Shown: in pieces, positions 1 to 64,000 of the stretch | How positions within the stretch are numbered: the stretch's first letter is position 1 | Layout of the letters: each line of letters opens with the position of its first letter | Origin: Octopus sinensis | Lineage: Eukaryota | Assembly: GCF_006345805.1 (NCBI RefSeq) | Contig: NC_042998.1 | Span: 113,584,001 to 113,648,000 of the forward strand | DNA length: 64,000 bases | Direction: 5' to 3' | Made by a program: the position numbers and the translations under genes | Notes under the pieces: generated by a model | Told to the model about the DNA's origin: nothing | The model's input: the letters and a program-made list of their open reading frames with translations, nothing else | Database searches by the model: none

Positions 1-170
1 TGGGTAGTAAAGAAATAAGTATTTCGTCAGTCTTTACGCTCTGAGTTCAAATCCCGCCGAGGTCGACTTTGCTTTTCATCCTTTCGGGGTCGATAAATTA
101 AGTACCAGTCCTAATCGACTGGTTCCCTCCCCCAAAATTTCGATCCTTGTGCCTAGAGTAGAAAGAATAC
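1..170 (+). mobile_element. SINE family A fragment (Nin/Deu-like core)
   Basis: GAGTTCAAATCCCGCCGAGGTCGACTTTGC..TTCATCCTTTCGGGGTCGATAAATTAAGTACCAG is the same core as the full copy at 24799-25029. Confidence 0.8.
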
Positions 171-289
171 TATTCACTCGTACATCTTTCTTTTCCCTCC
201 CCACTCTGTTACTTAACATAACCTTCTCTTTCTTTCTCTTGCCCTTCTCTCCCCCCTTCTGTCCTTCTTCTTTCTCCACCTCTACATAC

Positions 290-455
290 AGGCGCAGGAG
301 TGGCTGTGTGGTAAGTAGCTTGCTAACCAACCACATGGTTGCGGGTTCAGTCCCACTGCGTGGCATCTTGGGCAAGTGTCTTCTGCTATAGCCCCGGGCC
401 GACCAATGCCTTGTGAGTGGATTTGGTAGACGGAAACTGAAAGAAGCCTGTTGTA

Positions 456-498
<43 letters not shown>

Positions 499-702
499 TT
501 GTCCCCCTAGCATTGCTTGACAACCGATGCTGGTGTGTCTACGTCCCCGCCACTTAGCGGTTCGGCAAAAGAGACCGATAGAATAAGTACTGGGCTTACA
601 AAGAATAAGTTCCGGGGTCGATTTGATCGACTAAAGGCGGTGCTCCAGCATGGCCGCAGTCAAATGACTGAAACAAGTAAAAGAGTAAAGAGTAAAGAGT
701 AA
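290..702 (+). mobile_element. tRNA-derived SINE family B, full length, with internal (TA)/(TG) microsatellite
   Basis: Has an A-box-like TGGCTGTGTGG, a B-box-like GGTTCAGTCCC, the body GGATTTGGTAGACGGAAACTGAAAGAAGCC and a tail of (AAAGAGT)n. It recurs many times in the window. Confidence 0.85.
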
Positions 703-1202
703 TGTCTGTCTTTCTAACTTAGTAGCCGACTTACTGCTCTAACTACATATATTAAATATTTCCACCAATTTCTTCATATTTTGAAATGCTTTAACAGAAA
801 AGTTTACGTAATGGACGCACTTCCTATTATATATTACGCAGACCTGAAACGTACGTATTGAATGATTTCAGCATATCACTATTTGGTCTTACTTCATTAT
901 TACAACTTATACGACTCGATGCCAATTCAAACTGGTCGGTCTTGACTCCACTTATGCGAATAATCTAACAAGGATTTGGAGTAGTTTGTTACATTTGATT
1001 CGTGTCAAAACTCCTGGTACCATGCACTACTTTTTGGCGTAAATACACACACACACACACGTACGTACGTACGTACTACGTACGTATGTATGTATGTATG
1101 TATGTATGTATGTATGTATGTATGTATGTATGTATGTATGTATGGATGGATGGATGGATGGATGGATGTATATGTGCGTGTGCGTGCGTGTCTGTGTACA
1201 TG

Positions 1203-1717
<515 letters not shown>

Positions 1718-1759
1718 CCATATATATATATATATATATATATAATTTCATCATATCTT

Positions 1760-1915
1760 CTCTCTTCGTTTTTTCTTTCTCTCTATTTTCTTCCTCTCAT
1801 CGCTTTCTCTCGAAAAGCGTAGGCTCGGAACATCAAAGACTTTTCAGTTCTTTCTGATCGTCAAACTAATACACCTACTTGTTGTTCCCTCACCTGTCTT
1901 TTGTTTTCTGTAAGG
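1760..1915 (+). mobile_element. Degenerate Penelope pLTR-like short repeat with decayed hammerhead
   Basis: CTTT-CTCTCGA-AAAGC-GTAG-GCTC-GGAAC-ATC-AAAG (1803-1839) has the layout of the hammerheads at 40899 and 62271 but with core mutations. Confidence 0.45.
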
Positions 1916-2025
1916 TTTCGCATTCCATCTTTACTATGTGTACGTGTGTTTTGTGTGCATGTATAAGGGTTTGTATATTACATTATTAGTAACGTATTAT
2001 CTTTTAATTTTTTCCCATTCTACCT

Positions 2026-2665
<640 letters not shown>

Positions 2666-2830
2666 TATATATATATATATGTATATATTTATAACTAACT
2701 TCTCTGAACAATGTTTTGCTGAAGCAACGACAGCCAAGCGTTAAGACTATACGTAAATCCGTTTAGAAAATACTTTGTATTCAACATGGAACTTCTTTAT
2801 AATTGCTGACTAACAAGATTGCTAGGACGG

Positions 2831-3030
<200 letters not shown>

Positions 3031-4009
3031 CTGTCTATATTTATTTCTTTTTTTCTTTCTTTCTTTCTTTCTCCCTATCACTCTCTTTTAAAATGTTTAT
3101 TTAGATTATGTTCTCATTTGTTTTGATAATTCTTCTTTTATTTTGGTATCCATCGATCTTCCAGTGTTTTAAATTAGCCAGAAGATTTGTTAAGATTCTC
3201 CTGACAATGTCTGCCTCTTGTATTTCGTGTTCTTCTTTCAGAATATCCGGTGCAATTTTTCTTGGCAGTGGAAGAAGAATTACATATTTGGTCAGAATAA
3301 CAGATTGATAACCAAATTTGCCTGCATTTGAAAAACAATTAGGAAATAGTTAAAAGTATTTATGGACGAAAATATAATTAAACAAAAAAAGAAACAAAAT
3401 CCCAGAAATGAACATAAAGAAAACAACAAACAAGCAAACAAAACAAAAAAGATCAAAACAAAAAAATCAGGAAGAAAGCAAAATTAGCAATTAAGAATTG
3501 ATATGAATATAAATAAATATAAATAAATACAAATAATTGATATATAAAGAAAGAGAGATGAAATATAATATCAAAAATACAAATTCGTTTTACTTTGAGG
3601 TTTTCTGGTTAATCGTGTAGTCGTTGTTGCTATTTAGCTTCATGTGAAACCTATCGACCAGGTCTTTACTCAAGCACATTCCACCCGTGCTCACTCCATC
3701 CGTGACCACTCCATCCTTATTTTCTACGCAGAGAGCATAGGACAATGTTATTCATGCGTTCTTTTCTAAAGCAATGGGATGTGTGCGATTTGATCCTTCT
3801 CTTCCTTTCCCCCTTTTTTCTCTCTCCCTCCCCCTCTCTCTCTGCTCGTCTTCCTTCTCTCCCTATTCTTTCTCTCTCTATATATATACCTGTCTGTCCT
3901 CCTAACTTAGCTGACTTACTGCTCTAATCACATACATATTGAAATTTTTCCCTTAATTTCTTCATAGAATTTGACTTCTATTTTTTGCATATCGCGCGAT
4001 CATATAGAG

Positions 4010-4584
4010 CAGCGTTTCTCAAACGGGGTTCCCCAAAATCCTAGGGTTCCGCAAAAGGTTCCTGGGGGTTCCGCGAGAAAGATTGAGGTAAGCTAATGGT
4101 AATTTCACGAACGCAATATCACTATACATGCACAACATATTATTGGTTATTGTAATAGTGTAATATAAACATCATCCTATCTAACCTGTTATGTTATAAA
4201 AAATGTGTCAACCATTGGGAATATATTTAGTAATGTCTGTAATGTACAGACACCTTATATATATGAAAATTTATATTAATGGCAAGTGAGTAAGTACACA
4301 GGCTTAGCCACATGCTGAAGGAAGATACCAAATGGCTCTAAACTACCTTAAAATATCACAAAACACGCATCGAAATCGAGGGAATAAACGAAAAAGATTC
4401 ATGAAAAGGTTCAATTACATATCAATTGATTTCAGGATCATATGTATATATATGATATTTATCACGTGAACTACGATGAAAACATATGAGAAAGATATGG
4501 TATATAATTTTTCTTGTGCAGGAGTTCCTTGAGACGTAATTTATTTTAAGTGTTACGCGAAGGTAAAAAGGTTGAGACACACTA
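4010..4584. mobile_element. Non-autonomous hAT (Charlie/Buster-like) MITE
   Basis: Imperfect TIRs CAGCGTTTCTCAAAC / GGTTGAGACACACTA, with an exact 8-bp TSD ATATAGAG at 4002-4009 and 4585-4592. Confidence 0.85.
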
Positions 4585-4879
4585 ATATAGAGGCTCCTCT
4601 CGCTAGATCACATTAATAGCTGCTGTTCCTGTTTTTGTTCGGCCCCCAAGTAATTTCTGACTAAGCAGACCTATGATCAAAGGGTGTTCCAGCCGAGAAG
4701 TACCTCGTTTTATATTCAGACATAATAAATTCCTCCCTTATTAAGACTACAGAGCGTGATTTGAGGGGGACTCAGCTGCTCATCCTTGCACGTTGAGACT
4801 GTATTATTGTTGTTAAAGAGGAAGACCAGTGGTAGAATCAATAAGAGTAATAAACTGAAAACATTGAGGTAGTTTCCCT

Positions 4880-5680
4880 TTAGTTCTGACCTTTTACTTT
4901 CCGAGTTCAAATCTCATTGAGCCGACTTTGTTTTCGTCTTACCAGGTCAGAAATCGATAATATTATTTCCAGTAATATACAATGTTGCATTTATCGACTA
5001 CATTCCTACTTCATCGACTTTCGTCAACTATATTCTCATTTCTAAATATACGGCCTTGTGCAAGAGATAAAAATATTGCTATTATAAATTATGGCTGAAA
5101 GAGTCTTACAGTGTTTGTATACACTTATTTACTTTCTAAATTCAGATACTTTCAGATTCAACTTGGCCTTCCATTCTTCCAGGAAGTGATAAAATAACTA
5201 CCAGTCACATTTTGGGAATCAATTCTAGTGACTGATAGGAAATGTCATTTGATTCGTCAAAAGAGGTGAATTGTCTCAACCGTTAGAACGCCGGAAAAAA
5301 ATATCGCTCTAAGTTCAAATTCTGCCAAGAACAGCTTTGCATTTCTTCCTCCTGGATCGATAAAATGGAGTACTAGTCAAATGCTTGGATTGATTGTATC
5401 GGTTAACGCAACCCCTCAAAACTACTGACCTTGTACCTAAATCTGAATCAGTTATTTGATTCGACAAAGGAGATGAATTTGGCAAAACCGTTTGAGAAAC
5501 AGAAAAAATACTTCGGGTTCTGTACGTTCAGCGTCTAAACTCACCGACGTCAACTTCGCCTTTCATCTAGCCAGAGGTCGATAAAAAAGTAAAGTACCAG
5601 CTTAATACAGGGGTCGATTGTATGACTAATCCTCTCCCCTTAAAGTCGCTGGCCTTCTAGCTAAATTTGTAACAATTAGT
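4880..5680 (+). mobile_element. Cluster of degenerate SINE family A copies
   Basis: Repeated decayed GTTCAAAT..CTTTGCCTT..CGATAAAA..GTACCAG cores. Confidence 0.6.
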
Positions 5681-5989
5681 AGAAATGTTGCTTTTGTCTT
5701 TGAGTCTTAACACGTTGAAATCGAAACGTTGATAGCGAGAAGGAAACTTCTGGGAGACCGGCTGCATTTCCCTCAAAATGTAGCATGCTGTAAGGTAATC
5801 AGCTATGTATAAGTATTGGTATTACTGATTGGTGTGGAGTCATTAAGCAACGCACTCTAATATCTGATGCATAAACGTCTTTTCTCCTCATCTTATTCTT
5901 ATTAACATTACTATAGTTGCACCTGCTTCTCAGAGTCGTTGGTCTCATACCAACAGGACTCACTCAGCTCTCCTCCTCTCGATACTTAC

Positions 5990-7060
5990 ATTGTATCTAT
6001 CCCTATGCTCTCCACTAATTATTTTGGACAAATAATCCTACCCAGAATGTCAGTACTCAGGGATTCACTCATGAAGTTTTTAGTCTTCTATTTGCAGTTA
6101 TTCAAGAAATTCATCTGACTTTAACGGTCTGAAAGCATCTACAAAGATCATGGGTATAACCCCGTCCTTCGGACTAAATGCATAAAGAAAAAAAAAGCAC
6201 ACGCAGCAACATATCTGTAGGACGCACTTAATCGTCCGGTCAACAACCCGCATACCATAGAACTGCATAGGACTACAGTTTCAAATTAGGAAAGGAGTCA
6301 GGCAAGGCTAAATATTATCTTGCAACCTATTTCACCTATACGCACTTACAGATCTTCAGAGAAGTCGGAGACATGATGCCAGGAGCATTAATAGGAGGTA
6401 TGAACACCGAAAATGTTATATATGCAAGCAATATTAACTTTCAGCAGAGATAACCGTCTAAAATCTTGTAGCCAATGCAAATAGCAAACAAATGTCCTGT
6501 GCACAGCTAAAACAGAGTCGCCAATAAACAATTGTCTACAGAAACAGATATTATACATAATAAAAAGGAAGCCAGTTGAATGAGCATTGGTATATGCAGC
6601 ATGAGAGCTGTAAATGTGAAGCATAAATTTAATTATTGAGGTAGGTGGACAATCATTTGACAAAATGTCAAACATAAAGACAATTAACATGGAAACCAGT
6701 GAAAAAGTTATAAAATGTGTATTTTACGAAGCTGAAATATAAGCATTAACAAAAATAATGTTACAGATTAGAAACTTTTGTGATGTTGGCATATAGAAAA
6801 CTTTTGAGAATCTCATGAGCAGAATTCAAAACCATTGATGAAGTACCGAGAATGGCAAATACTATGAAAATTTTATTAGATACAATAAAAAGAAACAAAA
6901 CTAAAGTATTTCGGATACTTGATTAGGAGATCATGGTTTACCATGACTGAGAATAGGAAACAAAATGAATGGGAAGGGGAACCAAGAATTAGGAGGTTGG
7001 ATTATTTCAAGAATTGGACCGACTTGGAAGTTACAGTGAATGTAGAAGGACAGTACAAGA
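5990..7060 (+). mobile_element. Decayed RTE-clade LINE (RT and C-terminal region)
   Basis: Broken frames give IRKGVRQG*ILSCNLFHLY (about 6285-6340), IGGMNTENVIYA (degenerate YADD) and MLAYRKLLRIS*AEFKTIDEV. Confidence 0.7.
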
Positions 7061-7117
7061 AAGGATTGAGACGACGATCCATTGTATTCACTTTGCTAAA
7101 AGTGGATAATCCCTGAA

Positions 7118-7161
<44 letters not shown>

Positions 7162-7982
7162 TACACACACATACACACAAACAGACAAACACACACACGC
7201 GTGTATGGTCTACGCTGTATGACTGTATGTGTGTGTGTATATATATATGTGTGTGTGTGTGTGTGAGTGTGTTTGTGTATATATCACACACACACCCATA
7301 TATATATGTAGACTGGGAGTAACATCTAAATTAAATTAATTGTGATATTGTGAAATTCTAGTCGCCAGCAATTTCAGTAAACAAATTGGTTTGCCCTAAA
7401 TTTTTTTCCGACAATTAGTGTAAAATTATAAATTGCATATTTATCTGAGTCAATATTATTCCTCAATAATATCATCATTGATTCTAGGACATTGGGAAGT
7501 TATGGTCGCCTTTTATCAAATATGGTTTTCCACAGTTTGTCTGTTGGATGGGATCGTAAGTCTTGGCTCAAGCGAAAGAGAAAGACTGAATGAGTGGAAA
7601 CTGAAATGTTGTCAGATGTTCACAGCCTGCTATTAGTTAGGTAGTACCGCCGGTGAAACTTCCACGTTTTTTACGTTGTTTATCATTGTATATAGATCTG
7701 TCTGTGACATTCTGTTCATTTTCATTCATTTACGAATGTGTTCAATGTTCCTTTCTGTTCTTTCAAAGTTTCCTACTGTGTGTTTGTGTGACATTCTATC
7801 TGTAATTCACAATTTAAGTATCTATCTGTGACTCTTCATTTTTTTTTGTCTCTGCCGTGTGTGTCTCTATGAATCTGTGTTCATTGCTCACTACTGCATG
7901 TGACTTGTTCGTGGTTCACTATTGTGTGTGTCTGTGTGGTTAACTGCTTATTGTTCACTGTCGCATATATCTGTATGTTTAC

Positions 7983-8121
7983 CTGTGGTGGAGCTAGAGT
8001 ATGTGCCGCTCCGGATCCCACCCCACAAAAAATACAACGTATTCCCTCTAAATGGGCCGTCTCCATAAAACTATCACCTGGGGAAAACCACCACCTTCTC
8101 CCCAAACTCCAGCTAGCTACT
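7983..8121. mobile_element. Possible short MITE (Harbinger-like termini)
   Basis: Termini CTGTGGTGGAGCTAG and CAGCTAGCTACTG are only loosely complementary. Confidence 0.3.
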
Positions 8122-8269
8122 GTCTGTTTGTGTTTGATGGTTTATGTTACAAAGAAGAAAATGAAAGAAAAAAAGATGGCTTCTAGCACCCATCCATGTT
8201 ATTTGGAACTGTTTTAGTTATATCATATACGTACATAATTAAGAGAATCTCGTTCAATGTAATTTTTCT

Positions 8270-8480
8270 TCTGTAGGCACAAGGCCTGATATTTTGTGGG
8301 AGAAGACTAATCGATTACATCGACCCCAGTGCTCAATCGATATTTATTTTATCGGCACCGAAAGGATGAAAGACAAAGTTGATTTCGGCGGAATTTGAAG
8401 CCTGGATGTAAAAAACCGTAAGAAACGCCGCTAAGCATTTTGTTAGGCGTGCTAACGATTTGTACCAGTTTGCCACCTTA
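8270..8480 (-). mobile_element. SINE family A
   Basis: Reverse complement of the family A core and head. Further minus-strand copies lie at about 15690-15880, 16230-16320, 20285-20360 and 27980-28370. Confidence 0.75.
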
Positions 8481-8936
8481 GAACATCGCTTAATATAATA
8501 CAGATAAAATATTGAGTTTCTTTCAGTTTAGGATGCACTATAGTATATTGCAGTGTGGTTTAGAAATGTAGAAGTGTACTTAGAGTGCTGTTACTACTTT
8601 ATGCTTCAAACAGTCGTTGGTTTATGCTGTATGGTTGTATATTCTACTCGTAACTGTTTTTGTTTGTTCCTTCAATGGGAGGGAATCTTTTCATTTGGTC
8701 CGCATATGTAAACTGGAGCATTGCTAGATGAATGGGTGTTGCTTTTGTTTAGATAACTTGTTTAGATTCTTTTCGTAATTCCTTCATAGTTCTCTCAAGC
8801 CTTTACTTCTGTTCCCAATGGAAGTCAAATGTATTTAAAATATATTAATCTATAATGACTCAATATATCTATTTCATACATACATACATACATACATACA
8901 TACATAACATACATACATACATACATACATACATAA

Positions 8937-10725
8937 CAAAGGTATCTACTGCCTTAATTGCTGCTATAGGGAGACTCACAAAGACATGGAAACTATTCTT
9001 ACCCTTACGACCGAGAACAGAATAATTGTTACTAATAGTATAGGCATTACAAAGGGAATATTCCAGGGAAATAGTCTTTCTGTACTTCTTTTCAGTTTGG
9101 CACTGAATCCATTATCGTTCCTACTGCAGAAAATAAATAGTTACATGCTAGGATCTTCAACTGCCGGAAATATCAATGTAAACCGTAATTTCTTTGTAGA
9201 CTTATGCTAAAATTGTTAACAATGCCATAAAACAAATGGAATTAATAACAACATTTTCAGCTGATATAGGCATGGAATTTGGGCAAAATAAATGTTCGTA
9301 TTTGGTTATAGAACGATGAAAGTCAGTCCCCTAAACCCAAAACCTGTGCATCTCCCCCATTCCATACAAAGAATGTTACAATTACCTAGGCATAGACTAA
9401 AATGCATCATATGGAGGCACTGTGAATATCGGTAGACTGACCCGAGAATATTACACCAGACTTAGGAAAAAGTCGAAAGTCTCCTCTTACAACAAAACGA
9501 TATCCCACAATGCATTTGCAGTACCAGTGCTGATCCCAACATTTGGGATACTTGATTGGTCTGTAGAGGAAATCCATTCCATAGATATCAGAACCCACAA
9601 AATCCTAACAACAACTGGGAACTTCCACAGAAACAGTGATGTTGACCGGCTCTACCTAAGAAGAAATGAAAGTGGTAGAAGCCTGAGATCAGTGCAGACG
9701 GCCTTCGAATGCCGTATGGTATCACTCAGGTAGCACCTGCTAAACAACAGCAGCAAAAATAAATATATTAATGCAGTCCTGAAAAGTGAAGTAACCAGCA
9801 TTGAACGAGTTGGCAGTAAACTTCTCAAGAAACACTCTCTTCCTGATGATCTCCTATACAGCCCCAAAACAGCTGGGCTCTCTTACTTCAGAGAAGACCT
9901 GGATGGAAAGCACTCAGCATACAAAAAAAAAAAAAAGATCATGCATGGGTATGTTGTCCGGAATTTTGAAGAAGACAGTAGAATTGGCACGAAGCGCAAC
10001 CTCTCTTGGATACAAGATCACTACATCACATCACACTTTGAAGGCTATGCGTTTGCAATCCAGAAACAGGAGATTGCCACAAAGTACCAGGTGAACAATA
10101 GAGACAGTGACGCTCTTGTAATCTCAAGGTGCAACCGCAAATGTAGGATATGTCATATTTCTGTGGAAGACGTTAAGCATGTGATTAGCAGCTGTCATAA
10201 AATGTCGTCACTGTACTACCCCGCTATGCGGCACGATGCTGTAACTAAAACAATTTACAATGCCATCCGCAAAAAAAAAAAAAAGACTGTCCTGAAATAA
10301 ACTTAGAAAATCCCTCTGTTATTGAATACATTCGTAAACACCAGCTCAAGGAATACTGGTGGAATATTCTCATCAAAACTTCTGTCAAATGTTAGCATAA
10401 CAGGCCGGATATTGTTGTTTGGGATAGAGGAGCAAAGGTATGTACCATCATAGAGTTTAGCTGCCCTGCAGATATAAATATCTCTTTGAAAATCAAAGAA
10501 AAAGAGGATATCTATGGGTAACTGCTTCGAAACCCCCAGCTTCTACATCCAGACTATGAATTCATAATAATCGGAGTACTAGGTTTTGTCAGTAAATGCT
10601 TAAAGGAGAATCTGGATAAACTTGGATTTTCAGAAAGAGAAATTGACCGGCTGATTCTTACATTACAAGTCCAATTTGTGAATGGAACAGTAAATATGCA
10701 AGACTTTTCTCAAATTCCAGCTATG
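8937..10725 (+). mobile_element. R4/Dong-clade non-LTR retrotransposon, 5'-truncated pseudogene (RT + CCHC + RLE)
   Basis: RT motifs GIFQGNSLSVLLF, GMEFGQNKC, NAFAVPVL and FHRNSDVDRLYLRR..GRSL; zinc knuckle CRIC..HVISSC; RHD; RLE motif HNRPDIVVWD..IIEFSCP. It begins immediately after a (TACA)n array. Confidence 0.9.
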
Positions 10726-11019
10726 TTGCTTTGCCTTTCATCTTTTGAGGGTTGATAAAATAAGTACCAGTTGAATGTATAACCAGTTCACTTGATCATA
10801 CAATTGGAATGATCATCCTAGAAACTGATGAAGATCTATTTCCTTTAGTTTTTGTTTACTTATACACATCAGCAAATGAGCCAATGAGGTAATCTCTGTG
10901 TGGTTGTTCAATTTGCTAGAAATAACAGCCAAATCTCTCTCATACTATGCTCTAACATTTTAAACATGAAGGACACATTAAATAATGTTGTCCTACATCT
11001 TCAATAAAAATACAAAATA

Positions 11020-11505
11020 GCTCATTCTGGCCTGACTTGGGTTTCAAATGAAAGGCATTCGTTGCAACACAGAAAAACGTCACGAAATATATGTAAAATA
11101 TATATGAAAAATATATGAAAAATATGTAAAATATTAAGACTATTGACGGAAAATATCTACAATAAAATTTTGATTGATAAATATAAATTTTTATTAAAAC
11201 AAAACACGCGAGTGAAGTAAATCTCGTGGTGTGAAGAATCAACACGACACAACGTGCGGATGAAGTGAAACACAACACAACGTCCTGTTGTCATGGTAAC
11301 AATCTGTTAGTGTCTCGCTGTCTGCTGATTGGCTAAAATTACCCAAATTTTCCCAACTTTAATTCCCAATAACATCAGATTCTTTAATTTACGAAATAAA
11401 GTAATAAGTTGATCATAATCAAAATTCAGAGTTGCATCGATACACCAAAATTGAAAGCAATCTGAGCAAAATTAAAGGGGGCTGATTTTGTGAATCAATT
11501 TAACT
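11020..11505. repeat. Unclassified repeat-like segment, possibly a non-autonomous DNA transposon
   Basis: Contains GTTTCAAATGAAAGG and CTGATTGGCT motifs and sits between other repeats; no TIR or TSD was established. Confidence 0.3.
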
Positions 11506-13145
11506 AGATCTTCGATTTGTTCGACTAAAGGCGGTGCTCTAGCATAGCTGCAGTCAAGTGACTGAAACAAATAAAAGAGTAAAAGAGTAAAGAATATATA
11601 TCTTCACTAATTAAGTGAAGTGAAACATACAAATGGTATATCTTTCTCGGCTTGTTGGGAGTTATTACTCTTCCAGGTGGTAGCTTGAATTCTTAGATAT
11701 AGCAGCCAAATTTCACCGAAATCACACCCACTGTCTTTAAGAGGAGAAAGACACAATGGATAAACACGGAACAGCTATAATGTATAAACGGGCTGTATAC
11801 AGTTGGAATATTTCCGATCATAGGTTTGTACCACCAGGTTTGACCTGGGGCTAAACAACGTTAGAAAAAATAATAAAAATCTAAAAGTACACTCGTAATT
11901 TCTTATACAAGACAGAGAATTATAATGTACGTAAAACGAGATGTAGCTTTGTCTATGCGTTTCTCAATGAAATGATAGAAATTAGGGAAGTGAAGATGTT
12001 ATAAACAAGGAAGACAGATTAGGCTGGTTATGAGCTTACCTCATGCGGCAGTACTGACAATCAACTTTTAAATATATATAACTAAGGATTTCTATTTCCG
12101 TCTTTTGGCTCATACTCACTGGTTTCTTTTCTGCCTTTCATTCTGTTTAAATTTTTATCTTCTTTCCCTGGCAGTGAAATACAGTGTCTGTAGGCTTCAT
12201 TCAGCAGACATTTCCCCTGCCACCACCAGATCCTTGTTCTCCAAGAATTAGTTTCTAATTACGCTACTACACTTAATTGTTTCCTCTCTTTACAATTTCA
12301 CACTCTTTTTCGAAAATGGCCGTCCACTGACGTGATGATGGTTGTGTCGCTGCTATTGCTGGTGGTGGTGGTGGAAAGGTTATTGTTGTCGTTGGTGATA
12401 GTGAACGAGAAGGAGCAAGTCTTTGCACATGATCAGATCAAGTATATCGGTGAAGTAGCTTGCAGCTAAATAAGGAAAAGCCTTTATTATTCGCCTCCTT
12501 CCCCCGCATTAAATACATATGGTCGGACGTGGCAGCGGATAGCACTTCACAGACGGATTTGTTCTAGCAATCACTTAACTTTTCGCCACAGTTAACCGGT
12601 CAGTCAGCCTAATGTAAGAACTGCTTCGGAAATTACGTATCAACACTTCCCTAATCTTCTCTTAATGAATACGACCATTTTAAAGATGTCACGAAATCAG
12701 CATTGGAAGAACCGATTACATTGACATACAAACATACATACACACAAACATTGGTAACACATACACACCATCAAGTGCATCATACACATACGCATACACG
12801 CATACATGCACACAAAAATAGATACAGAATCATATATGTGTGTGTAATTTATATATATATATATAAGCACACTTATACGCCACACGTAAAGAAGGAATAG
12901 ACGAAGTTGTACTCTCAGCGAACACCAGCCGACATACACGAAGGAGGCGAGAGGGAAGTCAAGTGACTGATAAAGTGTTAGCGTTCAAACCAAAACTAAA
13001 GGAAGATAAATAACATAAAAAAATTATGCCATTGTTTTAAACAATTATTTGCTGCACAACCACCTTCTATATTTCTCTTCCCATCCCACTGCCACTGTCT
13101 TGCTATTAGCAATCAAGTTTGGACCAGCCAATAATTAATGACTGA

Positions 13146-13260
<115 letters not shown>

Positions 13261-14680
13261 CTGTTTCAGTCACCATTCTAGCGTCCTCACGTTCGGTTGA
13301 ATCCTGCGGTTGGCTTAGTCTGTTAGTGTGAGTTAATCGCAGTGACAAGCGACGTTTGATTCGTTGAGCGCCGAACTGGCCGTCCAGGTCATTTGGGCAA
13401 CTATGTTTAGCGGAAGAAGGAACCATTTTGAACCGTTTCTAAAGGGGGAAAAAAGGAGGAGAAGTTTAATACAATGCGTCTTGATATTTATTTGATTTAA
13501 CGAACAGCTCTAAGTGGATTTCAAAATCTTAGCATAATAGCTGCGGGCTATGGGACTGGAGAAGTGAATGGGGGAAGAATAAACAATTTGCGAGTGAATA
13601 GCTCTTCCCTACTACATCAGAGCAATTCGTAACCCCTCGAATACTAACTCGCGAGTGCCTGTTGTGTTAATCATTATTGAGTCAACATTAAGAAACTAAT
13701 CACTAAATTAGCCATAATGCTGTAAATTCCTCGATGCTTCTTGTCTTAAACAAATCTAGATAATATCAAGTAATTTTTAACACCTCATTTCCATCATGGC
13801 GACGTCTTCTTCAAGTGTTGACAGTCAACGGAAAACAGTGCAAGAGTATATAAAAACAACAACGTTCTAATTTTCTATTCTCTACAAATATTAATCCGGT
13901 CTATAATCGTTCTATGTGCTTTTGTCTAGTTGTTATCTATGTTTTACTTACTATGGAAATGTTTGAAAGGAAATTTGACAATATTTTACAGTGAAACATT
14001 GGAGAAAGGACAATATAAAGAGGAAGATAAAAAAAATGAGGGCAAGGATGAAAGGGGGCCAGCGAGGGTACACTCACCAGGCAGAAAGAAACAAGAGAAA
14101 GAAGGCGGAATGGTCACGGCTTGAATATCTTTAGGTGTAGCTCTATCTGGACAAAAGTGACTTGGAGATAAATGACATTGATAAGGAGGAGGAGAATGAG
14201 AAACGGGAGAAGTAAATGAAGAAGAGGACAGAGAAGACGAAGAAGACGAAGAAGAATGAGAAAAATGAAAAGAAGAAGAAAAATAAGAATGCGAAGGAGA
14301 AAAACAAGAAAATGAAAGATAACAATGAGAAGTAAATGAAAAAGAAATAGTATCAGAAGAAAATAGATGTATTAGGGGAGGAGAAGAAGAAAAAGAAAAA
14401 TAATCATCTTTTTCCCCCTCATTCTTCTCATTTGTTTTCTTTTTCTCCTCCTCCCCCTCTTCTCTTCATACTTTTTGAGAAGAAGAATGAGGAGGTGAAG
14501 GAGTACGAGGAGGAGAAAAGTGATGAAGAGAAAAGACGAAGTGGTTATATATATATCTTAGAAAGTTATATATATGAGACAAGCATATTTTGTTTGGTAA
14601 CTTAAAACTGATGTGTTAAAACTGTTGTAGCGAAACTCCATAAGTGCCTAAGGAAGGATATGAGCATCAGAACACCCATA

Positions 14681-15077
14681 TCTTTATATATAAAAGTCAA
14701 GATGTGTGTCTGTCTCCTACGATTTAGATTCCTAACTACTCCCACATTTGGCGGTGCAGTTTAACCAAAACCGGGTATCTTATATTCGTGATTCATATCG
14801 AGCCCTTCTGGGTATTAGCGCGCGTCTACGATGAGTCTACGATTTAAAAAAAAATTTACCATCATTTTTTTCCATTTTAAAGCATTTTTTTCGCTATTAT
14901 ATAAGGGAAGTAACTCTCTAAAAATGTCTACGATGAGTCAACGATTAAAAAAAAAATTACCATAATTTTTTTCCCATTTTAATGCATTTTTTTTGCTATT
15001 TTTGGCTATAACTCTCTAAAAATGCTTATATGGTTATTTCCCTTACAAACCCGAGCAACGCCGGGCGATACTGCTAG
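14681..15077 (+). mobile_element. Non-autonomous Helitron
   Basis: Starts A|TC and ends CTAG|T; has a subterminal hairpin CCCG-AGCAACGC-CGGG just before the end and an internal direct repeat (TCTACGATGAGTC..). Confidence 0.85.
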
Positions 15078-15265
15078 TATCTCATAAATCAATCATTCGT
15101 TTGTATATAATATATTGTATTTATTGATCAGTGAACCACAATATATAGATTTCATCTTTGATTCCATGGTTGTCATCAGGGGATCACATTAATAGGTAGC
15201 ACAGCCTGTTAGAAATAGCAACCAAATCGGCCTCAGATATACATAACTGTCTGAAAATAATAACA

Positions 15266-15290
15266 TTTCGAGTTCGATTCCAAGCAGTGA

Positions 15291-15386
<96 letters not shown>

Positions 15387-15515
15387 CAACATCGAAAACT
15401 ACCTTAGGAATGAGAACTCAGGTTCGAAATTTCCCCAAGACACCTGAAGAAGGCTGGAGGGTATATCAGCCGATGAGGACAAAAACCCGTCGAATGTAAA
15501 TAATGTAAATAACAT
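15266..15515 (+). mobile_element. Composite repeat: Pol III B-box, (AAT)n and broken hammerhead-like tail
   Basis: GAGTTCGATTCC at about 15270, (AAT)n at 15296-15382, then CTGAAGA-A-GGCTG-(loop)-CAGCC-GA at about 15444-15473 with no GAAA/NUH half. Confidence 0.5.
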
Positions 15516-16178
15516 ACCTATTTGGTAAAGTAGTTCTAAATGTGTTACCAGAAAAAAAAAGAAGAAGAGAAGGAGGGGATGACTGGAATGTAATTGAACA
15601 TACATACACTAATCCAGGACTAAACAACAGGGAAGGCAAATTAGAATATCAAGCTACCCACTTACAAATGATTTCTAATTTAGATTTCTTCTTAAAATTT
15701 TGGCACAAGGCCAACAATTTTAAGAGAAGGATGTTATTATATACCATCAATCCCAGTATTTTGTTGGTACTGTATTTTATCGAGCTCGAAAAGATGAAAG
15801 GAAAAGTTGATCTCGGTGGGATTTGAAAACAGAACGTAAAGAGCTGGAACAAAATACCGCATGTCATTTTGTCCAAAGCTCGTCAGCCTTCTCTTTCGGA
15901 GTCGAACCAATTTATTTGAGCAATTAAATGGTTAAATTATAATGAATGCTGGGTAATGACCGAAAGAGTACACTCTGACTACAACCGTAGTTGGGTTCCT
16001 TGAAGGATCTCTGGAGTAGACATATGTCTTGGGCATATGGGCATATTTTTTCCTTTTCAGTTCTAGCCCATTTCTTTCCAGGTTCGACCACAGTCGATTT
16101 CTTCCAGAGAGAAAGAGGGAGAGTGAGAGAGAGAGAGAGAGAAAGAAAGAAAGAAAGAGAGATAGATAGATAGAGAGG

Positions 16179-16220
<42 letters not shown>

Positions 16221-17046
16221 CACTCCTGTACATGAGTGGCATTTTATTTAACGGCCCCGAAAGGACGAAAGGCAAATTTGAGCTCGGCGGGATTTGAACC
16301 CAGATCATGAATATCCGGAACGATTACTGACTGCAAAGTAATGACACAATGCGCGTACTGATCTAGGAATTGTATCCACGAATTTATGAATGTGATCTCA
16401 ACACCTTAACCATAAAGCCATGCACCTTTACACAGACATACACACATACCCCCCCCCCACGCGAACACACACACACACACGCACACCTACATCCACAATA
16501 TACATGTATCTATACACGTATGTATGTATATTATTCGCCGATGTATATTAACGAAGGATATAATCGTTCAATGGAAAAACCGTTTTCTTTTTTACCAATA
16601 AAGTATCTAGAGACATTTGTTCTGCTTCGAGTTACAGACACTCCCTTGTCATCATTCGTCGTTAGAAAAGCTGTGATCCAGTGAGTACTCTGCTGAAAGA
16701 CTATAACGGACAATGCTACTGATCACGAATTGCGATATTTTATATAAGAATATATTAAAATATCTTGTTCGTGTACACAGGAGACAGTCCACAGCGGAAT
16801 ATTCTTGACTTACGACCCATATCTCATAGCTATAGAAGAGTTCGCCATCCTATTTAGATAACCAATTCTTCTCATAGAAAATAATCCAACGTTATAAAAA
16901 AAGATGCTGTCCGCCATAATATACTACGACATATAATTGTATTAGACGTTCGCTGTCATGTGTAGGGTATCTTTATTTTCTCTGTACAATTTTTTTTAGG
17001 AAAAGGACATTTATTATATTGGATATGTGTGTGTGTGTGTGTGTGT

Positions 17047-17091
<45 letters not shown>

Positions 17092-18254
17092 GGTTGAAGT
17101 GGCGATAAATGGCTCTTTCTTTAGGTTTAACAATGGTGAGGAATTTCATGAAGATTATTCTGTTTGGCTTTTTTTTTTTACTTGGCTTGAAGAAGGAGAA
17201 ATATTTACTCTCCATATACACGCGGAAATACATTCACATGGAAATTCCCATGCGTACAAATACTCCCACCATATACATGCATTCTTGCATATATACTCAT
17301 CCGATACGTGTAGACCTCCCCTCTGCACTATACATTATCAAACAGACGTACATCCTCGCTAACACATAAGCAACACATACATATATGCACTTATATACAA
17401 CTGTATCTACGGCTTTAATATACACGGAAGGTATTCTTTTGCATTCCCAAGATTACCCTTCAAATAGTTATCCTCACTTTTATAAACTCTTACTCTTTAT
17501 TCTTTCCAGTTAGATTTTTGGTAGTTTTGTTCTAAGGGAAACAAACCAGAGATTACTGAAGTGGGGTAGTAGAGAAAATACCATGGTCGGTAAACAGAGC
17601 GATCGATGACCGGTAACAACCATTTTAATCATTTTCAAGGCTGGTTGTTGGTAAGGATTAGAATGGTTATCTTTCTTGGAGATAGACCATACTGTGTTAC
17701 ATCTCTATAAGTTGGGAGAAATAACCGTAGAGAGAGAAAAAAATAAGGGCCTAGTGAGGATATGGTCAGATTTAGAAGCAATCATGTTAGTGATAGTATG
17801 GCTGGCGACCAAGGAATTCTATGCAGATTACTGGCAAATAAAGAAATCAAGCATCATTCATAATTGAGTAAATTTAATTCATAATTTCTAAATTTTAATA
17901 ATGTAACATGGAGTTGAAATCAGTAATGTTACAAGGAGTTCTGTTGAAGGTTATTTGTTTTTTTCGAGAAGAGCTAGTTATTTAAAAGGGTCAGCTTTGT
18001 CGACATTTTCGTAGTTTTGTTAGAGTGCAACGTTTTAATTTTATTAAAATAAACCGAGGATAAAATTCTATATTTTTTGAGAATGAAGGAAACCTATGTA
18101 CAATGGCTCTGATTCTATGTAATTTGATGTTATACAATATTATGTACAATGTAAAACAGATGTTAACAGACGGAAGTTTCTGAACTTATTAAAAGATAGA
18201 GATTTATAGTATTTAGTATTAAGTACCATGCTTTATATTGAAAATATATCAGAT

Positions 18255-18638
18255 CAAAGGTCCTCACCCATTTATTTTGCCTATGGACCCCTTTGGACAC
18301 TATTTTATTCTGGTGGATGCCCATAGTCATTCCATTTTTAAATACTAGTTTTATAGATACTTTCAAAATTCCTATGTTTTTTTTTGCTTTTCACACATTC
18401 ACTTGTGTTAGCTTGTAATTTGAGATAACATGCTTCAGTGGCTGGAAACATGTTGAACTATATAAAACATAGAGAAAGAACCCTTGGTGTTTCTTGCAAT
18501 TAATACATCTAAAGCAAAGTTTTTTCATGAACCCTTAAAATACTACTGTGGATCCCAGTTTACTAGTTTGTTTGCATGAAACCCTCAAATCTTATATGGA
18601 CTCGCTGGGGTCTCATGGACCCCAGATGAGAATTACCG
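18255..18638. mobile_element. Decayed hAT/Charlie-like MITE
   Basis: Termini CAAAGGTCCTCACCC and AGATGAGAATTACCG, with repeated subterminal ATGGACCCC motifs. Confidence 0.45.
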
Positions 18639-19129
18639 TATTAAAAGAATAACTACATATCCCGTTTAGAACAGTAGTGTTAGTCTAATCCCCAAGTCAT
18701 CCATCATCCAGTAGACTTATAATCAAAAACATTTAAGTAACGACCTTCATGTCTTTCATGTATATTTAAAACTATATTCTCTACTGTGCCTTTCTTTTAA
18801 CACTGTGTAGTGTGTGATTTGAGAGAAATTTGACTGCTATTTCTAGCTGATCTATTGATTGAGTACAAACTTATTCCTTGATGCATGATATTGTGTTGCG
18901 TATCCGCATGTCAGTGTAACCCATGCTGCAAATGCATGAAGATTTTAAACATGTATACTTCAACCTGTGTAGCTTTCATCTTTCTTGCCTGCGAGATTTT
19001 GGCAAGTCTCATATAGATATGTGTATCTTACATAAGGAAATTGATTGGAAAAATAGAGGAACTAACACACGACTCATAAGCGTTGCGCACTCTCGCACAT
19101 ACATACTGTACAGTGTTTATAGTTATGGA

Positions 19130-19321
<192 letters not shown>

Positions 19322-19683
19322 GATCAATCTACCTATCTATATCTGTGCCTGTGTGTGCTTATGTATGTATACGTATATATCTATGTATAGAAACATATAA
19401 GAAAAAATTTAAGATATAGAAAACAAATTATAGTATATTACATAATATATATTGAATATGACACAAAATATATGTTAATCAATGCACAAATACAGATACA
19501 TAAAAATACACACACACGCACATACACATATGTATACATATAATCGTATATATATAATCTATAAATCCGTATATATATATGTACATGTACAAAGACATGA
19601 ATGTGTGAATATATATATATATAATGTATAATATAAACTTATATTATATACATACACGCATACATATACACACATACACACAA

Positions 19684-19721
<38 letters not shown>

Positions 19722-19854
19722 TATATAATATAAACTTACGAGCATGTCTTCCTTTTAGTGGATATATTTAGCCCCACACGTTTTCAAGTAAATCCATTTT
19801 TTGAGTCGTTACTGTGGTAAATCACATACTTTTCTCTCTGTGAATGGACAAAGA

Positions 19855-19902
19855 GATCGATCTGACTAGTTTCGGCATTTATTACAACTTCATCAGAGAA
19901 CA
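19855..19902 (-). ncRNA. Minimal type-I hammerhead ribozyme motif (weak stem II)
   Basis: Minus strand reads TCT-CTGATGA-AG..C-GAAAC-TA-GTC-AGA, with palindromic stem III ACTAGT. Confidence 0.6.
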
Positions 19903-20369
19903 AACAGTTCCTCACCTTCCTCACTATAGAGATAACAGTAGCTTATACCTATTTAAAGTTTAGGATAATTCGGATTAAACTAAATTTGACTGACCTAATT
20001 TGCTTAAAGGAGCAATATTATAAAATTTTCGTTTTACAAAATGCCTATTTTATATCAACTATAAATTTTCATTCCAGAATATTATCAGAAATATTAATAA
20101 TTACATTTATAATAGACATATTGTTAAGGGAAAATATATAATTGAATAAAATCCCAAGTGATATGTTAAAATGAAAGCATGACTACATATCAACGAAAAT
20201 AGTTTATTAAATGTTAAATGGAATATTTTATTATACATTGTATAAATCGTTTGTTGCTTATTTCTGTATGTGAAATAATTTTCTGCAATAGGCATAAGAC
20301 CTGAAATTTTTGGGAAAGGAGAGAGTCGATTATATCCACCTCAATGCACAACTGGTGCTTATTTTGGCT

Positions 20370-20692
20370 TGGCTCTCCGTCGATTACGAAAACGAGTGTT
20401 CCACTAAATTCGATCAACGGAATAGCGTGCTCATGAAATTCACATAAAAATGGTTAAGCACTCCACAGACACGTGTACTATTATCATACTTCAAGAGAGG
20501 TTCAGCATTACACAGTGTGCGTCAAGGCTGGTTCTTTTGAATAACAGATAAAATACATTTTTGCCAGCTGAGTGAACTGAAGCAATGTGAAATAAAGTAT
20601 CTTGCTCAAGTACACAACGCACCGACGGGAATCGAACTCATGACCTTACGATCATGAGCCGAATACGCAAACCACTAAGCCAGGCGTCTTCA
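20370..20692 (-). mobile_element. tRNA-derived SINE family C
   Basis: Minus strand has A box TGGCTTAGTGG, B box GAGTTCGATTCCC and core CTTGAGCAAGATACTT..CTCAGCTG. Confidence 0.75.
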
Positions 20693-20869
20693 CTTATTCT
20701 GTCAAGCTTCCCTAAAAAGTATGGAAGGTTAAGTAGACCTGAGCGTAGGTTGAACTCAGAGCGTAAACCAGGAAGAAATGCCACTACGTAATATGTTCGG
20801 CATGTTAACGTTTCTGGCAGCTTGCTGCTTTTTATTTGCCAGATAATTATATATTTATAACATCTAGTA

Positions 20870-21695
20870 TTGGGTCATCCCATAAATAATGCGGTTTTAA
20901 AAATACTTTTATTTGTCAAAATTAAGAGAAACAATGTTCCTTTTTAATCTAAAATATACTCTCCTTCATTTTCTACAATGCCCTTCGATCTATCTGGCAG
21001 ACTTGCAAGACCCCTCTTCCAAAATTCACTTGCCTGTGACGAAAACTCCTCCTCCACTACTGGTCTGACCTCGTCTACAGAATTCATATTTTTTCCGTTC
21101 AAATGATTTTGAAAACTTCGGAATAAATAATAATCAGAAGGGGCAATGTCAGGCGAATGTGGTGGGTGGGGCATCGTTTCCCATTCAAACTGCTCCAGGC
21201 TTTGGAATGTCATCCTCGCTCTATGTAGCCGAGCATTAGCTTGATGGAAGAACACCTTTCGTCTTCAAACCAAACATGGTCGTTTTTCTTCTAGCGCTAA
21301 CTGAATGAAGTGTCGAATAACCAAATCTAACCTTTTCTGTTAGTTCCTCAACAGTTAGAAAGAAATTTTGTTCCACCAGGGTTTGCAGGACGTCCTCGTC
21401 TAGCTCTACAGATCTTCCAGAACGAGGCTCGCCTTCTAGGCTGTAGTTTGTTGCCTTTATTTAACTCATAAAGCAAAATATGTCGAATATACTCCTTTGT
21501 CACTTCCATTATAGCTTTGATAAAATAACTGTTAAAATCGAACTGCACTCTTCAAAACTTGCACTAAGAAAAGGACAAGGTGAAATTACTACTTGCTTTT
21601 ATAGCAAGTTGATGCAGGTAGGTTATCCCGTCCCTTTCCGACTTTCAGTTCATGCAATTGAAAAAAAACCCCGCATTATTCACGGGATGACCCAA
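20870..21695 (-). mobile_element. Internally deleted mariner transposon
   Basis: TIRs TTGGGTCATCCCATAAATAATGCGG / CCGCATTATTCACGGGATGACCCAA with TA on both sides. Transposase N-terminus MEVTKEYIRHILLYE; C-terminus with HQANARLH and HPPHSPDIAPSDYYLF (YSPDLAP motif). Confidence 0.92.
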
Positions 21696-22610
21696 TATAT
21701 TTCATTTTCGCATAAAATGATAACACTTGGGTGTATACCGGAAACATTTGTGAGTTACTCTAAGGTAACAACAATCTTATCCGGATTACGAAACTTATTG
21801 GTAAATTTTCGAACAGAATTGTAGTGAATATCTGCTATTTATTGCTAGTGATAATAATATATATTGTATTTCATTTAACTGTTATAAATATTGAATAAAG
21901 TTCTGCATATTCTATACATACGCAAACACACACGCACCCACACATATACACACATATATAGATCTATAATGTATATATGCATACACGCTCACCCACACAC
22001 ATATACATACATACATACATACATACATACATACATACATACGCACACACGTACACACATGCGTGCACACACACACTCATACACATATACATAATGCCTG
22101 TCCACTGGCGACCGAGGAAGACCATCAGTGACTATTACCCATGCAATACCTGTGCATGAGATTATTACATCCGTAGTCGGCTTTATTCGGGTTCGGAGCC
22201 GCGGCTTCCATGCTCGCAGAGGCGACTTCCTTCTCGATTGTACATCGGAGAGACGTCTCGCCGGCGATCTCGAGACCTAGACTTTTAGGTCCAATAAAGC
22301 TTGCGCCACACTTCATACACTCTCTACACCCTATTGAGATGAACCAGAGACAAGTAAGGGCAAGATATTCAGTGCCTATACGGGTAGCAGTCTCAGGAGT
22401 GTGGGAACGTTATGATCTCATGCACAAACAAAAGATCCACAAAATGTCTAATGCTATTCCGTGCATATTTGGTTTTGCATCAGAATGACTTTCTCCAAGA
22501 GATATGCTTTAACGAAAGGTAAGGGGTGCATACACACACGCACAAACACATACACACATTCAAACATACATACATACATACATACATACATACATACATA
22601 CATACATACA

Positions 22611-23870
22611 TACATACTATACATACATACATACATACCAAAACGTAACCACATGTGAATCGTTGGCGATTTTCTTCCTCCGTCTTCCTTTTCTATAGGA
22701 CTTTCCTCTGTTTCTGAAGAAGAACTCTTCTCGAAACGTTAAATCATCTTTCTTCCCTTCCCTGAGCGTCTGCTAATACTTTAAATGTACCACGTCCTCG
22801 CGTTGTTATTTCTTTTGTGCTTGTTCTTCATTTTTTTTATTTACTACTCATATACATACATACACATGAACACACACACACACACATCAAAACGGGAGGC
22901 TGGAAAAATTTATTGGCATCATTTATTCCCTATTACACACGTTTCATTTGCTAACAGGTATTACAAAACTGTACATGTAGAATAAACATGTAAGAAATTT
23001 CTGGTAAGAAATTTTGCAGATAAAAATTGAAATAATACAAAATTTAAATGTGGATGAAGCGTTTACATACAGTTAATAATCAAAAGTCTTATAGATTGTT
23101 GGAAGACAAAATAAAAAGTGCAAGTCTAGTTGTACAGAAATGAGAGTGTTAGAGATTGGAGTAATTTATATATATATATATCAATGTACATACATACATA
23201 CATACATACATACATACATACATACATACATACATACAACATACATACTATACATACATACATACATACCAAAACGTAACCACATGTGAATCGTTGGCGA
23301 TTTTCTTCCTCCGTCTTCCTTTTCTATAGGACTTTCCTCTGTTTCTGAAGAAGAACTCTTCTCGAAACGTTAAATCATCTTTCTTCCCTTCCCTGAGCGT
23401 CTGCTAATACTTTAAATGTACCACGTCCTCGCGTTGTTATTTCTTTTGTGCTTGTTCTTCATTTTTTTTATTTACTACTCATATACATACATACACATGA
23501 ACACACACACACACACACACACATCAAAACGGGAGGCTGGAAAAATTTATTGGCATCATTTATTCCCTATTACACACGTTTCATTTGCTAACAGGTATTA
23601 CAAAACTGTACATGTAGAATAAACATGTAAGAAATTTCTGGTAAGAAATTTTGCAGATAAAAATTGAAATAATACAAAATTTAAATGTGGATGAAGCGTT
23701 TACATACAGTTAATAATCAAAAGTCTTATAGATTGTTGGAAGACAAAATAAAAAGTGCAAGTCTAGTTGTACAGAAATGAGAGTGTTAGAGATTGGAGTA
23801 ATTTATATATATATATATATCAATGTACATACATACATACATACATACATACATACATACATACATACAT
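22611..23870. repeat. Near-identical 631-bp tandem duplication bounded by (TACA)n
   Basis: AAAACGTAACC occurs at 22640 and 23271; the two units differ essentially only in microsatellite lengths. Confidence 0.92.
22710..22744 (+). ncRNA. Minimal hammerhead motif in a ~190-bp pLTR-like repeat (duplicate at 23341-23375)
   Basis: GTTT-CTGAAGA-AGAA-CTC-TTCT-C-GAAAC-GTT-AAAT. Confidence 0.6.
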
Positions 23871-23934
23871 ACATACACCACCTCATATACACAGACACAC
23901 CCACACAAAATACACATACAAACACACACGCATT

Positions 23935-24189
23935 TTTTATTTGCTTCAGTCTTTTGACTTCGGCTATGCTGGAGCACGACCTTTAGTCGAACAAATTGAC
24001 TCCAGGATTTATTCTTTGAAGCCTAGCACTTATTCTATTGGTCTCTTTTGCTGAACCGCTAAGTTACAGAGTTTATAAACACAACAGCATCGGTTGTCAA
24101 GCGATGGTGGGGTGACAAACACAGACAACCAAATACAAACATACATACATACATACATACATACATACAAATACATACACACATATATA

Positions 24190-24235
<46 letters not shown>

Positions 24236-24360
24236 TATATATATATTATATATATATATATACACGACGGGATTCTTTCAGTTTCCGTCTACCTTATCCA
24301 TTCACAAGGATTTGGTCGATCCGAAGCTATAGTAGAAGATACTTGCTTAAGGTGCCATGC
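23935..24360 (-). mobile_element. SINE family B
   Basis: Reverse complement of the 290-702 body and tail, with an internal (TACA)/(TA) array. Confidence 0.8.
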
Positions 24361-24614
24361 GCACACACACACATACACATATACACACGCACACATACAC
24401 ACACGTTCAGAGGCACACGTGCGCGCGTATACACATATACCTATAATGAGCATATATACAAAATCATACGCATAATTAAACTCGAATGGACATAGACATA
24501 TTTATGAGTGTACATACTCACACATATATAAATTAAAATAGAAAATAAAACGGCTAAACATTCGGCATCACTCGAAAAATAAAATGCATTTAGAGAATAT
24601 AAACATATATACAA

Positions 24615-24651
<37 letters not shown>

Positions 24652-24798
24652 CGCACGTACATACATGCGCACATACACATTTACACACAAACACATCATG
24701 TCATGCTTTGACAGATACAAGCTTTAGTTACAAATTATTACAATGATACTTATTTATCAGAAGCAACAATTAAAATAAAGTATATATACAATGATACA

Positions 24799-25029
24799 GG
24801 CGGCGAGCTGGCAGAAACGTTAGCACGCCGGGCGAAGTGCTTCGCGGTATTTCGCCCGTCGCTACGTTCTGAGTTCAAATTCCGCCGAGGTCGACTTTGC
24901 CTTTCATCCTTTCGGGGTCGATAAATTAAGTACCAGTAACGCACTGGGGTCGATGTAATCGACTTAATCCGTGTGTCTGTCCTTGTTTGTCTCCACTATG
25001 TTTAGCCCCTTGTGGGTAGTAAATAAACG
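24799..25029 (+). mobile_element. Young full-length SINE family A with 16-bp TSD
   Basis: Head GGCGGCGAGCTGGCAGAA, B box GAGTTCAAATTCC, Nin-like core; TSD TATATACAATGATACA at 24783-24798 and 25030-25045. Confidence 0.92.
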
Positions 25030-26591
25030 TATATACAATGATACATACATTTTAAATTTACATATATGCATAAAAAACAAAAAAAAACAAAACAAAAACA
25101 AAACATATATGTCTATAAAAAATTAAATAGAGCAATTTTTGTAGGGAAATACGGAGAGATATACGCAGCTTCAATGTTTTATTGGGGCTTCCGTTACCAA
25201 TGTTAAGAAGATGATATGCGAAGTTGACTCCAACTGGGTTCGAAATCAGAATCGAAAGGGACCTAAGAAAATATTGCCTGGCATATTATCCATAATTCTA
25301 TCATTCCACCACGCTAAACTAGTAACAAAGTATTTCTTTCTTTATTCTATACTAATGAATATTTCCTCTTTTGTTCCTTATTAATTAATACAATTGTTAA
25401 TCTGGAAAAATAAAACAAACAAAAACAATATACCCCATCGTGAAAAATAAAAGAAAATGTTTTAGATTGAGGCGTATTGTTATTGATTTTAGTATTACCA
25501 AATGGAATAATTAAGTAACAGCCTTCGGATGATCAGATTAGAAAGGTGGGGGTGTTTAGGGTCTCAGAATACAGCAAACCAATGGCACTTTGGAGTATCC
25601 ATGAAACCAATCTCAACTGGACTGTGGCACGTTAGCATTGGTCAACGTTTCTTCTCAGTCGTTGTCGCGATATATCTCATGATCTAAAACGAAGTGGGCA
25701 GTCATACTAAATGTCTTAAAGTAAAGTGTTATAAGTTAATTTTGAATGGCTTTAGGGTTGTGTCTTCAAAGAGATTGTACATAGTTATGAAATATCGACT
25801 GGTATAGTTCTTTGATATGTTGTGTCTTCCCGGCAGCTTGATTTTATACTAGAGCTGCGCTGCACTTAACCTTTTCTTGCATAAACACTTCATTTGGCTA
25901 TTGGCTAGAAAAGCTGCAGTATCAACCAGATGGTAGATAGACATATACAGAACGGGATTAATGCGCGGCTAGATATCACGCTACACATATACACATACTG
26001 CACATGCACACACGCAGTTGCGCGCATACATCCGCTCACACACATGCATACATGCAGTTAAAGCCAGATAGATTGTTAGATAGATATAAGGGTTATTCTA
26101 TTGAAAACTAGAATAGAACACAAGCAACATAGAAACAGTAGCGAGTGAAAAAGAGAAGGAAAGTAAACAGCAGAAAGAAAGGTGGGGGGCACTTTACTCT
26201 GTGTATGTATGTATGTATGTATGTATGTATGTATGTATGAATGAATGAATTATGTATGGGAGCGTATAAATTTATGTGTGCATGTATGAGTTAATGTATA
26301 ACGGTGTACGTGGTGTGTTTGTCTGTTTATAAACAAAGATAGATATAACTTCCAATGCACACATCCATGTATATTTTATATAAGGCAATTCTCTGAGTTT
26401 CAGAGAAATATTGATTACAAAAGATCAGAAAACGCACACACACACACGCACACACACACACACACACACCACACACACACACACACGCACACACACATAC
26501 ACACACACACCTGCACATACACACACACATGCACACACAAGTACATGTAAATAGTTACACAAACGGTAGATAAATAAACAGGTTCCTCCTG

Positions 26592-26649
<58 letters not shown>

Positions 26650-26688
26650 GATCGATCTATCTATCCATCCATCCATCCATCATCCATC

Positions 26689-26759
<71 letters not shown>

Positions 26760-26786
26760 CATCCTCCATCCATCCATCCATCCATC

Positions 26787-26843
<57 letters not shown>

Positions 26844-26959
26844 CTATCTATCTATCTATCTATCCTCATGTCAGTATAATCATATTAATATTCATTCTGC
26901 CAAGGGTACTTTGCGTTTAAATGTTTGTATCCATATTCTATTTTATAATAATAATAATA

Positions 26960-26999
<40 letters not shown>

Positions 27000-27000
27000 T

Positions 27001-27207
27001 ATGAGCTGCAGAACTTAGATACAAGGACCAGAAAAAACTGCTAACAATGCACAACGCACTCCATCATAAAAGTAATACTGAGCGACTCTATCTGTCAAAA
27101 AAGGCAAATTGGTAGAGGATTACTAAACGCTGAAGACACTGTTGGTGCTGCAATACTGAGACTAAAAAATTATGTTCTGCAGAGTAAAGAAAGAATACTG
27201 TCAGCAG
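27001..27207 (+). mobile_element. R4/Dong RT fragment after (TAA)n
   Basis: ELQNLDTRTRK/LLTMHNALHHKSNTERLYLSKK..GRGLLNAED, preceded by (TAA)n at about 26945-26999. Confidence 0.8.
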
Positions 27208-28451
27208 GTATCTTCGTATGTTTACGATATTTTGTTCGTGAAAAAGGACTAAAATTCCGAAACATCAAGGCATTCAATCTTTCTTTTAAGTGTAAATACC
27301 TTATTTCCGTATTTCGTTAATTCCAGATTGTTCTTTCTATATTGATTTCAACTGCTTTTCTTAAACCTTATGCACGTATACACTTAAACGTTACTTCGTG
27401 TTCTTGATCATGTGGTCAACTTCGTTGGCGTCGTCGTCGTTCTTCTTCTTCTTCTTCTTCTTCTTCTTCTTCTTCTTCTTCTTCTTCTCTTCTTCTTCTG
27501 TTTCGTGGCTTAGGGAGAAGGAAAATGGCAGATCCATGCGTCTTCTGTGGAGCCTCTAAGATTGTTAGCAGCGAACTGGGTTTAAGAAAAAGGGGTTATG
27601 ATATATTGCATGCAGCGGTCGAAAACAGTGAAGTGAATCAGGATATCAAAATATCCTCAGTGTGAAGAGCTGATTCAAATACTTGCTACAGATTGGATTC
27701 TGCTAAAAGTACCCATAAAATTCTGATGGTGGTGTTAAACGACGGACAGGGTGAGATCAGAAATACGCAGAAGAGGATAATTGCAATGTATAACCACATG
27801 CTATCTAGATTAGCATGTTAATTAAAGGTATGAATCCTAAAGATAAAAACATAGATATTGAGAATCCTTGGAACAGTTTTCTGATAAAGATAGGGTTTTT
27901 TTTGCAATCCCTTTCTGTTTGGATCTATAAAAATTGGTACGTTTGAGGCAGCTACTTGTTTTTAGTTTTACCTTAGTAATGGCTTCAAATTTTGGCACAG
28001 AGCCGGCAGTGTTTGAGGGGAGTACTTAACTGGTACTTATTTATTGACCCCGAAAAAATGAAAGGCAAAGTCGGAGTTTGAGACGGACGAAGTACCGCTA
28101 AGCATTGTCTATTCTGCAAGTTCGCTGCCTTTAGTGTTATCTTATTAATGGTTTCAAATTTTGGTACAAAGCCAGCAAGTTTGGGTAAGGGAATAAGTGG
28201 ATTACATCAACCCCAGTACTTAACTGCTACTTATTTTATCGACTCCGAAAGAATGAAGAGCAACGTCAGCCTCGGCGGAATTTAAATTCAGAATGTAAAG
28301 GAGGTCGACCTGCCGCTAAGTATTTGTCCACCATGCTCACGATTCTGCCAGCTTACCACCTTTAGTGTTACTTTTTTAGTGGCGAAGGTTTATGGAATTT
28401 ACGAGTAAGGAACACTGTTAAAAGACTGCTCTGATTTTTTCTACTTAGTCT

Positions 28452-29300
28452 TCATACGTACCGTGTAATTGGTGTAGATAATTGTAGCCAAGTCATTGCC
28501 ATGTACCGTGCTTGGTAAATATTTATACCACTTTTTACCAGTTTCCACATCGAAGCGTTGGCATATTGGCCACTGAAACAGATGGGCATTAGTCCCATGC
28601 ATCTAAAAATAGATCTTTCTGTTTCTGCTTTTAGTCCCAGGTTCCGAGCCGAATTTTCTTCCTTTCTGTCGTATTTTGTGAAATATTGATCAAGGAAGGA
28701 TTCCAAATACGTTTCATGGTTCGCTACCTCAATAGCTCCTTTATAGGATTCAGTGGCTACGGATATCATGAGGAGGAACCACGTCTGATGTCAGGCCCTA
28801 CTCCTCTACCGTTTTCGACGTGCCTCTCCCCACACTTCCGGAGGTGTCTTCACCTCTGGTGCTGAGTACGGTTTTTCTTTTTTCTTTGGCATTTTGTTCT
28901 TTGGTTTCTTCGATACAGCGTCAACGAATGTCAGCGGGCGAATGACCACCAGGCTAAATTTCCCTTTAAATACTCGCCGATGGCCTCCAGCAGCCAGCGA
29001 TAGCTCACTGTCACACGACACAATTTAAGCTTCAACTGACTAATGGAGGGGAAGGGTGCATAGTTTTGGCCCGTGCCCTCTCTAGACCTACCTTCCAACA
29101 GAGTCATCTTAGTTTCAGCTCCAGCAGCCAGAGCCGACTAGCTGTCTTGTGGTACAAGCCTTCGAACTATCGGGGAGGAGGGTGCACAATGAACGAGGTG
29201 GATTCCCTCGGCCCAGCTGTCAAGCAGCAACGTTGTTTAAGCACCAGACAGCCTTTAGAGACGTTATTTCCCAGTCAGCATGTTATGGCTTTCGAGCCAT
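28452..29300 (-). mobile_element. Probable 5' UTR and broken ORF1 of a non-LTR retrotransposon
   Basis: GC-richer block with a Lys-rich start MPKKKEKPYSAPEVKTPPEVWGEARRKR and a second frame at 28452-28769. No diagnostic catalytic motif is present. Confidence 0.35.
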
Positions 29301-29329
29301 TTTGGGTCTCATTACTACAAAATACCTTG

Positions 29330-29725
29330 CAGCATTTAGTTACGCCTCTTTACGTTTCGAGTTGAAATCCTTCTCATCTCAATTTTGCTTTCCATTTTCT
29401 CAAAGTCGGTAAAATAAAGTACCACTAAAACGATTGTTATAATTGACTAACCCCTCCCTCTAAATATTTGGCCTCATATAATTTTTATTATTGTTACTCT
29501 AAATAAGGTGGCAAGTTGGCAGAATCGTTAGCATACCGGACAAAATGCTTAGCAGCATATCGTCTTATCGTCTGTCTTTATATTCTGTTCAAATACTACT
29601 GAGGTCGACTTTGCCTTTCGTTCTTTGGAGGTTGATAAAATAAGTACCAGGTGAGCACTGGAATCGAAATAAGTACCAGGTGAGCACTGGAATCGAAAAT
29701 GCTGGCTTTGTGCCAAACTTTGAAA
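29330..29725 (+). mobile_element. Two SINE family A copies; internal ~29-bp tandem duplication near 29640
   Basis: Family A cores; AAATAAGTACCAGGTGAGCACTGGAATCG occurs twice. Confidence 0.7.
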
Positions 29726-29789
29726 CCATTATTATTACTCTAAATGAGTATTGTTATTACATTTTTGTTCTCTCCATTTTTACTTTGGG

Positions 29790-30445
29790 ATTATGTTTTT
29801 CGTCTTTCTAAAGCCTTATCGCTTGTTTTGTCCTTATATAAATTCTTTTCATCGATGTAGTCACTTTTTACTTCCTATTTCATTGTTTCATTATATATAA
29901 AGGTTACTTTTATTTAGTTTTCTTCATATCCCCTAATTGCCAAAAATCAGTTTCCCTTTAATGCATTTTAAGTATTTACCTAGTCCCACTGTTGTTACTT
30001 TGTAGTTCTCTTTGTATCAAGTACCGTCTCCACTGAGTGCCGGGTAAGTATACTCTATCTATATGAGCCTTAGAAAAGTGGTTTGGGAATGCTGCTAGCT
30101 GTTTGCTAGCTTTTCTGTTTTATCTCTTCAATTCACTTAACTTCCAATTTATGCTTAATCTGCAGTTTTTATTTTATTTTACACTGGGACGGTTACTGTA
30201 TTTATACCTATTATTTATAGCATTGGGTTCACTAATAGCCTGTCACTCTTGGAGTACACTTTTCTAATTTTCTCTTATATTTCTATATGTTGTATCTTAT
30301 CAGTTCATCTACGCCTACGTATTTGTAAGGGTGGATCCGTTCTAATTGTCTGATTTCAATGTCTGAGACTAATTTAATGTTCTCAGTTTTAGTTAATTTG
30401 CCTCTTATAGTAGCTTTGGCACATTTGTCTAGTCCCTTACTCATT
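29790..30445 (-). mobile_element. R4/Dong RT fragment
   Basis: Minus-strand frames give GLDKCAKATIRGKL..PYKYVGV, IGINTVTVPV and HFSKAHIDRVYLP. The 5' end abuts a degenerate (ATT)n tract. Confidence 0.75.
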
Positions 30446-31275
30446 TTTATATTCTGGCTGAAATATTTTTTATTTTATTATTTTTTAGTTTATTATTGTT
30501 ATTATTATCAATATTACTGCCATCATTATCATCGTCATTAATATTATTATTATTACATATTTTTTTTGTATCTCAGAAGAACTGAAAGAAAACAAAAGAA
30601 TTGAAAAGAAACAGAGAATCCCACCCAACCACCATATTTTTTCTTTTGTTTTGTTTTATGTTGTATATTCGTTCATCTTTTGCTGAAACGAAATACAAAT
30701 TAGTTAACTTTCTTTAACCCTCCCACTTCTCCTCTCCCACTACATGATGATGAAAATTAGTTCCTTTAACAATTGCTTGTGTAGCGAGGGGTTGAGAGGA
30801 TGAGTGGGGAGGCAGGAAGAATTGGTCGTATCCTATATATTAAAGAACCATTCCTAGCTCCCCCTAGCTCCCTCGTCTCCCGCCATCCATTTCCCTCTCT
30901 CCTCTCTCGTAATTCATTTATTTCTCGCTCTTCCTTCTCCCTGTATTTAGTTCTTTCTAGGAAATTAAGACGCGCTGTGTTATTTACCAAAATGCTAATC
31001 GGAACAGAGTTCTTGGCAAAATTACATGTCCATTTTCGGAAATCTGAGTTAAGAGGAACCGTTTAAAAAAATCTGTACCTTTTTTTCCCTTTCATAATCT
31101 CTCTTACCCTTATCTTTCTCTCAGCCTCTCTCTTTCTCTCTCCGTCATTCTCTCGCTTTGTCTGGCTGTTTCTTTAGAATCTGTGCCCTCCACTCTTTCT
31201 CTTTCTCTCACCGCCTCTCGATACTCCACCCTTTGTCCCTTTCCCACTAATTCTCCAGCATCTGCTCTCTCTCTC

Positions 31276-31315
<40 letters not shown>

Positions 31316-31735
31316 TTGTTTCTAAATACAAAAGCAATCTGAAGGGATTCGTTGCCAAGATGAACCCAAGTATTTTGATATCAATTTAAATACAAAGAGA
31401 TAAAGAAGAGAATTAATAGGTGGAGACAGACAGATGAATAGATACATAGACATACAAATTAAGATGATAGATAGTTAGATCGTTACATAGGTAGGGTGAT
31501 CTCTCTGTCTGCCTCTGTCTCTCTGCCCCTCTGTTTCTCTGTCTATTTACACATCCACCTATAAATACATGCACACATACATACATACATACATACATAC
31601 ATACATACATACATACATACATACATACATACATACATACACACACACATACATACATACATAAGACAGACAGACAGCTATATATTGATAGCTATATATA
31701 ATATATGCTGCATATACATACGTACACACACACAC

Positions 31736-31782
<47 letters not shown>

Positions 31783-31836
31783 TATACACATATAAAATCA
31801 CATAGATAATCAGGGACCGGTACACGCATATATATA

Positions 31837-31897
<61 letters not shown>

Positions 31898-32179
31898 TAA
31901 TATAATATATATGTATATATATGTATATGTATGTGTGTGTTTGCGTGTGTGTGTGTATGTATGTATGCAGCAATATAGATGGCAAACACGCACACGCGTG
32001 CACACAGGGAGAGAGAAAGAGTGTGGATGGGTGGGAGAGAACCTAAAAGGTAAGTATGAATGAGCGTTACGAGTTGGGTGTTACGAGTTTGTGGCGCTTC
32101 GATGAACTCTCCATTTCTAATGAAGATCGTTAAAGGAAATAGTGAGAGTCATTATAGTCTTTGATATGACCGTCATGCC

Positions 32180-32272
32180 ACGACTACTACTACTACTACT
32201 ACTAACTACCACCACCACCACCACCACCACCACCACACCACCACCACTACTACTACTACCACCACCACCACC

Positions 32273-32316
<44 letters not shown>

Positions 32317-32365
32317 CACCACCACCACTATTACTACTACTACTACTACTATTACCACCACCACC

Positions 32366-32401
<36 letters not shown>

Positions 32402-32600
32402 TACTACTACTACACTACTACTGTCACCTCCGCAACCACCATCTTGCGAGTATGGCTACTACCACCATCACTAAAATCACAACCACCAAAAGCGCCACTG
32501 CGTAAATCACCACCATGGTTCCCGCCTCAACATCATCTCCACACTATCGCCGACGACAACGACGACGACGACGACGACCACCACCACCACCACCATTATC
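32180..32600. repeat. Mosaic (CTA)n/(CCA)n/(CGA)n trinucleotide array
   Basis: Direct inspection. Confidence 0.9.
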
Positions 32601-33196
32601 GTCAGTCTTTTCTCCCTCCTCACCTCCAGTTAACATGCTGTCCACTGATTGTCATCACTGCGTAAGAAGCCACTCCCTCCTTTCCATTCTAACACATCCT
32701 CCTACCTCGTCTCAATTACAGATTGCACACGTTATCCCCCGCTCACATAGACATACACACACAAACTCGCATATATACACACATATACATACACACACAC
32801 TTACTCTCACACAAACACACACGCATTAATAGTGCGCATGCACTTACATCCTACACTTACCGATGAGTTCTCATAAGCAAACACACCCACATACATAAAA
32901 TATTTCCCCTAAGCAGTGAATACTATGTGTTACTGAAAGGCCTAGTTTTTTGTACCAAAAAACCTTCCCAAAGAGTTTAAGTAATTTACTACGAAACTAT
33001 GGGCTCTTGAAAAATCTCTTGCATAGGCGTAGGAGTGACTGTGTTGGGAAGTAGCTGGCTTACGAACGACATAGTTCCGGGTTCAGTCACACTGCGTGAC
33101 ACCTTGGGGAAGTGTTTTCTACTATAGACTCGGGCCGACCAAAGCCTTGTGAGTGGATTTGGTAGACGGAAACTGAAAGAAGCCGTCGTATATATG

Positions 33197-33230
<34 letters not shown>

Positions 33231-33356
33231 ATATATAATATAATATATATATATATATATATAAATGTAAAAATTTTGAATTCGCCTTAAATGGTCCTTT
33301 TACATACTGAACACTTGGTGAAATTGATTAATTAATTAATTTACCCTCAATTGTTG

Positions 33357-33388
<32 letters not shown>

Positions 33389-33490
33389 GTATATATATAT
33401 ATAATAATAATAAATATTAGGGAATAAATCCAAATTTACAGGGAAAAATCAGATTTAGGATTAAATCCAATTTTATAGTAAAATATTATA

Positions 33491-33761
33491 TAATATTAAT
33501 TCGAGACAAAACCACTATTTTGCAAAACAAACAAGGAAAGACTTAATCAATACATAAATTTTTTTTAATATAAAGAAATAAACCGCCACTACAATCGTTT
33601 CATGTCTTCAATGACATTCGTCAGGTGGATTTTCTGACGAATGTCATTGAAGACATGAAACGATTGTAGTGGCGTTTATTCTTTATATTAAAAAAAATTT
33701 TTATGTATTAATCTTTCCTTGTTTGTTTTGCAAAATAGTGGTTTGTCTCGAATTAATATTA
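33491..33761. repeat. ~130-bp-arm inverted repeat (inverted Penelope pLTR) with 9-nt spacer
   Basis: 33491-33624 is the reverse complement of 33634-33761 apart from a few small indels; the spacer is GTGGATTTT. Confidence 0.92.
33586..33628 (-). ncRNA. Complete minimal type-I hammerhead ribozyme
   Basis: Minus strand reads CCAC-CTGACGA-ATGTC-ATTGAA-GACAT-GAAAC-GATT-GTA^GTGG: 4-bp stem I, 5-bp stem II, intact core. Confidence 0.85.
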
Positions 33762-33771
33762 ATATATATAT

Positions 33772-33833
<62 letters not shown>

Positions 33834-33858
33834 GTATATGTGTGTATATATATATATA

Positions 33859-33893
<35 letters not shown>

Positions 33894-34146
33894 TATGTGT
33901 ATGTGTGTGTATATGTTTGTGTGTCTGTGTTTGTCCCCCAACATCGCTTGACAACCGATGCTGGTGTGTTTACGTCCCCGTAACTTAGCGGTTCGGCAAA
34001 ACAGACCGATAGAATAAGTACTAGGCTTACAAAGAATAAGTCCTGGGTCGATTTGTTCGACTAAAGTTGGTGCTCTAGCATGGTCACAGTCAAATGACTG
34101 AAACAAGTAAAAGAGTAAAAAAAAAAAAGAGAGAGAAAGAGAGAGA

Positions 34147-34543
34147 GTATTTATTTCCACTCTAAGCACAAAGCCTGAAATTTAAGAGGAGAGTTTAGTT
34201 GTTTCCATCGACCCAGTGCTCAGCTGGGACTTATTTTATCGGCCTCGAAAGGGTGAAAGGCGAGTCGACTCCGGCAGAATTTGAACTCAGAACGTAGGGC
34301 AAGAAGAAATACCTATTTCTTTACTACCCACAAGGCGCCAAACACAGAGAGGACAAACAAGGACAGATAAACGGATTAAGTCGATTATATCGACCCCAGT
34401 GCGTAATTAGTACTTAATTTATCGACCCCGAAAGGATGAAGGGCAAAGTCGACCTCGGCGAAATTTGAACTCAGAACGTAACGGCAGACGAAATACGGTT
34501 ACGCATTTCGCCCGGCGTGCTAACGTTTCTGCCAGCTCGCCGC
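34147..34543 (-). mobile_element. Two adjacent SINE family A copies (34313-34543 near full length)
   Basis: Reverse complement of 24799-25029. Confidence 0.85.
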
Positions 34544-34581
34544 TATAGAAATTCTTTTATTATTCACATTTGATATAACAT

Positions 34582-34613
<32 letters not shown>

Positions 34614-34731
34614 TGTATGTATGTATGTATGTATGTATGTATGTATGTATGTATGTATGCATGCATGTGTGTATGTATGTATGTATGTATGTATGTATGT
34701 ATGTATGCATGTGTGTATGTATGTGTGTGTT

Positions 34732-34928
34732 CTTTTATTCTTTTATTCTTTTACTCGTTGTAGTCATTTGAGTGCGGCCATGCTGGAGCACCGCATTTAG
34801 TCGAGCAAATCGGCCCTAGGACTTATTCTTTGTAAGCTTAGTATTTATTCTATCGGTCTGTTTTGCCGAACCGCTAAGTTACGGCGACGTAAACACACCA
34901 GTATCGGTTGTCAAGCGATGTTGGGGCA

Positions 34929-34971
<43 letters not shown>

Positions 34972-35145
34972 CACACACACACACACACACACACACAGAT
35001 ACACGACGAGGTTCCTTCAGTTTTCGTCTGCCAAATCCACGCACAAGGCTATAGTAGAAGACACTTGCCCACGGTGCCACGCAGTGGAACTGAACTCGGA
35101 ATCACGTGGTTGTTTAGCAAGCTACTTACCTACACAGTCACTCCT
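34732..35145 (-). mobile_element. SINE family B with internal (CA)n
   Basis: Reverse complement of 290-702. Confidence 0.85.
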
Positions 35146-35184
35146 ATATATATATATATATATACACACGCACACACACACACA

Positions 35185-35218
<34 letters not shown>

Positions 35219-35270
35219 ACACATACACAAACACACACACACAAACACCTAGACACATAAATAATAAACG

Positions 35271-35570
35271 TGGAGGTGTGTGACTTAGTGGTTAGGGTTT
35301 TGATTCACGATCGTAAAATTGTGGTTTCGATTCCTGGACCGGACGATGCGTTGTGTTCTTGAGCAAAACACTTCACTTCTCTTTGCTTCAGTTCACTCAC
35401 CAGTAGAAATGAGTACCATTAGAAGAGGTAGGTTGCTTAGCGGTTAGAGCGTTGGATTCACCACCTTAAGATTGTGGTTTCGACCACTGGACCGGGCGAT
35501 CCGTTGTGTTCATGAGCAAAACACTTCATTTTCAAGTTGCTCCAGTCCACTCAGCTGTAGAAATGAGTTT
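35271..35570 (+). mobile_element. Two tandem SINE family C heads
   Basis: CTTAG(T/C)GGTTAG..GGTTTCGA..CTGGACCGG..TGAGCAAAACACTTCA occurs twice. Confidence 0.75.
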
Positions 35571-35672
35571 AGCCTAGAGAGGGTTGGACTCCGCCAAGTT
35601 TTCTCGTTCTAGATACGTTGCATGACTGCAGCGCCCCCACATCTCCCAAGGGGTTAAGGGACTTGTCAATTA

Positions 35673-36110
35673 TCAATAATAATAAACGCGAAATTCTGTC
35701 TGTCCGTCCGTCTGGAACCCCTGTATCTCAGTCAACATTTGCTGTACATTGACATATTAAACCTTTTTGGAATCAAGATGAACCCGGAATTGAAAATCTG
35801 CCCTTTATTTGGTTCTTGAACATCCAGCATTGGGATCAGGTCTGGATGAGAATATGCTAACATTTGAAAATTCAAATTTTAAAAGAACCCCATAAATTTG
35901 CGAACGTATAAGTTTTTTTTTTATTTATTTAAACTGACTTTAATGCAATACCGTATTGGTAGGGTAATACCATATTGGGAAAGTAATACCATTTGTGGGT
36001 ATCAATAAATGTTTTATTATTATTACTCTCTCTAGTTTTGGGCAGCAAGTCCAACTCGCCCTCTGCAGGAGCTAACTTAAAAGTCTGCACGAGTGTGGCT
36101 TTTAAGCTAG
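35673..36110 (+). mobile_element. Probable non-autonomous Helitron
   Basis: A|TC start followed by CTGTCTGTCCGTCC; imperfect hairpin AAAAGTCTGCAC-GA-GTGTGGCTTTT just before CTAG|T. Confidence 0.65.
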
Positions 36111-36114
36111 TATA

Positions 36115-36162
<48 letters not shown>

Positions 36163-36169
36163 CTTATAT

Positions 36170-36950
36170 GGTGGTCGTCAAACCAACTTCGGGTATAATC
36201 TCTTTCTCATTGCAGACGAATGCTTGTAACAAACATACATTTGCTCAATGTTCCAAAGAAAATTGAAGCCTTGTCAATCCGCAAGTTAATTTCGGTATCT
36301 AGGGATCCTTCCCTAGAGATAGAGCTTCCAAGATATGCGAAGTACTCTATATAATCAAATCTGGTTCCTTAGCCAAGTATAGTAAGTTTCTCAAACGTCT
36401 CAGTCAGAGCAGTGTAAACATGGTTTTAATTTTTTTAGTCCAAAAGCTGTCCAAGCACAGAAGTGGTTCATTATTTTCTCACTATCATGTTCAGAGAGAG
36501 CCACAAGAACCCAATCATTAGCATAAAACTTATTTCGAAGAAATTGTAAAGGTCTTGGATTTAGTTCCGAAACAAAGATACCTTGATCACAGTCCATAAA
36601 TACATGAAGAGTCACTACTGCAAAGTATACTAAGAACAAAGTTGGCTCGCTGTTTAATACCATTCTTCACTGCAATCAGTGTCAGCAGAGTACCATTCGA
36701 ATTGAAGTAGGCATTTCTATCAGTTTGTAATTGGACAAATAAATCAACAAATTTAGATGACTACTCTAGCTTCATAAAAATTCTCCACAGGGCATTTCTA
36801 TTCATATACGTATAAAGGTAAGTCTCTGTTCTATGCGCTTCACCAGCAATTCTCTGATGTTAAAGTGGTACCTCTACCAGATTCAAATTCGTATTAAATC
36901 TCTGAGACAGCCGTGGAGAATATGTATATCTATAGCCGATTCAGTAAAAA
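36170..36950 (-). mobile_element. Decayed RTE-clade LINE reverse transcriptase
   Basis: EPTLFLVYF, KFYANDWVLVALSE (YADD), AFGL and FAYLGSSISREGSLDTEINLRIDKASIFFGTL. Confidence 0.8.
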
Positions 36951-37583
36951 TTAGACGATTATCTTAATTACTTATAAGTATATATACACATACATAAATA
37001 CATAAATCATATATACACACATAAACCCACACACATACACATACACGTGTATGCACGCACGCACACATGTGTATATATATATGCATGTATGTATGTATGT
37101 GTGTCTGTGTACGACTGTGTAACAAACCACAAACTAACGTATACACATACACACACACACACACACGCTTACACTCACACATACCGGCTCACAAAACATA
37201 TGCAAACTATTCACACCCATATGTACAGTAATTAGAAGCCAAGTCTTTTTGCCCAACCTCCAATACAACAGTGAGAGAGAAATAAGCAACAAAAGAGCCA
37301 AAACGCACAAAACAAAAACAAAAATAAAACATAAGTCCCAACATAACTAATAAAATTTAACCAAAAGACAAGATCTTCAAATGATCTGTGTCACGTGTGC
37401 TAACGAACGCCATTACGGTTACACGCTAGCTTAACACTTCCGGTTAACAGTTGAGAACCGTATCAGCTTCAGCAAACACGAGTAAACGGCTTATGAGTGC
37501 TTCGAAGTGGCGTTGATCTTTCTGTAAATATTTACTCTATGGTTTATACATTATTTGAAACCAACTTATACATGGTGTGCCCT

Positions 37584-37630
<47 letters not shown>

Positions 37631-37950
37631 CTCCCTCTCTCTCTTTCTGTGCGTGCGCCTAGATGTGTGTGGCGTTTGTGGTAGCACTAGTGTTAGTGGT
37701 AGTCGTGATACATAGGTATCGTTGATCGCGTATATGCTATCCACATTCTACACTGTTTGCATAATTGTATAAAAGCACAGATACACACACGCGAGCGCAC
37801 ACACGCACGCATGCACATGTATACAGCTATATTATTGCATGTTATGCATATATATATATATATATTATATTATATATATAATATATATAATATATATTAT
37901 ATACGTTTAAATATTTGTTGGCTAAACTGGCAATATGACCATTTCCGGAA

Positions 37951-37996
<46 letters not shown>

Positions 37997-38349
37997 TGTA
38001 TGGTTTTACCAATACACAAATACATGTATATATGTATATACATAAATGCACACACACACGCGCATATATGTGTGTGAGTATCCATAAATATTTATATACA
38101 CATGTATAAAAACGTATATATTCGTTTATATATATATTTATATCGTCTATCTCTTTCTATGTATCTGTCTATCTGTCAATGAGCGTGTGTGCGTATATAT
38201 ATATATTCTATTCTTTTATTCTTTTATTCTTTTATTCTTAATTAAAACTGTCCGATGAACGGGAGCGTGAAACTCTGAGTAACAGTTTCTGTGATGTTTT
38301 TGCAGCTTTATCATTATTATTATTATTATTATTATTGCTATTACTATTA

Positions 38350-38403
<54 letters not shown>

Positions 38404-38436
38404 CATTATTATCATTAATATTACTATTATTATTAC

Positions 38437-38473
<37 letters not shown>

Positions 38474-38562
38474 GTTGTTGTTGTTGTTGTTGTTATTGTT
38501 TTATTATTATTATTATTATTGTTGTTGTTGTTGTTATTATTATTATTATTATTATTATAATT

Positions 38563-38593
<31 letters not shown>

Positions 38594-39202
38594 GTGTTAG
38601 TGAAACCGTATGTCATATTACCAGTCAATGTACGACACTAGTCCAGAAGGAATATAAGAGACGCCACGACAATATAGTAAGGATTGTCTGTTGGACACTT
38701 TGCAACAAGAATGGACTTGACAGAGCAAAAAATTGGTACGACCACAAACCCGAAGGCATTATCGAAAATGATAATGCAAAGATCCCATGGGATTTTATGA
38801 TTCAGTGCGACCATGAGACAGAGAATAGGAAGTCAGACATAGTCCTAATTGAGAAAGAAAGCAAACTATGCTGGATCATAGATATAGCATGCCCAGCTGA
38901 CAACAAGATATGCGATAAGGAAGAAAGTTAGCTTGGGAGGTTAAGCAGTTGTGGTCGATGAAAAAGGTGGCAGTAGTACCAATAACTGTTGGAGCCCTGG
39001 GAATAGTGAGTAAAAATCTTGAGAAGTACATGGAACAAATAGGGGCTGCAATAAGGGTGGAGCACTTGCAGAAAGCAGCACTGCTTGGAACCGCTCGAAT
39101 ACTCTAGAAGGTGCTCGGAAAATAAGAGGTGTTACCTTAGTTCACTGGTAGTGAATAGCTGATACCGTAGTACTTCTCCAGAGTTAGAAGCTGTGCAAAG
39201 GC
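38594..39202 (+). mobile_element. R4/Dong 3' end (CCHC + RLE + 3' UTR) inside (AAT)n
   Basis: ETVCHITSQC..EYKRRHD, WDFMIQCDH..NRKSDIVLIEK..IIDIACPAD and LQKAALLGTARIL; (AAT)n on both sides. Confidence 0.9.
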
Positions 39203-39246
<44 letters not shown>

Positions 39247-39603
39247 TAATATAATATATATATATATTCACAAACAAACCAAACAGATATCACACTCATA
39301 AGCATACATACACATACACATATATTTGATGATGAATCTCACTGGTGTGAAATGCAATCAAGCGAAAGAAAGCTCATTTCTTTTGTGTAAGCTGCTACTC
39401 GGAGTCCCTCGTTCCTAATTCTCAGGCAAATAATGATGTGATGAATGAAGTTTAGACAGGGCTTGTGTTGCAGAACAGCTATCACAACTTCAGTACGGCA
39501 GAAAAGAAAACCATAGTATTCTGTAACAATTCATCGCTGGACTTCAAATTGGAGCTGTCTTCTTTTGCATGCACAAGCTCAAGTATATGTGCTTATGCAA
39601 CAG

Positions 39604-39645
<42 letters not shown>

Positions 39646-39939
39646 ACACACATACATACACACACACATACACACAAGACACACAAAGCAATACATATAT
39701 ATAAGCATATTTAGGAATGCAACATATAAATTACAATTTCTCTAGACTTTAGGATTAGAACAATTACATTTAAGGTAGAGCATATATTTTGAAATGCATA
39801 CTGCAGAATATTGTATGTGGTTTCTGGATATTAAGATAAAACATGGATCAATTTTATCGCGCTATGTGTGCTTTGTACATAATTCGGTGGATAATGTAGC
39901 TAGTTTTAAGGTTTTGTTGGGGTGACTTGAACCTGTGCC

Positions 39940-40255
39940 TAGAAAAAGAGATAGTTCCGATTTTAAGTTCAGGATGGATTTGATACAGAATAGTATGGCC
40001 ATCTTCTCGATGATACACAAGTTGAAATTGTCGTTCTGTTTGTACGCTTTAGTGCGGTCAATAAGCTTGTGGTTGGTTGTGGTTAGACTAATTTTGACAA
40101 ACCAGTATTTGCTGATATCTTTCTGTTACTGAAGAAGTAACTATGTTGGTAGAAACTAAACTTAAAAGTATTTTCGGCGTAACCTTGTAGGATTTGGTAT
40201 GTTGTTATTGTCTTTGCAGATAACTCAACGGCATCTTACTGATTTTATGAGGTGT
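39940..40255 (-). mobile_element. Penelope-like GIY-YIG C-terminal relic
   Basis: Minus-strand frames give AENTFKFSFYQH, ISKYW and AYKQNDNFNLCIIEKMAIL..LNLKSEL, a degenerate CNLCLxEK..LNxRSE pattern. Confidence 0.6.
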
Positions 40256-40457
40256 AGACAAACGCAAAAGCGCACACACGCAATCATCCAAAACAGGATT
40301 AGAATTAAGAACGTAATTATATGTAATTATTCTATGTTATACATACATGCAACCGCTTGCACACGCACACGTATGTATATACAAGTTCTTAATTTCAGTT
40401 TACTCTCTTTGGTAGATATTACACAAGAACATCGCTCTCACTCTTTCTTACTCTCTG

Positions 40458-40506
<49 letters not shown>

Positions 40507-40823
40507 TATATTGGAGTGAGTGCATTTGTATGGTTGTCTGTGTGTTCGTACATACACACACACGCACACACACACATATATATATGTGTGTGTGTGTGTA
40601 TGTGCGTGTATATATTTCACCGCAGTGTTTGTGCGTATAATGTAGTATCTAATTAGGAATGTGTAAATGTACTTCCGATTGTTTAAGCACGCACACACGC
40701 ACACGGACACAGACATACACAAGGGCACACACATACACTTGGTTATATCAGCGTGTACAAACTTTTGTCTGTTTCGTCTACTTGTTTAAAACTTGTTATA
40801 TATACATAGACATACATACAAAA

Positions 40824-41025
40824 TGTGACCGCGTGTGTACCGTTGGCGATTTCTTTCCTCTGTCTTCCCTTCTCTGGATAGATCTTTCCTTCTCCTATGT
40901 TTCCGACGAAGAGCTCTGCTCGAAACGTTAAACCCTCCTTCTTTCCTGAGCGTCCAATAATACTATATTTGTTCCACGTCCTCGCGTTGTTGTGTTTTTT
41001 TTGTGCTTTCTTGTTTGGATTAACT
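40824..41025 (+). mobile_element. ~200-bp pLTR-like repeat with hammerhead motif (40899-40933)
   Basis: GTTT-CCGACGA-A-GAGC-TCT-GCTC-GAAAC-GTT-AAAC; homologous to 22645-22840 and 62212-62395; followed by (TACA)n. Confidence 0.75.
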
Positions 41026-41078
41026 TTATATACATACATACATACATACATACATACATACATACATACATACATACA

Positions 41079-41114
<36 letters not shown>

Positions 41115-41397
41115 TATATAAAATTATAAATATAAATTAATAATTTAAATAATTTTTAAATTTTAACTTTAAATTTAAATAGTTAATTTTAAAATTTTAT
41201 ATTTTATATATTTGTATATTATATTAATTAATTTTATTTCTATGTATTGATTTATGTTTTTCACTGTTGATTTGCCTAATAGTGGTTTTATCTGTAATTT
41301 AATATATATATATACATACACATACATATATAAATATATATGTATGGATATTATGTATATATATATGTATATACATGCATATATATATATATTATAG

Positions 41398-41432
<35 letters not shown>

Positions 41433-41454
41433 ATATGTATATATATGATATACA

Positions 41455-41491
<37 letters not shown>

Positions 41492-41620
41492 ATAATATTA
41501 TATATACATATATATATATAACATATATATGTATATACATATATACATATATACATATACATATATATATATGTATATACATATATTATATATACATATA
41601 TATATATGTATATATATGTG

Positions 41621-41659
<39 letters not shown>

Positions 41660-41960
41660 TATATTATATTATATATATATATAATATATATAGCAGAGAG
41701 AGGGAGAGGGAGAGAAACAGATAAAGAGAGGTAGAGGGTATGTTATACGCGTGGCTCCCTTGCATTTGATATGCGTATTTGTGTTTGTGTGTGTATGTGT
41801 TGGTTTGTGTGTAAGTGTGTGTGTTTGTGTTTGTATGTGCGTGTATACAATTATACGAAAGTGTTGAACGACGTCAACTTGTCAGCTTGAATTACAAGTC
41901 AAAGGACATTTGACATTTCCAAACACTAACAGAAGGTCTAACGTGTGTATGTGTGTGTAA

Positions 41961-41991
<31 letters not shown>

Positions 41992-42098
41992 TGAGTATGT
42001 GTGTGTGTGTGCGTTGTATATAAATCTATATACATAGAGAATATATTTGTGCATACGTACATATGTTGAGTGTCCGCGTGCGGTTGAGATGTGCGAGG

Positions 42099-42131
<33 letters not shown>

Positions 42132-42360
42132 TGCGTGTATGTATGTGCATGTGTGCGCGTGTATATTAGCTAGGGTGCGTGTGTCGCTGCACCGTTTCGA
42201 TAGCAATGTGGCGGGGAGATGTGTAGGTAGACAGGGGTGCATGTGTACACGACAGAGGCAGTGTCGTGGTGTCTATGTAACGTGATCCACCCCAAAGCTG
42301 TAAACAGGCCTTTGGTGAGGTGTTCAACTTTCTCGGGGTCTCTCGCATGACGTGTGACGG

Positions 42361-42398
<38 letters not shown>

Positions 42399-42585
42399 CA
42401 ACAACAACAACAGCACAACAACAACAACAACAACAACACAACAACAACAACAGTAAAACAGTAATGCCGACGGTGACGACAACGATAGCAACTCCCAAAA
42501 CTCCAAAAACGACAACAGTAAAAGCAATAACACCAACGACAACAGCAATAACTGTAGCGATGACGACGACGACAGCAACAACGTA

Positions 42586-42750
42586 GAGGCGAAATGGCCC
42601 AGTGGTTAGGGCAGCGGACTGGCGGTCGCAAGAACGCGGTTTCGATTCCCAGATCGGGCATTGTGAGTGTTTATTGAGCAAAAACACCTAAGTTCCACGA
42701 CGCTCCGGCGCTGGGTGGTGGTGAACCCCGCTGTACTCTTTCTTCCTACT
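42586..42750 (+). mobile_element. tRNA-derived SINE head
   Basis: A box TGGCCCAGTGG and B box GGTTTCGATTCCC, then TTGAGCAAAAACAC; no complete cloverleaf. Confidence 0.7.
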
Positions 42751-43920
42751 TCTGCCATAAAGCAGAGGAACCATTGTGTAACCCACTATGGTGTGGTAAA
42801 CTTTCAGACCCTGTCTAGATTGCGAATCCTCTATACCCCAGGATGGTTCACCTCTCCACCCGTTAAAAGCCACTGTTTACTGAATGAGGGTAACAACGTA
42901 GCTTTCGCGCCCGTGCAACCGCCAGTCTATCGCGCGTGGTGGGTGGATCTTTAAGTTGCCGCACGCATTCTTAGTAGCTTAGAGTAGGCTCGAATTAGAG
43001 ATTATTCTTTGTGGCTAATGGCGTGAGTTCTGATTGGAAGAAGATGAAGAAGCAGAATGAGAAGATGAAGAAGAAGATAATGAAGAAAAAGAAGAAGAAG
43101 AAGAAGAAGAAGAAGAAGAAGACAGCAACAACAAGGAAAACAACAGAACAACTTCGAAGATTACAGCAACAACGAAAACGGCAACGAAACGACAACAGGA
43201 ATAACAAGAACATGAAAAGCAAGAACGTCAGCAACAACCACAATTATGACGACTACCGCAACAACTACAGTAAGCACAACTATCACAACAACAACATTTC
43301 AGACAACGAGAAGGTCTCTTCACGGTTCTTCGATCTGCTTGATATAGCAGCCAGATCTAGCTCTGAAATCATATCCTATTCTTTTAACAAACGGGAAGGA
43401 CAAACTTGTTAATATACCCGTGGATATTCATAAAAAGAGAATGCTTTTGATCATAGGTTTGTCTAATCAGAGGAATTGACCTGGGGTTAAATAATGGTAA
43501 CATCGACAACAACGAATCAACGATAAAACACATATGTGGTCAATCGACGTTTCAAAAATAGTATCCAAATCTTCCTCATAAATTTTAGCAAAACGGAAGG
43601 AAGTATTAGATAATGTCTTGAGGTTTATACTATGTTGGAAAAGAAGGCATGGACATGGTTAGAAGGGTTTTGATCATAGAGTTAAGCAACAACAGAAACA
43701 TCCCATCTTGGGACACTGTAAGATCGTTCAACGCTCTAGAAATAGTAGTGGAACTTTCCTCAAATTACACTCTTACTGTCCTTAAAGGAATATTGTAGTC
43801 GTAGATATACTACGTTTGAATTTTTAAAACTAGACAGGTTAGTCATGGCTGAAACGCTTTCGATCCAGCAATAAGAAATAACCTGGAGTTAAACAACGAA
43901 GGTACCACCACCACCACCAC

Positions 43921-44006
<86 letters not shown>

Positions 44007-44015
44007 TCATCATCG

Positions 44016-44068
<53 letters not shown>

Positions 44069-44291
44069 GATAACAAGAGCAACAAAATAAACAGCGGCAA
44101 CAATGAAAATCTGAATCTATCATGTTTTTAATGTTTAACCCTAGGTCACTCCTAGTGAGCACTCGCTATGACCTTCACATCTTTTTGTACATCTAAGTAC
44201 TATATTGACCAATGGTATGAGTTAACTGCTGTTTCTAGCTCATCCAGCATCTACAATATTTATTTTACGATATCGTGTGTGTGTGTGTGTG

Positions 44292-44357
<66 letters not shown>

Positions 44358-45252
44358 TGTGTGTGTGGTTTTGTATGACAGCATCAAAAATAATTGCGCC
44401 AACAACAGCAGCAGTGATTACTCCCGTTGTTGTTGTTGATGCTGTTGTTGTTGCTACTGCTGCTGCTGTTATTTAGTCCCAAGATAGTGCTAACCGTGCA
44501 AACCTATGATTAATGGTTCAAGCCGTGTCCATCACATCCTCTTTACTTTTGTTCAGAAATAGTGTAACCCCGTCTTTGTCATCCAATTTGATCTTCCTTT
44601 TTTTTTTTGACAGTAAAGTGTGACTATAATGAGTTTTGGCTACTATTTCTCGCAGATCGGACGACCGCAATGAGGCTTCCTCATCGGCTCCAGTGCTATT
44701 ACTGTTGTGGTTTACGCCCAACGCAACCTCATTTAATAGATCAAAGCCATTCCGGTCATGGCCGTCTAGTCTGTTTTCTATGTGCAGAGAAGCCAGTTCC
44801 GCACGAAGCGATTGTTTCCTTTTAAGACGATAGAGCGTTATTTGTAGGAAATCTGGTTGCTATCTCTAGTAGATCTAGCGACTCTGTAAGGCCTTGTGTA
44901 TAGTATTCCCTCTTAATGTGACCTTCCTCGCCATGTGCTACCATAATTGAAGACTATCATATTTGTATAATAGTGTGTGTGTGTGTGTGTGTGTGTGTGG
45001 TTCAGTAGTACTGTTGTTGTTGCTGTTGTTGTTATTGTTTCTGTAGCTATTTGTTTTTATTATTTTGTTATTGTTTGTCTTGTTATTGTTACTTAGTTTG
45101 TTTTTACTGTTTACCTCTATCGTTGGCGACCTTAATGGGAGAGAAACGCCAACAACGGCTAATACTATTTCTTTCTTTCCCTTTTTCTTTCTTTCTTTAA
45201 ACGCCTTACTTCCCCCCTTCCTTTCTTCTTTTTTCCTCTCCCCTTTCTGTTC

Positions 45253-45356
45253 TATAAGAAGAGGACGTCACTGTTATCCGATCACTTCAGAGAGGAAGAA
45301 TAGTTCACGCGCCCGGAGAGTGGCAAAGCACTTTTTTCTGTTCATTCCGCCATTTT
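45253..45356 (+). promoter_or_regulatory. Candidate core promoter (TATA + Inr + YY1 motif)
   Basis: TATAAGAA at 45253, GACGTCA at 45264, Inr-like TCACTTC at 45282 (A is 31 nt after the TATA start) and CCGCCATTTT at 45347. Confidence 0.3.
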
Positions 45357-45590
45357 AAATAGTTTACAAATAGCATTTGATGGTGGAGTTGACAAAACAG
45401 GCGATTCACCGAGTGACTAAATCTGTTGGTGTCACAGGCCAAGTGAAGCGTACATCAACACACAACTACACGTGCACCTCACCACCCTTATAAGCACACA
45501 GATACAACACATACGCACACACTATGTATATATTTATACATACATACATTCATACATACATACATGCACCTCCCCATACATACATATATG

Positions 45591-45656
<66 letters not shown>

Positions 45657-45711
45657 ATATATATATATATATATATACACATATATACGGTGCAAATATA
45701 TGTAAATAAAC

Positions 45712-45755
<44 letters not shown>

Positions 45756-46656
45756 GTGTGTGTGTGTGTGTTGTGTGTGTGTGTGTATGTATATATATAT
45801 ATACTTGCATAAAACTAAACACACATGCGTGCATTTTTCGCATGCATGCACAAACTTTCGTATACACGTACACGTGCACACACGGCATACAGAGACACGT
45901 ACCAATGGAAAATATAAAAAATAAAAAAAGAGGTTTGTTTTAGAAGATAAACAAATGAATTTTGGATTAGAATACAACAAGGAACAGAACAAAAGGCAAA
46001 TTAATCCGGAGTTTTTCTCTTCTGTATTTGTTTCGAAACGAAACAACAAAGCTCTCGCTTGTTGTTATGCACACACATTGCTGTTGTTTCATTTTGTTAG
46101 GTTTTGTTACGTTTTCCGTAAGATACACACTCTTCCGGTTTGGGGTAAAGTATCACTAAGATCATTTTCTTTTTCTTTAAGGGTGGAAAGAAACGAAATA
46201 GTTTACTGTGTCTGCTGTTTGTACCCACGTATCCACCCCGGCCACTAAAAGAATCAACAGCAGCAACAACAAACCATTATTTAAACATGACTCTATGAAA
46301 GTTTCTTGTCAATTCAATGATTACATAAGAGGTTGATAAACTCTGACTGTAACATAGTAGTTGTTGTTGTTGTGTTCGATTTTCTGACTGTGGAGTGTTC
46401 CAAATAGACCAGGACTATTATTTAACTTACGTCCTATCCTTACCATCACAGTGGGGGTGAGCTTTATAGGAATCTGGCTGCTTTTTATAGCAGCTCAAGC
46501 GACCATATAGAAACTGCATCGTTCGTTTGCTATATGGTTTTTTTAATATCGATACTACCACCGAAGTCATTGTTGTTGTTGTTGTTGTTTGTTGTTGTCA
46601 CCACTGTTCCGAGAGTGGGTAATGCTACTATTCCTTTATAGTTTATGCTTTTAGAA

Positions 46657-46805
46657 AAGGCATGGGCAACATTTTATCGAGAAGCGGGCTTGCATGAGAC
46701 ATGGTTCATCATCGGGCGAGCCGCAATACTAAAAAAAATTGAAGGCAATTTTTCGTTAGGCGGGTTATTCAGAATCTCCCGCGAACCACGAGTTGCTCAC
46801 GACTG
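46657..46805. mobile_element. Short hAT MITE
   Basis: TIRs AAGGCATGGGCAAC / GTTGCTCACGACTG; 8-bp TSD TTTTAGAA / ATTTAGAA with one mismatch. Confidence 0.7.
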
Positions 46806-47899
46806 ATTTAGAAGTCAGTTTGTTGTTGTTATTCCCTCCCCCTGACGTCAGCTTTGATCGAGCCGACCTATAGTACATAGACAGTCGCTCGAATGACTCA
46901 TCCAAATTTACCGCTCTCTCTGTGTGTAACTAAGGACCATACTGCTAAGTATCGTCATTCAATGACTTAATCGTTTGGCGTGCAATTTGTTAATCTATAT
47001 ATAGCGTAACTTCACCATGATCCAGTCTATTTCTTAACGCCTGTTATTAATTTTTCATGTTGTTGTTTAGACCCAAATCAATCTTGGTCGATTAGACCAA
47101 TAAGCAAAGCTATACCCGTTGTGACCGTCTCATCTTTTTAGGATATCTGGGACTACTACATCCTATGTATTCATCCTTTTTCAAGACAATAGGACTTGTT
47201 TTGAGGGAGACATGTATGCCATTTCTAGCCATTTGAGCGGTCACAGAAGGCTTTCCCGGGAGCATGTCAGTGACTGCCAGGTTCCGATTTTCAAATAGAA
47301 TAATTTCTTTAGAGCCATTGATACTTCTGTGAAAAAGTCATGGTTATATTTCGTCCCTCTCTCCCCAAACTAACTTCAGTAAAATTGGTATCGTGTTTCT
47401 CATTAAAAACAATCAAACGATGTTCACACATACCGGTATCAACAAAAAGGTTAAAAATCATCTAACTACTTTCATATAAAGATCTAACAATATTTGAAAA
47501 CACCAAGCACGTTTCTTCATATAGAAATTTGTACAAAATCAATATCCACATATAGTATGCACACCTTTCTAACAATGTTACCGATACCTGTTAGAATCTC
47601 AACTCTAGTACTTACTATGCTATTAATTTAGAAACGAAAGAAAATACACCAACCAAAATAATAAACTTCAAAATGGAAACTTTTCTGTTATGAGATCCAT
47701 ATATTACTTTTAAACAACAGAAAAATAATTTCTTTGCCAACAACAAATGTAAATTGTTAAATCCGAGAAAGAAAAAAGAAACCAATCAGGTATGATAAAT
47801 AAAAATATTTTATTATTTTTGGAACAGTAGATCTCAGAGCAAATGAGGCCATAAATAACAGCATACAAATATTGGGCTGAAAGCACCTTTGGATAGAAA

Positions 47900-48870
47900 C
47901 AGTCGAAGGCTGCTCTCCTCTCCGTTTCAGCCTTACTCAAAGCAAAATCAACAAGAAAACTGTACACGAAACGTGAGCCATCTGTAAATTCTACATAAAA
48001 AGTTGTCTGCTGGCATGGAGAGATGGGGATAAACTGTTACTTTGCGCATCTAAAACTCAGGCAAAGTGAAACTCAAAGTAATAACCACTCTCTATTCAGC
48101 TAACAAGGTAGAATAAAATCACACTCAAAGAAATCCAAAGCCCACAATACGCTTGCAGCTGAAGAGACCGCCAATATGCCTCATAATATGATGATGAATT
48201 TGAAGATAGCCTCAGACAAAAAGAAAAGGTATTGACCAATCTAGACCAACACATCAGTATGCTCCTAATGGGTAACTTCAACCTTCCAAATGCTAAATAG
48301 CCCGAAGGCCACAGCCTTTCTGGAATGTCACTGAATGAACGAAGGCAATCAGAACTTTCTATTTTACTGTTCATGGAACAAGTGATACACCAGCCAACCA
48401 GGGGTAACAACATTTTGGATCTTTGCTATATAAATGATATCGACCTTATCCATTGCGTGAAGTGACACTAACAGCTTCCTTCGTCCACATCATTGTAGAA
48501 TAATAATGTATGGTCCTAGGCGAACTGCTGGCATCTACCATGTAAGAAGGACTCAAGACATATCCAATTTGAATTTCCATAAATCAATCTAGAAATCAAT
48601 CTACAAAGAGATCCATAAACAAAACTAACCCGACTATCTGTCTATGCAAGACAACGACCTAAAACTTAATCAGTTTATGTCGACATGTGCACTAAATAAA
48701 TATGTCTCAGTAAAATTAGGCCAGAAATATCCCAAAATAAAATCCTGAGACAAGAAAAACATTCCTGAGAGGTTAAAACAAAGGTTGCGTTGGTAGCTGA
48801 AAGATAGTGAAAAGTCTAACTTAAGATGGACACTTAAGGAATTGAAGGTAGAATCAAAGAGTAGAGCAGA

Positions 48871-48945
<75 letters not shown>

Positions 48946-49930
48946 AAGAGAGAGAGAGTGAACTGCATTGTGGAAAGCATAAGAACAAGCCCCAAAGCCT
49001 TCATAAATTTGCAAAATAGCCACAGTACAGTACAAAATAGGACTATTGTTTTAAGAGAATGGCTCACTGACTTCAGACCTCCAAAAGGATAAGTGAAGTG
49101 CTTAGTGAACAATTCACCTCCCCGTTGGGGCTTAAATGTAATATACATGTGGGATGAGCAAAACAGCATGCAGTTTAATGTTGGGAAATTTCTGCAATAT
49201 CAGTTCACAAATCTACCACAGCCTGCTTATACAGGACTCAAAGGCACTCAAAGTCACATACATTAAGTGATGACTTTGGGATCGGTATGCATCATTACAT
49301 TACCAAGATGGCAACAAAGTGTATACAAAGGTCCTTCATGACAAGAAGTTAAAAAGTCATGTTAACCCTGTGCAAGACCTTTGTTCTCAGTCGCCTAGAT
49401 TATTGCTCTCATCTGTGGTCACTGTATAGTGCCAACTTAACAGCAGAGCTTAGAGCGATCCAACGCTATTACATTAAAAAAATTGTCACACTGTAGGAGA
49501 TGGACTACAGGGAAAAGCTGGAAAAAACTATGACTTAACTCCTTGGATTGAAGACGCAAAAGATATATAATAATTAACATATGGAAAATTCTCAAAGAGC
49601 TAGTACCTAACTTCGGCTTTAAGAGTTATACAAATGTCTGTACCGGACGCCATTGCATTGTTCCAAGAGTACCGTCTACTCCACCTGAAGCAGGGAGAAT
49701 ATACTTCAATATCTTGGGATTTAAAGGCCCACAGGTCTTCAATGTTCTGCCGAAAGAATTAAAAACAATATGAATGTGGACGTCCTCAAAAAGGAATCGG
49801 TCAGTCTTTTATCCATGCAACCAAATGAACCGGTTCCAGCATGAAGTACAGACGAGGACAACCGTGCCAAACTCCACCACACACCAAATGAGTCAAGTCA
49901 GCAATCAAGAAAAAGTACCTGCAAGAATTG
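47900..49930 (+). mobile_element. Decayed CR1-type LINE (APE endonuclease + RT C-terminus, RT core deleted)
   Basis: LLMGNFNLP, QVIHQPTRGNNILDL, WDEQNSMQFNVGK, KTFVLSRLDYCSHLWS, AIQRYY and MDYREKL; interrupted by (GA)n. Confidence 0.8.
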
Positions 49931-50086
49931 TGAGATGAAATTCCATCAGAAGTAATCAACCACATCAGAGAGTTGTGGAAAACGTACAAAGTCACGGTTG
50001 GTGCTCTAGAATAACTGCAGCCGCATGGCTGAAACACAAAAGAAATAAAAGAACCATATACATGTATATATACATCTCATCTCATC

Positions 50087-50149
<63 letters not shown>

Positions 50150-50353
50150 TTATATATATATATATATATATAATATATATATATATTTGTTATTAACTTA
50201 TACTTTTTGAGATCTAGTTATGTTTTATAATATATATTATTTGTTATTTATGTTTTGGTTTATGTCTATCACGGTTTGAGTTGCATAATAGTGGTTATAT
50301 ATCTAATTTATATTATATATATATATTTGTTATTATCCATGCAACCATGGATA

Positions 50354-50415
<62 letters not shown>

Positions 50416-52661
50416 TATGGAGAGAGAGAGAGAGAGAAAGAGGAAGCGAGCGATGTGTATGCATGTATGTAGTTCTTTTACATGCATGTATGAGTACGTA
50501 CACACACACATACACACATACGCACATACACACACTCTTATTCATACACATACATGCACAGAATTATTGTATCTATTTTCACCTTTACAACTTGTTCATG
50601 TAATTCAATACTTTAATCTCTGCAGAATTAAACGAAAGAGGGAGGTAACCAAAGAATAATAGGATAAAAAGAAATAATGAAAGAGGACCAAATGATAGAC
50701 AAATAGGAACGTTTATCGTTATATTAACAAAATATTTGATTATCTGTTCGTAAATTATGTAGGGTCAACATTCAGTTGGATGACGTGTTGCTTCGATACA
50801 GGCCTATTAGATGTTGCAACGTTTCTGGTGAATGATTCTTTTTCCAGTTCTCTGATGCTCCTGTTTAGATTGAAGTCTATTGTCTGATAACATTCTCCAT
50901 CCGTTGCTATAATTAATATGTCAGCGAATTGTTAATCTTCTCCAGTCATCTAATCTGCGAAAAAACAGACGTGGAAGAGGTCAAATTGTCAGTCAGTCTG
51001 CGCACGCTCACCGGATGTGTAAGCAGTCATTTAAGAGACGAACGAATATATGACTTATCGTCTGCTGACTGAACTCTTCTTAATTTCCTTACACTTTTCC
51101 TCTTCGTGCTCTTAGTGAAGAGAAGATGAAGGTGAAGAAAAAGATGAAGAAATGGAGAGAGAAGATGAAGAAAAAGCGGAAGAAAATATGAAAATGTGAA
51201 ACTATAAAGAAATAGAAATAATATATAAGAAATACAAGAAAGAGGAGAGAATGAGAAAGAGATAGAGAGTAAGAGCGAGATTGGGGGAGGAGTGAGTGAG
51301 AGTGAGATGAGAAGAGGGAGAGAGTGAGGGAGAGTGAGTGAAAGAGGAAGGGAGGGAGTGAATGAGAGGGAGAGAGAGATGAACTCCAAAAGGAACAATC
51401 AACGCAATAAACCATTCAACTAATTCCAAGACGGTGAAAAAAAAAAGGAACAAAAAAAAAAGGCAAAGAAATGGAAAAAATAGCACCAGAAGTGGTCAAT
51501 TGATGAGTAATCGATAATTTAGACCAATTATCTGAGGTATTATCACGGCTAATTAGACGTAGTGACTAAATCGTGTGTTTGTGTACAACGAGACTCATAC
51601 ATACAAAAAATAACAGAAAAGACAGAGAAAGAGTCGGGAGGCAGAAGCAAAAATATTCTTTATAACCTGAACAATAGCGAAACTTAAAAGAACGGATATC
51701 TATACAATAGTCAATGTTCCTTACTATTGTCTATCTTTCTGAACGTCTATCTGCCTTTCCCTATATCTTTTTACCCTACACAACTTCCACCGTATGATCT
51801 GTTCTCTATTTTGGTTCTACACATACCATTCCCCAAACTCACAGACTTCCATTATTGTTGTTTTTGTATTCCAACCAACCCAAAGCATTCTTCACTTGAA
51901 CTTCCCAATTTCCGCCGTTCAGCTTTTCTCTTCACTCCTTTCTCAGGTATATCTCTGTCTCTCTTTATCTCTTTCATTTTTACTTTCTTTGCCCTCAATG
52001 TTTCTTAGTTTAACTTCCCATATATTTTATCATTCATTTTCCTTCTTTCTATCTGCATTTTATTCATACTCCTTCAACTTCCTCTCTATCTGAGATAATT
52101 ATTTCTTTCTTTCATTCATTCTTTCTTTCTTTCTTTTTTTCTTTCTCTCGCTCTCATTTACATTCTTTACATTCTCTTAACAATTCTTCTCTCCCCGCCA
52201 CTTCTACCATACTTTCACTTTCTATCTCACTTTCTCTTCCTCAGATCCCCAACCTATTTTTCAGTCATTCTTTACTTAAGATTGCTAAAGAAACAAAAAT
52301 AGCGCCAGCTCTCTCTCATTCTCTCCCCATTTCTCTCTCTCCTCCTCTCTCACTCGCTGTGTCTCATTTCCATTGGACGACACTGGAAATGAGTAAATAA
52401 CACCAGTAATTTTTAACAGAGTAAACAGGAAGTGTTTGAAGAAAATGGACTCCGTTTTTAAAGAGTGGTCTCTTTACATCATCTTTATTGAAGCAATGAA
52501 AGGTCCGATTTCATGAATAGCGGACCATAAACAAAGAATAAAAACAAAAAGTAGGATGGAAAAAAATACAAGAGAAACTCTACAAAAAAGTCCCGGGGAT
52601 ATAATTGTTCTTTTAAAAACCACAAAGACGTATAATAATAATAATAATGATAATAATAATA

Positions 52662-52752
<91 letters not shown>

Positions 52753-52787
52753 TGATGATGATAATAATAATAATAATAATAATAGTA

Positions 52788-52845
<58 letters not shown>

Positions 52846-52847
<2 letters not shown>

Positions 52848-53287
52848 TTTATTAATTGACATGAGTATTCCTTGCGATCACAATATAGCGGCTAAAGGAT
52901 TTAACAAGGTCAGTAAATATAAAGACTTATTAATAGAATTTGAAAAAAATGTGGCATCTCAAGACGACTACAGTACCAGTGATTGTAGGATCTCTAGGAA
53001 TGATAAAGAAAGGTACTGAAACCTATTTGAAAATGATACAAGGCTTACCATCCCCACAGGAAGTGCAAAAAATCGTGTTAACTGGAACGACTCATGTACT
53101 GAGAAGAGCATTATCACTGTAAAAACAACATCCATTCATGAATTTATTTATTTATTAATTTTTTTCAATACATATTTTACCTGTGAATTTGCGTGTGTAA
53201 TCTGGGAATTCGTACAATGAGCTTCTCTGCCCTAGGTGTACGGAAAACACTCGGCGAGAAACGGAAGAAAATTTGAAGAAAGAAAGA

Positions 53288-53290
<3 letters not shown>
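52846..53290 (+). mobile_element. R4/Dong 3' end inside (TAA)n
   Basis: CLLIDMSIPCDHNI..KVSKYKDL and MWHLKTTTVPVIVGSLG..QKIVLTGTTHVLRRAL, then a 3' UTR; (TAA)n on both sides. Confidence 0.9.
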
Positions 53291-53347
<57 letters not shown>

Positions 53348-53532
53348 TAATAACTGTAATTGTAGTAATGAGTAATGATGATTTCTTTATTAGCCACAGA
53401 AATAGAAAATATTTAGAAATATAACGCGAAACAACCTTTGGCAGACTATATACAAATACTGAGAAGCAAACAGATGTATGTATGTATGTATGTATGTATG
53501 TATGTATGTATGTGTATGTATGTATGTATGTA

Positions 53533-53900
53533 CGGTGGGGGCAGGGTACCCAAAAGAAACCGGAAATTTGCAACATTTTTATTCACATAGTTGTACATGT
53601 TTACACTTTTATCGTTTTTACAGTATTCCCCATTTGAAGCAATGCATCCGTCCAGACGCGTTTTCCACTGTTCGAAGCAGTGTTCGAGCTCTTGCTTTTA
53701 AAGCGTCCATCGTTTTCTTCTACACCTCCTCTACGTCTACAAATTCCATAGCACCAACTTTCGTCACCAGTGCTGACCTTTGAAAAAAGGTCCGGATCAA
53801 CTGTTTCTGATCTTCCGTAATCAAGCGAGGCACAGATTTTGCTGCAACTCTTTTCATTTGCTATTCTTCGCTCAAAATTCGTTGGCAGGAGCTCCGGGAC
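53533..53900 (-). mobile_element. Mariner transposase relic with one terminus
   Basis: Minus-strand frames give MKRVAAKSVPRLITEDQK (WVPxxL motif), TGDESWCYG and CFEQWKTRLDGCIASNGEY; TA flank at 53531. Confidence 0.8.
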
Positions 53901-53924
53901 ACAGGAGTCTTATCAACAAGTTCG

Positions 53925-54620
53925 TCAATTGTTCGGTGACGTCAGTTGTTTATTAGATTCGGATAATTTAGCTTTGATTTCATTTGATTTCCCCACCCTT
54001 GTGATGTACTTATCAATTTTCGTTTTCATTTCTATAGTTAATCCTCTGTCAGATTCTAATACTCCACCTTTCAATGATTTTATCATCTGGCCATCTGGTA
54101 ATTGGATGCCTTCGCTGTTGACTACCATTTCCTTTTTCATGACTAATATTGTACACTTATCTCTGCCAAATTCCATGTCTATATCTTTGCTGAAGTGTCT
54201 TACAGTCTGTATTAAGGGATCTATCACTTTTTTCTTCTTACTAAAAAGCTTCAGATCACCCATGCGGAGCAAATGGTTAATTTTTCCCTTACTATTTCTG
54301 AACTGATACCCTTCCTTTGCCTTCCTTTATACTAAACTGAGGGGGATCAAACATTAGACAAATATAAAAGGGACAACGAGTCCTCCTTGAACATTCCTCT
54401 TTTGATATTAACTGTCCCTAAGAGTGTGTCACCTGAGTAGAGATCTACATTCCATTTCATCATACTAAAGCTAATTAATTCTTTTATGTCGTCTGCTATA
54501 CTGAATATACTCAAACATTCACTTATTCATGAATGTGAGATCATGTCATAGGCTTCAAACATTCACTTATCCATGAGTGTGAGATTACGTCATAGGCTTC
54601 AAACATTCATTTATCCACGA
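53925..54620 (-). mobile_element. R4/Dong RT fragment with an internal ~44-bp triplication
   Basis: AYDMISHS, IKRGMFKEDSLS, HLLRMGDLKLF and DIDMEFGRDKC; CAAACATTCA.TTAT.CA occurs three times at about 54512-54620. Confidence 0.85.
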
Positions 54621-54669
54621 GAGGGAGATCTTCCTCTCCCTGAGTTATCTATGTCATGTCTTAACTCAT

Positions 54670-55335
54670 TCCTGCAGCACTTTTCTCAATATATATGTTG
54701 TTCTAAGTAATGTTGCCAACAGCGTATATCCTATAAAGTTTGGTGTTTGCAGTTGTTAATGCCGAATATTGCAGTCTTTCAGATGGTTTCCAAGTGTACC
54801 AATCACAATAGGTATCATACTTACTTTTGAGGTTCTATGGATGTAATTTAATTCCAATGCTAGGTTTTGGACTTTAACTCTTTAATTCTTTAAAGTGTTT
54901 CAGCTTTAAAGGTGTGGTCGTGCTGGGGCACCACTTCTCAACTTTCTCATTCTCTGTATTCCCAATATTTTGGTGTGCAGGTATAGTAACGTCGACGAAG
55001 GTGCATACTTTGGACTCCTTCCACAAGAGAGAAATATCTGGCCGTTTATGTTGCAGTTTCTTATCTGTAAATGTTATCATATCCTACGTGAGTTTCAGAT
55101 GATTATTCCTTGCTACTGGCAAAGGTTAATGTGCATACCATTTGTTGGAACATTCTAGTTCATACTTTCTACACAATACTCTGTTTAGTAAGTACTACCA
55201 CTTTGTCAAAATGCTTTTTGTATTCCTTTTGGTGCAGTCTAATGGTATCAGATGATTTTCATATAATTTACACAAAAGGGATACTGCTGTCTTATCAATG
55301 CTACACTTGATTAATGTCTCCTTCTCTAAAAATCC
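54670..55335 (-). mobile_element. R4/Dong RLE-domain fragment
   Basis: TDKKLQHKRPDISLLWKESKVCTFVDVTIPAHQNI..EKVEK and IPIVIGTLG. Confidence 0.8.
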
Positions 55336-55776
55336 ACGTATTTCATCATCATCATCACCCTCCTCCTCCTCCTCCTCGTTATTAGTATTGTTATGAGATA
55401 GATTTGTGTTCAGTTGGAGGTGTGAAAACCTTCCACTACGGAAACAGTCCAGGAAAAGAGTTCTACTCAACATTTTATAAACACACCTGTTAAATATGAC
55501 AGCACACATCTATATGCCATTACTCGCTGCTTCGGCTTTAGTGTGTGTGTATATACATACATACATACATACATACATACATACATACATACATACATAC
55601 ATACATACATACATACATGCATACATACATACATACATACATACATACATACATACATACATACATACACACATACATAATACATACACACACACACACA
55701 CACGCACACACACACATATAGTTACAAAAAGAGAGGAATTTCGACTATCCCCACGTGGTGAGTTGTAATGCAAACG

Positions 55777-56892
55777 AACGATTATTTCCTATTTGATATC
55801 TACTATCGTCAAAAAATCCGGAATTGCGATTGGAACGAAAGCAGCCCCTGTTCTTGCGAACCTAATAATGGGATATTTTGAATTCACCATATATGAGGTG
55901 TCACTGCAAAAATATGGATATCCATTTCACCATTATATAAGAGAGAACTGGAAAAGATACTTGGATGAATGCTTTATCATTTGGAAGGAGACCATTTATA
56001 AACTTTTGGAATTTAAATCAATAACCATTAATATAAAACCTAATACTCAATTTACAATGGAATATAGATAAAAAAGTCATAACCAAATTATAGCTGACAT
56101 TTATCATAAACCAACGAACTCGAAGCCCATGCCACCCGAAACATTTCAAAAGAAATATCCCCTTTGAATTTAGCAAAAAAAATTTACAGAATAGTGTCTG
56201 ATAGAAATACTCGGGGCCTTCGTCTTCAAGACCTCAGAACAACACCAACTGAAAGACAATGTCCACCCTCACTTATAGACGATGGAATTGAGCGTGCTAA
56301 GAAATTAGACATTAAAATACGAAGGGTAACAAAACGTAAAACCACACCTCATCTCAAAACACTACTGTATATACATTCACAACTCTAGAAACAACGAGGC
56401 ATACAATATTATTGTACGAAATCTATGAATGCTGATTAGAGATCCAAAAACGAACAACATTCCGAAAACACATAGATTCCTCAAATGCAAAGAGCAACAC
56501 AAATCGCTGAAAAGACTTCTAACAAATGCAAAGCGTTACACAACAACTACGAAACCAACGGTTAAAAATATGGACGCCCAAACTATGGAACATGCTCCAA
56601 CCTACTGGAAGGCTCGGAATTCCTATTCAAATAAAGAGGGAGGTTCACATTTAAAACCAACTTCATTTATGCTTCCGAGAATCTAATTTATGTTATAACT
56701 TGCTCAGGTTGTAGACATAACTATATAGGACAGACAAGCATGACACTGAGACGGAGAACCACACTACATAAGGTTCTGATTCTGTTTTCACAATATAGAC
56801 TGATTCTTTTGAGTGAACACTTAGAGATGTGCAGGTAATATCCAACCAAACTTCACAGCTTCCTCATCTACCAGTGCAAAGAAACAATTTCT
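55777..56892 (+). mobile_element. Penelope-like element pseudogene, copy 1 (RT + GIY-YIG)
   Basis: GIAIGTKAAPVLANL, WKRYLDECFIIW, QFTMEY, IYHKPTNS, CHPKH and NLIYVITCSGCRHNYIGQT. Confidence 0.92.
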
Positions 56893-56993
56893 ATACGAAT
56901 GTAGAAAATCCTGCTTTCACAATGGTATCACCGTTGTCTGGGTTTGGCGAAGAGTAAATTATAATCCAAATAAAACGACAAAGAAGTTCTTTA

Positions 56994-57100
56994 ACATATC
57001 TTGAATGATTCGTTACAGTTGTTTCTGTTCCAACTCTGCTTGCAACTCTAGTTTGCAAGCAGAATTTGTACAGAATCAATTGTAACGAATCATTAAGTGT
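56994..57100. other. ~100-nt near-perfect hairpin
   Basis: AATGATTCGTTACAGTTGTTTCTGT..TCTGCTTGCAA / TTGCAAGCAGA..ACAGAATCAATTGTAACGAATCATT. Confidence 0.85.
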
Positions 57101-57110
57101 CTTTTTTGGG

Positions 57111-57149
<39 letters not shown>

Positions 57150-57162
<13 letters not shown>

Positions 57163-57288
57163 GGTATGTATGTATGTATATATGTATATATATATATGTC
57201 TATGCGTGTGAGTGTGTATGTATATGTGTGTAAATAAATGCATTTACATTATACATATACATATATATATATATACATATACATATAC

Positions 57289-57320
<32 letters not shown>

Positions 57321-57324
57321 ATAT

Positions 57325-57359
<35 letters not shown>

Positions 57360-57560
57360 TATATATATATGCAGGTATGTATGTATGTATATATGTATAT
57401 ATATATATATGCAGGTATGTATGTATGTATATATGTATATATATATATGTCTATGCGTGTGAGTGTGTATGTATATGTGTGTAAATAAATGCATTTACAT
57501 TATACATATACATATACATATATATATATATATGCAGGTATGTATGTATGTATATATGTA
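57150..57560. repeat. Higher-order duplication of compound microsatellite
   Basis: GCAGGTATGTATG and GTCTATGCGTGTGAGTG..AAATAAATGCATTTACATT units are repeated. Confidence 0.85.
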
Positions 57561-58261
57561 TATATATACAAATATGTATATATATATATATATTTGTATA
57601 CATATATACATATATATATGTATACACACACACGCACACACACACACGTACACACACACTCACGCACACATACACATATATATATAAATACACACATACA
57701 TACACATACACACATACGGACACACACACAGGGATACAGAATGAATGGGAATGAAAGAAAGACAAAACAGAGGATATAAAAGATAGAGAGAAATAGACGA
57801 AGAAAAAGGTAGATAATGAGAGCACGAAGAAGAGAGTGAAATATATATAGTTGTTGATAAATAGATAGATAGGCAGCGAGAGAGAGAGAGAAAGAGGGGA
57901 GAGAAAGAGAAAGCGAGAAAATGAGAGGGGTTTGCGTGTGTATATTTCTGTTTCAATTGCTGCGATGTGATGCTAGTATATAGCTGTAGGCTACCACATC
58001 ACCTAATACCACACCGCAGTCATATCGAGCCGTGTACAGTTAAATATTGTACCATTTTCATTGAGCATAATTATAAACAGATTCTCAACTAGCTTCAAGC
58101 TGGAAAAGGATTATAACTTGTAATTTTAAGACAATGAATGTGTGTGCTGTGTGTGTGTGTGTGTGTGTGTAGGAGTGTGCATGTGTGTATGTGTATGTGT
58201 GTGTCTTTATATGTGTATTAACATATATATATATATACATATACATAACATATACATATAC

Positions 58262-58320
<59 letters not shown>

Positions 58321-59531
58321 GCATATATATACATATACACACATATGTATATATATATATGGTTGTATGTATATGATTTTATGTGTGATTCTATGTGCGT
58401 TTTTGTGTGTACGTATGCGTACCCTTTTTTTAATTCAAGATGTTCATAGAACTTAAAATATAAAAAAAGAGAAAAGAAGAAAAACAACAACAACAACAAC
58501 ATCAACAACAATAATAATTTCTAATTGCGGTTATCCATAATTTCGAAAATCTTACAAGTAAATTGTTTGACCAATGATAGGGTTACAGAAACAACATTCT
58601 TTGTAAGACGAAGCAAACTTTCGTGTTGAGGCCCGCCAACACAATGATTTTAACATCGAAATTAAGACAACAACAGCAATAGCAGCGGTAGCAGCGGCAG
58701 CAGCAGTAGCAGCAGCAGCAGCACTGTAGAAACAGTAGCAGCAGCAATATTAACTGCAAGAACACGCTTTGCTAATTTCAGCGGGTAGTTAGTTTTTCAT
58801 GAGCGATATATAGCTGACGGCTTTTTCTCTTGTTTTAGCCGCGAGCTGGGTGCCTGCTAAAACGGGTCTAATTGATGGGAATTAGCCAATTACTTAACAT
58901 TCGGTATGGTAAGAGGTGCATGCTATACCAATCGATATGCGGTATGCCTAGAGTTGAATTTGTATAACGATGAACAAAATTAGCCCAGAATCGATCAGAA
59001 TGTGCAAACTTACCGGCCCCCAACGCCATCAACCCTTTTCCTCTACCGCATCTTTTTCTTCTTCTCACCCCATTGCTACATCAACAACATCATCACTGCT
59101 TACCCAAACCCACCTTCATTTCCATCCCAGTCCACCGCACCCACTCGTCTCAGCCATTTTTCTATTTCAAGAGTATGAAACACCCCAACACCACATCTTC
59201 CGCCTCATCAACCACGACCACTTTCGGCTCAAGTTGCTCTGCTTTTCTACTTCTGTCTCTCCTTTAGCTTCCCGGATTCTCTCGCTCTTCTATCCCCTTC
59301 TCTAGTTCTGTTGCTCTCTTCCCCCTCTCTCTCACCCTCTCCGTCTCTCATACATACATTACATATATACATACATACATACATACATACATACATACAT
59401 ACATACATACATACAGACATAGATACATGCATGCATGCATTCATACATACATACACACATACACACATATATAATATATTAAAAAATATATATATACGTA
59501 TGTACATACACGCACATGCATGCATTCATAC

Positions 59532-59581
<50 letters not shown>

Positions 59582-59590
59582 GTTTATATA

Positions 59591-59667
<77 letters not shown>

Positions 59668-60163
59668 TTATATATATAGGTTTCATTCAGCTTTCTTCTG
59701 ATTTTTCCAAGCTTCTACAACGATAACCCACTCACACATACAATAACGCATACACACTTCCCACACCGCACACGCATATACCCCCAACGCACACACATTG
59801 CAGCTTTTTAACTCCCTAACCTCACTTGACTTTTGATTCTGTCATGATTAGCAATCTCTGTTTTAAATCAATGAATACACACACACACACATTCACGCAC
59901 ACACATGACTTCAGTGGTGTATAAGTATATTAAATGTACTAAACATCCATTAATTTTATTCGCCACGTTTATTATAATTCTTTTGTCATAACTTCTCAAC
60001 ACAAGACAAAACAAATCAATTACATTCCGAACGGAAGGCTGAAATTTGCGATTATCTCTTTGTGGGTTACAAGCCATGTAGTGACAGGGCAGGCTTTGTA
60101 TGTGTCAGAAAGAATGTATTAGAAATTGAAGTTGATATATATAGATATATATATATATATATA

Positions 60164-60199
<36 letters not shown>

Positions 60200-60435
60200 G
60201 ATATATATATACATTATATCTGTTTTGTGTGGTGTATAATCACACTAAAGGCTAATTCCTCCTGGGAATTAGTATGAACTGGAAAATGGTAATGAAGATA
60301 TCCCTAAGGGACATTAGGTTTTGTCAAAGATTTGTACTTAGATATAACTGAATGGTTTATTGTTGCTTCGGACAAATTCTAAATTCTTAGTTACAGACAC
60401 ACAGGCACACACATGCATAGATACACACACACACA

Positions 60436-60486
<51 letters not shown>

Positions 60487-61469
60487 ACATTATAAATTTT
60501 GCATTCTTCTTTCGGTCTGCGACAATGTAGGGGTGCTGCCTTTGAGGGTATATTTTAAACTCTCATGCATATGGTATCGTTCTTATTTGACGAACCGAAA
60601 CGCAAACAAACCAACACTAGTTGTCAGTCGGTGTGAGTGCATGTGACAAACACAGACATAAAGATACACATACATACACATGCATATATATATAAACTGT
60701 TGTGTCTGGGGAGATCATTTTCTTTTTGTGCCTTATAATATAACACACTCACCGGTAAAATTTCTACTTATTTCTTATTTTTATTTTCCTAAAATTTCCG
60801 TTGCGTCTTGCAACCTTTTCAATAGTCTTGACTCTGTCCGTTATTTACACTGCGTTCCTTTTTGTTTGTTTGTGCGCATGTGTGTGGGTCAGTGTGTGTG
60901 TGTGTGTGTGCCTATGTATGTATGCATGTACGTATGTATGTGTATATGCATGTATGCATGTGTATGTATGTATATATGTGCGTGTATGCATATGTATATA
61001 TGTATGTATGTGTGTGCATCTGTATGTACGTATCCTGCATATTTATGTGCTTGCATGTCCGTGTTTGTGTATTTTCTATGTATGTGTGTGTGAGCGTGTG
61101 TTTGTATATGTATGCACTTGTGTCTCCTTGTGTGTGCATGTCTGTGTGTGTGTGTGTTTTACAACTATGTACCATGTTTGTATGTATGGATTTGCATTTC
61201 TATATGTATGTCTCCATATGTATCCTTGTGTGGAGTAAAGTGTGTGTGTATATATGGTCATGTGTTTTAGTCTTCATTTGCGTATGTGTGCTTGTCTGTT
61301 CTTATAACCTATGTACCTATCCGTTTGTATGTTGATCTGTTTATTTTCATATCTATATGCTTACATACTAAAAAAAAGACAAGTGCATACACACACACTC
61401 ACCTCCCCCACACACATATATCTATCTACATAATAGTCCACTAACTATTCTACTCTACCAATGTAAACT

Positions 61470-61800
61470 GTGGGTATGGAGGTATGATATCAACTATGTA
61501 TATTTCCTATCAAGTATTGGGGAGGTTTTGTGTATAAGGACGTACTCCCATATTTGTCTGAGTGTTGGGTCTTTTGGGTGCTTGGATAAGATGCGGATGT
61601 CAAATTGACCCAAGTTGCTTTCATGGTGGTCTTTGGCATGTGGACAGAGTATGGAGGACTGTTTATTGTCGTCATATTGTCTCAGATTTTCATTTAGTCG
61701 TTCAGCAATGCTCCTAGATATCTCCCCTATGTACGTCATGTTCATGTCTTTACAAGCACCTCCTATGCATCTTACACGAACTCATATAAAGAATCTTGCA
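61470..61800 (-). mobile_element. Penelope-like GIY-YIG endonuclease fragment
   Basis: TYIGEISRSIAERLNENL..HAKDHH..RQIWEYVLI..SPILDRK. Confidence 0.75.
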
Positions 61801-62062
61801 AACCAAATACCAAAACGAAATATATATATATATATGTCGGGTTTTCACACAGTTTCCGCCAACGACGTGAAAGCTATTGGTCAATGGGGAGCTGTAGCAG
61901 AGGACACCAGCGGAAGGGGGGACTGAACGCGACACCACGTTGTTGCAAAGCGTGTTTCCTAGCCGCCACGCTGCCATGCCTTATATTTATACATAAGCAT
62001 TTATAAACACATACTCACACACACACACACCAAATACACTTATATATATATACCACATATGA

Positions 62063-62114
<52 letters not shown>

Positions 62115-62137
62115 ATATATATATATATCTATATATC

Positions 62138-62170
<33 letters not shown>

Positions 62171-62211
62171 TATATATATATATATATATATCTATATCTA
62201 TATCTATATAA

Positions 62212-62391
62212 TGTAACCACTGTGAATCGTTGGTGATTATCTTCCCCCGTCTTCCTATTGGACTTTCTCTGTTTCTGAAGAAGAGCTCTGCTCGAATTGT
62301 TAAACCATCTTTCTTTCCTTCCTGAGCGTCTGCTAATACTTTACATGTACCACATTCTCGCGTTGTTGTTTGTTCTTCGTTTTGTTGGATT

Positions 62392-62395
<4 letters not shown>
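62212..62395 (+). mobile_element. pLTR-like repeat with mutated hammerhead (62271-62305) within (TA)n
   Basis: GTTT-CTGAAGA-A-GAGC-TCT-GCTC-GAATT-GTT-AAAC (GAAAC mutated). Confidence 0.75.
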
Positions 62396-62474
<79 letters not shown>

Positions 62475-62673
62475 ATGTATGTTATATATATATGTATGCA
62501 TATATATATATGTATATATATATGCATATATATATATATATGTGCGTTTATATAAGTATATATATATGTATATATATATACTTACACACACACACACATA
62601 TATATATATTTATGTATTTATATATCATGTAATGTAGACTACAAAAATACGAGCTACTGATAGTTTCATGTAT

Positions 62674-62766
62674 TGGAGATTCAAATTTAGGCAGGATTTT
62701 ATAACACAGCGTGTGTCTCTGAGCAAAATTGCAAGTTGTGTTAGAAACCTGCCTAATCTTGCGTCT

Positions 62767-62769
<3 letters not shown>
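62674..62769. mobile_element. Tiny hairpin/MITE-like element
   Basis: TGGAGA..TTAGGCAGG..TAACACA / TGTGTTA..CCTGCCTAA..TCTCCA inverted arms in TA-rich flanks. Confidence 0.6.
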
Positions 62770-62809
<40 letters not shown>

Positions 62810-62828
62810 CACACATTTTGTGGAAACT

Positions 62829-63985
62829 TTTAAATTTATACTTCAGAACAATTATTTCTTATTTGGTGATATCTACTATCGCCAAAAAATCCGGAATTGC
62901 GATGGGAACGAAAGCAGCCTCTGTTCTTGCGAACCTAACAATGGAATATTTTGAATTTACCATATATGAAGCATCACTGCAAAAATATGGATATCCATTT
63001 CACCATTGTATAAGAGAGAACTGGAAAACATACTTGGATCACTGCTTTATCATTTGGACGGAGATCAATGATAAACTTTTGGAATATAAATAAATAACAA
63101 ATAATATAAACCCTAATGCTCAATTTACACTGGAATATAGATAAAAAAAGTCATCAACCAAATTATGACTGACATTTATCATAAACCAACGAAATCGAAG
63201 TAATATCTCCTGTTTAGCTTATGCCACCCGAAACATTTTAAAAGAAATATCCCCTTTTCATTTAGCAAAAAGGATTTGCAGAATAGTGTCTAATAGAAAT
63301 ACTCGGGGCCTTCGTCTTCAAGGCCTCAGAACAACACTAACTGAAAGACAATATCTACCCTCACTTATAGACGATGGAATTGAGCGTGCTAAGAAATTAG
63401 ACATTAAAACCTCATCTCAAATACTCATCTCAAACACCTCATCTCAAAACACTACTGTATATATCAATTCACAACCCTAGGAACATTGAGGCATACAACA
63501 TTATTGTACAAAATCTATCAATGCTCACTAGAGATCCAAAAATGAACAACATTCCGAAAACATATAGAGTCATCAAATGCAAAAAGCAACACAAATCGCC
63601 GAAAAGACTTCTAACAAATGCAAATCCTTACACAACAACTACGAAACCAACGGTTAAAATTGTGGACTCCCGAACTGTGGAACATGCTCCAACCTACTAG
63701 AAGGCTCGGAATTCCTGTTTAAACAAAGAAAAAGGTTCACAATTAAAACCAACTTCATTTGTGCTTCCGAGAATCTAATTTATGTTATAACTTGCTCAGG
63801 TTGTGGACATAACTATATTGGACAGACAAGTATGACACATAGACGGAGAACCACACTACATAAGGAGCTGATTCGGTTCCCACACTACAGCCAGATTATT
63901 TTGAGTGAACACATAGAGAGATGTGCGGGTAAAATCCAACCAAACTTCACAGTTTCCTCATCTACCAGTGCAATGAAATTTTCTG
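62829..63985 (+). mobile_element. Penelope-like element pseudogene, copy 2 (RT + GIY-YIG)
   Basis: GIAMGTKAASVLANL, WKTYLDHCFIIW, CGLPNCGTC and NLIYVITCSGCGHNYIGQT; colinear with copy 1. Confidence 0.92.
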
Positions 63986-64000
63986 TATTTAAACGTTCTT

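What the first reader, a model, noticed from the sequence alone, without database searches (positions are those of the whole stretch)
33491..33761. Fold-back with back-to-back hammerhead ribozyme cores, nested in a SINE
Seen: a ~130-bp-arm palindrome whose centre carries a complete hammerhead on the minus strand (CCAC-CUGACGA-AUGUC/GACAU-GAAAC-GAUU-GUA^GUGG). A second core on the plus strand starts exactly at CUGACGA (33634) and lacks the CCAC stem-I strand. The whole unit sits in the (TA)n slot of a SINE. Established: Penelope-like elements carry minimal hammerheads in their pLTRs and often form inverted pLTRs. Inference: the inversion point at the ribozyme core records a template switch during integration. 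Transcripts through the locus would form long dsRNA that masks the ribozyme and could be an ADAR or siRNA substrate.
Basis: partly seen in the sequence, partly recalled or inferred. Interest (0 to 1): 0.75.

Follow-up and report, generated by a model that had tools for sequence, protein, structure and literature searches.

The report
Back-to-back Penelope ends with hammerheads
This hairpin is the front end of a very abundant Penelope-type jumping gene inserted twice, back to back, into a TA repeat, a known layout; its many sister copies are mostly intron-less and some stop at the predicted ribozyme cut, which likely records splicing and self-cutting of the element's RNA in living cells.

Summary
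The palindrome and both hammerhead cores are in the assembly as described, but the unit is larger: the minus arm carries an extra ~85-nt tail (to 33403). It is one insertion of a young Hydra-clade Penelope-like element (286 exact core matches; 4,376 for the wider family). 120 of 125 inverted copies pair one tailed with one tailless arm, a known Penelope layout. The junction at the ribozyme core is not a family rule: 3 of 137 arm ends fall there, 94 at the transcript start. Two likely primings on one sense RNA, then end joining, fit better than a template switch: the tailless arm reaches further 5' in 43 of 110 pairs. Family-level extras: most short copies are exactly spliced (183 spliced versus 33 unspliced junction matches), against a published antisense-template idea; both arms of a pair tend to stop together just 3' of the predicted cut, and 7 of 10 junctions found next to it end within 2 nt of it, likely in vivo cleavage. 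No cleavage, expression or bridging read was shown. This scan noted the same layout, spliced copies and cut footprints before on other DNA.

The parts
33025..33200 (+). 5' half of the host SINE (tRNA-like head, ends in the TA slot)
   Evidence: aligns to the uninterrupted copy at window 290-466; family name not tested
33264..33358 (+). tail-only piece of a second, unrelated hammerhead-bearing, (TA)n-targeted family with ~565-bp tandem units
   Evidence: 44 matches among 40 scored of 1048 candidates, 97-99% identity; unit, hammerhead and short/long ends seen in L190-L196
33403..33490 (-). ~85-nt 'tail' (3' extension) of the minus arm, ending in (TTA)n and joined to (TA)n
   Evidence: loose TA ends at 33404 and 33487 in three or four other runs
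33491..33634 (-). tailed arm: element positions -45 to about +105 relative to the predicted cut
   Evidence: stops 3 nt short of the splice acceptor (-48), so spliced or unspliced template cannot be told for this copy
33586..33628 (-). complete minimal type I hammerhead motif; predicted cut between 33590 and 33589; near-palindromic helix III loop
33634..33634 (.). head-to-head junction, one shared base
33634..33672 (+). hammerhead core without the 5' strand of stem I
33634..33761 (+). tailless arm: element positions -35 to about +105, joined to (TA)n
33886..34129 (+). 3' half of the host SINE
   Evidence: aligns to window 454-700

Best explanation
The unit is one insertion of the 5' end (pLTR) of a Hydra-clade Penelope-like retrotransposon, present as a tailed and a tailless copy joined head to head inside a (TA)n tract, and it was likely made by two priming events on one sense RNA followed by end joining. 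Shown: the parent elements in the same genome read initiator, 27-nt exon, GT-AG intron of about 1.1-1.2 kb, hammerhead, tail, then a reading frame for reverse transcriptase plus C-terminal GIY-YIG nuclease. Inferred steps: the nuclease cuts both strands of a (TA)n tract; each 3' end primes reverse transcription, one at the far end of the tail and one about 85 nt upstream at a UAUA stretch; both cDNAs run towards the RNA 5' end; their ends are trimmed and joined through 1-5 nt of microhomology. Here the joint fell at -45/-35 by chance, and the template was uncut, since both arms read through the cut site. The copy has no promoter or reading frame and is likely inert; a read-through transcript is predicted to fold into the long hairpin, not the ribozyme.
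For: Parent structure and reading frame; one 859-aa open frame among 150 scored matches (not fetched). Layout: 120 of 125 inverted pairs from 183 loci have one tailed and one tailless arm; 318 of 324 arm 3' ends are followed by (TA)4 within 45 nt. Both ends occur alone (14 tailed, 19 tailless single arms as called by the script), so each is a start site. The tailless arm reaches further 5' in 43 of 110 pairs, by more than 20 nt in 18, and in 5 the tailed arm is only the tail and stops at +102..+106 where the other arm begins. Arms share the subfamily marker in 38 of 38 pairs chosen without regard to it, 31% expected at random. Sense, spliced template in the family: 183 exact matches to the spliced junction against 33 to the unspliced acceptor; three different donor sites each have matching spliced short copies. 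Two reverse-transcription start sites bounding the tail, cleavage of both strands of AT-rich DNA and a predicted dimer are reported in vitro for another Penelope element (PMC11167929, parts 1-2 of 4 read).
Against: No experiment. One RNA copied twice cannot be told from two RNAs of one source. In this copy the tailed arm is the longer one, which a fold-back would also give; so are 48 of 110 pairs, and 19 are equal. Uneven deletion of hairpin centres after insertion could mimic a longer tailless arm. Shared markers could also come from subfamilies active at different times or from conversion between arms. Arm ends come from local alignments in AT-rich sequence and are uncertain by a few bases. 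Five of 125 pairs are tailed-tailed or tailless-tailless. Pfam and PDB gave no significant match for the parent protein; the domain calls rest on motifs and on three unnamed homologues at 36% identity.
Confidence: 0.68

Rival explanations
1. Two RNA molecules from the same source element (for example held together by the dimeric hammerhead or a dimeric protein) are each primed by one target strand and the cDNAs are joined.
For: The helix III loop is palindromic or nearly so and two copies co-fold into the dimeric hammerhead. Arms overlap over most of their length, which one RNA can give only with strand displacement. A dimer would cut both RNAs together, which also fits paired stops. Earlier AI notes report mixed-family pairs in another genome (not checked by me).
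Against: No mixed pair among 38. Five tailed arms stop where the tailless arm starts, as expected for a collision on one RNA.
Confidence: 0.14
2. One cDNA folds back or switches template and copies itself, giving the inverted arm (the first reader's template switch; self-priming on an antisense RNA was proposed in PMC3846280).
For: Arms are near identical and share markers; junctions show short microhomology; in this copy the tailless arm lies within the tailed arm.
Against: A copy of the tailed cDNA cannot reach further 5' than it, yet 43 of 110 do. Tailless arms occur alone. An antisense template would keep the intron, yet most short copies are exactly spliced and begin at the sense initiator.
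Confidence: 0.1
3. The ribozyme core itself sets the inversion point (a stall or switch at the CUGA core).
For: Three arms begin at -37, -35 and -34 (L031, this copy, L055).
Against: 3 of 137 in the set chosen for an intact core, 0 of 81 in the first body-selected set; 3 of 167 body-selected arms end anywhere inside the ribozyme (-39..+3).
Confidence: 0.05
4. The palindrome is a read fold-back or assembly artefact.
For: The plus arm carries several 1-nt deletions typical of poor consensus; no listed contig of four runs bridged the junction.
Against: The mirror stops after 130 bp and continues into the other half of the SINE; the plus arm ends at the family's tailless end; 125 loci share the layout with different junctions; one contig of another run shows an opposite-strand joint of a sister copy.
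Confidence: 0.03

Closest known systems
Inverted pLTR plus one-sided tail of endonuclease-bearing Penelope-like elements (PMC3846280, 12 passages seen; PMC8557442, passages and section 11 seen)
   Same: Head-to-head 5'-truncated copy, tail on one end only, initiator-like TCACT, microhomology joints, microsatellite targets.
   Different: Tail about 85 nt instead of 30-40; most insertions are pLTR-only stubs without reading frame; most short copies have lost the intron, whereas intron retention is the described rule.
Hydra clade of C-terminal EN+ Penelope-like elements, including Hydra-1_Obim of Octopus bimaculoides (PMC8557442 section 11 and supplement rows seen)
   Same: DKT, CxCX5C linker, CxxC and CxH around E/N, no CCHH, (TA)n targets, canonical hammerhead.
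   Different: Hammerhead sequence differs from the Hydra-1_oBim row, so a different family; RWK reads KWK; no tree was built with named members.
Minimal, dimer-type hammerheads of metazoan Penelope-like elements (PMC4209133, parts 1-2 of 4 read)
   Same: Short helix I, palindromic helix III, intron end next to helix I, pairs on opposite strands 100-700 bp apart already noted there.
   Different: Closing pair of helix II is A-U or U-A, not G-C; cores here are only 9 nt apart.
Poseidon element of the green anole in vitro (PMC11167929, parts 1-2 of 4 read)
   Same: Two internal reverse-transcription starts bounding the tail; AT-rich target cut on both strands.
   Different: That work found no RNA reads ending at the hammerhead cut and cleavage was not needed for insertion; here a minority of genomic copies end at the predicted cut.
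Twin priming of LINE-1 (recalled, no call)
   Same: Both target strands prime one RNA and the cDNAs are joined by microhomology.
   Different: LINE-1 arms cover different parts of the RNA; here they mostly cover the same part, and the second start site is fixed.

Membership tests
Hydra-clade PLE | single frame, RT followed by C-terminal GIY-YIG, under 3 kb | tested here: met
   YRDD and VVY..YIG..R..H in P0001; frame starts 50-60 nt after the tail; 859-aa open frame listed, not fetched
Hydra-clade PLE | DKG changed to DKT | tested here: met
   SDKTRN in P0002, aligned with DKT of three homologues
Hydra-clade PLE | CxCX5C linker before the nuclease | tested here: met
   CTCRDKSKC in P0001
Hydra-clade PLE | CCHH absent; CxxC and CxH flank the conserved E and N | tested here: met
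   one Cys between VVY and YIG; CYLC..E and N..CRH
Hydra-clade PLE | N-terminal RWK motif | tested here: inconclusive
   RIKWKA in P0002; homologues read RMRWRA / MRWRA
Hydra-clade PLE | insertion into (TA)n | tested here: met
   318 of 324 arm ends
Hydra-clade PLE | placement in the Hydra clade of an RT tree | not tested
EN+ PLE insertion | inverted 5'-truncated copy with tail at one end | tested here: met
   120 of 125 pairs
EN+ PLE insertion | 5'-UTR intron in the pLTR next to the start site | tested here: met
   GT-AG intron after a 23-28-nt exon in parents
EN+ PLE insertion | target-site duplication | tested here: inconclusive
   cannot be read inside (TA)n
type I hammerhead (minimal, dimer type) | CUGANGA, GAAA, NUH core with helices I-III | tested here: met
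   minus strand complete, plus strand lacks helix I; core kept across 32 variant rows, which the search pattern required
type I hammerhead (minimal, dimer type) | covariation in helix II | tested here: inconclusive
   closing pair A-U in one subfamily, U-A in another, but U-U in a third group
type I hammerhead (minimal, dimer type) | palindromic helix III allowing a dimer | tested here: met
   ACGAUUGU or ACAAUUGU; co-fold gives the dimer, -21.8 kcal/mol
type I hammerhead (minimal, dimer type) | G10.1-C11.1 pair | tested here: not met
   A-U here
type I hammerhead (minimal, dimer type) | self-cleavage | not testable with these tools
   only indirect genomic footprint
non-LTR retrozyme | head-to-tail tandem units, each with a full hammerhead | tested here: not met
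   copies are dispersed inverted pairs or singles; only whole inverted units are duplicated (L048, L049, L137)
microRNA precursor | Rfam gathering score | tested here: not met
   best hairpin match 49.6 bits against 100
octopus tRNA-derived SINE (OK/OR names recalled) | match to a named consensus | not tested
   ARAGORN found no tRNA gene; A/B-box-like head seen by eye only

The most novel reading that the evidence does not exclude
The stubs of this family are a genomic record of the Penelope cycle: sense, spliced RNA is primed twice at the two ends of the tail, and a second class of insertions is copied from RNA already cut by its own hammerhead in vivo. That would contradict the antisense self-priming proposal for inverted pLTRs and supply the in vivo cleavage evidence that the papers I read say is missing.
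Probability: 0.45. Interest if true: 0.72.

Novelty: new member of a known kind. Interest (0 to 1): 0.48.

Why it matters
The locus itself is one ordinary stub among thousands. The family matters because how Penelope-like elements make inverted ends, why they seem to keep introns and whether their weak hammerheads cut in vivo are stated as open in PMC3846280, PMC4209133, PMC8557442 and PMC11167929. Thousands of young copies with mappable ends make each question countable, and a likely intact parent frame exists for an in vitro test.

Tried and rejected
Rfam scan: no hammerhead family, only sub-threshold microRNA hairpins. Pfam and PDB: nothing significant for the parent protein or three homologues; the protein atlas gave no answer. 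Sequencing runs: no RNA holder listed on record; contigs of four runs did not bridge the window's junction and cannot show starts, ends or strand, so expression, editing and small RNAs remain untested. Junction fixed at the ribozyme core: rejected. Cap-derived G: among about 20 short copies of this subfamily that start at the initiator A none has the genomic C before it, 13 have G, but only 4 of these G are not explained by the partner arm (read by eye); suggestive only. An intact parent among fetched loci: none (frameshifts or deletions, some perhaps assembly errors). Retrozyme and microRNA readings rejected (see membership). Literature: seven searches returned no paper on this family, on twin priming in Penelope elements, or on genomic copies ending at the hammerhead cut; subscription papers and Repbase were not searched, and bioRxiv supplements were not seen.

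Full report
Observation. The palindrome is in the assembly: arms 33491-33624 and 33634-33761, 93% identical, overlapping by one base. The minus strand holds a full minimal type I hammerhead (33628-33586, predicted cut 33590/33589); the plus core starts at 33634 without the 5' strand of helix I. The full descriptor hits once in the window and in 0 of 100 shuffles. Rfam has no hammerhead match here. The flanks are two halves of a SINE whose uninterrupted copies have a short (TA)n in the middle. The host is likely an octopus (inference; one short homologue match is named from Octopus bimaculoides).

Family. The 39-nt core has 286 exact matches in G000, a 38-nt stretch 3' of it 4,376; the excess is mostly sister subfamilies with a variant ribozyme. 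I analysed 183 loci: set A, 83 loci (all 69 behind the first 100 core matches plus 14; 11 duplicate loci dropped); set B, the first 60 new loci; and a fresh set of 40 (the last 7 loci's list and 33 in order, which selects one subfamily by a 3' variant; three long pairs in that range and three early loci were not fetched). Of 125 inverted pairs, 120 join a tailed to a tailless arm; 318 of 324 arm ends abut (TA)n. Both 3' ends also appear as TA-joined loose ends in contigs of other runs. This layout is described for Penelope-like elements (PMC3846280, PMC8557442 passages), and hammerhead pairs on opposite strands were noted in PMC4209133.

Parent. [quoted passage not shown] DKT, CxCX5C, CxxC/CxH and the lack of CCHH match the Hydra clade as defined in PMC8557442 section 11; RWK reads KWK and no tree was built. 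An octopus Hydra family is listed in that paper's supplement, with a different hammerhead. All fetched frames were broken; one 859-aa open frame is listed among 150 scored matches.

Is the junction at the core special? No. With the cut as 0, 137 mapped arm ends of set A fall: 94 at -75..-63 (transcript start), 16 at -60..-41, 3 at -37..-34 (core start, this copy included), 7 at -30..-4, 0 at -3..+3, 17 further 3'; 11 more run into the intron. In set B none of 81 ends lies at -40..-31. Most joints have 1-5 nt of overlap or a short insert.

How the inversion likely arises. A fold-back copy of the tailed cDNA cannot reach further 5' than it. The tailless arm does so in 43 of 110 pairs (18 by more than 20 nt); the tailed arm is longer in 48 and 19 are equal. 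In 5 pairs the tailed arm is only the tail and stops at +102..+106, where the tailless arm starts. Each end also occurs alone (14 and 19 single arms, script calls not all checked by eye). Two start sites bounding the tail and cutting of both target strands are shown in vitro for another element (PMC11167929). The two arms share the subfamily marker in 38 of 38 unselected pairs, 31% expected. I infer two primings on one RNA, then microhomology joining. Two RNAs of one source, or fold-back followed by uneven loss of the hairpin centre, are not excluded; this copy alone fits all three.

Template. Most short copies carry the exact exon-exon junction: 183 matches against 33 for the unspliced acceptor, and three donor variants in parents (GAG|GT, CTT|GT, AAA|GT) each have matching spliced short copies. 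They begin at or just after the initiator A. So the usual template is the sense, spliced transcript, against the antisense self-priming proposal in PMC3846280. Unspliced copies exist too (20 of 101 arms in set B run into the intron). The window's copy stops 3 nt short of the acceptor, so its own template cannot be classed; it was uncut, because both arms read through the cut site.

Ribozyme activity. The core is kept and helix II closes with A-U or U-A, but with U-U in some subfamilies, and the usual G-C pair is missing. Helix III is a palindrome and two copies co-fold into the dimeric form, as for other Penelope hammerheads, which cut poorly in vitro (PMC4209133). In set B arm ends are bimodal: 54 at or 5' of -40, 36 at +4..+35, 1 inside the ribozyme, 10 further 3'. 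I noted a prediction that both arms stop together and tested it on the fresh set: 15 pairs both upstream, 6 both at +4..+35, 2 mixed, 3 other (p = 3e-4; first set 12, 15, 0 mixed, 9 other). Set A has 5 mixed pairs among 55 (read). Exact-pattern searches found 8 matches (7 independent) with one arm ending 0-2 nt from the cut, three of them exactly at it followed by an untemplated A or AA, against 3 junctions ending further upstream plus one at the helix III palindrome; 7 of 10 in 3 of about 26 positions, p about 2e-5 under a crude uniform null chosen afterwards. Against a pure cleavage reading: none of the 51 sampled arms of this class reaches 0..+5, and of 9 junctions with both arms near the cut, 5 have 1-5 extra bases that may be templated from uncut RNA and 4 sit at the palindrome. 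A stall at the folded ribozyme or at the U-run after it remains a rival. I put cleavage in vivo at about even odds.

dsRNA idea. A transcript through the locus is predicted to form a hairpin of about -175 kcal/mol; forcing helices I and II costs 61 kcal/mol. No transcript was shown, so ADAR or siRNA use is untested. The copy lacks the initiator, the intron and the frame, and is likely inert.

Verdict. A real, ordinary stub of a known kind, from a family not found in my seven paper searches. Its value lies in the family statistics, which bear on three open points of Penelope biology. Earlier AI notes of this scan reached similar readings on other DNA; I saw them after my own tests, except that two of them prompted the arm-marker test. 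Papers: PMC11167929 and PMC4209133, parts 1-2 of 4 read; PMC8557442, passages, section 11 and supplement rows; PMC3846280, PMC2377424 and PMC13282606, passages; bioRxiv 10.64898/2026.07.22.740005, part 1 of 5; others as listings only.

Noticed in passing
window 33264-33358; L190-L196: Tail-only piece of a second young family: ~565-bp tandem and inverted units with their own hammerhead and short/long 3' ends, also in (TA)n. Retrozyme-like or non-autonomous Penelope; parent not sought.
   Followed up: partly
L032:905-1770: Between the two arms lies an inverted copy of about 400 nt of the left flanking DNA, as if target-flank sequence was copied during integration.
   Followed up: no
tailed ends of 147 arms: Variable (TTA)n (0-10 units, mostly 2-3; parents 2-5) at the tailed end, possibly slippage at priming.
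   Followed up: partly
L048, L049, L137, L042: Whole inverted units, or the tail alone, are repeated two or three times in tandem inside one (TA)n; real or assembly repeats not told.
   Followed up: no
L241 and three further places: Perfect palindromes centred on the ACAATTGT loop of helix III.
   Followed up: partly
P0001 residues about 300-390; L109, L113, L126: Asparagine-rich low-complexity stretch between reverse transcriptase and nuclease, as described for rotifer Penelope elements (PMC3846280).
   Followed up: no
L111:7465-9470: Parent copy whose frame runs into its own intron sequence after 500 codons, an internal deletion that removes the nuclease.
   Followed up: no
window 19896 (minus), 22714 and 23345 (plus): Further loose CUGANGA..GAAA motifs; none passes the full descriptor.
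   Followed up: partly
window 33896-34130 and 34731-35146: A second SINE copy in opposite orientation 600-770 nt away forms another long inverted repeat.
   Followed up: no
window 9734-10300, 38419-38931, 62638-63093: Fragments of other retroelement reading frames (judged by eye).
   Followed up: no
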